64,000 nucleotides of DNA, from NCBI RefSeq assembly GCF_000143415.4, contig NW_003314295.1, positions 1,285,923 through 1,349,922 of the forward strand, read 5' to 3'. Source of the DNA: Selaginella moellendorffii. Lineage: Eukaryota; Plantae; Lycopodiophyta. Of the stretch, positions 1 to 64,000 are shown piece by piece (within the stretch, counting starts at the first letter, position 1; the number at the start of each line of letters is the position of its first letter). The position numbers were made by a program, and so were the translations under genes. The notes below the pieces were generated by a model, which saw nothing but the letters and a program-made list of their open reading frames with translations, ran no database searches and was not told where the DNA came from.

Positions 1-2606
1 CTCCAGGATAAAAACCTGAGAGAAGATGAGAACGCGGCGATTTGAATCTCGCAACATTGGCAGAAGTTTGTTCAAAAGAACCATTTTCCCAGAACTTTGA
101 ACCAGATTCGAAACACTCGAGGCCTTCAAAATTAAGGGATGAGACAAGTAAAGAGCAATAGAAGAACCTCACATTTGCATGCTTGGAAGCAAAATCCTCT
201 TCAAGCCCATCACATAGGAACGGGTGATTACAAAGCTTGCGAAGTTCCATAGCCTGAAAGAGCGTATCGGAATTAGACAAATTTCATGGAGAACGGTACC
301 ATATTCCGCAGGTTCGGCATATTACTAGGTTGAGTCCCTTTAATTAAATCAGATATTCTATTCTCGTAAAGCGCCCTGTAGTACGCTCGTTGACCTTTGG
401 TCAGTTCCACCCAAATAATAGTCTGAAGAACATAAAACTTTAGACATGAATAACAATCGCCATACAGTTCGTACCTCTTCCTTTAACGGAATGCTCTTCT
501 CCACGTCTTCCTTCATGCGACGCAAGAGCCTAGGCCGCAAAACATTTTCTTGAAGATCTTTCACCTGCATTGTGGTATCTTAGAACGAAGTAGTTTACAT
601 GACCATTGAAGAGATACCTGTTCAATATCTTTGATACTTCCATATTTGTTCATAAAGCTCTCTTCCGAGTCAAATTTATCTGGATCAAGGAAGCTTAAAA
701 GGCTACTGCTCAAAAGTAAATTTCAGAAACGTCAGAACAAACATTCGCATTTCAACGCAACTTACAAGAGCTCTTTAGTGTTGTTTTGGATGGGTGTGCC
801 GGTCAAAAGAAGAAGGCCTCCTTGTCTGACATCCATACACCCGAGAGCATGCGCAGTCTTGGATTCTTTAGACTTCAACCTGAAACAGCAACATAAACTG
901 TCAAAGTAAAAAGATTTAGCTAGCCTGTACCGGTGGGCTTCGTCAACAACCACGTACTGCCACGACACTTTCGCAAGAAAGCTTCGGTCTTTCATTATGA
1001 TTTCAAAACTGCTCAAAAGAACCTAGAAACAAAATTATCAGTTTTACCAGCTTAAAGTGAGAACAATTTTCTTACAGTAAATTTCGGATTTCCTCGTGTA
1101 CTCCAGAACTCGTACTGTTGAATTATAGCACGATCCTCCTGGCTTCCCATGTAAACGACACAATTCATATCGGTCAGCGATTCGATTTCTCTTTGCCAGT
1201 GACCGAGCGTTGATACAGGCGCGACAATCAGGAATGGTCCCTCAATCCTTTTCTTGTAACGCAAGTTCTCCAGCATCGCAACAGACTGTAAGCATAGGAT
1301 TTAGCATTGTGAGAAACGAAATGAAAAGACTTACCTGTATAGTTTTCCCCAGTCCCATTTCATCGGCAAGAATGCAGTTCACCTTAAGGTGGAAGTTCCG
1401 ATCCAGCCATGCCACCCCGTCCTTCTGATACTCACGCAGTGCACGTCCATCTTTGAAGCCTGTAGATATATTGCGAGGCTTTGAAGATGGACCAAATGCT
1501 CTGAATTTAGCGAGAGCTGCTTTCTCTGCCGCCATGGACTCTTCGATTTCCCAGGTCGCATCTGTGTATGGGAGACCTTTCCACTTGACGTAGACTTTCT
1601 TTGTTCTCCCGCGCTGCTCAAGTGCTACCACCCTGTCGACGATGAGGTACTGCGGATCAAAGGCAGGACCACTTTCAACAGTCCCCAGATGTCCATCAAC
1701 TCTTCCAAGCGCATCTAAACGCTTGTGGAAGCTCCGCAGGAGTTGAGGGGAGTACTTTTGCAACACCGCCTCTGTGACGTTCACGGCATTCCTGTAGCTT
1801 CTGCCATACTCCTTGACGCAATACACCGCAGCACCGCTTGATCGGTTTCTCACCGCCAGTATCTTCTCGGCTTGCTTGAGTACCTTGGCAACCGGCCGAA
1901 AAGCTCCTTCAACTTCCAATCCATGCATGGTAACCGCATAACGAGGCGACCGCACTGCTTGCTCGGTCCCATCTTCCGACTCACTGCTTGCGCTATCATC
2001 GGTGCCACTCGCCGACGAAATCACCTTCTTACACCAGTACTTTTGCAGCGTTCCTTTGGCAGTCCCTTTCCCAGCAAGTTTAGCAGCAGTGCAAGCTCTT
2101 CTTGGCCTTCCGGAATCTGTCACTCCAGCCGATGGTTCCTTCTTCACCTGAACCCAACCATTTGCCGCCCGACCATTTGCTACTTTGTTCTTATCTTTCC
2201 TCCCGGCATTCCTCGTATCCTTCTCGGCTTTACCATCACCATCACTATTCGAATCCGGAACGTAGAGATCACTGTCGAAATCTGGTACAGCGATGTCATC
2301 TTCCACTTCATCCTCGCTCGACGAAGACGACGAGGCGTCCTTGTAATCAACTTTCCCCACATCCCGAGTTTCTCTAGCTGATCGCTGCTTCCTTATTAAA
2401 GCCGGTGTGGACTGGACGAACACATCACTATCACTATCTTCCCGACCGTTTAGAAGCGTAGAGAGTACCTTGCGAGAATTCCTTACTGGGCGGACGACAC
2501 GCCTCATGGCCATCACGATATTTCCATCCGCAGAGGAATCGTCCGAGATCTCCTCGGCCGGCGCTTCGGCCGTCGGCGCCGCATGCTTGCGCTCCCTCAG
2601 CTGCAT
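1..2606 (-). CDS. CHD-family SNF2 chromatin remodeller (tandem chromodomains + ATPase), multi-exon, 3' part beyond the window
   Basis: Spliced translation gives chromodomain motifs (EKILAVR; VDRVV..VYVKWKGLPYTDATWE), LREYQ..G..WL, CILADEMGLGKTIQ, VVVDEAH, LLTGTPIQN, LRRMKEDVEK and MELRKLCNHPFL. Confidence 0.93.
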
Positions 2607-2790
2607 TGATCCTGGAAAATCCCTAGCACCAGAACTAAGAGCTCGCCATGGATCGCATTCCTACCTCCGAGAAGAAACCCTCGCGCGTTGCCGAAGAACC
2701 CTAGACCGCTAGAATTTGAATAAAGAGCGGGAAAGTCCACAGTATCGAACCCCAGATCTTTAAAAAACTTTATGCCATGAACTTCACTGC

Positions 2791-4991
2791 CTACGCATCG
2801 TCCGAGGATATGAAAATTTTGTAGAGGGGGAAGCTTTGACAAAGAATGCTTGACGTGAGCTTGTGGTTTGCGGGGCCAAAAGCTTGAGAGACGCCGAAAA
2901 CATGGATCACTTGTTGCTCTGGAGAGTGCTCCATTTTACCACCTCCCATCGCCTCCACCTGTGGAAGAAAAAAGAGATTGCATTTCGATCGATTGTTCTT
3001 CACGAGATACCTGTAAGCCCAACGGTGCGACTTCCTTTTGGAACGCTTCGAGTATATCTGTGTGGAAAGGCAGCTCCTTGTTGCCTCTCACAACCTGTAG
3101 GAGGATTTCAAGTCTATAGTGCTTTGAAATTGAGAGAAAGAGGACGAACCAGTTTTTGGTTGCCACTGGAATCCTTCAGGCGGATTAGTACATACTTGAA
3201 CTTTCCTGTTCATGAACTACAATTTAGAAACGTGAAACGAAACAAGAATGCAGGCTACCTTCGTCGATTTCGGTGGTTTGCACGTCCTTTCCTGCCCAGG
3301 AGTCCTCAGTATCACTCTCTATCCATCTCTCCATCAGTAAACGAGCAATTGCATGCTTTCCAGGAACGCTGAAGTTACACGTTGATTTGTTCATCAGGAC
3401 AGCCTTGAGAAAGTCTTGGTGAACCCATCTAGCATCCTGGAAAAAAGAAGGAAACAAGGTGCAAGGTGAAGTTGCAGAGTTGTAGTTTATAACTTCGTTT
3501 ACCTCTAGCTCACTGGAGTTTGCAGCAATCTTAGGCAGCGTATCACAATCATGAACGCCAGCAAGTACTTCATCATCTGTGAGCTGCGATTTTGGCTCCA
3601 AAAACTTGCCATTGGCCTCACCAACAAAACCTACCATCAGGGAAGATGGAAAAGGCCATGGTTGATTGGCCACGTACCTGAAATGTAGAAGCTGCTTACC
3701 AGCTGACAAAGGATCAAAAACTTACTTGATACTCGACGGATTCACGTCTATATTCGCCTCCTCTTTCACCTCTCGGACTACAGCTTGCTCAAAAGTTTCT
3801 CCAACTTCTACAAATCCTGCAAGCAAGGAGTAGCGGCCTTGCTCCCATTTTTTCTGCAAGGACATACATACACGAACGTCAAGAAGAGAAGGAAAGAAGA
3901 ACTCGCCTGTCGTCCAAGTAATATGTACTTGCCAAACGAAACAAGTACTATAATGGCTGGATCCTGGCACAAGAAGTTCTCAACTCAAAACTGCAGGGCA
4001 CAAATCAAGGAAAGCTACCATGAAAGCTTAACACGCAGAACGTGTTTTATACCAGGCGTGGATATATCGAGTTCTGGCATGACTGCAACGAGCACTTCAG
4101 ACAGTGACCAGCGTGATGGGAGATCATCCTAGAACCGCACAATCCACAAAACCTCTGCCACAAATCAAAGCAGCAAAAAAGGATAAATCGAAGATAGTTT
4201 CTCAGACATAAGTAAAGTGCTTACATTTCTCGAGTTCCACTCCACCATTCCACGAGCGTAGGCAAGAAGTCCTGCGTGAGAAGCTCGCAGCTCGGGACCA
4301 TATCTCCGGAGATCCACCCATTGTCCCTCCGTCTGCCAGTCACTGCTAGAAAATCCATCACAAATGTAAGAACACATTCATGAGCAAAGACCACCATCTT
4401 ACGAGGACTGTTTCACATCGACGGCAAAAACCGGCAACCGATCCGGGATCGTCAATCCCAGGAAAATTCGTTTGTCTGAGTCCAACTTATCTGGAGAGAA
4501 AAAAAGAGCTTGATCACACTTGACAAAATTCTTGTTTCCCTGAACTGGCACGGCCTGCAAGAGAGAAGAATGAAACAAGAAGCAAGAACTAGGTAGTAAA
4601 CTTTCGTACCAGTGCTTTTGGATCGGCATAAGCTTGTGAAATAAACTTTGAGTCTAGGCGGAGCTCGGTAGCACGATCAATGCCAGCATCTGCATAAAAC
4701 GTCTGGCAACGTAACCAAATTCTTCCTCAATTGCCGCAGAGAACGAAATAAAAATCAAAGAAAACTCGCGGAAAGAGAATACCTCCGAGTAATGCGATAC
4801 AGTAGAAGCTCTGATGAGCCGCGCATGCGCCATGAAATTCCTTGACCACAATTTCACACAGCCTCTTCTCCCTGACCAAAACCAAATCCAGTCGATCGAG
4901 GCTCTGGAGCGGAATTCCAAGCGCTCTCACCTTGCTGGAGGAGAATCCGGGACGAAACAGGAGAATGCCACAGCCCCAGCGTCGCCATCAT
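2791..4991 (-). CDS. NudC-type NAD(P)H pyrophosphatase (Nudix, NUDT19-like) with N-terminal transit-like peptide and a C-terminal Janus/Ocnus (PHPT1-like) domain
   Basis: Zn-ribbon FCGFCG..LKCSLQSC..YPRLDPAII, Nudix box GFVEVGETFEQAVVREVKEE and NudC signature NQPWPFPSSLM. GT-AG introns 3258-3206, 3149-3095 and 3010-2959 join in frame to IDEGKFKYVLIRL..VVRGNKELPFHTDI..MGGGKMEH..IHVFGVSQAFGPANH..stop at 2791. Confidence 0.85.
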
Positions 4992-5148
4992 CGATTTGCC
5001 CTAGGCTCCGAGCTTCTATTTTCTAAAGAGGGGGATATTCTTCCTTTGTTTGATTTGTACGAGACAAGATAGAATTTCGCGGGGTTTTGTCGTGTTAAAA
5101 CGAAGGCCCAAATTCTTCTCCACTCTTTCCTCGCTCCTCCTGATCGCT

Positions 5149-5512
5149 ATGTTTTCCTCGTCTTGCATTTGCTCTACCGGATGTAAGTGCGCTGGGAATT
5201 GCACGTAAGTAGCTTGAAAGAAGTTTTGTTTTCCTTCTCACGACCATTTCTCTACTTCCAGCTGCAAGATCCCGCATCTGGCTACCGGGTAAGAGATCGA
5301 TCGAATTCAAGGAGAAAAAACTTGAAAAAAGTTCTCTTTTCTTTCTCCTTTTTTTTTGTTCCAGTGTGGATGCCACCGCTCGGCGTGTTCTTGCTCTTCT
5401 TCCGACTGGTAGCGCTCCTGCCGAGAGTGCTGGTGGCTACGAGCTTGAGAAAAGCTGTGCTCCTTCTCAGTACGCAATTGGCGAAGAAATTGCCACTGCT
5501 TTTAATGTCTAG
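5149..5512 (+). CDS. Metallothionein-like protein, 76 aa, 3 exons (5149-5204, 5262-5288, 5365-5512)
   Basis: Spliced ORF MFSSSCICSTGCKCAGNCTCKIPHLATGVDATARRVLALLPTGSAPAESAGGYELEKSCAPSQYAIGEEIATAFNV*. N-terminal CxCxxxCxCxxxCxC is the plant type-1 MT pattern; both introns are GTAAG...TTCCAG and keep frame (231 nt total). Confidence 0.72.
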
Positions 5513-5721
5513 ATAAGAAAACAGGGAGAAAACTCTGCAACAATGCTCTAGAATCAACCCACCAATAACAGCTGAACCTTTCGCCCTCTATCAAATCACC
5601 TAGAAGAAGAAAAAAAAGAAGTCCGGGCACCGACATATACAAAGCTGCTGCTGGTTAGTAGAGATCCGCCCAGGATTGCTAGAAATCGCATACCAGCATT
5701 TTCAGTAGCCAGCCACGCAGT

Positions 5722-6411
5722 CTAGTCATTTGCCGTCCAGCTTTGTTCCACGACTGCTCGAACTTTCTTGTTATACTCTCTCCTGTTCTCGTTGTACATG
5801 CGCGCCGCCTCGGAGTTAGCAGGAGAGTTTGGGTTGGGATCGCATAGCAAAGACTGGAAGAACAAGAAGAACGAAAAGAAAAACTTGGAGTCAGTGTTCG
5901 CAGCTCAACACTTGCAAGCAAACCTGGATCGATGTCAGTATTGCGGCAACATCATAGATCGGGCTCCACTGATTTTGGAGGATGTCGAGACAAATGCTTC
6001 CATCGGCATAAACTGCGAGAGCGCGTAAGGAAGATAGACACTACGAATAAACGAACTTACTGTTGGGATGGAACATCTTCGACACAAACCGGACATTTGG
6101 CGGTTTGTTGGGATAGTCCTCCGTGAACTGTAACGTAAGCTTGAACGTACCTGACAACGAAAAAAAATTCTATCACAAGAAGGAAAAAGAGGAGTTTTGG
6201 CTCACCTCCATCCCATGGCGTGTCGTCAGGCCTGTAAGAAAGAACCGACATTCAAAAACCCTAAGAAAGGTTTCGCGAGAACTCACCCGAAGATCACAGC
6301 ATTCCACAACATGATATTGTTGTCCTGTGGAGCGCCGCTGATGCCTGCCGGAGGATCATGCTGTAGGCGCTTGAAATCTCGCATCAGGCGCTTCCTCGCC
6401 GGCGTAGACAT
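5722..6411 (-). CDS. UBC2: Ubiquitin-conjugating enzyme E2, RAD6/UBC2 family, 5 exons
   Basis: Spliced: [127 protein letters not shown]...EQSWTAND*. Confidence 0.97.
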
Positions 6412-6619
6412 CCTTGTGCTCGATCACTCAAGCCCTAGCACGGCGGCGCGCGGACAACGATGGGCCTAGATCTGTAGCATCGGCGTTCACGGCACTCCCA
6501 AGCCCTACAAAATGAGAGACCGAATAAGAACTGCCACGTTGGCACGATTAAAACCGTTGGATGTAAGGAAATCAACGGCCAGGTGGCATGGTGTTAGGGT
6601 TTTTGCCCCGCGCAGAAGG

Positions 6620-8641
6620 ATGTGGAGCGCTCGATCGATCGATGCTGTGCTGCTGCTCGTCGCATTCTCCTTCTCTCTGTCTCGCGCATTCGTGCCGCCG
6701 AGCTCCAAATGCTACGCTCTCGACGGGAATTACCGCCTCCACGATTTTGTATCCTTCGATTGTTCGTGGTTTGTCCGTGAGCATTTTACTTAACGTTTTC
6801 TCCCAGACACAATGGATTGGGCATCAGTTCGAGCACTCCAGCAACGTGAGTAGAATGACTGCAATGCTTCTCTTTCCTTGAATTTACGTTTAAATTCTTT
6901 TGTTCAGAATGGAGATTTTGTACTGCGATTTTGTAAAGACGTTCAGCTGAGATCAAACAAGGTACTCTCTTTGTTTTTCTTTTTGTTCGATTGAGCTAGC
7001 TTTCGATTCATTCAGGGATATGTAAACTATGGTCGTTTTGTTCCTCTTCTCTCGACCAGTGAGAATGGAAATTTTGTGCAAGTAAGTCTGGATCATTTTT
7101 ATCAGATTATATGGGATCACTAAGGATTGGATTCTGTAGCACTACAACCAAGGTGATTTGCAAGGCTGTGAAAACAATGGTTTCGACTTGAGTGGCCGGA
7201 ACTCCGAGGTAAAAGGACATTTCGTTTTCTCTATACTTTTATTCAGCTCAGAGAACTTTCAGGTGTCAGTCAGTTGTGGACGCTGCGATGGCACGTCGTG
7301 TACAGGTATTGTGTGCTTGATTTCTTTGTTTTCATTTCAATTGACGTGGTATCTACTTTCAGACTCCTTTGGATGCATTTGCAATGTGACTTCAACTCAA
7401 TCAAGTTGCAGGTATTCTTTCCGATCTCGTAGAATCAAATCTCAAAGTTTCACCAAAAAAATACTATTCGATGCAGCTCAAAAATCGTTGCGGCTGTCAA
7501 ATGCAGCGAAGGCGGTCCTCGCGTGATCAAAGGCTTCACAGTGGGATTCAGTCCGCGTGGGAGAGAAATAGTACGTCCAACAAGCTACTTTGTCGTGGTG
7601 ACACATATTTTCGTGTTCGCAGGTTGAAAACGGCATCACACAGTGGGGCTATGACAAGTTTCACTCGGATTACAGGTGGATTGGATCTTTTTATTGCCGT
7701 CTTTTAGCTAATGGAATCTTCGATTTCAGCTTTTCCACAGAACAGAGAGCTGTGTCCCTATATTTTACAGCACCTACAGCACTGTCCAGATTCGTTAAGA
7801 AACCGTCTTTCACGGTAAGATTTTTTCACATATCTTCAATCCACAACCAAGATCTCTGTCTGCAGGTGAAACCAAGCAAAGGACTAACAGTACAATTGGC
7901 TGGTTCTGCTGCAGAGGGCGAATCGCCAACAACAGAATCTCCTACTGTTTTAAGCGTGGACTGGCAGTGTATGTCATCGCTTGTCTTGTGATTTTATTCT
8001 ATCTATAATTCTCTTCAGGTGATAAGCCTACCGGAGGTCCTTACGTCGTCACTGTGAGCGTCCCGGCAGATGGTTTCAATCCGGTCGTGTTCAACTTGGG
8101 AAAAGAGTGTGGTAAGAAGTTTTATAGCTGAAATCCATCACACGTAATGAATTGCTCGCAGAACACAAGCAAAAATCCCAGGATGGCGGCTCAAGCGGCT
8201 GGGCGACTTTCGGAGTAATCTGTCTGGTGTACGTAGCGTATACCCGTCTCTGGATTTCCACAGCTTCTAATCCGTTCTTCGTGTTTTTGTAGCGTCATAC
8301 TCGTGTTGGGCTGCTGCTGTTGCGGTGGCTTCTGCTACAACACTCGAGTTGAGCACAAGGTATTGAGGATGATCAATTGCCAAACACTCACAGTTTTTGT
8401 TGCCTTGAATCATCAGCATGGCTTCGACGCACTTCCCGGAGTGACAACTCTTGCTCGCTACCTCGACTCCGTAAGCCAGCTTTTCCTTCTTTTCTATATC
8501 ACAGCTCATCGCTTTCACTTTTCATGTTAGGCATCCGGTCAAGCTCGCTCTGATGGCTATCGCCCAGCTGAGGACGCGTCGAGCACAGCACCCTCGAGAC
8601 CCACGAGAACTTCTGATAGTAGCAAATATGGGACCGTGTAA
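6620..8641 (+). CDS. Conserved plant type-I membrane protein of unknown function (signal peptide, Cys-rich luminal domain, one TM, tail ending YGTV)
   Basis: Signal-like MWSARSIDAVLLLVAFSFSLSRA, many short exons (CYALDGN.., WIGHQFE, LRFCKDVQ, FGCICNVT, PTTESPTVLSVDWQC), TM GWATFGVICL..CCCCGGFCYNTRVE and tail DALPG..KYGTV*. Confidence 0.75.
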
Positions 8642-8658
8642 GTTTCCTCCGGGGTCTA

Positions 8659-10260
8659 ATGGAGTACGAGAACTTTGTTCGCCTTCTTAAAAGCTGTGGA
8701 GATCTCGCAGCCGCGAGAAAGATCCACGCTCTCATCGCCAGCAGCGAGTACAGGGGACGGATCGTCCTCGCTAATCTCACAGTCGAAATGTATGGCCGAT
8801 GCTCGAGCGTAGAGGACGCAAAGAGAGCCTTTGACGAGATCCAGTGTCCAAATTCTTTCTCCTTGAGCGCGGTGATGCTGGCATATTCCCGGAACGGGCA
8901 TTGGAGGCACGCGAGGGAGGTGTTTGACGCGATGCTGGAGAGAACTTACGTGGTGTGGAACTCCCTCCTGACGGTATATGCCCGTAACGGGGATTTGGAG
9001 GATGCGAGGAGGATATTCTGGCTAATGCCCAGCTGGAGCGTCGTGACGTGGAGTGCAATGCTGGCGGCCTTTAACGTGAAGGAGATGTTTCACGAGGCAA
9101 AGAAATGGTTTGAAAGTATGCCCGAGAGAAACGTGGTGGGCTGGACGAGCATGATAACGGCAAATGCCAAGAAAGGGTATATCCAAGACGCAAGGATTCT
9201 CTTTGAGAAGATGCCCCAGCACGACGTGGTGAGCTGGACGGAGATGGTGGACACGTATGCGCAGCGTGGCGGTGATGTGGCAGCGGCGCGGGAACTTTTT
9301 GAAAGAATGCCAGCTAGGGATGGGGTTTCTTGGAGCGCTATGGTCCAGGGCTACGCGGGGAGCGGTGATCTCGATCACGCACAGGCAATGCTCGATCGGA
9401 TGCCGGCATTCAGCGTGATCGCGAGCAATGCCGTGATGCATTGCCTGGCACAGCGCGATCGATTCTGCGAGGCCCTGGAGATCTTCCATCGAATGCCGGT
9501 CAAGAGCACGGTGTCCTGGAATATTTTGATGGCCGCCTCGATCCAGCGGGGGGAGATCGACGAGGCCAAGGCTCTCTTCGATCGGATGCCAGGTAGGGAG
9601 ATCGTGGCGTGGACGATGCTCATCGCAGGATACTCGCACGCAGGAAATCTCTCTCTCGCCAAGAAATTCTTCGATAGGATTCCCCAGAGGAACCAGTTCT
9701 CGTGGAGCAGCATCATCGCGGCCTACGCGAAGCTGGGACATCTCGAATCCGCGCTCGAGGCATTCCACAGCGTACCAGATCCGGATGTGTTTTGCTGGAC
9801 GGCGATCGTGGCAGCATTCGCGCAGAAGGGACTTGGCGACGCTGCGATGGAGCTCTTCCAGGCGCTGATCCTGGAAGGGATTGAGCTCGACAGCGTCGCA
9901 TTCCTGACGATCCTCTCGGCATGCAGCCACGCAGGGATGCTGATCCAGGCGCGCTACTTCCTGGATCGGATGAGCAGCGACCACGGCATCGCGCCCTCGA
10001 AATCTCACGTCAGCTGTGTCATCGCGATGCTGGGGCGCGCCGGGCAGCTGCTAGAAGCCGAGGGGCTGATGATCGACACCCCGAGCAGCGAAAATGCGGT
10101 CGAGGATCTCCTCCCCGGCTGGATGGCACTGCTGGGATCGTCGAGAGTCCACAGCGAGATCGAGCTGGGGGCTCGAGCGGCGGCTAGGGTCGCGGGTCTC
10201 AACGCCGGCAAGGGCTCCTCTTACGTCCTTTTGGCGAGCGTGCTACATGCGAGCGCATGA
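8659..10260 (+). CDS. PLS-class pentatricopeptide repeat protein with E-like C-terminus, no DYW, intronless
   Basis: 533-aa ORF of 31-aa S-type repeats (F..MP..DVVSW..M..AYA..G), then FLTILSACSHAG...GRAGQL.EA...SSYVLLAS. Confidence 0.93.
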   Translation: MEYENFVRLLKSCGDLAAARKIHALIASSEYRGRIVLANLTVEMYGRCSSVEDAKRAFDEIQCPNSFSLSAVMLAYSRNGHWRHAREVFDAMLERTYVVWNSLLTVYARNGDLEDARRIFWLMPSWSVVTWSAMLAAFNVKEMFHEAKKWFESMPERNVVGWTSMITANAKKGYIQDARILFEKMPQHDVVSWTEMVDTYAQRGGDVAAARELFERMPARDGVSWSAMVQGYAGSGDLDHAQAMLDRMPAFSVIASNAVMHCLAQRDRFCEALEIFHRMPVKSTVSWNILMAASIQRGEIDEAKALFDRMPGREIVAWTMLIAGYSHAGNLSLAKKFFDRIPQRNQFSWSSIIAAYAKLGHLESALEAFHSVPDPDVFCWTAIVAAFAQKGLGDAAMELFQALILEGIELDSVAFLTILSACSHAGMLIQARYFLDRMSSDHGIAPSKSHVSCVIAMLGRAGQLLEAEGLMIDTPSSENAVEDLLPGWMALLGSSRVHSEIELGARAAARVAGLNAGKGSSYVLLASVLHASA

Positions 10261-10495
10261 GAGGTACGGAAGTGGCCATGGCCCAGAGGGTGGTACGGGC
10301 AAGCGTTGTTTTCTTCTGCCAGGCCTTGCCCTAAGGTTGCTCCAGTCGCGGCTGCTGGATCTGCCCAGCGCTCCCTTCCAAGGTAGTACCAAGAAATCTT
10401 CTTTTTCTCGGGGCTGCGCCGCCGCGGCCAGGGAAATCCTTCTTCTTCCAGCTTGGGCGAGGGCAATTTGCGACAAAGAGGGGAAAAATCTGAGG

Positions 10496-11526
10496 ATGGT
10501 TGGAGGTGGAATCAGCCAGAACACGTTTGCAGCACTCGAGAGCCGCCGTCGCAAGAAGAAATCGGACAAGGAGGCGGCTTCGGGCAAGAGCGAGAGGAAG
10601 GAGGAGCCGCCGGCCCAGCAGGTCTGGGCTCCCGTGCCTGTGACCGTCAAGTCGTGGGCGGATGTGGAGGACGACGATGACGACTACTACGAGACTACCG
10701 CGCCGCTGCCACCGACATGGCAAGTCCAGCAGCAGCAGCAGCAACAGCACAGCAAGGAGGAGAAGGAGCTCCTCGAGGTATGAACAAAGTTCTAAACATC
10801 AGTTTTTCGGCTTCGCTGGTTTGATGAATTCTTTTTCCATGTTTAGCTTAGGAAAGTGAGGGTGATGAGGATATAGAAGAGGAGCCAGAGGACGAGGAGG
10901 CGGAGAATGAGGCCTCGGAGGAAGCTCCCGCAGCGGAGTCTGCTTCCAAAGCCTCAGCTGCTGCAGCCGTGGCGCGCGAGCCCGACCGGCAGCTCTCCAA
11001 GAAGGAGCTCAAGAAGAAGGAACTCGCGGAGCTGGACGCCGTTCTAGCCGAGCTCGGCATTCCCAACGAAACAAGTAAGTGATCAAAGCCGCGATTTTTT
11101 TCTACGTCTTTGTTACTGATCTTACGTCGATTTGCAGAAGCTCTGGAGCCGCTTGACGAGGCCAAGGCCGTGGAGGCGAGCGAAGAGACGGGGGAGGCCT
11201 CCAAGGAGGCGAGCAAGTCCGCGAAGAAGAAGAAGCCGAAGAAGGAGAAGTCTTTCAAGGAGGGAGACGTGCCCCCAACGCCGGATGCCGAGGCAAGCAG
11301 TGCTAAGGAAGAGGCGGCGGTGGTGGCGGCGATGGCCGCGGATGGCCAGGTCCAGGATCCAAAGGAGATTGTCAAGAGGCTGGCCTCGATGAAGAAGAAG
11401 AAGTCGGGCAAAGACGGCGACATGGCTGCCAAGGCCGCCGCTGCCGAGGCCGCCGCCAGGGCCGTGAAGCTCGCCGCCGCCAAGAAGAAGGAGAAGCATC
11501 ACTACAATCAACAGCCGGCACGATGA
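10496..11526 (+). CDS. Conserved plant acidic/Lys-rich uncharacterised protein, 3 exons
   Basis: MVGGG..NTFAALESRRRKKK, WAPVPVTVKSWADVEDDDDDYY, RQLSKKELKKKELAELDAVLAELG, C-terminal KKKEKHHYNQQPAR*; introns near 10778-10851 and 11075-11137. Confidence 0.82.
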
Positions 11527-11865
11527 GTTTTTTGAGAGCCGAGAATTCTCTACGATCGCGCAGGTGTTGTCTTCGTTTTCTTTTGTTTCCTTCGTTGTTC
11601 TTCATCGCGGATGATTTCTTCCGCAGTTTCTATACGCAAGGTTTTGTAATAAAGAAAAGTGTAAGCTTGGTTCTATGCTTTCGATCGCTTCCTTCATCTC
11701 TAATATAGTCCCATTGCACTTTTAAACTCGCGATCTCTAGTATAGTCCAGAGCCATTCCACTTTTAATCTCTAGTATACTCCAGAGCAAGAGCCCTAAAA
11801 TTTACCGACGAACACTTTCTATCCTTACCGTCCGTGCGTGATCCAACGGCTGTTAACCGCGCAAA

Positions 11866-11873
11866 CCACGTCA
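11866..11873 (+). promoter_or_regulatory. UPRE-like element CCACGTCA upstream of the ER Hsp70 gene
   Basis: Exact CCACGTCA(T) about 180 bp upstream of the ATG of an ER chaperone; matches the bZIP60-type unfolded-protein-response element. Confidence 0.55.
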
Positions 11874-12052
11874 TAGCCGCCCATGGGGAAATATTTAGGT
11901 CTCGTCTTGGACAGATCGAGGGTTCCAGGGACTGCTGGGAGGAAGCTGGAGCGCTTTGATCGTGGCGCCCGCCGGATGATGCTTGATCGCACCGGGATCG
12001 GCTTTCTCTGAAGCAGGCCTGCAGTCTTCGCCCTAAGGAGCTCGATCGATCG

Positions 12053-14650
12053 ATGCGCGCCATGAGGAATCTGGTGCTGCCCGCGCTCCTCCTCCTCTTC
12101 TCCACGCTCGCGATCGTCCAGGCGGCCGTGTTTAGCGTGGATCTTGGCGCGGAATGGATGAAGGTCGCGGTTGTGGACGTGAAGCCCGGGCAGAGCCCGA
12201 TCGGTGTAGCGCTCAATGAGATGTCCAAGAGGAAATCTTCGTCCGTGGTGGCATTCTCTGGCGGGAACCGGCTCCTGGCCGAGGAGGCCATGGGCATCGC
12301 GGCCAGGTTTCCGGAGAGAGTTTATTCCAGGGTCAGGGACATGGTTGGGAAGCCCAGCGAATCAGTCAAGAGAATCGCGAGCGCCAGCTATCTTCCCTAC
12401 GATTTTGTAGAAGAGAGTCCCCAGGTAACAAGCATTCGTGTAGATAGCCAGGAACTATATAGATTAGAGGAGCTTCTGGGGATGATACTTGGCTACTGCC
12501 GTGGATTGGCCGAGGCTAACGTCAAGGCTACCGTGAAGGACGCGGTCATCACTGTGCCACCTTACTTTGGTCAGTCCGAGAGACAAGCAGTGATAGCAGC
12601 AGCCCAGGCTGCTGGGATCAACGTCTTGTCTCTCATGAACGAGCACGCTGCAGCGGCCCTCCAGTATGGTATTGACAAGGATTTCTCGACCGAGCCCAGA
12701 TACGTTCTCTTCTACGACATGGGAGCCAACAGTGCTTTCGCTGCGGTGGTTCTCTTCTCCTCGTACTCTGCGAAGGAGTATGGGAAGAATGTATCACACA
12801 ACTACTTCGAGCTCAAAGGCATCAGGTGGGACGCGGAGATTGGCGGCCAGAACTTGGAACTGCGGCTGGTGGAGCACTTTGCGAAGGAGTTTGAGAAGAA
12901 GACGGGCGTGGACGTGAGGGCGTTTCCCAAGGCCGTGGCCAAGTTGAAGAAGCAGGCCAAGCGTGCAAAGGAGATTCTGAGTGCCAACACTGAAGCGAGC
13001 TTCTTTGTGGACTCCCTCCACGACGATCAGGACTTTAAGAGCCACATCACGAGGCAGGCATTTGAGGAGCTGTGTAGTGATCTGTGGGAGCGGGCTGTCA
13101 TACCGTTGCAGAAGGTTTTAGAGGACGTTGGAATGACTTCCGAGCAACTCTACGCTGTGGAGCTTCTAGGTGGTGGGACTCGCGTGCCGAAGCTGCAACA
13201 GGTCCTCGCTCAGGCTCTGGGAAAGAAGCCTCTCGAGAGACATCTCGATGCGGACGAAGCTATCACCTTGGGGGCCGCGTTGTATGCGGCGAACATCAGC
13301 GACGGAATCAAGCTAAACAGGAAGATAGGGATGTTTGATGGAGCTTCCTATGGTGTCGTCCTGAAAGTGAACGATGACGGGCCATATGAGCTGGTGGTTC
13401 CAAGGCTGAGGCGGATTCCAGTCAAGTTGGCGAGAGCTGTGAAGCAGCAGGAGGACTATGAGCTTTTTCTGCACTACGATCCAGAGGGAGAGCTGCCGCC
13501 GGGGATCATTGATCGGGAAATAGCGGCGTTCAAGATCTCCGGTGTGACGGACTCGGTCGCGAAGTACTCGTCTTACAACCTCTCGGCTCCCATCAAGAGT
13601 GTGCTCCACTTCGCCTTGTCTCGAAGCGGGGTGCTTTCCTTGGATCGCGCCGAGACCGTCGTGGAATTTACCGAGTTGGTCGAGGTGCCTGTCAACGTCA
13701 GTACCAACGCTACTACCACTCTGGAGAGCACCTCCAATGCGTCTGTCGCGGAGAACGTGACTCAGGCTCCCGTCGAAACAATCATGGAGAAGAAGCTGAA
13801 GAAGAAGACGATCCGGATTCCTTCGAAACTCGAGGTTCTCCGGGACACTGGTGCTTACTCGGAGGATCAAGTGGCGCAGTTCCGTAGCAGGCTCGACAGG
13901 CTCAAGGAGCTCGACGACGAGAAGCGGCAGACTGAAGAGGCAAAGAACAACCTCGAGTCGTACATCTACACGACCAAGGAGATGCTTGACACAATCAAGG
14001 ATCTGTCCAAGGTATCCACTGAGAAGCAGCGGCAGGAGTTCCTGGCGAGGCTGGACGAGGCTGGCGAGTGGCTCTACTCGGATGGGGAGGCCGCGACGGC
14101 GTCGGAGTTTAAGAAGCGGCTGGGAGAGCTCAAGGCGATTGGCGATCCCATCTTCTTCAGGCTGGAGCAGCTCACGGCGAGGCCAGCGGCGATGGAAGCC
14201 GCGCGGGGCTCGTTGGTGGAGTCCGAGGCGGCCATCCACGAGTGGAAGGAGAAGAAGCCGTGGATCTCCAACGCGGAGGTGCGAAAAGAGGGCCAGAAGC
14301 TGGTGGACTGGATCGAGGCCAAGGAGTCCGAGCAGGCGAAGGTGGCGGATCACGAGCAGCCGGCATTCTCGTCGACCGAGGTGTACGCCAGGATCGAGAA
14401 GTTTAGAGCGCTGGTTGCCAGGACTGGCGCGCAGAAGGCACCAAAGCCACCAAAGATCGAGGAGGTGGTGAAGAACGATGCTGGATCCGAGGAGCCAAAG
14501 GTTGGAGAGGAAAATCCAGGAGCGAGCAGCGGTGGTGGTGACAGTAACTCGGGATCGACACAAGAGGAGGAGAGGAAGATCGAGAGCCCGGATCAAGCGC
14601 AAGCGTTTGAGGATGAATCTTCGACTACTCCACTCCGGGACGAGCTCTAG
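12053..14650 (+). CDS. HSP70-17: ER-luminal Hsp70-like nucleotide exchange factor (GRP170/HYOU1, Hsp70-17 type), single exon
   Basis: Signal peptide, SVDLGAEWMKVAVV, NEMSKRKS, DAVITVPPYFGQSER, LLGGGTRVPKLQ, LDADEA and C-terminal RDEL retention signal; 865 aa uninterrupted. Confidence 0.95.
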   Translation: MRAMRNLVLPALLLLFSTLAIVQAAVFSVDLGAEWMKVAVVDVKPGQSPIGVALNEMSKRKSSSVVAFSGGNRLLAEEAMGIAARFPERVYSRVRDMVGKPSESVKRIASASYLPYDFVEESPQVTSIRVDSQELYRLEELLGMILGYCRGLAEANVKATVKDAVITVPPYFGQSERQAVIAAAQAAGINVLSLMNEHAAAALQYGIDKDFSTEPRYVLFYDMGANSAFAAVVLFSSYSAKEYGKNVSHNYFELKGIRWDAEIGGQNLELRLVEHFAKEFEKKTGVDVRAFPKAVAKLKKQAKRAKEILSANTEASFFVDSLHDDQDFKSHITRQAFEELCSDLWERAVIPLQKVLEDVGMTSEQLYAVELLGGGTRVPKLQQVLAQALGKKPLERHLDADEAITLGAALYAANISDGIKLNRKIGMFDGASYGVVLKVNDDGPYELVVPRLRRIPVKLARAVKQQEDYELFLHYDPEGELPPGIIDREIAAFKISGVTDSVAKYSSYNLSAPIKSVLHFALSRSGVLSLDRAETVVEFTELVEVPVNVSTNATTTLESTSNASVAENVTQAPVETIMEKKLKKKTIRIPSKLEVLRDTGAYSEDQVAQFRSRLDRLKELDDEKRQTEEAKNNLESYIYTTKEMLDTIKDLSKVSTEKQRQEFLARLDEAGEWLYSDGEAATASEFKKRLGELKAIGDPIFFRLEQLTARPAAMEAARGSLVESEAAIHEWKEKKPWISNAEVRKEGQKLVDWIEAKESEQAKVADHEQPAFSSTEVYARIEKFRALVARTGAQKAPKPPKIEEVVKNDAGSEEPKVGEENPGASSGGGDSNSGSTQEEERKIESPDQAQAFEDESSTTPLRDEL

Positions 14651-14998
14651 CTAGCCACATTGTTTTCATTTTGTTTGTCCTACAGTAAGAAGTGATATAC
14701 AGATATTTTCTATAAAGTATCATCCATGGAGTGATATACAAATCTTTTTTCCAAAACGAAACGTTTGTGATTTGATGATATCGTCTTTGCAGCTCGCAAA
14801 GTATAGCTGCTACATACATACACACTTTCCAGGAATTATTACGACGAGGAATGCCTGTATAGTAATGTTTTCTCCATTTTTTTTGGTTTGTTTTCGGATC
14901 TTTGCTCACACACCACAACCACCCATGATATTAAGAGTGCCAAACCTCTTTCTTTCCAGACAGAAAGATTGTATCGTGGCACGGAGCCGGGCTCTCAC

Positions 14999-15485
14999 TC
15001 ACTTCCCGCCGAAGAGATAGCCGAGCGAAGAACCACCGCCGGGAGCCGAGTGGACTTTGGTCGATGGGCGGTCCTGTTAGAACAAGAACACGGTAGGAAT
15101 GTTTTAGTTCTTCCATCGGTGGAACAGATCGAGAAAGAAGAGAGAAAATGGTCCGAGATGGTCTTACCGTGATGAAGTTGCCAGTGTTTTGGCCATCAGC
15201 GCGGTGGTAATTGTTGTTGTTCCTGCCTAGCTTGACAACACCAGCGTCGCCATTCTCTTCGTGCTTGCAAGCGGCCGGGGCATGCGTGGGCGTTGGAGTG
15301 GGATGATTTCTCGAAATGCCGGCTGGAGGCGGCGTCGCGGCAGCAGCGGCGGCGGCGGCAGCGGCGGGAGGTTGCTGCTGCGGCGGAGGCGGGGCCGAAG
15401 GTCTGGAGCACTTGGCCGGCTCGTCAGATCCAAACAAGTAGCCCAGGGAGCTCTGCCCTCCACCACTGCTCACACCGCGACCCAT
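14999..15485 (-). CDS. SP1L: SPIRAL1-like microtubule-associated protein, 2 coding exons
   Basis: MGRGVSSGGGQSSLGYLFG ... NNNYHRADGQNTGNFIT | DRPSTKVHSAPGGGSSLGYLFGGK*. Confidence 0.93.
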
Positions 15486-15866
15486 TGTCGAGCGAGGGAG
15501 ATCTGCGAAACCCTAGAGAGACCGGCCCTAAAATCAGATCGGCGCGGCCGCGGCGACGATGATGCAGGCAAGCAACAGTATAGCAACAGTGCAAGAAGAT
15601 CCTCCACACAATGCAGGCAAGGCAAGCGAGAAATTTTCACGAACCTGGGGAAACTCCCGCAAATCTAGCCGCGATGGATCGAATCGGCGCCCGAGCTAAG
15701 AGAGATAGCAGATCTGGCGACGGCGCTGCGCGATCTACTAGGCAAGAAGAAGAGCACGACAGACCATTCTTTTTTCTTTCCCCAAAAACCCTAGAGAACG
15801 AATGCCAAGCCCTCTTCTCTCTCTCTCGCCCTAGCCTAGAGAGCTTTGGAGAAGCCCTGTGAGAAA

Positions 15867-15901
15867 CCTCTCTCTCTCTCTCTCTCTCGCTCTCTCTCTC
15901 C
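15867..15901. repeat. (CT)n/GAGA microsatellite upstream of the SPIRAL1-like gene
   Basis: ctctctctctctctctctctcgctctctctctc run. Confidence 0.85.
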
Positions 15902-16215
15902 CTCCAAATGAGAGAACGTGACAGGCGCTAGGTAACCGTTGATGCGGATGGTGGGCTCCTCTCTCTCACTTTTTTTTTTCTAGCCACTCTGGTGCCGGCC
16001 GGCAGTGCCCATTCCGTGGCACGAGCGGTACCGTCGGATGGAGTGCATCGTGCGGCTCGTGCGCTTCCGGCAATTGTCGGTGTGCCCGTACTACTGACGA
16101 ATAGGAAATGTTACGGCGACAGTTCATCGAAAAGGAAAGTTTACAAATAAATATATGGCCCCCGCGGGTGTCGAACTTGCAACCTCCATGAGAACATTCT
16201 CCTGGATATTCGCGT

Positions 16216-17186
16216 TTAAGCTCTAAGCGGTTTTAACCCCTTGAAAGAACAAAGAACAAAGAGTTAGACGAGAGCTCTTCCAGATTGAGATTTCTTACCC
16301 GTGACGCTCGAATCTCGTTCACAGCGACGAGCAGCGAGTTGTCCGAGGTAATAACTTTCGAGAGTAATCCCGTGCTGAGCCTGATCTTGCAACAAAATTT
16401 ACTCAAAACCTTGCTGGGACTCTTCTGTGTTTTTACCCGAGTTTTTCTGCGGCGATTGACACCGAGCCACCCACGGAATCGATCAAGTCCAGAAGAAGCT
16501 GCAATCCCTGTCATTGACGAGGAGCAACTCGTGAAGAGTTCTCTCTCGAGAAAAATAGAATAGAACTCTCCCAACTTACCAAGAGATAGTCTGGATGATT
16601 AGGACCCAGTTGCCTGGAAGACTTCCTCGTCTCTTTCAAAGGAAGAATCTGGGCGAGCTCCGGCGCTACCACGTACCCCTCCAAGTTCACGGGGTTTCTC
16701 ACTGCAAAGCATAAAACGTTAGACAATCTCGAGAAAAACCAACGAACTTACACGTTTGATTGCGATCGTGTGCCTGAGACGCTGCACAGCGGAGTCGCGA
16801 TTCCTATGCTGCGAACGATCCTCACTAGCCTGGGAGTACAACACATCAACAAAGAAATAGTCGTGAAGAAGTGTTGCTGGTATTTACTTTACCTGAGAAA
16901 CCAGGCCAGTCGGGAGGTGTTTGAGCCTTACTGCGCTCTCCGTCTTGTTGCGATGCTGGCCGCCGGGGCCTGTTGCTCGAAATGTATCCATTTTGCACTG
17001 TGCCACTAAATCCCTCTCGCTCATTCTCAGATAAGCGATGCTCGTCGCCGCGGAATTGCTCTCGACATCACCATCACCCTCACCTATTTGGGGTGTTGGG
17101 AATGCGGCAAATTTTGCCACAGGAATTCGACGCTGCAGCATCCCCCATGGCGCAAGTACCCTCGTAGAACAAACCCTAGCGGCCAT
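16216..17186 (-). CDS. Short class-I peptide chain release factor domain protein (GGQ), probably organellar
   Basis: Transit-like N-terminus, [65 protein letters not shown], last exon GLKPLRA*. Confidence 0.88.
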
Positions 17187-17913
17187 CTGAATTTCTTCTA
17201 TGCCATCGCTATACTTATAAAGAAGGTAGAAATTTTCAGATAAAAAGATTTATATTTTTTATTTTATTATAATTGGTATTACGATCATATGTTGATCAAT
17301 TTCTACTATCAAGATTTAAAGTTCATAATATTCATAGCTTGTTTTCCTATGCTTTATAATTTTTTATTAAAAAACTTCTTGCAAATTTTTTAAATATCTT
17401 TTCTTGAATGTAAGTTATATTACGCCAAATTAATCCTCAAAAACATTGAAAGAAGTGGAAGATGAACTTTAAATGCTCTCATCCGCGACTTTGCAACCGT
17501 GGTACCCCCCTCGGGAACCGCGGAATTACACCTTGGTAGACTGTGAATGCCGCAAACGGGCATTTGCGCGGAGACGAGGAGGCCATACAAGCGCCGAGTG
17601 AATGAAGAACGAAATAAAGGGAAAGTGGAGTGAATGAATGAGACGACTAGAAACCTTCTTGCACTCGTCCTCCTCATGAGCTTGGATAAAAAAAAGCTGT
17701 GTTCTTCGAGTCAAAACAATTCAAGGATATGGAATGGAGGATTAAGAACGAAATAGATATTTGCTAACTTACTAAACAGCTGTTGCACACAAACCCCAAC
17801 ACCCCACACGTTTTGATACAGTAAGCTGAGCCGTTGAACAAAAGGTTTGATGTTTAGTTCCACGCGATTAAGGCTTCGTTCTAGAGCAGCTTACCTCCAA
17901 GTTCTCTAAATCG

Positions 17914-18816
17914 CTACTCCTCCAAGTTCTCTTTTAGCTTGTTCTTATACCACTTGAGCACTTGGCCCAAAAATACTTTTGCTTCCAGGATAGCACTCTC
18001 AAGCTCACTGGTACTTCTGCCATTCTCCTCTTCCAAAAACCGTTCAATCTCACTTGTTAGTTGCAACTTGAGAGTGTAGTCTGCTACTGACAACTTGATC
18101 ATCTCTGGTGGCTTCAGAGCAAGCATTTCTTGAGGCTTCACTGTGTCATACTTGTAGAGAGCCATAGCATTAACACCTCCAACACACAGACCTTTGATCT
18201 TACTAAGATAATGCTGAAAACCCTGCCTGCTTCCCTCAATCCCTGCCTGTTTCTCAAATGCAACAGTTGCTGCATCCAAGAGAACATTTACCTTGTCAAA
18301 ATTTTCTCCCTGCCTCTCAACGTGATGGAAAAATCCTGAAAATGAAATGAGGTCCTGCTGGAGTTTCTTCATGACTTGCTTAGTTCCTTGCAACTCTTTC
18401 CTGCTAACCACGAACTTCTGCCCTTTGACTGCGAGTTTTGCAGACAGCGCATCAAGCACAACTTCTTGAAGCTTCCAATCCATGGTCTTCATAGCCACAT
18501 CCAAAACACCTGCTGCACACTGGCATCTCGTAATCCCCCTAGAAGAAAAGACAAGAGGCTCCATAGCTGATATTCTCGCCTCCAAGCGTGCAATCTGCTG
18601 TGTGAGCAATGTAAACCTTGCCTCCGTCCTTGCATCTTGACCCACACAAGCACATATGTGAGAAAACTCTTCAGGATGTCTGCTACGAGAAGAAGCTTCA
18701 TGCCGGCTACATTTTCTCGCTTTTTCTTCGTTGTCCCAGTGACTGCGCTTCCCAAGTTGCTCACCCTTCTGCAACTCACCTAGATGCGCCAGTTTTGGCG
18801 TTGCATCAGAAGTCAT
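17914..18816 (-). CDS. Hypothetical 300-aa helical/coiled-coil protein, single exon
   Basis: ATG-initiated 903-bp ORF with protein-like composition; no family recognised. Confidence 0.6.
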   Translation of the reverse strand: MTSDATPKLAHLGELQKGEQLGKRSHWDNEEKARKCSRHEASSRSRHPEEFSHICACVGQDARTEARFTLLTQQIARLEARISAMEPLVFSSRGITRCQCAAGVLDVAMKTMDWKLQEVVLDALSAKLAVKGQKFVVSRKELQGTKQVMKKLQQDLISFSGFFHHVERQGENFDKVNVLLDAATVAFEKQAGIEGSRQGFQHYLSKIKGLCVGGVNAMALYKYDTVKPQEMLALKPPEMIKLSVADYTLKLQLTSEIERFLEEENGRSTSELESAILEAKVFLGQVLKWYKNKLKENLEE

Positions 18817-18929
18817 TGCTAAGCCCTAATGCTTGTGTAGCCCTTTTTGTGCTCGTGCCCGTAAAGGAAAACAAAACCTTAAACTGATTGCCTTAAAGAT
18901 ATCATTTTATACTTATCTTTTAAAGGCTA

Positions 18930-20170
18930 CCAGTGGGCCCCACTGTTGGTCCCGACTGCGTTCAGCAGGATCCCGACCACCACAGGATCCCGACCGCCAC
19001 CGAACGCAGTCGGCCGAATGCAATTCCATTCAGTTGGCAATTCTAATGGCAATTGTGCTCGCAAGAACTAGATTTCAGATGCTACTGCATTGCCATTGCA
19101 TCTCCACTGCTTTGCTAGTTCTCCTGCTGCTATGGAGCAATCCATCCACAAATGCCCAACCTAGCAAGCCTACATCAAATCTGACCAAAAGGGCTATAGG
19201 AGCTGCGTGTGTACCGAGCTCTCTAGGGCAACACTCTTCAATCAGTTAGCCTTTGCTTTCGATTGAGTGTGGAGTAGCTCACTGAGGCCTCACAAATCAC
19301 CCAGTGTGTGATGCTTGAATCATAATTGCCATAAAATGAAAATTACGATTCTAGTGATTTTAGCAATTTGATTCTAGTGATTCTGGCATAGTTGAGTAAT
19401 GGTGCCTGATTGGGCATAGTCCCATGTTGTCAAACTCACTCCTTATGCTTCTAGCAAAGGAATTAGGCATTGAAAATGTAATTATTGTGGAAAAATGTAT
19501 AGCAGTCGAAACAAATTAAAATGGATCTTGTTAAAAATTTTAAGCATAACATTGAAGCATATAGTGTTTCAAACATTCTTCTTCATATTCAAAACTAAGT
19601 TTACCAAATGTTTGTAAAACAAATCATAAATACCTTTTTGTCTTTACCTTCTATAGCAATATGAGATGCATAAACTCAAAAAGTTAACATTTCATGTGTG
19701 TTAGGTTAAGGAGTGTACTCTTCTCCATGTAATCAAAATTGGAGTAAATGACACAATTGCTTACTTTTGGAGAACGTGGAAAAAGTTGATTTATATGCAA
19801 AATAATACCAAAGTGGTGGATTGTGTTGAAAGTGAAGGAATGAAATTTTTAGAGATCTATCTTGACACAATTGCAATTAAATCACAATAAATGAGGATTA
19901 TAAAGATGCAAATTAGGCTTGAATCTTTTGGTATAAAGGATTTAGCCGAAAAAAATCTTCTAAATGAGGGTGTCATTATTGAGGAAAATGCTAGAGATTT
20001 TTAAAAAATTGCTCAAAATGTTGAAGAAAATGAATAGTAGTTTGGTTTAATGCTTTGGTTTTTTACTTTTATTAGTTTAGTTTTACTAAAAAATTAAATT
20101 TTTTTATCAAAAAAAATTTGTAAACCGTTCGGCAATTCGACACTTTCACGGCCAGTTGCCGTTCAGAACT
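18930..20170 (+). mobile_element. Degenerate, internally deleted hAT-type DNA transposon remnant
   Basis: 19411-19510 reads WA*SHVVKL...RH*KCNYCGKMYSSR (BED zinc-finger relic). About 19720-19810 reads SSPCNQNWSK...KLIYMQNN (hAT dimerisation relic, cf. SSS.CERNWS...KLVY). AT-rich; ends uncertain. Confidence 0.55.
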
Positions 20171-20187
20171 ATTAAGATCAATCTTAG

Positions 20188-20820
20188 TTACCACTTTATA
20201 TTTGAACTTTTAAAGAAGAAAATACAAAAAAGTAAAAATTAAAAAATATTTTATTTAATTGTTGGCCGATATTAAGCCTCCATCTTTTGCTTAAAAACAT
20301 TACAAACTTTGCAAAAGAATAACTTATTTATTTATGTTTAAAATAAATAAAATGCATAAGCTCCTAAAACTCCATCATTTACTTTAAAAAATTACTAATA
20401 TTTGTAAAGGAATAACTTATTTGTTTGTGTTCAAAATAAATAAAATGTATAAATTCCCAAAATATACAATGTTAACAACATTGTTTTTGGACGTGTTAGT
20501 TCTTTTAGCTCATGTAACCCTGATGATCGCTCGTGCTCATGTAAAATGCGTTATGAAAGTAAAATTTTAAATTGATTACTTTAAAAATACTACTTTATAT
20601 TTGATTTTTTAAAGGTTACCACTTTATACTTGAGCTTTTAAAAGCTAAAACAATGAACAAACAAAATAAAATTAAAAAATTAAAAATTAAAAACTCTTTT
20701 TGTTTAGTTGCTGGCAGATGTTGAAACCCTCTATTCTTTGTTTAAAAAAATTATCTGACTTTACAAAAGAATGATCTACTTATTTGTGTTCAAAATAAAT
20801 AAGCTCCTGAAATATACAAA
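20188..20820. repeat. Degenerate AT-rich direct duplication (~20188-20370 and ~20616-20820)
   Basis: Both start gttaccactttata(t/c)ttga(a/g)cttttaaa and end aaaataaat..aagctcct; a third partial copy lies near 20400-20470. Confidence 0.65.
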
Positions 20821-20824
20821 GGCT

Positions 20825-22980
20825 TCAAGAGAGCTGGTGTTGGTTCTCTGTAAGAATCGTGGCTCGCAACTTCATGAGCAAGCGGCCCAGCTGGTTTTGT
20901 CCCGTGCCATCTTTGCCAGACCCCCAAAAGTAGTCATGCGGGGACGACTCGATCAGCACACAACCAGCTGTTGACAGCAGCAAACTTCGCAGCTGCGGGT
21001 AGGACGAAAACTTTGCAACCAGCGCTTCTTCCATCACGTCCATCTTGGAGTTTTCCCAGTCTGGCCTCACCTGCAAGAAGCTTTTGTTTTATAACCGAGA
21101 GAACAAAGCTTACCAGATCAGGACGTTCGCGAGCTAAGCGTCTTCCAATTCTAGCTGCTTCTTCTGGGCTTTCAGCATTTCTGATATTTTCTATAGCTTG
21201 CATTGCCAGTTCGTCCTCGACTCCACTAAACTTTTGTGCCTATGTGAAAGAAAGAAACCCGATCAACAAATTGCTAGTGAACGTCAAAGGAAAACCTGGT
21301 AGTAGTGCTCGACGCTTTTCCACGTCTCGCTAGAGCCAGGTAGCTTAATTGAGTGTGCTGTGAAGTTCGTAAAGGCACCGTATGGATCCCACGACTTGTA
21401 GAAGTAGATCACAGTGGAGCTTGAGAAAATTCCAGCGTCTGCAATCGAGGGATCGTCTGCATAGGCAGAAGCAGGTGATTTCATGCGCGGAATCGGCTTA
21501 AGGTATCCCGAAACCAACATGTCTGGGCCAACCTTCAGAAAGCTCGGAGTAAGGGGAAAAGAAAACGTTTTGATAAGAGCTTACTTGTTCGAAAGTCACG
21601 TCGAGCAGGTTTAAAGCTTGTGTCATTTCCACCATTCCCAACTCACCAACAGGCGTTGGAGCAGTCACTCCTCCAATGATTTTTGGAGCAACAAACGCAA
21701 TAACCTGCTCAAAAACAAGAGAACATGAAACAAAGAAACAAAAACGAAAGAAGCAAGATAGAAAAAAAATGCGGTTCACCTTGTGAATGATACCAGCAGC
21801 TAGTGCCGGAGCTGACAAAGCTCCTCCACATTCCCATAAAACCGAGAGGAATCCACGCTCGTAGCAGTAATCCATTACAGCTTTCGGTGTGAGAAAATCG
21901 AATTCCACCACCTCCACACCCCTCGCGACAAGCTCCCTCTGGAACTCTCTCCGAGCACCCCTTTGCGTCATAACAATCGTATGAGCATTTGAAACATCCC
22001 ACAAGTGGAGCTCCAAAGGCAAGTTCAGAGTTCTCGACATGACCACGCGAACTGGTAAGTGTCCGCCTTCTTGTCTGGTGGTCAGTCGCGGATCTGTAAC
22101 ACTTTAGACTTCATGCTCTTGTGTGCTAAAAAATTGAAAACCAGAATTCTGTATGCTTACTATCTCGACGTACGGTGTTTCCTCCGACGATGATCGCATC
22201 ACTTCGACCTCTCGTCTCGAAGACGCGCTGACGAGACATTTTGCTGCTCACCCAGGACGCATGGCCAGTACTGGCAGCAATCTTCCCTGCGAAGAAACAC
22301 GATTCTTAAGAGCGCTCGAAACGAAAGGAACTATACCATCCAGTGTCATTGCGTATTTCAATATCGAGAAAGGAACCCCATGCGTAGCTCTGTAAAGAAG
22401 AGGAGCATTTACCTCTTGGCAGGCTCTGAAAGCTTCCTAAACCGGACTATAGAGTTCTTCAGACAAACCAAGAACAGAGGAACAATACCTTAAACGTGCC
22501 ATCACCATGCTTCTCAAGAACATCCACGGGAATTCCCAAGCCGCGCAAAGCCGCGATCGCCTTCCCGGAGTGATGCTTTAGCGGGTGTTGCAATCCCACC
22601 ACGACTCTCGCCACTCCACTCTACACAAAGAAAGAAAATAGATCAAACTTGGGAGGAAGAACACACAAATAACTTCTTACCTGCTTGAGAGCTTTGATCG
22701 CCGTGTCATCGCCGTGACAATCCCCTGGCTCCAGATTGAGATACGCCGTGGCTCCTCGCGAGAGCTCTCCAGCCATCTCCACTGCCTGGATCTCCGCGCA
22801 GCGAGTGCCTTGGCCATAGAGAAAGGCTTCGCCCACCACTTTCTCGCTCCGGGCGATCACGCACGCGGAATTGGGATGCGGCGCAGTGTGGCCCGCCGAT
22901 CCATCGGCGAGCTCCGCGGCGCGCAGCATGTGGAACGAATCGAAGCCCGCATTGGATGGCGCCATCGCAAGGAAGGCCAT
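20825..22980 (-). CDS. PYRR: Riboflavin biosynthesis pyrimidine reductase PyrR with degenerate deaminase domain and C-terminal NADAR (YbiA/COG3236) N-glycosidase
   Basis: AGHTAPHPNSAC..AEIQA..ATAYLNLEPGDC, KYAMTLDGKIA, IIVGGNTVRRDNPRLT, LWECGGALSA, AFVAPKIIGG, then YGAFTNF..SVEHYYQAQKF..SPEEAARIGR..ESSPHDYFWGSG..GQNQLGRLLM. Confidence 0.95.
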
Positions 22981-23106
22981 CGCGAGGAACTAGGGTTTAT
23001 CAGGATCGTGGTCGTGACTATTTATAAACCATGCGCTAATTTTGCTGGAAATGGAATATTAGAATATTCTTTGAACAAAGCAAAACTTTGATGAATTGCG
23101 TGTAAA

Positions 23107-24636
23107 CTATCCTTCGCCTTCTTTCCAGTTTGGAATGTTTGCTGTGGCTTCGTTGATCATTCTCACGAGAGTTACCTGGCGCGCAAACAAGGAAAGAATT
23201 TCATATCTTTCGCAGTAGATCTGGATGCTTACCACACTCTCGTGAACTCCTTTCGGTGGCATTGTTAGATTTCTTGGTGGAGCGCCTTGTGTGTAAGATC
23301 TCTTGTCGAATCTCCATTCACCAAATTTACCAAACATGGGCTCTCCCTGGAACACAATCAATGTAAGGTCGAACAATCTCTCTTCTGCATCTAAGTAAAC
23401 GCCTACCTTGAGCGTGTAGTCGCAACCGTACGTGTAGTGTATGATGAACTTCTTTTCCAGCTTCGTGTCGTATGGAGGCTGGACGAGCAGTTTTGAGAGT
23501 ACTGCGGAGAAAAACTTGACAGAAAGTAGTTTTACCTGGAGCATGAAGTCTTTCCGGAGTACGTGCTGGACACCGTGCATTGCAGAAGCGACTGCATATC
23601 CATACCTGAGTTCCAAAAATCAAACGCTGAGTCGTGTGGAAACACTGATTGAATTGATACTTACATTTCGAGCACCCAACCGAAGTCCTTATCAGCTTGA
23701 GGATCGTTCTTCATCTCCAACGAAACATTCATCCACGTCGGAGCAATCTCTTTGAGAAGTGACTGCATCCAAAGAAGCTGTGAGACGACGAAAACGGAAC
23801 TACCTTGTGTACCTTCTTAATTATAACCGGGGAGTTACCTATAGGATCAATGTTAGTGATCGGTCCTTTGCTTTCAGGATACCATCTACGCAGGGTCTTC
23901 TGGAACTGTTTAGGATCAATGTAAAAGAATGGGAAGGCCGCGGGAAGTTCGCCAGTGGAAAGGTTTGGAATAGGCCGGATAATAATATGATCTGGCTCTG
24001 CCATAAATACATAGCTGCAAGCACACAAACCAAAATCAGTATTGAAAAAGAAAACAAAGTACACAAAATGCCTACTCCTCTTCGATCTCAACGTCCCGAA
24101 ACCATTGCACGAATGCCCATGGACGATTCAACACAACAAATCCCTGGACAAAAGAACGAAATGCTTGAGCAAAACTTACGAGGCAAAAGAAAAAAAAACG
24201 AAAACTCTACCTTGTCAGTTCCCTCGGGAAGTGGCTGGACAACATACGTAGGAATCTCGTCCATCAAGTGATCGGCCTTTCCTGTGTGGAGCAAGCGCGT
24301 AAATCCACCCATCTCCGACCCGGCCTTCTCCTTTTGCTGCTTATACCAGTAGTACATGACCCGGCTTTGCCAATTGTTGTAAGGGACGGAGCTAGCGGTC
24401 ATCACCGTGTGGAACATCCTCTTCTTCTTCTTCTTGGAGTTCTTGAAAGACCGGGGCATTTTGATCAAGGGATCGTAGGTGTCCACTCCACCCGCGGGAT
24501 TTCCATCCATGACGGACATGGCCTTTTGATCGCTCATCTCGCCGCGATGCTTGAAAACCATGGACACTGTGTTGTGCGTCGCGATGAACAGCGCCACCGT
24601 GATGAGAATTAGCAGTGGAAATGTAGCTCTGCCCAT
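23107..24636 (-). CDS. HPAT: Hydroxyproline O-arabinosyltransferase (GT95, HPAT/RDN1 family)
   Basis: N-terminal TM anchor, YNNWQSRVMYYWY, MGGFTRLLHTG..D.LMDEIPT, NRPWAFVQW, MAEPDHI, PIGNSPVII, FGWVLEMYGYAVASA, IIHYTYGCDY, GEWRFDKRSY, MINEATANIPNW. Confidence 0.95.
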
Positions 24637-25094
24637 GGCTGCCGCTGCCGATTGCCCTCCTCTTTCCAGATCAGGATCGCCGTAGGAGCCTGGGGATGAG
24701 AAAATTTGAGAAATTTCGATCGATCGGCCGATCGACGGAGCGCTGGATCTCAAATCCCTGCCTAGGGCTTAAGAGATCGCGTCGCGAGAGCGTACCTGGG
24801 AGAGAATCGCTGGGGAAAACCGCTGTGGGGCGGCGGCGGCATTCCAATCAGGGTTCTTGCTCGCTCTAGCTACTTTTTTTCTGGAAAACACTGGGTTGAG
24901 CACAAGTCAAATAAAAACGCCACGTCATATAAAGAATAGTGGGTATATTCTTTCTACAATGCATGACCATGCAAGAACAGTGTTGCAATTGCCTGTTTGA
25001 TGGCATTCGAGCAAAAGCTTGGCACTCTCGATTCCTATGGAAAAAGTATAAAATTCGATGGTTCCAATGTTTAAGAAAATTCAAGGGGAAAAGC

Positions 25095-26282
25095 TTACCA
25101 CTGAAATAATAGCCATTGTATCTTAGTCGACTAACTGGAGCCTAGGAAAATAAAAGAAGAATGAAGATAAGTAACTTTAAAAGAGCTCACCTTACCTTGA
25201 TTGCCTCAAACTCGGAGTCGCCTACTCCGATCGGGCAGTTCGAAAACGAGCCCTGGAAGTATTTCTTTTTCCACCACCTCGGGATCAGTGCCTCGTCGGG
25301 CTCTGGAATGGAGTTTCCAAACATTTTTCTCAAGACAGCCATCATCTCGGCTTTTGTGTGCTCGTCAGACTGCTGTTCGATACGCCGTGATTCGTCGGTG
25401 ACTTTCGCAAATATGATGTTCGATCCGGTGTATTCTTGCTCCAAGTGCTGCAATGTTTTTGGAAATCAACCTGCTTAAAGTAGGAAATGAAGACTAAGTT
25501 ACCTGCCAATGAGGATAGTAGCCCCTTCTCTCGTCGGCATAGATGAACACAGACGAGCTGTTATTGTTTGGCCAAAAGCTGTAAGGGAGCTTTAGAAACG
25601 TCTTCGTGTAGATTCCCAGATCAAACTAGTATCTGAACCAGAGTCGCTCGGCAGTTAAAATAGAGATATGGTTCATTGTTCATCTGTTTTGAAAGTCCGA
25701 TTTTGTTTGCAAACTCCCACAGATCTCTGGTATACTTCTTGAGCCTCAGAAGTTGGCAAACGACCCCTGAAAGAGCAAAAAAAAAAAAAACGTTAGGAAA
25801 GAGGAAAACGTTTGGAGCTCGAGAGAACAAAGGACCAAACGTACGAAACTTGTCAGTGTAGATGTTATCCGTGATGTTCCAGCCCGAGAAGAAAGTCCGC
25901 AAGTTATGAAGCCTTGCAAGCTCCCAGATGGGATTGTCTTGGCCCCATTGACACCCTCCACCCAGTTAGCTCCCAGCTCGACGTTAAAATTTCTGGGACC
26001 GCATTCTCACCCCAATCTTCTCCGTCGCCTCGAGAATCAGGAAATCCGTCACTCCGCTGTCCGCCAGCGTCTTGGCGGCCATAATTCCTAGCTCGATCCA
26101 AGAATGGGCAAGAATTTCAAGAAAAAACTAGCGAGATCGGAAGAACTTACCAGACATCGGCACCCGCAGCAAGCTCCTCCAGATCTCCCACCTCCGATGA
26201 CGATCACGGTGTGCGAGCTCACGATCTACGCGAAGATCATCGTCCAAAGGCACAGCGCTAGCAGCGCGACAAAAGCCGCCAT
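25095..26282 (-). pseudogene. Polyamine oxidase (secreted PAO type) pseudogene
   Basis: Signal peptide interrupted by in-frame TAG (MIFA*IV), VIVIGGG, AAKTLADSGVTDFLILEA, ELGANWVEGV, YTKTFLK.PYSFWP, YADERRGYYPHWQHLE, VTDESRRIEQQSD, IPRWW...GSFSN. Further stops/frameshifts and missing central and terminal exons. Confidence 0.85.
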
Positions 26283-26416
26283 GAGAGAGAGACAAGCCCT
26301 ACGCTCTCAACGAATATACCCGCAATTCAAAATTAGGTCTATTTGTTAATTTCAAAATCTTTTACCCTTTTTCGAAATAGCTGTACCTTTATAATGCCAT
26401 CATTTATTACATTAGG

Positions 26417-26546
26417 CACGTGGTATTTACAACGGGGACGACCATCCAAGCCGTCCAATGCTATGCGAAATCAGCCGTCAGATTTAGGCTATCTAGCAGG
26501 TCTACAGAGGAAAGTGCATTAAGTGCCACTAGGAGCGCGCCACGTG
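26417..26546. promoter_or_regulatory. Two G-boxes (CACGTG at 26417 and 26541) in the ELF3 promoter
   Basis: Exact hexamers within 190 bp of the ELF3 ATG. Confidence 0.45.
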
Positions 26547-26602
26547 TGTCGCTAGAAATATCCCGGTCCGCTTTCGCATTAGGGCAGAGTGGAGTGGATC
26601 CC

Positions 26603-28762
26603 ATGGAGGATAAGAATGCCCCTCCTGGAGGAGCTCTCTTCCCTCGTCTCCATGTCAAAGAGACAAAGAACGCGGGTCCTCGCGCTCCGCCCAGAAACAA
26701 AATGGCTCTTTACGAGCAATTCACAGTACCTTCTCACAGATGCCAGCAGCAGCAAAGCGATGGAGCTCCACCGCAGCCTTTTGTGCCTCAGGTTTGCAAA
26801 TTCGAGCCTATGATCTCGCCGGTGAGCTCTAGAAAGACTGAGGAGTTCTTCTTTTCTACAGGCACTCAATGGAGGCTACTATTTTCCTTACTACATGGTT
26901 CCTTCTCCGGTGGCTTTCCAGCCCATGAATGTTGTGCTGGGACAACATAGCCAGAGTGTTGCGAACGAGACTGAGCAAAGGGAGCTCCAGCAAGTTCCAG
27001 GTGACGGTAGTAGTAACAGGCAGCTTGCTCGAATTCCCTCTTTGCACTCGAGAGCTAGATCGGGCAAGACGAAGACTGGAGCTCCAAGGGTGGACGACGT
27101 TGCAGCGGTGCCAACGTATCCCTCGAAGCCTGCAGCAGTCCCCGCAAGATCTTCTAAACAGGAGCTCTTCGCTAGTGCTTCTGTGGCTCCCTCCAACGCG
27201 AGTACTAGCGCTACGAAGTCTCAGAGACAAGTTGAAGTTCGGGAGACAACGCAGGCGAGGAAAGATTCACGGCCGAGAAATAGAGCTCCTGGAGACTTGG
27301 GTGATCAAGAAAATGGAAGCGAAGTTCGTGTAATGGCGTCGTCATCACCCAGCCATAGCTACGAGAGCAACGAAGACAATGGGCGGATAGATAATCAGTC
27401 TGACGAGGAGCTTGAGGGGCGTGGTTCTCCAGAGGAAGTGGAAGCCAGTGACGATTCTGCGACTTCGGTTGTGGAAAACAATGCCGCTCCTTCAGCTATT
27501 ACTTCCAAGGAGATCATGTCTGCCGTTGGCGACGAGGAGTTTTGGAAAATGCGCAAGGCTATGCAAAGGTTAGTTTTTGCTGTCTCTCGGTATTTTTTTC
27601 TTCTTCTTTTTCTTTCCAAGTACCATTTTGTTTTGAACTTCTAGGCAGCAAACCATTTTTCAAAAGCAGCTGTTTGAATTGCATCGATTGACCAAGGTAA
27701 GCAAGCCTTGTAGAAAAAAAGAGCAGTCTTTGATGTGTTTTGCTTCTCTTTTTTCTTTTTCTTTTTCAGGTCCAGCATCTTATGGCAAACTCCAAGATAA
27801 GTGATCCTTCAAAAACACAAGACGAAAAAACTGACAAACGAGTCGGGAGCGAGCCGACTCACTGTGGCGAAGCTCCAAAAACTAGCAAGCCCGATCCAAA
27901 ACCCGACCAAGCTCCGGCTCCAAAAACTCCATCACAGACTCAACCTTTGTCAACAACACCTTACGACTATACCACTCATCCTCGACCCATCCAAGCCGCA
28001 AACACCATCAACTACGCAACTTACCACCCAGCTTACAACCAATGGTACGCTCCTCTACCGTTTCAGTTTCCATTCCAGCAAACTTTTCCAGTCACAGCGC
28101 AAGTTTTCAACACTCCATACTACCCAGCTCCGCTGTATGGCGGCGGCGCTGCTCCTCCATTTCTTCCTCCTCCTCCAGATCCAAGGCAGTTTATGTCTCC
28201 TCCAGTCCAGCTCCAGCCATGGCCGCAGCAGCCTCCTCCCGGAAGTTTATACTCGGATCCGGCTGCTCTCCAGTGGATGGGATTCGTAAATCCTCCCGGC
28301 GGAGCAACTTATCGTCCGCCAGCGGCGGAGTCGAGCTTGCAAGCTTCGTCGATCCACGACGATCACCAGTCTCGCAAGGATCGCGGCATCCATCTCCGCT
28401 CGCAAGGCTCCTCGTCGGGTTTTAGTCTCATCCAGCGAGCCGATAGCTCGTCTCCAGCTCCAGCTCCAGCTCCATCGCCAGCAGCAGAGAATCGCAGGCA
28501 GCAGCACCAAGAACCGAGGCAAAAGCTTGTGGGAAGGTTTTGCGGAGAGAATCAAAGCGGTGGCCAGAGCGAGCATGGAGTGTCTCCGTATTCTCGGCCT
28601 TCTGGATTCCAGAGCGTGAAGAACAGCAGCAGCAGCAGCAAAGAGCAGCGATCGAGCCAGGGATCGCACAAGGCGATCAAAGTTACTCCAAGAGCAGCTC
28701 CGGTCACTGCCGAGTCCGCTGCTGAGATTTTACACTCGATCCAGAAAGAGCGTCCTTCCTGA
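26603..28762 (+). CDS. ELF3: EARLY FLOWERING 3 (evening complex) homologue, 4 exons
   Basis: Block [27 protein letters not shown], block [40 protein letters not shown], Pro/Gln/Tyr-rich region, block IV AIKVTP....[16 protein letters not shown]. Confidence 0.93.
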
Positions 28763-28904
28763 CCGGTAAGTGAAGGTTCTCTTCTTTTTTTCTTGTGCAT
28801 TGTCTTTTCTTTTTTCTTGGCTTTCCTCTTCGTGGGTTTTTTCCCAGGCCTGTTGTAAATATATAATACAAAAGGTGTGGTGTTTCGAGCTGAAATTTTA
28901 GGTC

Positions 28905-29566
28905 ATGGAGGCTATGGCGGCCAATTTCCTTGCTGCTTCTTCCTCTTCCGGCCTCGGCGCCACAATCGCTTCCTCCAGGGCCACAGCCAGCGGCTCCAAT
29001 GCGGTAATCTCCATCTCTCCCAGGAAATCCTTGCGAGTGCCATGCATCGCCTCGCCGCGCCGCCAATTCGCAGCTGGAAGAACAGGGAGAGCCCTGATTT
29101 GCAGAGCATGTAAGTCGATCGAGCCCATGCGCGCATTCTTTCTCATGGATTTCCCGGATTGCCGCAGCGCTGACGCCCGAGCTGCGGGAATCGGTGGAGA
29201 AATTCGTCAAGGGGCACAAGGTCGTGCTCTTCATGAAGGGCACCAAGCTGTTCCCACAGTGTGGCTTCTCCAACACGGTCGTACAGATCCTCAATAACCT
29301 GGGCGTTCCGTACGAGACCGTGAATATCTTGGAGGACGATGGCCTCCGCCAGGGCCTCAAGGCCTACTCCAACTGGCCCACTTTTCCACAGCTCTACATC
29401 GATGGCGAGTTCTTTGGTGGCTGCGATATCACTCTCGGTAAGTTTAGCTATCTCCTCTCCATCGATCGATCAAGCTCAAGAATTCTCCTCGCTTTTCTCT
29501 TTTTTGCCAGAGGCCTTTCAATCCGGACAGCTTAAAGAGGTTGTGGAGAAGGCTATGTGTTCGTGA
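28905..29566 (+). CDS. Plastid monothiol CGFS glutaredoxin (GRXS14-like)
   Basis: Ser/Ala-rich transit peptide, [67 protein letters not shown]. Confidence 0.94.
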
Positions 29567-29660
29567 GAGTGAAAGGTTCTTATTACTTATTGGATCATTC
29601 TTTTTTCACTCTTTCTCTCGAGTCTTCTTTCTTTATAGATATGGTACGCGTTTGTGGCTC

Positions 29661-30987
29661 TTAAAAGTCGACTTTGTCGCTCCCGGGAGTCCAGTATTGG
29701 AAGGTGCCAGTGACAAAGCTGTAGTGGCCGCCGTGAAGAGCCAGCTTCTTCTCCTCCACCGCCGATTTAATCCAGGGAAAAGTCATGAGATTGCTGAGCG
29801 AAACGTTCACTGACTCCTGCCAAGAACAAAGAAGAAAAAAGCTTGCGAAAAAACCATCAAAGACTCTTTTTTATTTACCTTTTCACCGCAAGAGCATCGC
29901 TCGTCGATATCGTGCGAGTGGTTTTGGTTGGAATGAACAGGAGTTGAGATTTTAATCCAGTCCTGGATGTAGTCACTGCAGTAAACCGATTCAAATCCAT
30001 TCAGAAGATGGTCCAAACTCAAATGCTTGGCTTCGCTGGACTCGCTCCAAACTCAAATGCTACACGGAGTTCTAGCGATTCGCGAGCGAGGAATTTACGT
30101 TACCTCCATTTCTTCTCCGGGTCTGTGGTCAGCAGAGCCTTGATTCCTCCACACCGGCTGTGACCGATCACTAGGATATGCTCCACCTCCATGAAAGCGA
30201 AGGGTGATCAGATATTCTCAAACTTTAGAGAAAAAGGTCCAACTTTTCTTCTCCTAGTTTATATTATACCTTGAGGTGTAAAACTCCATATTCGAGAGCC
30301 GCGCTTGTGCTTGGAAATCCAGCCTGCGAAGAAAAGTCCTGAAATTTAGCGAAAAACGAAAGGAAGATCAAACGTTTCATAGCTGAGCTACCTCGCCACA
30401 CGCTGGGATCATGCTGGCGATGTTGCGAACGACGAATGCTTCGCCCGGCTGGAGCCCCAAGATCGTCGTCGGGCAAACTCGCGAATCGGAGCAAGCGAAG
30501 ATCATGAACTGCGCACGGGAAAAAAAAAATGGTTTTTTCTTGGTCCTTGCGAGATTATCCAATGTTCTTCTCTACCTTGGGTGATTGACCGGCTGAAAGT
30601 TTCTCGTAGAGCTTTGGATTTTTACTGCGAAAGGAGAAACGACATAAATCTCGAGAATGCGAGAAGCGTGACAATAAACGTACAGCCAGAAGTTGTTTTT
30701 GAACTTGAGAAATCCTTGCTTGATTCTTTCCTCCGCCGGAAGCTGGAGCGACAAATCCCCCAGTTTTTCTTCCGTGCTCGCATCGAGCTCCTTGGCGAGA
30801 TCCAAGAGCTTCTTAGCGGCAACCGGCTTGAGACGCGGATCCTCCCTGTTTAAACGGTTGAGAATTAAACAGTGGCAGAACAACCAAACACCAAGAAAAA
30901 CAAAGCATACGACCACACTCACTTGATCTTCTGGAGGAAGATCTCCTGCGCTTCTTCGAACGTTTCGATCGTTGAGACGGGCGCCAT
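29661..30987 (-). CDS. Beta-class carbonic anhydrase, multi-exon
   Basis: [78 protein letters not shown]. Confidence 0.94.
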
Positions 30988-31777
30988 TTCCCTCTGGAAT
31001 CCTCCCCCAAATTCGAGCAAAAACCGGCCAAATTGGGCGCGATCGCGAGCGAAAAACTTAAAACTGGAAGAACACGATCAAGTTCCAGCGCCATTTTAGG
31101 CCAAATCTCACCTCCTCCTTGAATCTCTCGAGGAATTGACGAGGTGGAGGGTCAAGAGTGGCTCCCGGCGCCTCGAAGAAGAATGGACCCCAAAGACCAC
31201 TTCACCGCTCTACCTCTTTTACCAAGGCCGACGAGGCGTGGAATATGCCGTTTTATACCTTTTACTTTTTTGTTTAGTTCTGGAATCATGTGATTTGGTT
31301 AAACGCTTGTGTGGTGCATAGCTGGTACAATGTAGCTAGTCAGAGTTTTAATATTTTTCTCGATAGTATATGATTTGACCACCACCTTATCTCCACAGTG
31401 GTAAAAGAAATTACGTAGCCTATAGTCTATTGTGTGATCCCAAACGAAAAGCTTTATATCCTTTTATCCACCTCAAGAAATGAGTGTTCTGGAAGGAATC
31501 GATCCATCTACAGCAGGTACTTCGTATACCAAACCAAAAGCTGGCAGATGGCACCATACAAGAGTTATAGGAGATAGCAGACTCTGAACAACTTTGATGC
31601 TGGGGGCTGGACTTGAACTCCCTATGCACAGAGCCCGTCGAGGACCCCAAATGTGAATATTCTCAAGAACAAAGGTTCAAGCTGCGTTGGCTATAACAAC
31701 TAGGATTCTTCCGAGTTACCACAAGGGATGGAATCACCTCATCGAGGAACTAGGATGACACACTAATCTTGAAATAT

Positions 31778-33490
31778 ATGGGACTAGGGCATCTTCTTCC
31801 TCTCATGGACTCTTGCAAGGATTTGGAGACGGCGAGGAAGATCCAGGCGATGCTTCGATCCGAGGACGATGTCTTCCTCCACAACCGGCTGATCGGAGTT
31901 TATGGGAGATGCGGCAGCGTGAGCGATGCCCGTGCGGTGTTTGACACGATCAGGCGCAAGGATTGCTATTCGTGGCACGCGATGATCACTGCCTATGCGC
32001 GGAGCGGCAATCCGGAGGCTGCCAGGCGGGTGTTCGATCAGATGCCTGTCTGGGACGTGGTGTCGTGGAATTCGATCTTGGGCGCGTTTGTCAGGGCGGG
32101 ATTTCTCGCCGAGGCGGAGAGGATCTTTGATTCCATGCCTGAGAGGAATCTTGTTTCGTGGAACTCCATTGCCGCTGCGCATGCCCAACAAGGGAACTGG
32201 TTGGATTCCAAGAGGATTTTTGATTCCATGCCAGGCAGGGACTTGGTTTCCTGGAACACCATGATCGATTGCTACACCCAAAATTCTCAATTGGCGAATG
32301 CAAAGATGGAGTTTGATCTGATGCCTGAGCGCAATCTTGTTTCCTGGAACGCGATTTTGTCTGCTTATACCCGTGATGGGCAAGTTGATATCGCAGAGGC
32401 GATTTTCAAAGAGATGCCGCAGCACGATCTTATCTCCTGGACCGTCTTGCTTGTATGTTTCTCTCAAAACAATAAGTTGACAGAAGCGAAGAAAGTTTTC
32501 GAGACGATTCCCGAGAGAGATTTAATTGCCTGGAACGCTCTTCTTTCTGCAAATGCCCTGAGCGGGCATCTGGAGGAAACATCTGCTCTGTTTAATAGTA
32601 TGAACGAAAAAGACGTAGTTTCGTGGACAATTATGGTCACGATGTTTGCTCAAAACTTTATTTTAGAGGAAGCGCTTATTATTTTTAACCAGATGCCAAT
32701 GAGAAACTTGGTCTCCTGGACATCTTTAATTTCAGCATACGCCATAAAAGGGTATCTTAGTGAAGCTAAGAATTTGTTTAATCAGCTGCCACAAAAAGAC
32801 CTCATAGCATGGAACACAATGCTAAATGCATACTACGTAAATGGTCTTATGCACGAACTGAAACAGTTTTTTGATCAAATTCCGGGGAAAAACTTAATTT
32901 CTTGGAACGCCGCACTGTCAGCATTTGCCGCCATTGGGCATTTGTATCAAGCGAAAAAGCTCTTTGAGACAATGCCCGAGAGAGATTCAGTATCCTGGTC
33001 TCTAATCTCACTTGCCTTCGCTCGCTGCCAACTTGACTCTAGTGCTGTTTTTGCATCAATGCAGCTGACCCATTTCCCGATTGACAGCTGCTTCAGCACT
33101 TTCATCGTAGCTTGCAGTGACTCCGGGAACATTCGCTGCGGCAAGGCGTGCTTCACGTCCATGATCGCAGATTTCGGCATCGATGCAACGAAACAGCTCT
33201 ACCTCTGTGTACTGAGCCTCCTGGCCCGTGCCGGATACCTGGAAGACGCGATTGAGCTGATCGAAACAATGCCCTTCGCAGCTGATGCTTTGGAATGGAC
33301 GTGCCTGTTGTCTTCGTGCAAGAGCCATGTCGATTTGGATCGTGGGAAAAACGCCGCCCAATTCATGCTAACTCGCGATTCTTCGTCCTCTTACGTACTA
33401 CTTAGCAATGTATATCGCTTGGATGCAAAGGAAAGCATTGCACGATCCACGAAACAAAAATCTCCAAAGATTCTGCATCCAACCTTATAG
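31778..33490 (+). CDS. PLS-class PPR protein with E-like domain, no DYW, intronless
   Basis: Tandem S-type repeats (MPERNLVSWN), then LLARAGYLEDA.ELI..MPF...W..LLSSC..H...SSYVLLSNVY. Confidence 0.92.
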   Translation: MGLGHLLPLMDSCKDLETARKIQAMLRSEDDVFLHNRLIGVYGRCGSVSDARAVFDTIRRKDCYSWHAMITAYARSGNPEAARRVFDQMPVWDVVSWNSILGAFVRAGFLAEAERIFDSMPERNLVSWNSIAAAHAQQGNWLDSKRIFDSMPGRDLVSWNTMIDCYTQNSQLANAKMEFDLMPERNLVSWNAILSAYTRDGQVDIAEAIFKEMPQHDLISWTVLLVCFSQNNKLTEAKKVFETIPERDLIAWNALLSANALSGHLEETSALFNSMNEKDVVSWTIMVTMFAQNFILEEALIIFNQMPMRNLVSWTSLISAYAIKGYLSEAKNLFNQLPQKDLIAWNTMLNAYYVNGLMHELKQFFDQIPGKNLISWNAALSAFAAIGHLYQAKKLFETMPERDSVSWSLISLAFARCQLDSSAVFASMQLTHFPIDSCFSTFIVACSDSGNIRCGKACFTSMIADFGIDATKQLYLCVLSLLARAGYLEDAIELIETMPFAADALEWTCLLSSCKSHVDLDRGKNAAQFMLTRDSSSSYVLLSNVYRLDAKESIARSTKQKSPKILHPTL

Positions 33491-33827
33491 TTTGGTAGCT
33501 CCAAACTTAGAGAAAAATGGAAATCCCAACTACAAGTCAATGCCGTAGTCAACCTTAGTCAAAGAGGGTCAAACACGACTGCATACGTGGGTAGCAAAGG
33601 AACGTCTCATCCGCGTGGCTTGCACGAGCACCATGCAGGCGATGCGTGGATAGCTCGGCCCCACGGCCACCTCAGCTGCCACCTCGGCCTGGCACGTCCA
33701 CGTAGATTATATGCCCGTGTATTTCTACCGTGAACTGCGGGGACTGAATCTCAGTGTTTATTCTATTTTCTCTCTTCCCTCTTTCGCTTTCTTGCTCACT
33801 CTCTTCTTTCTCAAGAAGAAGTCCTCA

Positions 33828-34133
33828 ATGGCACTGCGAGATTCTTTGTTCGCAAAGTTTGTCTTCGTGTATGGGGACGACGACGATGACAATCCCCCGG
33901 ATCTCGCCCCCGCCGCCTCGGAAGTTCCTGCATTGTCTTCTTGTTTCCTGGGGGAAGACCAGATGGTTCCGAGAATCATCTATGAGGCTCACTGCGGAGA
34001 TCGCGATCGCCAAGTAAGAAATCCTGTTCCCTTTTCCTCTTTTGATGATTCCAGTTTGATTCACTGTGTTCACTGTGTTCCTTGATCAAAGCAGAGAGGT
34101 CAAACTCCTCCAACAGTTCGCATTGGGATCTGA
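33828..34133 (+). CDS. Orphan 74-aa acidic microprotein, copy 1 (exons 33828-34013, 34095-34133)
   Basis: MALRDSLFAKFVFVYGDDDDDNPPDLAPAASEVPALSSCFLGEDQMVPRIIYEAHCGDRDRQRGQTPPTVRIGI*; ORF, splice sites and stop are conserved in copy 2. Confidence 0.6.
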
Positions 34134-34289
34134 GAACGCTGGATCCTTTCACCGCTGCTCCAATTCAAATCCCACTTGCGTGTAATCTCGTCCTTCTCGA
34201 CCGCTCTGACGACCTATAAACTCTCACCTCTTATAGTTTTTGGTCACTTGTAACTCTTGAGAATAATACCGATCCACGTTTGAGTCGAT

Positions 34290-34620
34290 CGTGTTTAGTT
34301 TTAGATGGAGCCATGCCTTCGCTGCTTCACCGCTAGCAAGGAAGTATCCTCGAACGAAAAATCCATGCTTTCCGAAACTCCCCCCATGAACTCGCTTAAT
34401 TAAGGTCACGCTGTTGGTCGCTTCTTTCGCAGTCCTGGTTTCCAAGTGGGAAAGATCTGGCCGCGGTTCTAGAGACGTTAGAATGGCGATGAATTTCCGG
34501 AGGATCTCCTGATCATTTTTTATTGCCTGGAGAACAGCTGAGTCCACGTCGCCTTCATCGACTGTGGCAGATATTTCTTGACAGTTTTGTGCGCTCGCGA
34601 CCGCTCCTAGAGCCCTAAAT
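34290..34620 (-). pseudogene. Internally deleted relic of the PPR-SMR gene at 39656-41731
   Basis: AVLQAIKND.. fused directly to AKEATNSVTL...GYFLASGEAAKAWL, i.e. N- and C-terminal pieces of the intact paralogue. Confidence 0.8.
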
Positions 34621-34930
34621 TAAGAAAACTAAATCGTTTTAAGCTGTCTGCTGACATTCAGTTACTATATGCTTCATGTTCTTGATCATTTTCAGAAAGG
34701 CAAAGTTTCGAAGAATTTGATCACGGCTATGATTGTCTCGCTACACTGCGTAGCTATTAGCTACAAAATAACCGCCTAGACAGTGTCTACCAGGTGAAGG
34801 ATATTCCGAATCGTGATTGTCAGACTGCACATCGTCTCCCGTAAACGATCCTCGGCAAACGTGGCTTCTTTTCTTCACCTAGCTCCACGCTACCAGACCT
34901 AGCCACCTCTCCACAAGGGAGAAGAGCTAG

Positions 34931-35530
34931 ATGGAGATCGTCATCGATGGACACGGCCACATTCTCGGCCGCCTTGCTTCCATCTGCTCGAAGGAGCTTC
35001 TCAAAGGCCAGCGCTTGGTATTCGATTGCAGTGCGATTGTTCGATTGCTCGTTCTTTCTTTCTTTCAGGTGATTGTCCGCAAAAACATTTGCATGTCGGG
35101 GGGGATCATCCGCCAGAAGATGAAGTATCATCGGGCTCTAAGGAGGCGCAGCAACACACATCCCGGGCGTGGTGGCCCCAAGATCCACACCTCTCCTTCC
35201 GGCATTCTTGCGCGCGTCATCAAAGGTTGAGTCTTTCCTTTCAACCATTTGTGGGTAATTCTTTTCTTGTGGATCTAGAATGATTCCCAGATCGAAGAGG
35301 GCGGGTGCACTCCGCAATTTCAAAGCGTACGATGGCTGTCCTCCACCGTATGGTGTCGTGAAGAAAATGGTCATCCCTGACGCTCTCAAGTAAGCAAGAA
35401 ATATCTCTTCAGTCACCACTATCTTCCCCTTTGTTTCTGTAGAGTGCTCAGAATGAGAAGGGAGCGTCCCTTCTGCTTGCTCGGAGCTTTAGCGCGTGAT
35501 CTCGGATGGGAGGGTGGCGACTTTGTAGCT
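34931..35530 (+). pseudogene. Divergent 60S ribosomal protein L13a (uL13) copy, probably disabled
   Basis: IVIDGHGHILGRLASICSKELLKGQ, MSGGIIRQKMKY, MIP, YDGCPPPY..KKMVIPDALKVLR..FCLLG.LA.DLGW. The exon 2/3 junction (35225/35279) does not keep frame with canonical GT-AG sites. Confidence 0.7.
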
Positions 35531-35827
35531 GTAAGTAATGAAGTAATGAATGACTAGCAAGTTGATGTTATTTGATCTCTGCAAAGAGAAAGCGCTACTT
35601 TTTTACACGAGAAAACTCAAATTTCTAGCAGAAGTATGACAAGAAACAGAATGAACTTCAGCAGCAACAGGAAAATGTCTTGGAAGGTATAGTTGTTGCG
35701 CTAGTTTTCTATAAAATCAAATGCAAAGTTTCTAGCAGAGACAGGTCGTGAGTTTGAGATAAATCAATGGCGACAACAGGAAAAAATCTCGGAAGGTATT
35801 GTTTCAAAACGTGCTCTCACTTCCAGC

Positions 35828-36701
35828 TTTTGGCGAGCTAAAAGAACTCGTCATTGAAGGCTTCGAGATCCAAGGCGAAATCAAGCTTATTCCGTTGCCA
35901 AGCCTTGTGGAGCTTAACGTTAAGGTATATTTGGTTGTTGGATCATCATCTCTCGTTGATATTGTTTCTTATATAGGGCTTTATCATTGCTCCTGAACTG
36001 CCACATCCTGGCATAGCCTGGCCGTTGCTCACGACTCTAGAGCTTTTCTATATGTTGAGCCCAATCACGGTGAATGGTATCCTTGCAAGGTGCCCCTCAC
36101 TCACTAATCTCAGCATGATCGACTGCATTTACTACGTCGATTTTGACAACGAAGATGACACTGATGATGATGCTCCAATGACAAGTGCTTTCTCTGTGGA
36201 GTTGACGATTTTTTCACGTCATTTCGCTTTAAGTAAGTGTGCTCCAACATTTTCTGGTGCCTAAAACTCTAACTAGTTGCTGTTCTTTTTTCAAGGGCAA
36301 AGGGGGAGATTTACGACGAGATCAAGATCATTGCTCCAAGCTTGAAGAAACTGAACCTTTCTGGTTTTCAGAACCTCAAACTCGAGGGCCCCTTTGCACT
36401 GGCGGAAATGAGTCTTTCCGAGATCGACTTTGAGGAGGAATCACTTTCGATTATGCAGGAGCAGCTAAACAGCATAACGTCCGAGGATCCTTCAGTGACA
36501 GAAGTGCTCCAAGTCTCTACGGTGGGTGGCGATTCAGGCCGCCTCTATGCAGTGCTGCGCTCAATTGTGGGAATAACGACTACAGTGCTTGAAGTCCAGG
36601 GAAGTCCAGCACTCCTTGATAACATCGACCACTTACAGGTCTGGGAGTCCATCAGAACCTACGCAAGGACCGTCAATCTTGTTCCTGCCGAAGTCGACTG
36701 A
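35828..36701 (+). CDS. LRR-like coding exons resembling the C-terminal part of F-box/LRR proteins; 5' end not identified
   Basis: FGELKELVIEG, LPSLVELNV, WPLLTTLELF, ILARCPSLTNLSMIDC, IIAPSLKKLNLSG. Confidence 0.5.
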
Positions 36702-37626
36702 GAAATAACTTGTTGAAATAATAATAACCTTTGCCTGCTTGGATGCCTATTGTGTTTGAATATGGCTTGGACCACATCAAAAAAACTCTTCAAGCTCTAA
36801 TTATGCATTGTATTTCCATCATCTGCTGTGCATGTAATTGAATCATTGCAATGTAAATTTTCTTAACACTTTTCTATTAGGATAAAATGCGTGTATTTTG
36901 ATATTGTGGGTTGGAAAAGTTTTGATTAGAGGGCTTGCTTGCATCGATCTTCCTCGCAAGAGTCAAGAAGATGCCTCATTCTTAAGCATCCATCCTTCCA
37001 GAACGCTCTGAGGTGGATAAAAAGATAAGCTTGGCACCGACACGGATGACCGGCGATGACCACAAGGACCGGCAATGACAAAGGCTGATGACTGGGAGGA
37101 CTGGCGACGACGGAGATAAGTGGAGGTTTTTTGGAGCTTGGCGCTTGTATGGGTGGAGCTTGTTAGAGCTTACTGTAGCTTGAATCTCTTCTGGAGCTTT
37201 AAGAACGTGGAATTTAGAAGTGCTCCGTGTCACACTCAGTTTGTTCTCGTTGTCTTAGGCATGCTAAAAAACTAGCATTTTTGCATGCTTATGGCGGCAC
37301 CAAAGTAAAACATATAAAATGCTATATTCTTCAAGGCGCGTCCCCAGGACCTTCGGACGTTAATAAGTCTCGTGCCCCTGTTCTAGAAGATCAAGCCCCG
37401 GCTCCATGAGCTTTTTGCTACCCGGGCTGCTACTTAGCCAAAGACGATGATCGTACAATGGCTTCGCATTCAACACCGCCGAGTTTTTATTTCTTTGAAA
37501 GTTTTTGATTCTTTGACACTAACTCATGGCCTGTGCAAGAGATGAATCCATGATCTGCTCCATAAGAAGCTGCTCCTACTTACAATACATTGAATATAAA
37601 AAAAATTTGAAGTAGCTAGAAGTGAA

Positions 37627-38315
37627 TCAAGGAAGAATCATAGAAGTAGCAGCTTTAGTGAGTTGCTCTTTCATACGCTGGTGAGCAGCTTCTACGGATG
37701 CATCAGCATGCCATTTAATATCATCATCATCTTTGTCCTCCTCTTGAAGGTTTCTAGTCTTGATGCTTTGGCTCTTCAGAATCACTTTGGCAACCCTTTT
37801 ATCTTTCTTGCTGCATCCAATGCTGTTGTTCTGACTGTAAAACTTCATCATCGCCTTGTTGCTGTCGAGGGGATCCATATGAGAAAGGTGGCCACACGCT
37901 GCACACTTCAGACTTATCATTTTGTCTAGCACAATATCAGTCTCCGGATTCCCACACTTGTAACACTGAACATATTTCTCAATGAACCTATCCAAGAGAT
38001 CACACAGTTTTTGAGTTTCGTGAGCGCCATTGACAATAGAAGTATGAGTTTTGTTGTCGAAACTGGATTGCGCCCCAAGCTCACAACCAAAAAATTTTGT
38101 TACATGTGCTGGGGAACGTGCAAGTGCCTTAGCCACCTCGACAATATTCACAATGTTTGTCTTAATACCATTGCCACGCCCATGAATCTTGGTCACTAAC
38201 TTCGGCATTTTGTACCTGTGAATGTGAAGATGTCACATTGAAGCAAGAAATTTTACAAATAATACCTGTAGAAGGCATCATTGTTGTTGTTGGAGCCAAT
38301 GTTTTGAAGCTCCAT
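37627..38315 (-). CDS. Truncated eIF5 paralogue (N-terminal GAP/Zn-ribbon domain only)
   Basis: MELQNIG..DAFYR|YKMPKL..K..GRGNGIKT, KFFGCELGAQ, IVNGAH, FIEKYVQCYKCGNPET, LKCAACG, DDDDIKW.AD.S.EAA..R; stops before the W2/HEAT domain. Confidence 0.75.
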
Positions 38316-38499
38316 TGGTAACTTTTTCCTCAAACACCTCAAGCTTTTCAATTAAGTTTTTAAGCTAAATAAATGGTAAGCACTATTTTTATACTTTTCT
38401 TTGTTTTTTGCCTTCAGCGCAGCAAGAAAAAGTGTAACTCCGACCATATTACTTTGATGTCCAAGCGAACTTTATAGACGCTTTAATTATAGAACGTAG

Positions 38500-38810
38500 C
38501 TATGGTCACGATGTTTGCTCAAAACTGTCAGATTGATAAAAAAAATAATTAAACGCTTCCTCTAGGCAAGTCATCTCAGTGAGGCAAAGATTTTGTTTAA
38601 TCAGCCGCCACAAAAAGCATGGAACACAATGCTAAACGTGTACTATGTAAATGGTCTTATCAAAGAATCGAAACAGTGTTTGATCAGATTCCGGAGAAAA
38701 AGGTCAAGCAAAGAAGATCTTTGAGAGAATGCAAATGACTGGCGTAGCCTCTGACGTGTTACTTAGCAATGTATATCACTTGGATGCAGGGTCAAAACAA
38801 AGCATTGCAC
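38500..38810 (+). pseudogene. Fragmented relic of the PPR gene at 31778-33490
   Basis: Collinear pieces match 32632-33440 (tatggtcacgatgtttgctcaaaact; gcatggaacacaatgctaaa; tacttagcaatgtatatc.cttggatgca) with large deletions. Confidence 0.8.
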
Positions 38811-39154
38811 TTGGATCAATCTTCCTGTTATTAATTTCACATTGCACTTGAATCAATCTTCCTGTTATAGATTTCACACTTATACTTCCTTTCGAGCTCA
38901 ATCAAGGAAATAGTCAACATTAGTAAAAAGGAGTCAAATACGATTGCATACGTGGGTAAGAGGAACGTCTCGTCGCGTGGCTTCCACGAGCACCATGCAA
39001 GGGATGCGTGGAGCCACGGCCACCTCAGCTGCCACCTCGACCTGGCACGTCCACGTAAGATTACATGCCCCGCGAGTGAATCTCAGTGCTTATTCTATCC
39101 CTCTCTCGCTTTCTTGCTCACTCTCTTCTCTCTTGAGAAGAAGTCCTCTCTACA

Positions 39155-39456
39155 ATGGCACTGCGAGATTCTTTGTTTGCAAAGTTTGTCTTCGTGCATG
39201 GGGATGACGACGATGACAATCCCCCGGATCTCGCGCCCGCCGCCTCAGAAGTTCATGCATTGTCTCCTTGTATCCTGGGGGAAGACCAAATGGTTCCAAG
39301 GATCATCTATGAGGCTCACTGCGGAAATCGCGATCGCCAAGTAAGTTCTATTCCCTTTTCCTCTTTTGATGTTTCCAATTTGATTCATGTGTTCACTGTG
39401 TTCCTTGATCAATGCAGCGAGATCAAACTCCTCCAACAGTTCGCATTGGGATCTGA
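39155..39456 (+). CDS. Orphan 74-aa acidic microprotein, copy 2 (exons 39155-39340, 39418-39456)
   Basis: Same length and structure as copy 1; ends RDQTPPTVRIGI*. Confidence 0.6.
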
Positions 39457-39655
39457 GAACGCTGGATCCTTTCACCGCTCCAATTCAAATCCCTCTTGCG
39501 TGTATCTCATCCTTCTCCTTCTTTGCGGATCGGAGAAGCCAGAAAAAGCTAGTTGTCAAGGATCTATGACGAACTATAAACTCTCGCCTTTTGCTGTAAC
39601 CTCTGAGAATAATACCAATCCACGATCGCTTCTCTTCGAGTTTGAGTCGATCGTT

Positions 39656-41731
39656 TCAGTTTTTTAGCTCGGGCTTTCGACTTTGGAGCCATGCCTTGGC
39701 TGCTTCTCCGCTAGCAATGAAGTATCCCCCTGGACGACGGTTCTCCTCGAACGGAGAATCCATGCCTTTCAACACTCCCCCCACGAACTCGCTCAGGCTG
39801 ACGCTGTTGGTCGCTTCTTTCGCTCTTCCAGTCCCGGTTTCCACCATGACATCCTCCGGGAACTCGTCGCCATTCTCCGCCGCAGTGGCTAAGCTCTCGA
39901 TCCAAGCCTCCAGCGCGCACTCGGCACCAGCGAACGAGAGAGTTCTCAAGTTGAGTTGCCACAACGACGGTAAGGTGGTGTGGAGCCCGTGATACAAACC
40001 AGCCGAGACTCCGCTGGAAAGTATCGCTCGAGCAGCGTTTCTGGATCCCAGAACGCAGCAAAAGTCTATCACCGCGTTGCACATCGGCCTCCTTGACGGA
40101 GCCGTGATCTCCCGCAGCAAAAACTCGGTGGTCTCGGAAGCGATGTCATCAAAGTCATCGTCTTCTTTGGCTAGAACTAGCAGCCGGGACAAAAGCTCGT
40201 GGAGCCGGGGCTTGATCTTCTTCACGCACTCGAGGACGCCGAGCCGGGTTTCGTCACTTATCTGCGACGAAGAGGCGCACGAGACGAGCATCCCGCTCAT
40301 CCTCTCGTTCACAGAGCAGCCATTCGCGACCATCTCGTCAAAGATCCCGGGTATGCGATCGAAGTCCCCGGCCTGCTTGGAGGCCTTGATGAGCATCGTG
40401 TAGAAGGCCGCCTTTGGAAACACGGCCAAGTTCTTGAGCTTGTCAAACATGGCCCGGACCTCTGCCACCATGCCTTTGGTCGCGTAGACATTCATCAAAA
40501 TCCCATAAGTCATATGATCCGGCCACTGCTTCTCCATCTCCATCTCTGCGATCAAGCTCTCAGCCCTCTGGATGTTGCCGCTTTCCACACACGACTTGAG
40601 CAGCGTGTTGTAGACGAGGACGTCGAGCTTCCATTTCTTCTGCTTGATGGTGTCGTAGACGTCCAGGGCCTTGTCGAGCGCGCCAACTTTGGTGTACATG
40701 TCGATGAGGATGCTGAGAGTTATCTCCGACGGCTCCAGGCCATAGGTCGCCATCTCGTCAAACATCCCTTTGGCGAGCGTGACTTTCCCAGCTCGTCCTA
40801 GCGTTCCAATCAGAGTGTTGAAGAGAACCACGTTTGGCTTGATCTCGGCTTGTTCCATGTCTCGGAAGAGCCTCAAGATCGCCTGGTAATCCCCGACTCT
40901 CGAGTAGACGTTCGCGATCACACCAAACGAGACTAAGTCGGGCTTCCAGTTGTTCTTTCGCATTGTCTGGTAGAGATCCATGGCCTCGGCCGTTCTTCCG
41001 GCCTTCCCGTAGAGGTCGATCATGGCACTGTACGTAACTCCGTCGAAAGAAACTCCGGTTTCACGAAGCCGGTGGAACCAGGCTATGGCGTCCTCGGCTC
41101 GGTCGCAGCGCTTGGAACAGCTGACAAAGATGCTGAAAGTGTAGTTGTCCGGCATGATCCTCTCCTCGAGCATCTCCTTGAGAAGTACTTCCGACAAGCT
41201 CCACTGTTCTCCGTCGCGTAGCAGCTTGAGCATCATGTTGTATGCGAAGACAGTGATCTCGCAAACGTCACGCCGGGACCTCGCCCACCGGAAGAAGTCG
41301 AGCGCCTCCTTCCAGTCTCGCATCCCACCCAAGACCGCCACCACGGTCCTGGAAGGAAGATGGCCCCCGCTCCACGACTCTAGAGCCGTGGCCAGATCTT
41401 TTCCACTCGAGATACCATTTCGTATTGCCTGGAGAACAGCGTCTGCTCGGCCTATGTCCGGAGTCCACTTTGTGGAGCCGGGATTTTTCCTGGTGTCCCC
41501 TCGAAAGTCACTGCTCCTCGACTGTTGATGATACCAAGTCTTGGCAGATGGAGCCTCGGATTTCTTGGGGAAGTTTTCTCCTTCCACGACTGGTGCTGCA
41601 TTGCTGCTGCTGCTGCTGCCGCCCTCGTCTACACTCCCCTGCGAGCTACTAGCGAGAATTCTAGGGCTCTTGGAAGCAATGGGCGAGAATGCAGCGGCGG
41701 CGGCGATAGGCGTGTAGAGCACCCAAGCCAT
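39656..41731 (-). CDS. P-class PPR protein with C-terminal SMR domain (SVR7/ATP4-like), likely plastid, intronless
   Basis: Transit-like N-terminus, 35-aa P repeats (DGVTYSAMIDLYGKAGR; PNVVLFNTLI) and SMR region WQLNLRTLSFAGAECAL..W...VETGTG...SPF...GYF.ASGEAAKAWL. Confidence 0.93.
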   Translation of the reverse strand: MAWVLYTPIAAAAAFSPIASKSPRILASSSQGSVDEGGSSSSSNAAPVVEGENFPKKSEAPSAKTWYHQQSRSSDFRGDTRKNPGSTKWTPDIGRADAVLQAIRNGISSGKDLATALESWSGGHLPSRTVVAVLGGMRDWKEALDFFRWARSRRDVCEITVFAYNMMLKLLRDGEQWSLSEVLLKEMLEERIMPDNYTFSIFVSCSKRCDRAEDAIAWFHRLRETGVSFDGVTYSAMIDLYGKAGRTAEAMDLYQTMRKNNWKPDLVSFGVIANVYSRVGDYQAILRLFRDMEQAEIKPNVVLFNTLIGTLGRAGKVTLAKGMFDEMATYGLEPSEITLSILIDMYTKVGALDKALDVYDTIKQKKWKLDVLVYNTLLKSCVESGNIQRAESLIAEMEMEKQWPDHMTYGILMNVYATKGMVAEVRAMFDKLKNLAVFPKAAFYTMLIKASKQAGDFDRIPGIFDEMVANGCSVNERMSGMLVSCASSSQISDETRLGVLECVKKIKPRLHELLSRLLVLAKEDDDFDDIASETTEFLLREITAPSRRPMCNAVIDFCCVLGSRNAARAILSSGVSAGLYHGLHTTLPSLWQLNLRTLSFAGAECALEAWIESLATAAENGDEFPEDVMVETGTGRAKEATNSVSLSEFVGGVLKGMDSPFEENRRPGGYFIASGEAAKAWLQSRKPELKN

Positions 41732-42149
41732 TTGGATGGCGCGATCGCTTCGAGCTCTGCGTGGAATCAAAACTCACCGCGCGCGCCTCCATGCATTTCC
41801 GGGAGCCCTAAAACTTAAAATCGTTTTTACATTCAGTTTACCGGGTGGCATTGTTCCATTATTATATAGCTTTCCACAACGATGACTCATTTGGACGACT
41901 TTGACTTTTGATTTTTCTTTCGAGGGGATAAGCATGAAATCAAACTTGTTACTCAAAATTTTGAAAAGCAGAATTCCACGCTTAAGGGCCCCTTTCAACT
42001 CTCGGAAATGAGCCTCTCCGAAACTTCTAAGTCGGTTGGTGGGCAGAGTTATTAATTCTAACGAGAGGAAAAAAAAACGCCAACCATAAACTATGTGACT
42101 ATGGCATTTAAAAAGCGGGTTTTTAGCAGGAGGAAAAAGCTCCAGAATG

Positions 42150-42575
42150 CTCTATGGTACGAAATGCCAAAGTTGGTGACCAAAATTCACAGTATTATTA
42201 ACACAAGCATTGTGAATATGGTGGAAGGCACTTTCAGGCTCCCCAGCACATATGACAAGGTTCTTTGGCTGTGAGCTTGAGGCACAATCTAGTTTCAACG
42301 ACAAAACCAGCACTTCTATTGTAGACAAAATGATAAATCTTAAGTGTGCACTGCATGTGGATCTCCTCATCAGCAAGGTGATGAAGAAGTTTTATACTCA
42401 GAGCGACAGCGTTGGGAAAGACAAGAGGGTTGCCAAAGTGTTTTTAAGGAGCCAAAGCAGCAAGAACAGAAACTGACAGAGATGATGATCATATTGAATG
42501 ACAGACTGATGAATCTCCAGAAGAGTGTCTGAGAGAGCAACTTACTGTAGCTGCACATTTATGATTCTTCCTTGA
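42150..42575 (+). pseudogene. Decayed, inverted second copy of the truncated eIF5 gene
   Basis: atgccaaagttggtgaccaaaattca; TRFFGCELEAQSSFNDKTSTSIV|DKMINLKCA; deletions and frameshifts relative to 37627-38315. Confidence 0.82.
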
Positions 42576-43816
42576 TTCGTAATGCTGACCTTCTAGATGT
42601 TCATTTGCAAGCCTAGTGACATTTGTATGTTGCTGAACGACTACACAATTGAACTTGATTCTGGAGGAAAAATCTTACGTCACAAAGCTCAAGTTTCTCA
42701 TGCTCCATCTCCTTGCTTTCCAGGATATAATCAGCCAACCTCAAGCCACATTATTCCATTCCACCAAGCTCCACCGTTTATTCCTGGGCCACCTTCAAGT
42801 CATATTTCCCCAATTTCTCACATTCCATTTGCTAGTTCACCACTATTTCATTTTCCGCCTTCTTGTCCTCTTGGCACCTGGTGGCCCTTTCCTGGTTCTC
42901 ATTTCAGGCCAAAAGAACATTGTAAATCTGCTTACCGCGGAGAGTATTGTCGATGAGTTTATCCATTTCTTGTCTTCGTCTACAGCCGTTTGATCAGGTT
43001 GAGAATCCGAACACGACTATATCAATAATTTTATACTCGTCTCTCGAAACATGGACCTATGCCCCATTCAAGTCCAAGAGGAAAAGTCGCTGCTTCCCTC
43101 CGTGTAGTCACTGTGCCGTAACTCTTTCAAAGCTAATCAAACTATTGTTCCGTCTCCAGAAGAAATAAAACTGTGTGACCTGGTCCGATGAAGCTTCAAC
43201 TTCAGTGCAACAGTGGATCAGCTGTGCCAAAACCAAACAGCATCCTGCTTGCAAGAAACAAGGTACAGAGCTATTTGCCCTTTCCTTCTTTTCGCTTTGT
43301 CGTGGAGCATGCAAGATCAACGCAGGAGAACAAAAATCTAGATTGGAGGGTTGGCGATTTTCGTACATTTGTGCTTGCCTTTTCAAGGAAGACAAGAGAA
43401 AGCGATTTTGTTATGTATCGTGTTTTCAAAAGCAGCAGCAGTGCCCCCATTGAACAACAACTTGCATAATCTCGGCCCCAGAAAAATCCTGGAACGATAT
43501 TATCTAGCACGGTTTCTAACTTAGAGGCGTTCACTTAGCCCAGGAGCTACCATTCCCAAGTGATCTGGAGAGGAAACAATCTTGACCGCCATCGAAGTTT
43601 GTGGTCTCATGCCTCCAGCTGGTCGCTTATGTCAATATATATGGCAAAATGTGGCGTCATTAAAACGAAAGGGATGTAGTCTTGGCGGACTGGACTTTTA
43701 GCACTTCTTCCAGGTCAGCATGTGACACGATCTCTACGTAGTGGAGAAGAAAAAGTGGAAAAGACCGGGATCGAACTCTAAGTTTGATCATGCTCTCGAG
43801 AGTTTTTCTCCTAAGA

Positions 43817-44944
43817 TCACTGTAAGTAGCCCAGAACATCGAGCAAGCCCTCTGATTCCAGCAAGGGCACCTCTAGAAAGTCTAGGCTAAGCAGGGCTTG
43901 ATCTTGCATCAGCGCGCTCATCCCGTCGTCATCGCTGCTGTCCAAGGCGTTGAGATTGTCACTGTTGTTGCTGATGTTGTTACTGTTCAAGTCCTCGTCC
44001 GCTGCGAAGCCATAGCTCTCATGGCCCAAGTCTTCTTGGCGCTGATTATAGCGTTCTAGATTGTGAGCAAGATCGATATAACTCATTGACATGAACTTTG
44101 GATCATCTTGTTGTTGTTGTTGTTGATGATGGTGATGTTGTTGGAGCTGATCATGGTCAACTTGAACGGATCCGGGCTCTTGCAGATCCGCATTCACGAC
44201 CTCGATGCTCCAGGAAGTGTGGGCACCAATGCCGGGCTTGATCGAGAGACTGCTAGTAGATGATGCCTCGGAGTTGAGGCTGCAATCAGTTTCGGGCGAC
44301 GGGAAGGCGGAGAAGGACGAGGTGAAAGATGTGTTGCGGCTGAAGAAGCTGGTGTGTGTGTTCTTGTGTGTTGCAGGCGATTTGATTGTCGACGAATTAT
44401 AGTGGAGTAGTGGCTTGTGGTTCTTGGGGTCGATCCCCATGCCCAAGAGCCTCTTGCTCAGGTGGAAGTTCCAGTAGTTTTTAATCTCGTTGTCGCTCCG
44501 GCCGGGAACTCGACCAGCAATGATGGACCATCTACAAACGAATTCGATCATTGGTCAGACAAGAACTTGATGATTGATCAAGCTTTGTTTATACCTGTTG
44601 CCAAGAAGAGAGTGCAGCCTGATGATGAGATCTGTCTCGTCCTCGGAGAATTTGCCTCGCTTGATATCCGGCCTCAAATAATTGAGCCATCTCAACCGGC
44701 AGCTCTTGCCGCATCTCAGCAATCCTATCGAAAGACAAAAGTTAAGTACTTTGGAATTGGATAGAACAGAAATCTCAGAAGTTCTTTTTGCGTTTGATTT
44801 ACCAGCTGCTTTGGGGACTTTCCTCCAGTTGCCTTTGTCGCCCTGGCGCTTGATATACTCCGTGAGGAGCGCGTCCTCCTCGGGCGTCCATGGCCCCCTG
44901 TTGAAATACGCATTGCTGCAGCAAGTGCAAGGCCCTCTTCCCAT
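43817..44944 (-). CDS. R2R3-MYB transcription factor, 3 exons
   Basis: [19 protein letters not shown]|[41 protein letters not shown]|[31 protein letters not shown]. Confidence 0.96.
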
Positions 44945-46273
44945 ATCGATCCCCTCGCTCGATCTTTTGGATCCAATTCGCAGATCTAGTGCGACTTTCT
45001 TTCCTTCACCTGATGATCTTGGCTAGATGCTTCTCTCCAGACATAGTAATGTCTTCTCGAGCTTATAGTACAAAGGATTCATACAAGACACATGAAGAGA
45101 TCTTTAAGGACACTACGGGGGAGAGAAACAGGGTTCGCCTTTGAATGCACTTATACCCGGAGCTTGCACCCTCGTGGGAAACTGCCGACTCCCCAGCATC
45201 CTGGAAGTGACACTCATGGAAATTGCCCGGCTCGTGCCTATACGACCCGGCTTCAATACAAATTCTAGGTTGTCGGTATTTTTTAATCCACGTGTCGCAG
45301 GGTGGCATGGCATCAAATTGGAGCATCAATCAGGCAGCAATACATGGCTCACTCTTCTCGAGAGGAAGAAGAAGATCTTTCGCTTGGGAGCTTGTCATTG
45401 AAGCATAAAAAGGGAAGACTCGATTTATTTTACACGTCAAAGTCGCGATTGCCGGTGGTCATGAGACGTTTAGGGGCTGTAACAGAGGTTTGCCCGGTCA
45501 GTGTTGGCATGCTCTTTGTCCTTATGACCAGATTTTTCTCGCAATTTTCCCATCACGTGGACACGAGGAAAACTTGACGGAAATTGATAATTTAGGTAAT
45601 TGACAAATCGACAAAAAGAGAAGCGAATTCAAAAAGGATCGAGTGGAATATTCTGTTCTTGGCGGGCGTTTTTGTTTTCTATCACTACTTTGTAGACGCA
45701 CTTGGACGTTTGCTAAATGCAATTTTTTCTTCCCCTAGCACGGCTCGTCAAAGATTCCAAGATTCCAGAAATTGACCGAGCGCCCAAACACGAGTTTATG
45801 AACATTTTGTGCCAGGATGATGACGTGTCAAAATACACCTCCGAACGACGTAACACCACCCGATTCTTCTTTCTCGGCTCGAATTGGCCGTGAGGTTGTG
45901 CGCGGACGCACAGATCAATCAGGTTTTCTCGCCTTTGATCGAGCATGGATTAGCTGCCGATCAAGAATTCTGGCTGTCGCCTGTTAGGCGGTAGAGAGCG
46001 CGCAGTGCTAAGCCTTGAATCTCTCCTCTCTAATAGAGACCTCTATCCTCCTTTTGTGCCCGATCATGGGCCTTGGAAATACAATTGGATGTGTCGGGAG
46101 CTGCAAATCCGTGGCAGTGACAGAGGGAGTGTTGCCACGATCCACCCGAGAAGTTAAACGCACTTTCAATCCAGTGGCAACTACCTTGCTTGCCAAGTCC
46201 CCAGTTTTCGGAAGGTATATTCTAACACGTCATCGTCCTACGTGGTCCCACGTGGCACAGGATGATACCGCCG

Positions 46274-48208
46274 TCACCATCCGGCCGTGGCGTACCTGGG
46301 CCGATCTGGGAGCGAGCTAGGCAGCTCCATATCTCCCTGGAGCATCGCGAGCGCGTGGCCAATCCCGATCCTCACGCCCACCAGCGGGTGAGCGCACAGC
46401 AGCGCCACCACCACGAACCTCTCCATGACGCTCCACGGCCCCGCGTTTCTCACCCTCTCGTCCACCACCTCGATGCTCTGGCCGCGCCGGACCAGCTCCC
46501 ACGCCCAGTCCGCTACGTGAACCTGTTCGTCCCTGGCGCTGGCAACTTCTCCCTCCAGTTTTTCTCGCGAGCTTCTCGCCTCGGGTGCGTGAAACATCGG
46601 CCTTCGCCCGCTGAGCAGCAGCAGCATCACCATCCCGAACCCGTAAACGTCCGACTTTGGCGTCAGGTGGCCGTAGAGAGCGTACTCCGGTGCCACGAAG
46701 AATGGCGTCCCGGCCACCGAGGTGGCGCTTTTCCGTGGTGGTGTGTCTGCTGGGGCCGGGACTCCGGCCGCTGGTACCGCTTTCACCAGGCCAAAGTCGG
46801 CCAGCCGCGCGTTGAGGCCCGAGTCGAGTAGGATGTTGCTCGGTTTTATGTCCCGGTGGATGACCCCTGGCTGCAGCTCGTTGTGGAGGTAATTGATCGC
46901 GATGGCAATGTCCACGGCGACCTTCCTTCGCAGCGGCCACGACAAGAACCTGCTGCCAAAGAGCGCGTTGTCGAGGTTGCCGTTTGGCATGTAGTCGTAG
47001 ACGACCATGATCCTGCTCTGCTGGTTCAGGAGTAGCCCCTGCTTCGCGTCGGAGATCGCACAGCCCCGCAGCTGCACCAGCGTTTTGTGCTTAAAGCTGT
47101 TGACGAGTTTCATCTGCTCCAGGAATTTCTTCTCGTCGTCGTCGTAAAAGTCGTGCAGGCAGCTCTGTTTCATGACCTTGACGGCAACCTCACCTCGTCT
47201 CCGGAGAACACCCCTGTATACTCGGCCAGAGGCTCCCTCCCCGACCAACTTACTGTGCGAGAAATTGTTGGTAGCCGCTTTCAGATCCTTCGCCTTGAAA
47301 ACCACCAGCCCGGTATTTGGCAAAAGGTTTGCGAGCTTCAAACCGTTGCTGGCGGTGTAGGTTGGTCCGAGCTCTGATAAAAGAACGTCCTCCATTGCCC
47401 TGTTCTTGGTGTACAACTTCCAAATGATGCCACCTATAACGATCAGGAAAACCACGCTTGCTCCAGTAAGCACCACCGGCAAGACTATTCTCAAACTGCG
47501 GCTTGAAGAGCCGCCTGTGGCAAGCGTGCCGGCGATGTTTATCCCCAGCAAGCACTCCACTGTCGAAGGTTCCGATGGACCTCGATCGTTTATCACCCCT
47601 GCTGCGTAAAGGACTGTGAAGTACAGGCACTCCAGTCGACCCGGAGAAATGCTGTTCAGCGTCCTCACCACCTCTTCCGCATCGGCTACGCAGCTCTGGC
47701 AAGCAGCACCACTGGATAAATCCCCACGGCACGAAATGTCCATGGGAGTCTGTCCCACTACTCTGTCCCAGTCGGCCGTCGTGGTTATCCCAGCACAGAG
47801 ATCCGGACTTTGAATGAAGCGCGATGGACTTTCATATGGGACTGGGAAGCAGGTGCTCACGAAGTTCTGCTGCACATTGTTTATCGTAAGGTTGGATTGG
47901 AAGTCGGCTAAGCAGGCAGTTGCGGTGGCGTTGTCCCTGAACTCAAATCCACCTGTAGTCTTGAGATTCTCGGCTAGAGCGATACCCAATGAGTTGAGCA
48001 GAGCGGAGCAGCAGACGGTCACGTTGGTCTGGAGGTTGGTCTGATCGCACGAACGCAGAGTCGACGGGAATTTGCTGAGATAGTCGAATCCCACGGGGCA
48101 AGAGGCCTGAGCTGCAGCAGCAGCTATAAACATCGTCGCTGTCACCATAACTAAGGCCGCTACTGGTTGAAAGAACTTACATGCTCGACGATCCCTTCTC
48201 AACGCCAT
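46274..48208 (-). CDS. Receptor-like kinase with Cys-rich SPARK-type ectodomain, intronless
   Basis: Signal peptide, CPVGFDYL..CC..LL.SLGIALA..L..TG.F...ACL.DFQ..L, CAGI.T..D, SCRGDL..C.SC, CLYFTVLYAAGV.N..GP, TM segment, kinase GEGASG/VAVK/HRDIKPSN/DFG/APE. Start codon could be 48148. Confidence 0.9.
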   Translation of the reverse strand: MALRRDRRACKFFQPVAALVMVTATMFIAAAAAQASCPVGFDYLSKFPSTLRSCDQTNLQTNVTVCCSALLNSLGIALAENLKTTGGFEFRDNATATACLADFQSNLTINNVQQNFVSTCFPVPYESPSRFIQSPDLCAGITTTADWDRVVGQTPMDISCRGDLSSGAACQSCVADAEEVVRTLNSISPGRLECLYFTVLYAAGVINDRGPSEPSTVECLLGINIAGTLATGGSSSRSLRIVLPVVLTGASVVFLIVIGGIIWKLYTKNRAMEDVLLSELGPTYTASNGLKLANLLPNTGLVVFKAKDLKAATNNFSHSKLVGEGASGRVYRGVLRRRGEVAVKVMKQSCLHDFYDDDEKKFLEQMKLVNSFKHKTLVQLRGCAISDAKQGLLLNQQSRIMVVYDYMPNGNLDNALFGSRFLSWPLRRKVAVDIAIAINYLHNELQPGVIHRDIKPSNILLDSGLNARLADFGLVKAVPAAGVPAPADTPPRKSATSVAGTPFFVAPEYALYGHLTPKSDVYGFGMVMLLLLSGRRPMFHAPEARSSREKLEGEVASARDEQVHVADWAWELVRRGQSIEVVDERVRNAGPWSVMERFVVVALLCAHPLVGVRIGIGHALAMLQGDMELPSSLPDRPRYATAGW

Positions 48209-48495
48209 CACCAGGCAAACACAGAAGCAAGAATATGCTTGTATATGCTCGCTGCCTAGTTGAATAGAGAGGTGAGAAAGACGTATCCAAGGGAACAAAA
48301 TAGCTCACCAAGTTTGAATAAAAAAACTCGGTTTGCGTAAATTACAAACAAAACTCCACGAGCTTTTGGTGATTCGCCATCCAAACACGAAAGCGACGCT
48401 CCACAGTGCGCGTCCTGCCAAGAAAGCAGAAAGTAGATTGAGTTCACGTTTCAAAATGATCGTTTTGGAACTCACCAAATTGTCGCCTCTGTGCC

Positions 48496-50973
48496 TCAGA
48501 TAGATTCGACTTGGACCGTCAAATCTGTGATCCCAGCTTTGTTGAGCAGCCGTGCAACTTTGTCTCGAACTCCATTTTTGTCAGCCGTGTAAGCGTGCAA
48601 GTGCAAGCTTCCTACGATTTCGCTGTTTGTGCAGCTCCACACGTGCATCCGCTCGAATCCAGCAACACCTTCGACGTGCCGGATCCGCTCCAGCGCCTCG
48701 TGCAGCCGTTTCTCAACCGATCTGGGTGTTCTTTGCAGCAAGATCTCCGCGGAGTTAGTCAGCAACGGGACCGCGGAGACGATGATCATGGCCGAGATGA
48801 AAATGGAGCACGCTGGATCCGTGAGCATCCATCCCTTGTACTGTATCAAGACGGTAGAGATCACCACCCCGACGCTGCCCAGTGTGTCCGCTAGGACGTG
48901 CAAGAAAATCCCCCGCATGTTGTGATCAATGTGGTGGTGGTGATGGTGGTGATGATGGTCATGCTCGTTCTCGTGCTGCTCGTCCTCCTCTTTGCGATGG
49001 TCATGCTGGTGATGACCGTCGAGGTGATTGTGGACGTGGTTCGCTTGGTGGCGATGGTGGTGGTGGTGGTGGCTGCAAGTTTCTTCATGTCTGCTTTGAT
49101 CTGGAGTCTCACTGCCCGGAGAGTGTTGCTTATGCCCGTCTTCGTGGTTGTGGTCATCGTGCGAATGATGGCTAGAATGGTGCTCGTGACCCGTGTCAGT
49201 CGAGTGTTGGTGTTCCTGATGATGTTCTTGAGAAGAATCCAAATGATGATAATGGTGCTCCTCCTCCACCTCGAGTTTGATGCTCAACTCTCTGCTCAGC
49301 TTTTTCTGACTGTGTCCATGATCACATTGATGCTGCCCGTGAGAATGGGGATGATGTGCGTGGTGGTGCTCGTCGTGAAAGAAAACGAGCCCCACGAGGT
49401 TCACGAGCAATCCTCCAACAGAAACCAGCAACAGCTTCTCCGTAGAAATCTCTGGAGGGTCCAGAATTCGTTCGATGGACTCGAGCACTATAAGGGAGCC
49501 GACCAGCACCAGCAGCACGGCGTTCGCGTAGCCCGACAGAACTTCGAAACGGCCATACCCGTAGCCGAAGACTGCGTTTGGCTGAAGCTTGGAAATGTAC
49601 GAGGCATACAGCCCGATGCCCAGTGCTGCGCAGTCGAAGAGCATATGACAGGCGTCGGAGACGAGTCCCAAACTGTTGCTCATAAAACCCGAGACGAATT
49701 CCACCACCATAAAAGTCGCGTTCATGGCCAGGAAAAACGCGATCTTCCTCGACTTTCGATCAGCTGCAATGTACCGAAGCGGGCCCTTGACGAAAGACTC
49801 CGAGGCCTCCTTTTCTGCGATGGAATCCCACGTAAAAGAGGGGCTGGTCCCAGAGGATTCCCGCACAGCAAAGAAGAAGATGGCCGAGCATGCGAGGAAT
49901 CCCAGCGGAGAAATATCCAGCCCGAACACAAGCTCCAGTAGACACGCGCAGGAAAAGGTGATGAACAAGTGCCTGGAAGTCCCTGCCGGCATTTGCAGCC
50001 TGTCCTCGAAGTAAAAGTCTCCCATGATCGATCGAGCAAGTCCGAGAACCAGCATGCTACCCGCCGGCCACAAAGCGGAAGCGTGTGCCACGAAGAAACT
50101 CTCGAGCTGGAGGAGTGCCAGAGGAAGAATGAGCAGCGTAGCGCAGATGCTAGACAGGCCATGAACACGTTTCTTGGTGATCATCCGGAGGGACGTCCGG
50201 GTTGACACGAGTTGGACGACGTAGCTCAGCAAGCCGGATAAGATTGGTATCCAAACTGGCCTGTTTCCACAGCTTGATCGGGACGTCTCTGCCGCTGCCA
50301 CCTTTCCACTGCTTGGCGGCATCAAAATCCTCAGCCTGTCCTTGATCGCCAAAGGCGAGCACGATTCCACTGTCCAGCCTTGTGATAGTAGAACAAGCCC
50401 GAGAACTGTGAGCAAAACACCACGTAGTGTTTTTCTCTTTGCGTTCTTCCCGAGAACCAATCTGCCTAGCACGGACCCCGCATAGTGACCAAGAATCGCT
50501 ATCAGCGGCCCACACGATCGCACCGCTTCCAGCTTGAGGAAGACCGAGAGTGCGAGGAGCAATCCATTGGCAGCGAGAAGAATCCACTGCGACGTAGCTA
50601 TGGACGAGCGTCGCAGGGTCCGCGCTTGCTTCTCTTGGAGGAGCGCGAAGCTGATGGAGGAGGCGAGCAAGACGAGGAATGTGAAGATCACGGTGGTGGA
50701 GGGCGACGAGGACGAAGAATGCGCTGAGAGCCACGAGTGAGCGACGTAGAGAGGCAGAGTGTGGAAGACGAGTAGCAAGAACCAGGCGGGGGCTTCCGGC
50801 GGCCTAGGGCGGGGGCGAGGCGTGGGAGAAGGCGATGGAAACGACGATGGAGGGAATGGCGATGGGGAGGGCGAGAACACCGAATGGCTGAAGGACACAG
50901 ATCGAGTAGCGCGCGGAGGTACCTTGAGAGGCGCCACTGGAGGACGATCCTGTTGGCGCTGAGGCTCCTCCAT
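48496..50973 (-). CDS. MTP12: CDF-family zinc transporter MTP12 (ZnT5-like) with long His-rich loop, intronless
   Basis: Extended N-terminal TM region, SNSLGLVSDACHMLFDC, YGYGRFEVLSGYAN, His-rich loop, HNMRGIFLHVLADTLGSVGV, DLTVQVE. Confidence 0.94.
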   Translation of the reverse strand: MEEPQRQQDRPPVAPLKVPPRATRSVSFSHSVFSPSPSPFPPSSFPSPSPTPRPRPRPPEAPAWFLLLVFHTLPLYVAHSWLSAHSSSSSPSTTVIFTFLVLLASSISFALLQEKQARTLRRSSIATSQWILLAANGLLLALSVFLKLEAVRSCGPLIAILGHYAGSVLGRLVLGKNAKRKTLRGVLLTVLGLVLLSQGWTVESCSPLAIKDRLRILMPPSSGKVAAAETSRSSCGNRPVWIPILSGLLSYVVQLVSTRTSLRMITKKRVHGLSSICATLLILPLALLQLESFFVAHASALWPAGSMLVLGLARSIMGDFYFEDRLQMPAGTSRHLFITFSCACLLELVFGLDISPLGFLACSAIFFFAVRESSGTSPSFTWDSIAEKEASESFVKGPLRYIAADRKSRKIAFFLAMNATFMVVEFVSGFMSNSLGLVSDACHMLFDCAALGIGLYASYISKLQPNAVFGYGYGRFEVLSGYANAVLLVLVGSLIVLESIERILDPPEISTEKLLLVSVGGLLVNLVGLVFFHDEHHHAHHPHSHGQHQCDHGHSQKKLSRELSIKLEVEEEHHYHHLDSSQEHHQEHQHSTDTGHEHHSSHHSHDDHNHEDGHKQHSPGSETPDQSRHEETCSHHHHHHRHQANHVHNHLDGHHQHDHRKEEDEQHENEHDHHHHHHHHHIDHNMRGIFLHVLADTLGSVGVVISTVLIQYKGWMLTDPACSIFISAMIIVSAVPLLTNSAEILLQRTPRSVEKRLHEALERIRHVEGVAGFERMHVWSCTNSEIVGSLHLHAYTADKNGVRDKVARLLNKAGITDLTVQVESI

Positions 50974-51094
50974 GGCGAAATCCCTGGATCAAGACCGAAA
51001 TATCAATGATCTTGGCGCTGCGTAATCGAGATCGCGCGCTCAGGAGGCCGCATTGGAGGGATCCGGTGCCATACTCCCTCCCCTGTCGCAAGAC

Positions 51095-51108
51095 TAGGGT
51101 TAGGGTTT
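51095..51108. promoter_or_regulatory. Telo-box (TAGGGTTAGGGTTT) in a 163-bp divergent promoter
   Basis: Reverse complement contains AAACCCTAA, between the head-to-head ATGs at 50973 and 51137. Confidence 0.6.
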
Positions 51109-51136
51109 ATGCTGGGTCAACAAGGCGAGCGAGGGA

Positions 51137-53960
51137 ATGTCGTGGCTTAGATCTGCGCTAAGCAAGGCCGCGGACAAGGCCGCGGAGGTAGGGAGCAAGA
51201 ACAATCTCAGTCGCACCGTGAAGAGCTATGCTGGCGCTGTCTATCATCAAGCAGCTGGGAGCGCAAAGATCGTCCAGGATAAATTGGTATGCCTCGATTC
51301 CTCGCGCTCTGCTAGGCAGCATTTTTTTCATTCTCTAGCGCTAGAGATTCTTGGCGTCATAGACTTGCAGCGATGGATCCTTGCGAAGAATTTGGAGCTA
51401 GTCGTCGAGCTTGCGTGTAAGTTTTCTTGCATAGGAAGAAAGAAGCTGTAACGAGTAGAGATATGCACTAAAAATCAGTGAGTTTTTTTTTGAGTTGTGA
51501 CTCACATTTTTCCTTTTTCCAGTCTGGGAGAAATCTAAACAGCTTCAAGGATGCTGTCAAGCGCCTCAACGAAGTCTCTCTCCATGCAAGAGGTGCCGAG
51601 AGGCTTCAGGCACTTGGGAGATGGCTTGCTGCACTCAAAGAAATCGACAGAGAGACTAAAAGGACGGGAAACTCGAATCCAGCGTCTCCGAGAAATTCAG
51701 AGAGCGAAGAAATGGCAACGTCGCCAAGGAAGCCTTACATGGTGAGGGATTTGATTCACTCTTTTGTTTTTGCTTGTTCTTATTGTATTCAATCTAGGCA
51801 CTGTTTTACGACATGGAGAGTGGAGGCGAGCCAATGAATTTTCGCGACGTCTTTTTGCAAAGTCGTGCTCTTGAGCACATTATTACTTCGCTGGTATGGC
51901 TCTATTCAAGTTGCTACCTTTTCATGTATGTTATTGACATGTCTTTTCAGATTCTTGAAGCTCCCCTGGACGAAGAAATTGGAGTTTTAGTCGAGATTTT
52001 CGGGTAAGCAGCTTTTATTTTGTAGTTTTGTTTATACTTAATTATTCGGGTGCAGCCTGTGTCTAGCGGGAGGACAGGAGTTGCACAACGCGTTCATAAG
52101 CAGCATTCAAGATTTGGCGAAAGCGTTCTCAACACTTTCAGAAGAAGTTGAAGTTCGGTGCTTGTGTATACTCTTTTTGGTTCTTAATGCTAAATTTTTT
52201 ACAGATAAGGAGATCAGATTTGCTCGAACTCGCACAAACAGCTGTCACTGGTTTGAAACTGAGCACGGAGGCAGAAAAGTTGATTGTTTGACTTCTTGCT
52301 TTTTATTCTGTTCTAAAGTATGAGCTCTTTGCTGTAGGCTGGACGTGGAAATGTTCTTTTTAGAGCAGAAGATGTCCGACAAACAAGGTGTGCCTTTGTC
52401 CAAAGACAGTAACGAGGTTTGCCGAGAGTTCTTATACTTACGGCTTCTTAGACTAGATTTTATAGGATGCCAACATAACCGAAGAAGTACTTGAATATGG
52501 AGCTCGTGTGAGACACTACTTACGGAGGAAAGAAGAACTCTTGCGAGCAGGAGATACTGCAAAAAGCAGAACAGAGAAAGTCTGAAGCTTTTACATATCT
52601 GCAATGAAACATTATGGTGCCACTGGTGCAGGTTCAGAAGCTTAAGGAAGTTACGGAGGGTCTGACGAGCTCAATAAGTGGAATAGAGCAAAAAATTTCG
52701 GAGAACAGGTAACTGGTATCAGTTATCTCTGCGATGCTTATGTGTGCCATGCACAGGCAACAAAAGGAGAAGGCTATCAAATACAGAGACTCTAAAGCTT
52801 CTGAAGTTGTAGAAACTGAAAAGGTCAGTAAGGCATGGCATAGTAGCATGGTTTGATTTTTCAATCTCTCTTATAGGCACTGTCTTCAGAAATTCAAGCC
52901 CTCCATAAGAGAAAAGAGCAATTGGAGGCTGAGTTGAAGGAGGTGAGTCTTCTACTTCAAAAAAGAACTGCCTAATATATGTTTGACATACAAGGTGAAT
53001 AGCGCTTTGTCTTCTGCAACCGCCCGACATATCAACACGCAGGAAGAAAAAGCTCAGTTTGACGAAGCAAGCAGTAATATTGTGGCGCATCTGTCCATAC
53101 AGGTCCAGAGCAATTGTATCTGTTTCATTGTATGACTTTCATTTTTCTAGGAAGAAGAGTTAACGAAGTCTATAGCTGCGCGGAGGGCTGAAGCAGGTGT
53201 AGCCAGCACTTGGCTAGGATTTTTGGAAGACACCTGGCTTCTCCAGTCAGCTTGTCTTGAAGAAAAGACCAAAGCTATCCAGTGAGTGGGACTAATGCAA
53301 GTATAAGCTTATAAGTTTACTTACATTATTGTGCAGGCACGATTCGCAAGAAGCAAAGCTACAGTTTCTATCGATTGCGTCAATGAATCTTTCTTACCAT
53401 CAGGTTTAGTTTACAGATCTGTGTATTTTCTAAGCTCACTTTCGAATGCAGGAGGAGATAAAGCTTTTGCTAAAGAGTCTAAAACTTATCAGCAGTGAAG
53501 ACAACGAGACAGACTCTACCATCAGGCAGAGATTCTTGGAAACTGAAAATCAGGTAGCTTAATAAGTTGACATTTCTACCTGCATTTGTAATTTACTTGC
53601 ACAGGTGATTCGTGTTCTGAAACTCATGGAGAGTTTGTCGGACGAAGTCAAAACTTTTGAAATAAAAGAAGACGGGTAATGTGCATTGGCGGAGTTTCTT
53701 TACATTCCTTCTAACTAGCACTATCCACTGGCAGGGACGAAGTAGAGAAAAAACTCCTGAAGTGTATCGGAGCCATCGATTCCTTCAAGACAGAACTCAG
53801 AGGACTGAAGCGACCAGAGCTAGAAACCGGAAAAGTTAATAGTCCAGTTTCTACAAGCCCAGAGGTGCGTGACGAAGAATCGAAAGCCGAGCCGGACGGT
53901 CAAGAGGCCGAGGCAACAGACGGCTGGGAGCTGGACACTCTAGAAGAAGCGTCCACCTGA
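51137..53960 (+). CDS. Conserved plant coiled-coil protein of unknown function, many exons
   Basis: [37 protein letters not shown]...[51 protein letters not shown]-terminal DGWELD.LE. Confidence 0.82.
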
Positions 53961-54040
53961 GAGTACGTCCTTGTAAATAATTGTTCTTCACGATTCACGC
54001 GTGTAAATAGCTTCACAGTTTCCCGAGCACGGGAGAATCT

Positions 54041-56137
54041 TCAGACGTTTAAAGTGTTGGAGAGAAGAACGTAAGAACCGGAGCTATCCTCCTCCTGGGA
54101 GTGCCGGAGGACTTGGCCGGCAATCCGATCGCCATGCTTCGAGTTTCTATGAAGATTACACGCACCGAGGAGAGATGTCCAGGGAACGCTGTTTGCTGCA
54201 AACGGCATGGTGGTGATGAGCTCCTCGGCTTCTTCCAGCCTTCCGGAGCGAGCCAGCAGATCGACCAGGCAGTGGTAGTGCTCGGCAGTGGCCGTAAGTC
54301 CGTGATCCGAGACCATCGACATGAAATACTCCCAGGCACAGCTTAGCAGTCCTGCATGGCCGCACGCCGAGAGAATGCTCGTGAAAGTCACGTCCACAGG
54401 CAAGACTCCTTCCAGTGACATGAGCTGAAACACTTGTAGAGCTTTTTCTTTGAAGCCGTTTTGCGCGTAGGCCGCCACCATTCCACTCCAAGTCACCACT
54501 GTCTTGCAAGGGATCTCGTCGAAGACCAGCCTCGCGGTGCGCAAGCTGCCACACTTTCCATACATGTTGACAATGGCGCTCAGCACGAAAGTGTCGGATC
54601 TTACGTGATGGCTGCTCCGGACGATGGAGTGGATCATCCGGGCCTCCGTGATCGTCGCAAGAACAGTGCAAGCATCGATCGCGCTGACGAAAGTTCCTTT
54701 GTCCGGACGAAGGCCCTCAAGATCCATGGCAGCGAACAACGAGATTGCCTGTTTGCATTGCTTGCCGTGGACTAGAGCGTGGATCATCGTCCCCCAAGAG
54801 ATGGAGTTCTTCTTTGGCATCGTCTCAAACAGGTGTCTTGCGGCGTCCCCTTGGCCACAGTGGGAATATCCCGCCAGCATCGCGTTCCACGACGCAGTGT
54901 CTCTTTTGGGGATGCTCTCGAACAAGGCCACCGCATCTTCCAGCTGCCCGTTCTCGGCATATGCTGTTAACATAGCGTTCCAGGAGACCACATTGCGCTC
55001 TGGCATCTTTTCAAATATTTCCTTGCACTTTGCAATATTCCTTGCCTCCGAATATGCCACTAAAAGCGTCGTCCAGGAGAACACATCCGGTTGTACCATG
55101 GAATCAAAAACAGACTGGGCTTTATCAAGATGCCCATTGTCGGCATATGCTTTGATCATAGTGTTCCACGTTACTGCGCTCCGACGTGGCATTTGGTCAA
55201 ACACATTTTTGGCATCAGTTAACCTTCCGGACTGCCCGTATGCAACGATTATAGCTGTCCAAGAAACAATGTTCTTGAAAGGATTCTCAGCAAAGAGTGT
55301 CTCGGCTTTCTCAAATTCCCCATTCTGGGCATAAGCACAAATTATCGTCGACCAAGATACCCCATCCCTTTGCGGCATTCGATCGAAGAACTCCTTTGCC
55401 AGATCGAGCTCATCATTCTGAATGCACGCTTGGATCATGCTGTTCCACGACACAACATCTCTCCGCGGCATCTCCTCGAAGGCAGAGATCGCATCGTAGA
55501 GGCGGGAGCACTGGGCAAATGCCGCGATCATCGTGTTCCAAGACACGACATTCTTGCTTGGCATTCGATCAAACAGCGCCTCCGCCTCCGCGATATGCTC
55601 GTTTTGGGCATACCCGGCGATCATCGCGTTCCAAGCCACAGTGTCGGGAAAGCGCAGGGAATCAAACATCTCTCTCGCTTTTTGCAATTGCCCTCTTTGG
55701 GTATATCCAGAGATCACAATTGTCCACGAGATACAGTCGGGATTGGGCATCTTTTCTAGAACTTTGATTGCCTCGGCGAGCTCTCCATTGTTGACGTGAG
55801 CTTGGATCATGGAGTTCCAGGCGACTGTGTTGCGGTCGGGCATTCTCTCGAATAACTCTCTCGCCTCTTGGATTCTCCCATTGCGGGTAAATGCCGCGAA
55901 CATGATGTTCCAGGAGAACTGGTTTGGGAGATCGATTCCTCGAAACACACTGCATGCTTCATCGATGCTGCCGCACTTCCCATACATTTCAATCAGCAAA
56001 TTGCTCAGAAACCTGTTGTATCTTTGCTCGCTTTCGAGGATCTCCTTGTGGACTCGCCTGCCTTTGCGCAAATCCCTCTCATGGCAGCAAGTTTTGATGA
56101 GAGAAGCATAGAGTTTTGGATCCGTGGAGACATTCAT
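54041..56137 (-). CDS. PLS-class PPR protein with E-like domain, no DYW, intronless
   Basis: 698-aa ORF of S-type repeats (WNAMIAGYAQN), TFTSILSACGHAG, HYHCLVDLLARSGRLEEAE, SYVLLSN. Confidence 0.94.
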   Translation of the reverse strand: MNVSTDPKLYASLIKTCCHERDLRKGRRVHKEILESEQRYNRFLSNLLIEMYGKCGSIDEACSVFRGIDLPNQFSWNIMFAAFTRNGRIQEARELFERMPDRNTVAWNSMIQAHVNNGELAEAIKVLEKMPNPDCISWTIVISGYTQRGQLQKAREMFDSLRFPDTVAWNAMIAGYAQNEHIAEAEALFDRMPSKNVVSWNTMIAAFAQCSRLYDAISAFEEMPRRDVVSWNSMIQACIQNDELDLAKEFFDRMPQRDGVSWSTIICAYAQNGEFEKAETLFAENPFKNIVSWTAIIVAYGQSGRLTDAKNVFDQMPRRSAVTWNTMIKAYADNGHLDKAQSVFDSMVQPDVFSWTTLLVAYSEARNIAKCKEIFEKMPERNVVSWNAMLTAYAENGQLEDAVALFESIPKRDTASWNAMLAGYSHCGQGDAARHLFETMPKKNSISWGTMIHALVHGKQCKQAISLFAAMDLEGLRPDKGTFVSAIDACTVLATITEARMIHSIVRSSHHVRSDTFVLSAIVNMYGKCGSLRTARLVFDEIPCKTVVTWSGMVAAYAQNGFKEKALQVFQLMSLEGVLPVDVTFTSILSACGHAGLLSCAWEYFMSMVSDHGLTATAEHYHCLVDLLARSGRLEEAEELITTMPFAANSVPWTSLLGACNLHRNSKHGDRIAGQVLRHSQEEDSSGSYVLLSNTLNV

Positions 56138-56261
56138 ATGGTTTAAGGCATATTGATTTTACTTGAACAAAAATCTATTGCCCGGCCTTCGTTCTAAGGA
56201 AACAAACAGACAAACGTACTTAGTGTTTTTTGACCGCCCTTGTTATTCACGAGCACGTCCT

Positions 56262-56340
56262 CTACGCACACATCGATCGAGGCCCAGAAAGTTGCAGGCT
56301 ACGACATCCCAAAGAATCCAATGCTGTTTGTGAATGTCTT
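56262..56340 (+). pseudogene. Isolated cytochrome P450 fragment
   Basis: HTSIEAQKVAGYDIPKNPMLFVNV matches the post-K-helix GYDIP..T...VN segment of plant P450s; no flanking ExxR, PERF or heme motif. Confidence 0.6.
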
Positions 56341-56512
56341 GCTTCGCTCAATCACGCCCGCTCTGATTTGCCAGCTACATAGAGACGCTACAGTTATGCA
56401 ACAAAGAAAGGGGAATGTTGTTCTACGTCAATTGCGCTGCAAGAACCGAGCCGAAAATGTCGCAGATGGATATTTCTAGTACGTAATTAAAAAAAAAAAC
56501 ATCTTATATAGT

Positions 56513-56749
56513 TCACCAAGCACAAGTGATCAAAGCGCAAAAAGAGCAACATACTTTACTGAAAGGTAAACACGGGTAAAACAATGGACCGCATAGCCGG
56601 TGTATAGCTAGAATTGTACCACACAAGTAGGAAATTGAATAGATGAAGTAATATAACTTCTTACCAGTAGTAGAATTTGTGGTGGCCCTGCTGCATTCAG
56701 CTACTAGCCACAACAGGGTAGCAATTAGTAAAATAAATATTCTCCTCAT
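56513..56749 (-). CDS. Secreted 6-Cys knottin-like peptide precursor, 59 aa (exons 56749-56665, 56607-56513)
   Basis: MRRIFILLIATLLWLVAECSRATTNSTT|AIHRLCGPLFYPCLPFSKVCCSFCALITCAW*; GTAAG...CTAG 57-nt intron; CTATAAAA about 40 bp upstream of the ATG. Confidence 0.72.
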   Translation of the reverse strand: MRRIFILLIATLLWLVAECSRATTNSTTGKKLYYFIYSISYLCGTILAIHRLCGPLFYPCLPFSKVCCSFCALITCAW

Positions 56750-57214
56750 ATTTCTAGATTATATATTGGGTGGGTTGTTGCAATGTTTTATAGAATAAGA
56801 AGCTGAGTTGTAAAGAGTCTAAAGAGCTTATTTACTTTAAATATTAATTTTTTATTTTTCAAGTTCTTGACACTTTACAGATAGTCATGAATTGTGCTAT
56901 TAGTGGCAAACAAATGTTGATCATCTTTGAAAAACCAAAGACTCACGACAACATTTTAATTGCTCTTTTTTTTATAGCTGTTAATGGTTGTTTATCGTAA
57001 CAATTTAAAGTTTAACTGGAATTAATCATTTTTCATTTCTCTTGAGTCAGTTTAGCTTACTATCTTCAAAGATTATTCTAAATAAATATCAACTATATCA
57101 AGCATATTTTAAGTATATCTGTGGATATAGAGTTGTTTATATCTTCTATATTTAGAGAATAATTATATAAAAGACTTAGCACTATGTTAATTTAAAAATT
57201 AATTATTGTTTAGT

Positions 57215-58609
57215 TTAACAAACTTTACAGCTTTTCCTACACGCTCCTGGCCATTCCTGTGTGCCAACCATGTAACTTGGATTCTTGTCACACTCTCCAT
57301 ATGCAGCCCATTCTCCACACTTCTCATTCTCGTCGGCACACCCCTCTTTCTTGGGCTTCCCGAATGGAAGAACGTGAATCCACTTGGTGGCCGACCATTT
57401 CTCGCCTTCTATCACCGGACACCCGCCGTGCAAGCTCGATTCATCCGGAGTGGCATCCGGATGTAAACTATAGAACAGAAGAGCATCGCCTTTGCGTGGT
57501 TTCACTGCAAAAAGGAATGGCATGGTTCAAGGCAAAGATGCAAAGAGCAAAAGGCAATGGTTCTCACCTGCGATGCCTTTCTTAGCACAGTCGGACCAGG
57601 AGTCATCCTTAACAGTGGTGTCCTCCTAAAAAACCGAAGGAACAGACTAAAACGCTAGGACAATAAAATCTGAATTGGACAAACCTCTGACGAGGGGAAA
57701 ACTGTCTCGCCTCCCTTGACAACGTCCGAGAGGTACATGAGGACGGTGGCTATACGATGGCCACCGAGAGCTTGGTTGTATTTATCGTGAAAGTAGTCGT
57801 AGTGGGGCTCATATTTCTCGCCAAACTCGTAGCGTAGGACTTGGATGGCCTCACCGTTCTCTAGAAAAACAAACCCAAGGATAAACTTGGAAAAAAATAT
57901 GCAAAAGAAACTAGAACCTTTTGGTAAGAAAGTCCATGCGGCAATTCTTTCCTCGATCCTGTTAATCACTTCATCCTGGAGAGACAAAGGAATTTTTTTT
58001 TTTCTAAAATGACCGAGCAAGCGAGTACCTGTCCTTTCGAAAGAAACATTCCAGAGCTCGTTCGAATGTTGCTAAGGACACTCTTGCCAGACTCGTTGTC
58101 AGCCACCATAGATTTTTGGAGCTTATCCTTCGCCTATAAAACCGAAGTAGCAGATCATTCTCTTTTGTACGTTCTTAGAATAAATTTTTTTTTTATGGAG
58201 CTAGAGCAACGTACCATCTTCACGACGTGATCACACTCCGCAGCACTCATAAATCCCTTGTACAAGAACGCTCTAGCCAAAGAACAAAAAGGAAAAAAGA
58301 AAAGAAAGACCAATTCCTCCAACAAGGTCAACTTAAATCCTGGAAGAGATTCAAGAACATACCGAGGTTTCCAAGAGAGTTGGATCACTTTGGTCGGATC
58401 CACTATGGATTGATCGCTCTTGTCGGTCACAGATCTAATATTTCCATCCACGGAGTGCCTGGAAAAGAAGAAAAAGGGGGAAAATGGAGCTGGAGAAGTA
58501 GAATGTAGCATACTCACGTTTCCCCCATCCATCCTGGAAGATCGTCCACAGCTCCAAGAGCCAGAGACGCGAGCAGCAACAAAAGCGCCAAACGGAAGGC
58601 CTCCTCCAT
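57215..58609 (-). CDS. P4H: Prolyl 4-hydroxylase with C-terminal ShKT-like Cys domain
   Basis: Signal/anchor, QLSWKPRAFLYKGF.S..ECDH, RTSSGMFL, ENGEAIQVLRY..GEKYEPHYDYF, GGHRIATVLMYL..V..GGETVFP, SLHGGCPVIEGEKWSATKWIH, CADENEKC..WA..GEC.KNP.YM....GACRKSCKVC*. Confidence 0.96.
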
Positions 58610-58690
58610 AGCGAAGAAATAACGAAGAACCCTAAATCCTTAACCTAAGCTAGGCTAGGTTCGTGGGAGAGAAGGCGGCGATCGGGGACG

Positions 58691-60107
58691 ATGGATGTGG
58701 TGACCAGCACGCAAATGCTCGCCGGCCAGGGGATTGACAAGGTTGTCGTGCATCCGCTCGTTCTCCTGAGCATTGTGGACAACTACAATCGCGTCGCCAA
58801 GGATACGCGCAAGCGAGTTCTTGGCGTGCTGCTGGGCGCTACCTTCCGGGGCCGTGTGGATATCACTAACAGCTACGCAGGTATGGCCGATTTGTAGGAG
58901 ATTTCGAGGAGAGAATTTCTGGTTTCCTGGGGAGTCGTGAGAATTGTTCTTCCTTCTTGCAGTACCGTTTGAAGAGGATGACAGGGACCCAAGCATTTGG
59001 TTTTTGGATCACAACTATCACGAAGCGATGTTTGATATGTTCAAGCGGATCAATGGTAAGTTCTTCGTGTTTTTTCTTTGCTTGGCATTACGCTTGTGCT
59101 TGCAGCGAAGGAGCACGTTGTTGGATGGTACAGCACTGGTCCCAAACTACGTGAGAACGATCTTGACATTCACGAGCTCTTTAGGAAGTGAGAAATTTTG
59201 TTTCTCTCTTCTTCTTTTTTTCTGTTTGCTCATTTGTGTGATTACGTCTACCAGCTACGCTCCTAACCCAGTCCTGGTGATTATCGACGTACAACCCAGG
59301 GAGCTCGCAATCCCTACAAAGGCTTACTACTCCATCGAAGACGTCAAGGAGAACGCCACGCAAAAGAGTCAAAAGGCTTTCGTTCATGTGCCATCGGAAA
59401 TAGGCGCTTACGAAGCTGAAGAGATTGGTAAGAGTTTCCAGATTATCTCTTGTGTTACGTTGTGTTTCTTTTTCTTTAGGTGTCGAGCATTTGCTACGAG
59501 ATGTGAAGGATGCTACCGTATCGACACTCGCTACCGAGGTCAGAATTGACAGCAAATGATCATATAAGTTTTTCCTGATTGAATGAAGACCTCCAGATTG
59601 GAGCAAAACTACAATCCCTGAAAGGACTTGAGGCGCGACTGAAGGAGATACGCGCATACTTGGACAACGTTGTTGAAGGCCGATTACCATTGAATCACGG
59701 GATTCTTTACCATCTTCAGGTAAAAACCTCTACGGCGATTTAGTGACTGACAAGCTGTTTTAATCAGGACGTTTTCAATCTGCTCCCCAATCTAAACGTC
59801 CAGGAGCTCTTCAGATCTTTTGTTGGTAAGATTTCACGCGTTTGGCCAAAGTTTTCTCTCTTAGCTAAGCTCCGTGTCAAATTTTTCCAGTCAAGACGAA
59901 CGACATGATGCTCGTCATCTATCTCTCTTCTCTTATCCGAAGCGTCATCGCTCTACACAATCTCATCAACAACAAGGTATCGTTATTGAAAGGAGAAAAG
60001 CTTTACAATATATTTCTCTTGCTGTGCAGATGCTTAACAAGGAACACGAGAGACTCGCGGATGCTTCATCAGCTGGGTTAGTCATAACAGCTTCGGCGGG
60101 CAGCTAA
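58691..60107 (+). CDS. RPN8: 26S proteasome lid subunit RPN8 (PSMD7)
   Basis: [100 protein letters not shown]. Confidence 0.97.
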
Positions 60108-60192
60108 CTTTTCACCCAAGTATGTACCTTTTTCTATGGGAAATTTTTCTCTCTTGGTTTTCTCGTCGAAGTATTTACATCAGGGGCCACAG

Positions 60193-61036
60193 CTAGAAAT
60201 CTTCTTGCGACGGTGGTGGTGCCGCAACCTCGTCGTCGGTGTGCAAAAACCGGTAGAACTTTCCAGTGGGAGGAATAGACTTGGTGTTGGATTTGTACAA
60301 GCGGCCATCCCACTCGTAGAAGAGATTGAGGTTATCAACGAGCTTGTGGAAAACGTTGCATCCTTTACACTGCACGAAGAGAAGCTTGCGTGTTTGCGGA
60401 GAGGAAAGATGGAATAAATGGAAGAGTTTCTACCTGGACGAAGACTGTTCCATCTGTGTAAGCGTGAGGATTGATAGCTCTCATAGTTCGCGCTCCACAA
60501 ACGTTGCAAGTAAACGCCACTCTCATTCTTCGTCGTGGGGATTTGCTTAGAAGAGGCCACTGGTTCTCCTCCGAGAGGCTCGAGTTTTCTTTGGAGGTAA
60601 ATGCCGGGCCTTCCAAACCCGAGTCAGTCGTCCAGCCTTTGCCGCTAGCGGCTTGGAGAACCAATCCCATCGCCATCTCCTGTGAAAGAAGAAAAAGATT
60701 TAAATCTGCCCAAGGGATGATGAAAGAACTCCAAAATTTTACCTGAGAGAGGGGTTGGAAAGGATTGCTCAATGGGACTAAACTCCGCGTTGGGTCTTGC
60801 TCGCCACTGGTGCTCCCTGCCAAGGATTTCCAGCATAAACCCTGATTTTTCTTGCATCGCCGCTTACCGGAATGGATGGAATCAAATGCGATGTGCATCG
60901 CCGTGCGGGATGGATGAAACCTAACAGCGGCCCAATCCACGCTCCTGCCGCTGCTCCCAGCGGCGGTCGTGTGAGACTTGCCTGCGCCGCGATGGATCAC
61001 CGCCACCGGTGGAGGAGAGATGGAGCACACCGCCAT
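60193..61036 (-). CDS. DNL-type zinc-finger protein (Hsp70 escort/Zim17-like), likely plastid
   Basis: Transit-like N-terminus, GKGWTTDSGLEGP, SPRRRMRVAFTCNVCGART.RAINPHAYTDGTVFVQ|CKGCNVFHKLVDNLNLF. Confidence 0.92.
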
Positions 61037-61755
61037 TGCCACTTTGACAAAGGGTTAACGCGACTCGAATCGAATACTTAAATTTACTCTTATATTTAAT
61101 AAAACTTTAACAGTATTCAAAACACGTGTCAAGCTAGGACGACAGAGTAAAAATTTCACGCTACGGCTTAAGTCTAGAAATTCCCACGTTCCAATCTCCC
61201 CTTAGGTAAAATCCTTCTCAAACAATGAATCATGCTCCAACTCATGGACATTGGATAATTCACCAATAGATTATAGCCATATACAGTTTTTGTGTGTAAA
61301 TTTTAGACACGATTTTTTCACGCTTTTACAAATTATATGCCATAGTATGTACACACACGCAACATGTATTTTCGTACACCGGTCTTTCTTGTATAGCACA
61401 CAGCATTTTCTTTCTCATCGAACTACAAGGGGAGTGCTTCAACACCGGGGAGTCACTCTCTTTCCATCGAGATGATCACAGTGGCCTGCATTGCTAACGT
61501 ATTGAGAACTTACACTAGAGCAGTAAGGCACATACAATTGATCAAGAGTAGCTGAGTTTGCAATCTCTCTTGCATTGGGAAGTTGCTTTCTTCTAGAGCG
61601 GGGCTGAAAGGTAAGATCTTTTCTTTCGTTCCTACTGGTGTTTTATTTCGACCACTTCTAGGATCTCGGTGAGCTCTAGAAGCATCTAAGAGCTGAACAA
61701 TTGTTGTGGGTATCTTGTGAGGTAAGATCATTTTTTTTTATTCCTCGCCATTCAT

Positions 61756-64000
61756 AAACTTGTGATGCAATTGGCTTGTGCATTAAGTTAGTAGTGAGAT
61801 GCATTGAGCTCAATTCACTATCAACTGAAGTTATTTCCTTTAAACTTGTGATGCAATTGGCCTATGCATTAAGTTAGTAGTGAGATGCATTGAGCCCAAT
61901 TCATTATTAACTGAAGTTATTTCCTTTTTATCTCTCTATCCAAAGAAGGTGAGCAAGCTTAAATCTTTATTTCATTCCTCTGTGTTTAAAAGCTTTTATT
62001 GATTTTTAGAGTTTATCACTCTTCTTTAGCTAAATCACCTAAGATTAAAACAATTTGGGACAAGTTGAGCACTAGGTAATAGAACATTTTCATTTCAAAA
62101 TCTTTTATTTTCATTTTTAAATCTTAACACAATTTATCAACTTATGATGCAATTGAATAAATAATCAATAGTGAGGCATATTGAGTTTGGTTCAATATTA
62201 ATTGAAATTATCTCTTCCATCTTTCTATCTAGAATAGGTGAGCATGCTTAAATCTTTGTTTCATTTCTCTATGTTTAAAAACCTTTCTTGGTTTCTAGAG
62301 CTTATCATTTTTATTTAGCTAAATCATCCAAGAGTAAAACAATTTGGGATGAGTAGAGCACTAGATAAAATAACATTTTATTTTCAAGATCTTTTGTTTT
62401 TGTTTTTAAATCTTAACACAATTTATCAACTTATGATGCAACTGAATGATTAATCGATAAGGCATATTGAGCCTAATTCACTATTAACCAAAGTTGTCTT
62501 CACTCCATCTCTCAATCTAAAGGAAGTGAGTGGGTTTAAATTTTTATTTCATTCTTATGTGTTTAAAAGCCTTCTCTGGTTTCCAGAGTTTATCGCTCTT
62601 CTTTAGGTAAATCATCTAAGAGCACAATAATTTGAGTCAAACAAAGCACCATATAAGAGAATATTTTGCTTTCAAGATCTTTTGTTTTTGTTTTTAAATC
62701 CTAACATAATTTATCAACTTGTCATGCATCTAAATAACTAATTAATAAGGAGACGTGTTGAACCCAATTCACTATCAGCCAAAATTATCTCTTTTCCATC
62801 TCTCCATCCAAATGAGGTGAGTAGGCTTGAATCTTTACTTCATTCTTTTATGTTTCAAAGCCTTCATTAGTTTCTAAAGTTTATTGCTCTTCTTTAGCTA
62901 AATCATTTAAAAGTAGAATAATTTGGGTCAAATAGAGCATTATATAAAAGAATATTCTACTTTCAAGATCTTTTGTTTTCATTTTAAAATCCTAACACAA
63001 TTTATCAATTTGTGATAGAATTAAACAATAAATCAATACTGAGGTGCATTGAGCCTGGTTCACTATTAACCAAAATTTTCTCCTCTCCATCTCTTTTTGC
63101 AAAGGAGGTGAGTAAGCTTAAATCTTTACTTCATTCCTCTATGTTTAAAAGCCTTCACTAATTTCCAAAATTTATTGTTCTTCTTTAGCTAAATCAATGA
63201 AGAGTAAAACAATTTGGGATAAGCAAAGCACTAGGTAATAAAACATTTTGCCTTAAAGATATTTTATTTTTATTTTAAAATCTTAACACAATTTATTAAC
63301 TTGTGATGCAGCTAAATGACTAATCAATAGTGATGTGCACTGAGCTCAGTTCACTATCAATCAAAGTTGTTTCTTCTTCATCTCTCCATCCAAAATAGGT
63401 GAGAGGGATTAAATCTTTGTTTTATTCCTCTATGTTTAAAAACCTTTGTTGGTTTTTAGAGTTTATTATTTTTCTTTACCTAAATCATCCAAGAGCACAA
63501 CAATTTGGGACGAACAAGGCACCAGATAAGAGCATATTTTTTTTAAAAAATCATTTGTTTTCATTTTTAAATCCTAACATAATTTATCAACTTGTGATGC
63601 AATTGAACAATTAATCAATAGTGAGGCGCATTAAGCCTAATTCATTATCAACCAAAGTTGTTTCTTCTCCATCTCTCAATTTAGAGGAGGTGAACAAGTT
63701 TAAATCTTTGCTTCATTCTTTCGTGCTTAAAAGTTTTTGTTGGTTTTTAGAGCTTATTGCTCTTCTTTAGTTAAATCATCCAAAAGTAGAATAATTTAGG
63801 ACGAACAAGGCACTAGGTAAGAGCACATTTATTTTTCAAGATCATTTATTTTTGTTTTTAAATTCTAACACAATTTATCAACTTGTGATGCAATTGAACA
63901 ACTAATCAATAGTGAGGCACACTCAACTTAGTTCACTATCAACCAAAGTCGTTTCCTTTCTATCTTTCTATCCAAAGGAGGTGAGTAGGCTTAAATTTTT
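61756..64000. repeat. Tandem array of a ~291-bp AT-rich unit (>=7 copies, continues beyond the window), preceded by an ~85-bp sub-duplication
   Basis: Marker aatttat(c/t)aa recurs at 62131, 62420, 62708, 62999, 63290, 63581 and 63872 (spacing 289, 288, 291, 291, 291, 291). Confidence 0.95.

Follow-up and report, generated by a model that had tools for sequence, protein, structure and literature searches.

The window, the whole 64,000-nucleotide stretch of Selaginella moellendorffii DNA analysed here, contains a small candidate unit on scaffold GL377599.1 (assembly GCA_000143415.2), and the second haplotype is represented by scaffold GL377591.1. The candidate is an uninterrupted open reading frame of 78 codons (78 aa) on the minus strand, 56749..56513, and is located in a 1.08-kb spacer between a prolyl 4-hydroxylase (P4H) gene and a PPR gene, the candidate and both neighbouring genes being on the same strand. 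It lies downstream of P4H, with 466 nt between the P4H stop codon and the candidate ATG, and the PPR gene follows 376 nt further downstream. No gene call is annotated in the P4H-PPR spacer in either haplotype. The features of the locus are as follows.

48496-50973, minus strand: zinc transporter 5-like (ZnT5) cation-efflux gene, single-exon, 825 aa, with a very long His-rich loop
56137-54041, minus strand: PPR gene, intronless, 698 aa, neighbour of the candidate
56480..56512, minus strand: 3' flank, AT-rich (GC 0.15) and containing a T11 run, up to the start of 'P450-like' DNA of normal GC
56513..56607, minus strand: putative exon 2, opening with ..IHR, followed by a 27-residue six-Cys tail and a TGA stop
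56522..56593, minus strand: six-cysteine core C-x6-C-x6-CC-x2-C-x4-C, loops of 6, 6, 0, 2 and 4
56664-56608, minus strand: putative phase-1 intron of 57 nt, donor CTG/GTAAGA, acceptor TTCTAG/C (GT..AG)
56665..56749, minus strand: putative exon 1, with the ATG, encoding MRR, 14 hydrophobic residues and ECSRA, then TTNSTT
56793-56786, minus strand: TATA-like CTATAAAA, which precedes the ATG by 43 nt and is the same in both haplotypes
57215-58532, minus strand: P4H gene with 2OG-FeII oxygenase Pfam domains

The last exon of the P4H gene ends in a six-Cys domain of the ShK type, the nearest genuine Cys-rich module, with a spacing unrelated to that of the candidate; the annotated P4H products of the two haplotypes are 329 and 310 aa long. 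The candidate is unlikely to be part of the P4H 3'UTR, because it begins 466 nt away and the median 3'UTR of S. moellendorffii is 121 nt (PMC3729371). A protein search with the PPR neighbour returned only paralogues, with identity of at most 41%. The 90% cluster of the ZnT5 protein consists of two alleles and an older 819-aa model. Another strongly AT-rich stretch (GC 0.29) was found at the end of the window, 62001-64000. A repeated or terminal-inverted-repeat element was also considered as the source of the candidate and was rejected: no second copy was found in the window or the loci compared, no terminal repeats were detected, and the matches were limited to AT-rich low complexity.

An earlier note on this DNA had described the candidate as lying next to a P450 relic. 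The stretch concerned, 56240-56479 on the plus strand, had no match in Pfam or PDB at E<=10, and its resemblance to a P450 is at eye level only (AGYDIPK..VNV). This P450-like stretch ends exactly at the AT-rich DNA and is 98% identical between the haplotypes. The possibility that the candidate is simply the antisense of a P450 exon was discarded, as no P450 signal was detected in any plus-strand frame or in the 'relic' ORF.

The anatomy outlined in the earlier note was reproduced position by position: a TATA-like motif, a hydrophobic signal-like start, a 57-nt phase-1 intron candidate, the HR dipeptide and the six-Cys spacing were all found where it had placed them. By a simple rule the N-terminus is signal-like, with 12 uncharged residues of mean Kyte-Doolittle value >=2.2 within 27 residues of the Met, and small residues are available at -3/-1 of a putative cleavage site (S-R-A/T or A-E-C/S). 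The TTNSTT stretch that follows in exon 1 contains an N-x-T sequon. Exon 2 has 92 nt of coding sequence, comprising 90 nt of whole codons and 2 nt of a split codon, and two more residues separate its last Cys from the stop codon.

The intron candidate is a multiple of three, in frame and devoid of stops, and the ORF list shows one long frame because this 57-nt interval can be read through. Its length is close to the species median of 59 nt (PMC3729371). Read without splicing, the 78-aa product carries seven Cys after the signal-like region, and removal of the interval eliminates the odd seventh Cys. When translated, the 'intron' resembles the exons in being hydrophobic and containing Cys.

If the TATA-like CTATAAAA is used, the 5' leader would be only some 5-15 nt long; the median 5' leader in S. 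moellendorffii is 54 nt (PMC3729371). Such TATA-like strings are frequent in DNA of 25% GC, such as the upstream flank of the candidate. The position of the motif, with the very short leader it entails, counts against a real gene.

Base composition changes stepwise along the unit. The GC content was 0.41 and 0.43 in the two exons, 0.30 in the intron candidate, 0.25 over 465 nt of upstream DNA and 0.15 over the 33 nt past the stop, in agreement with the AT-rich surroundings that had been described earlier; these steps from exon to intron to flank are consistent with a gene. At third codon positions the candidate has a GC content (GC3) of 0.39-0.40, as compared with 0.45-0.50 in the pieces of P4H; the PPR and ZnT5 genes have 0.63-0.66, and every 58-codon segment of either reaches at least 0.43. 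The coding strand of the candidate contains 38-41% T, which raises the frequency of Cys, Phe, Leu, Ser and Tyr codons. This T-rich composition alone predicts 1.6 Cys per 30 codons, and at least six Cys in 30 open codons were obtained in 0.44% of local shuffles.

The two haplotypes (GL377599.1 and GL377591.1) were aligned over the locus. Both preserve the ORF with its start, its splice sites, all six Cys and a stop codon. Exon 1 differs between the alleles at two positions, both non-synonymous (R3S and F5Y), with the signal-like character kept, and the intron candidate carries two changes. Exon 2 has no substitution in its 92 coding nt, which is unremarkable because only about 1.8 were expected; the stop codon, TGA in the window, is TAA in the second haplotype. 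Over the whole unit the divergence was 5/237 (2.1%) vs 2.0% in 342 nt of non-coding DNA toward the PPR gene. The comparison of two haplotypes thus documents integrity but no measurable constraint, and integrity is weak evidence at 2% divergence. The other haplotype also carries a 21-nt insertion at the border of the AT-rich 3' flank. Beyond about -70 on the upstream side, divergence between the haplotypes rises sharply, to 9-29% with several indels, and the conserved block begins just before the TATA-like motif and continues through ordinary DNA. Within the spacer itself, the AT-rich segment 56820-57214, from the P4H stop to about -70, is hypervariable, with 29% mismatches and six indels. A block of about 230 nt in this AT-rich spacer is present solely in the other haplotype, and the DNA on either side of the hypervariable segment differs by 0-2%.

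Relatives and recorded products were searched for at several levels. Word-index searches of 5.8 billion protein clusters used two queries, the 78-aa read-through and a 40-aa segment spanning exon 2, that together cover products of 22-136 aa and hence spliced and partial products; no related protein was detected. A phmmer search against 1.84 billion representatives returned two matches, both of which were translated tandem repeats matching residues 13-48 seven times each, and they were dismissed as spurious. Exact look-up of the two allelic read-through products found neither on record, and the ESM Atlas search gave no usable match. Paralogues or orthologues keeping the six Cys, whose absence the earlier note had named as telling against its reading, were found neither in the protein databases, nor by tblastn in 108 kb of local DNA, nor with an exon-2 32-mer in JGI metagenome contigs. 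How much this silence says about expression is limited: the exact product of the PPR neighbour is present in the gene-position index yet missing from the clustered protein collection, and the ZnT5 cluster has members of the NCBI type only, so that absence from the protein collection is weak evidence on expression.

Profile and structure searches gave a similar picture. No curated knottin, conotoxin or spider-toxin profile matched in Pfam or PDB, and phmmer against PDB sequences returned no knottin, only insignificant RING-finger matches (E>=0.46). The sole Pfam match was to Agouti (PF05039; E 0.0013, 19.2 bits, under the gathering cutoff of 27), over profile positions 2-25 of 41. This sub-threshold match is pattern-driven and does not denote membership, since the first five Cys spacings are identical in the two. 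Exon 2 alone, modelled with AlphaFold2 from no alignment, gave a low-confidence prediction (mean pLDDT 63, pTM 0.29) with one helix at residues 17-29 and not knotted, a model too weak to bear on a knot in either direction.

The frequency at which such a unit would arise by chance was estimated from composition-matched shuffles in 500-nt blocks. The 64-kb window contains a single occurrence of a loose form of the Cys pattern, vs 0.03-0.05 in each shuffled window. Across 119 Mb of shuffled DNA, 88 loose ICK-like patterns were counted, corresponding to about 156 per 212-Mb assembly, and none of the 88 was preceded within its ORF by a signal-like Met-start. With four clustered Cys as a commoner proxy, 0.18% of the chance clusters were preceded by such a start within their ORF and 0.07% additionally ended near a stop. 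The resulting expectation is about 0.1-0.3 ORFs with both signal and knot pattern per genome, the intron not being counted. A GTAAG donor followed 45-90 nt downstream by an in-frame YAG acceptor was present in 2.6% of ORF shuffles, and a genuine intron is expected to leave the frame open and unshifted in only some 9% of cases (one third x 0.27), so the two factors largely cancel. The shuffle figures are optimistic, because the strand is T-rich, real Cys clusters are about twice as frequent as shuffled ones (64 in the real window vs 28 per shuffled window), and thousands of windows and several frameworks were screened. A realistic chance expectation is of the order of 0.3-1.5 per genome, which is not negligible for a single case.

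The reading we place first, by a narrow margin and with a probability of about 0.45, is that the candidate is an orphan, lineage-restricted two-exon gene for a secreted six-Cys peptide. Its gene-like anatomy is intact in both haplotypes and moderately improbable as a coincidence; on this reading the unit would be transcribed and the 57-nt phase-1 intron spliced out. Exon 1 would then supply a cleavable secretory signal and a short Thr-rich stretch, and exon 2 a strongly hydrophobic tail some 27-37 residues long, with possible processing after HR. The six Cys of this tail are expected to pair into three disulfides in the ER, and the product would be a compact, disulfide-stapled peptide, secreted or vacuolar, with a predicted role that is most plausibly defensive, through binding to a membrane or a target. 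Should the orphan gene be real, we put a knotted fold at even odds or slightly better.

The strongest competitor is a chance ORF in T-rich intergenic DNA, in which the signal-like start, the Cys spacing, the pseudo-intron and the TATA-like motif are coincidental and no translated mRNA would be made, and we consider this almost as probable. It accords with the lack of any homologue, paralogue, annotation or recorded product in the databases and local DNA searched, with the T-driven excess of Cys, Phe, Leu, Ser and Tyr codons, and with a 78-aa read-through that is uniformly hydrophobic and Cys-containing, the 'intron' included. A GC3 under that of all neighbouring genes and an allelic divergence equal to that of neutral DNA point the same way, and the candidate was picked from thousands of windows and several Cys frameworks, so that an expectation near one per genome is possible. 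The shuffles themselves speak against coincidence, with 0.1-0.3 cases per genome and a further factor of 0.026 for the pseudo-intron, as do the gene-like GC steps, an intron length at the species mode and, weakly at 2% divergence, the intactness of both haplotypes.

Between a selected gene and a coincidence lies a young proto-gene or a decaying singleton, coding-like and now or formerly transcribed but with no functional selected peptide, having arisen de novo from AT-rich spacer DNA or being what is left of a vanished peptide family. The orphan status, the atypical codon usage, the lack of visible constraint between haplotypes and the position on the margin of a hypervariable AT-rich block beside degenerate DNA would all suit this origin, but a six-Cys framework ending no more than two residues from the stop shows more order than a random proto-gene usually does, and we regard it as improbable. 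Least probable of all, in our view, is a real gene that remains unspliced and yields the seven-Cys 78-aa product. The frame is indeed open through the 57 nt in both haplotypes, but the odd cysteine count, the intron-like GC of 0.30 with canonical GT..AG borders and species-typical length, and the absence of either allelic 78-aa product from the records argue against it.

A relative-less singleton, if real, would be informative on the origin of disulfide-rich mini-proteins, and stable hydrophobic knotted peptides are of interest to peptide engineers. If the candidate is a chance ORF it serves as a calibration case, with coincidences of this kind in T-rich spacers expected about once per genome or few genomes; since a signal, toxin-like Cys and an intron can coincide by chance at that rate, such calls need transcript or family evidence.

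In the comparison with known systems, membership of a knottin family is not established, the resemblance being confined to the Cys spacing: the six Cys occur in the knottin order, and neither a profile match nor the plant core pattern was found. The likeness to ICK toxins, namely O-superfamily conotoxins and spider toxins, comprises the Cys order C-C-CC-C-C and a short core of about 27 aa at the C-terminus of a putative signal-pro-mature precursor. First loops of 6 and 6 residues and a last loop of 4 residues are of the toxin ICK type, and delta/muO-type conotoxins are likewise strongly hydrophobic. The candidate differs from these toxins in having no sequence or profile similarity to them, in the 2-residue loop between the CC pair and Cys V, and in its plant host. 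Agouti and AgRP C-terminal domains share the first five Cys spacings, C-x6-C-x6-CC-x2-C, with the candidate, but they have ten Cys and form a vertebrate family. With no homology to animal ICK toxins, the likeness to them would be at most convergence.

Among plant systems, the potato carboxypeptidase inhibitor, the squash trypsin inhibitors and pea albumin 1b are the nearest points of comparison (PMC11253845). The candidate resembles such plant knottins in the size range of 26-37 aa, the six Cys, the putative secretory precursor and the presumed defence role, but it does not fit their core pattern, C-X3-6-C-X5-C-X3-5-C-X1-2-C-X5-6-C, which has no adjacent CC (2024 review, PMC11253845). Characterised plant knottins are usually neutral or cationic, rather than as hydrophobic as the candidate. 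Cys-rich peptides, one cyclotide among them, were predicted for Selaginellaceae in a transcriptome survey that gives counts only (PMC7168108). Cystine-knot-type defence peptides have been characterised only in angiosperm families (PMC11253845), and a real gene at this locus would extend them to lycophytes. In its most specific form, which we hold to be rather unlikely, the candidate would be a lycophyte hydrophobic three-disulfide peptide that converged on the ICK spacing of the conotoxin and Agouti type as a recent singleton orphan at the edge of a hypervariable spacer; it would then be the first peptide of knottin type from outside the seed plants, and also a clean instance of the de novo birth of a disulfide-rich mini-protein.
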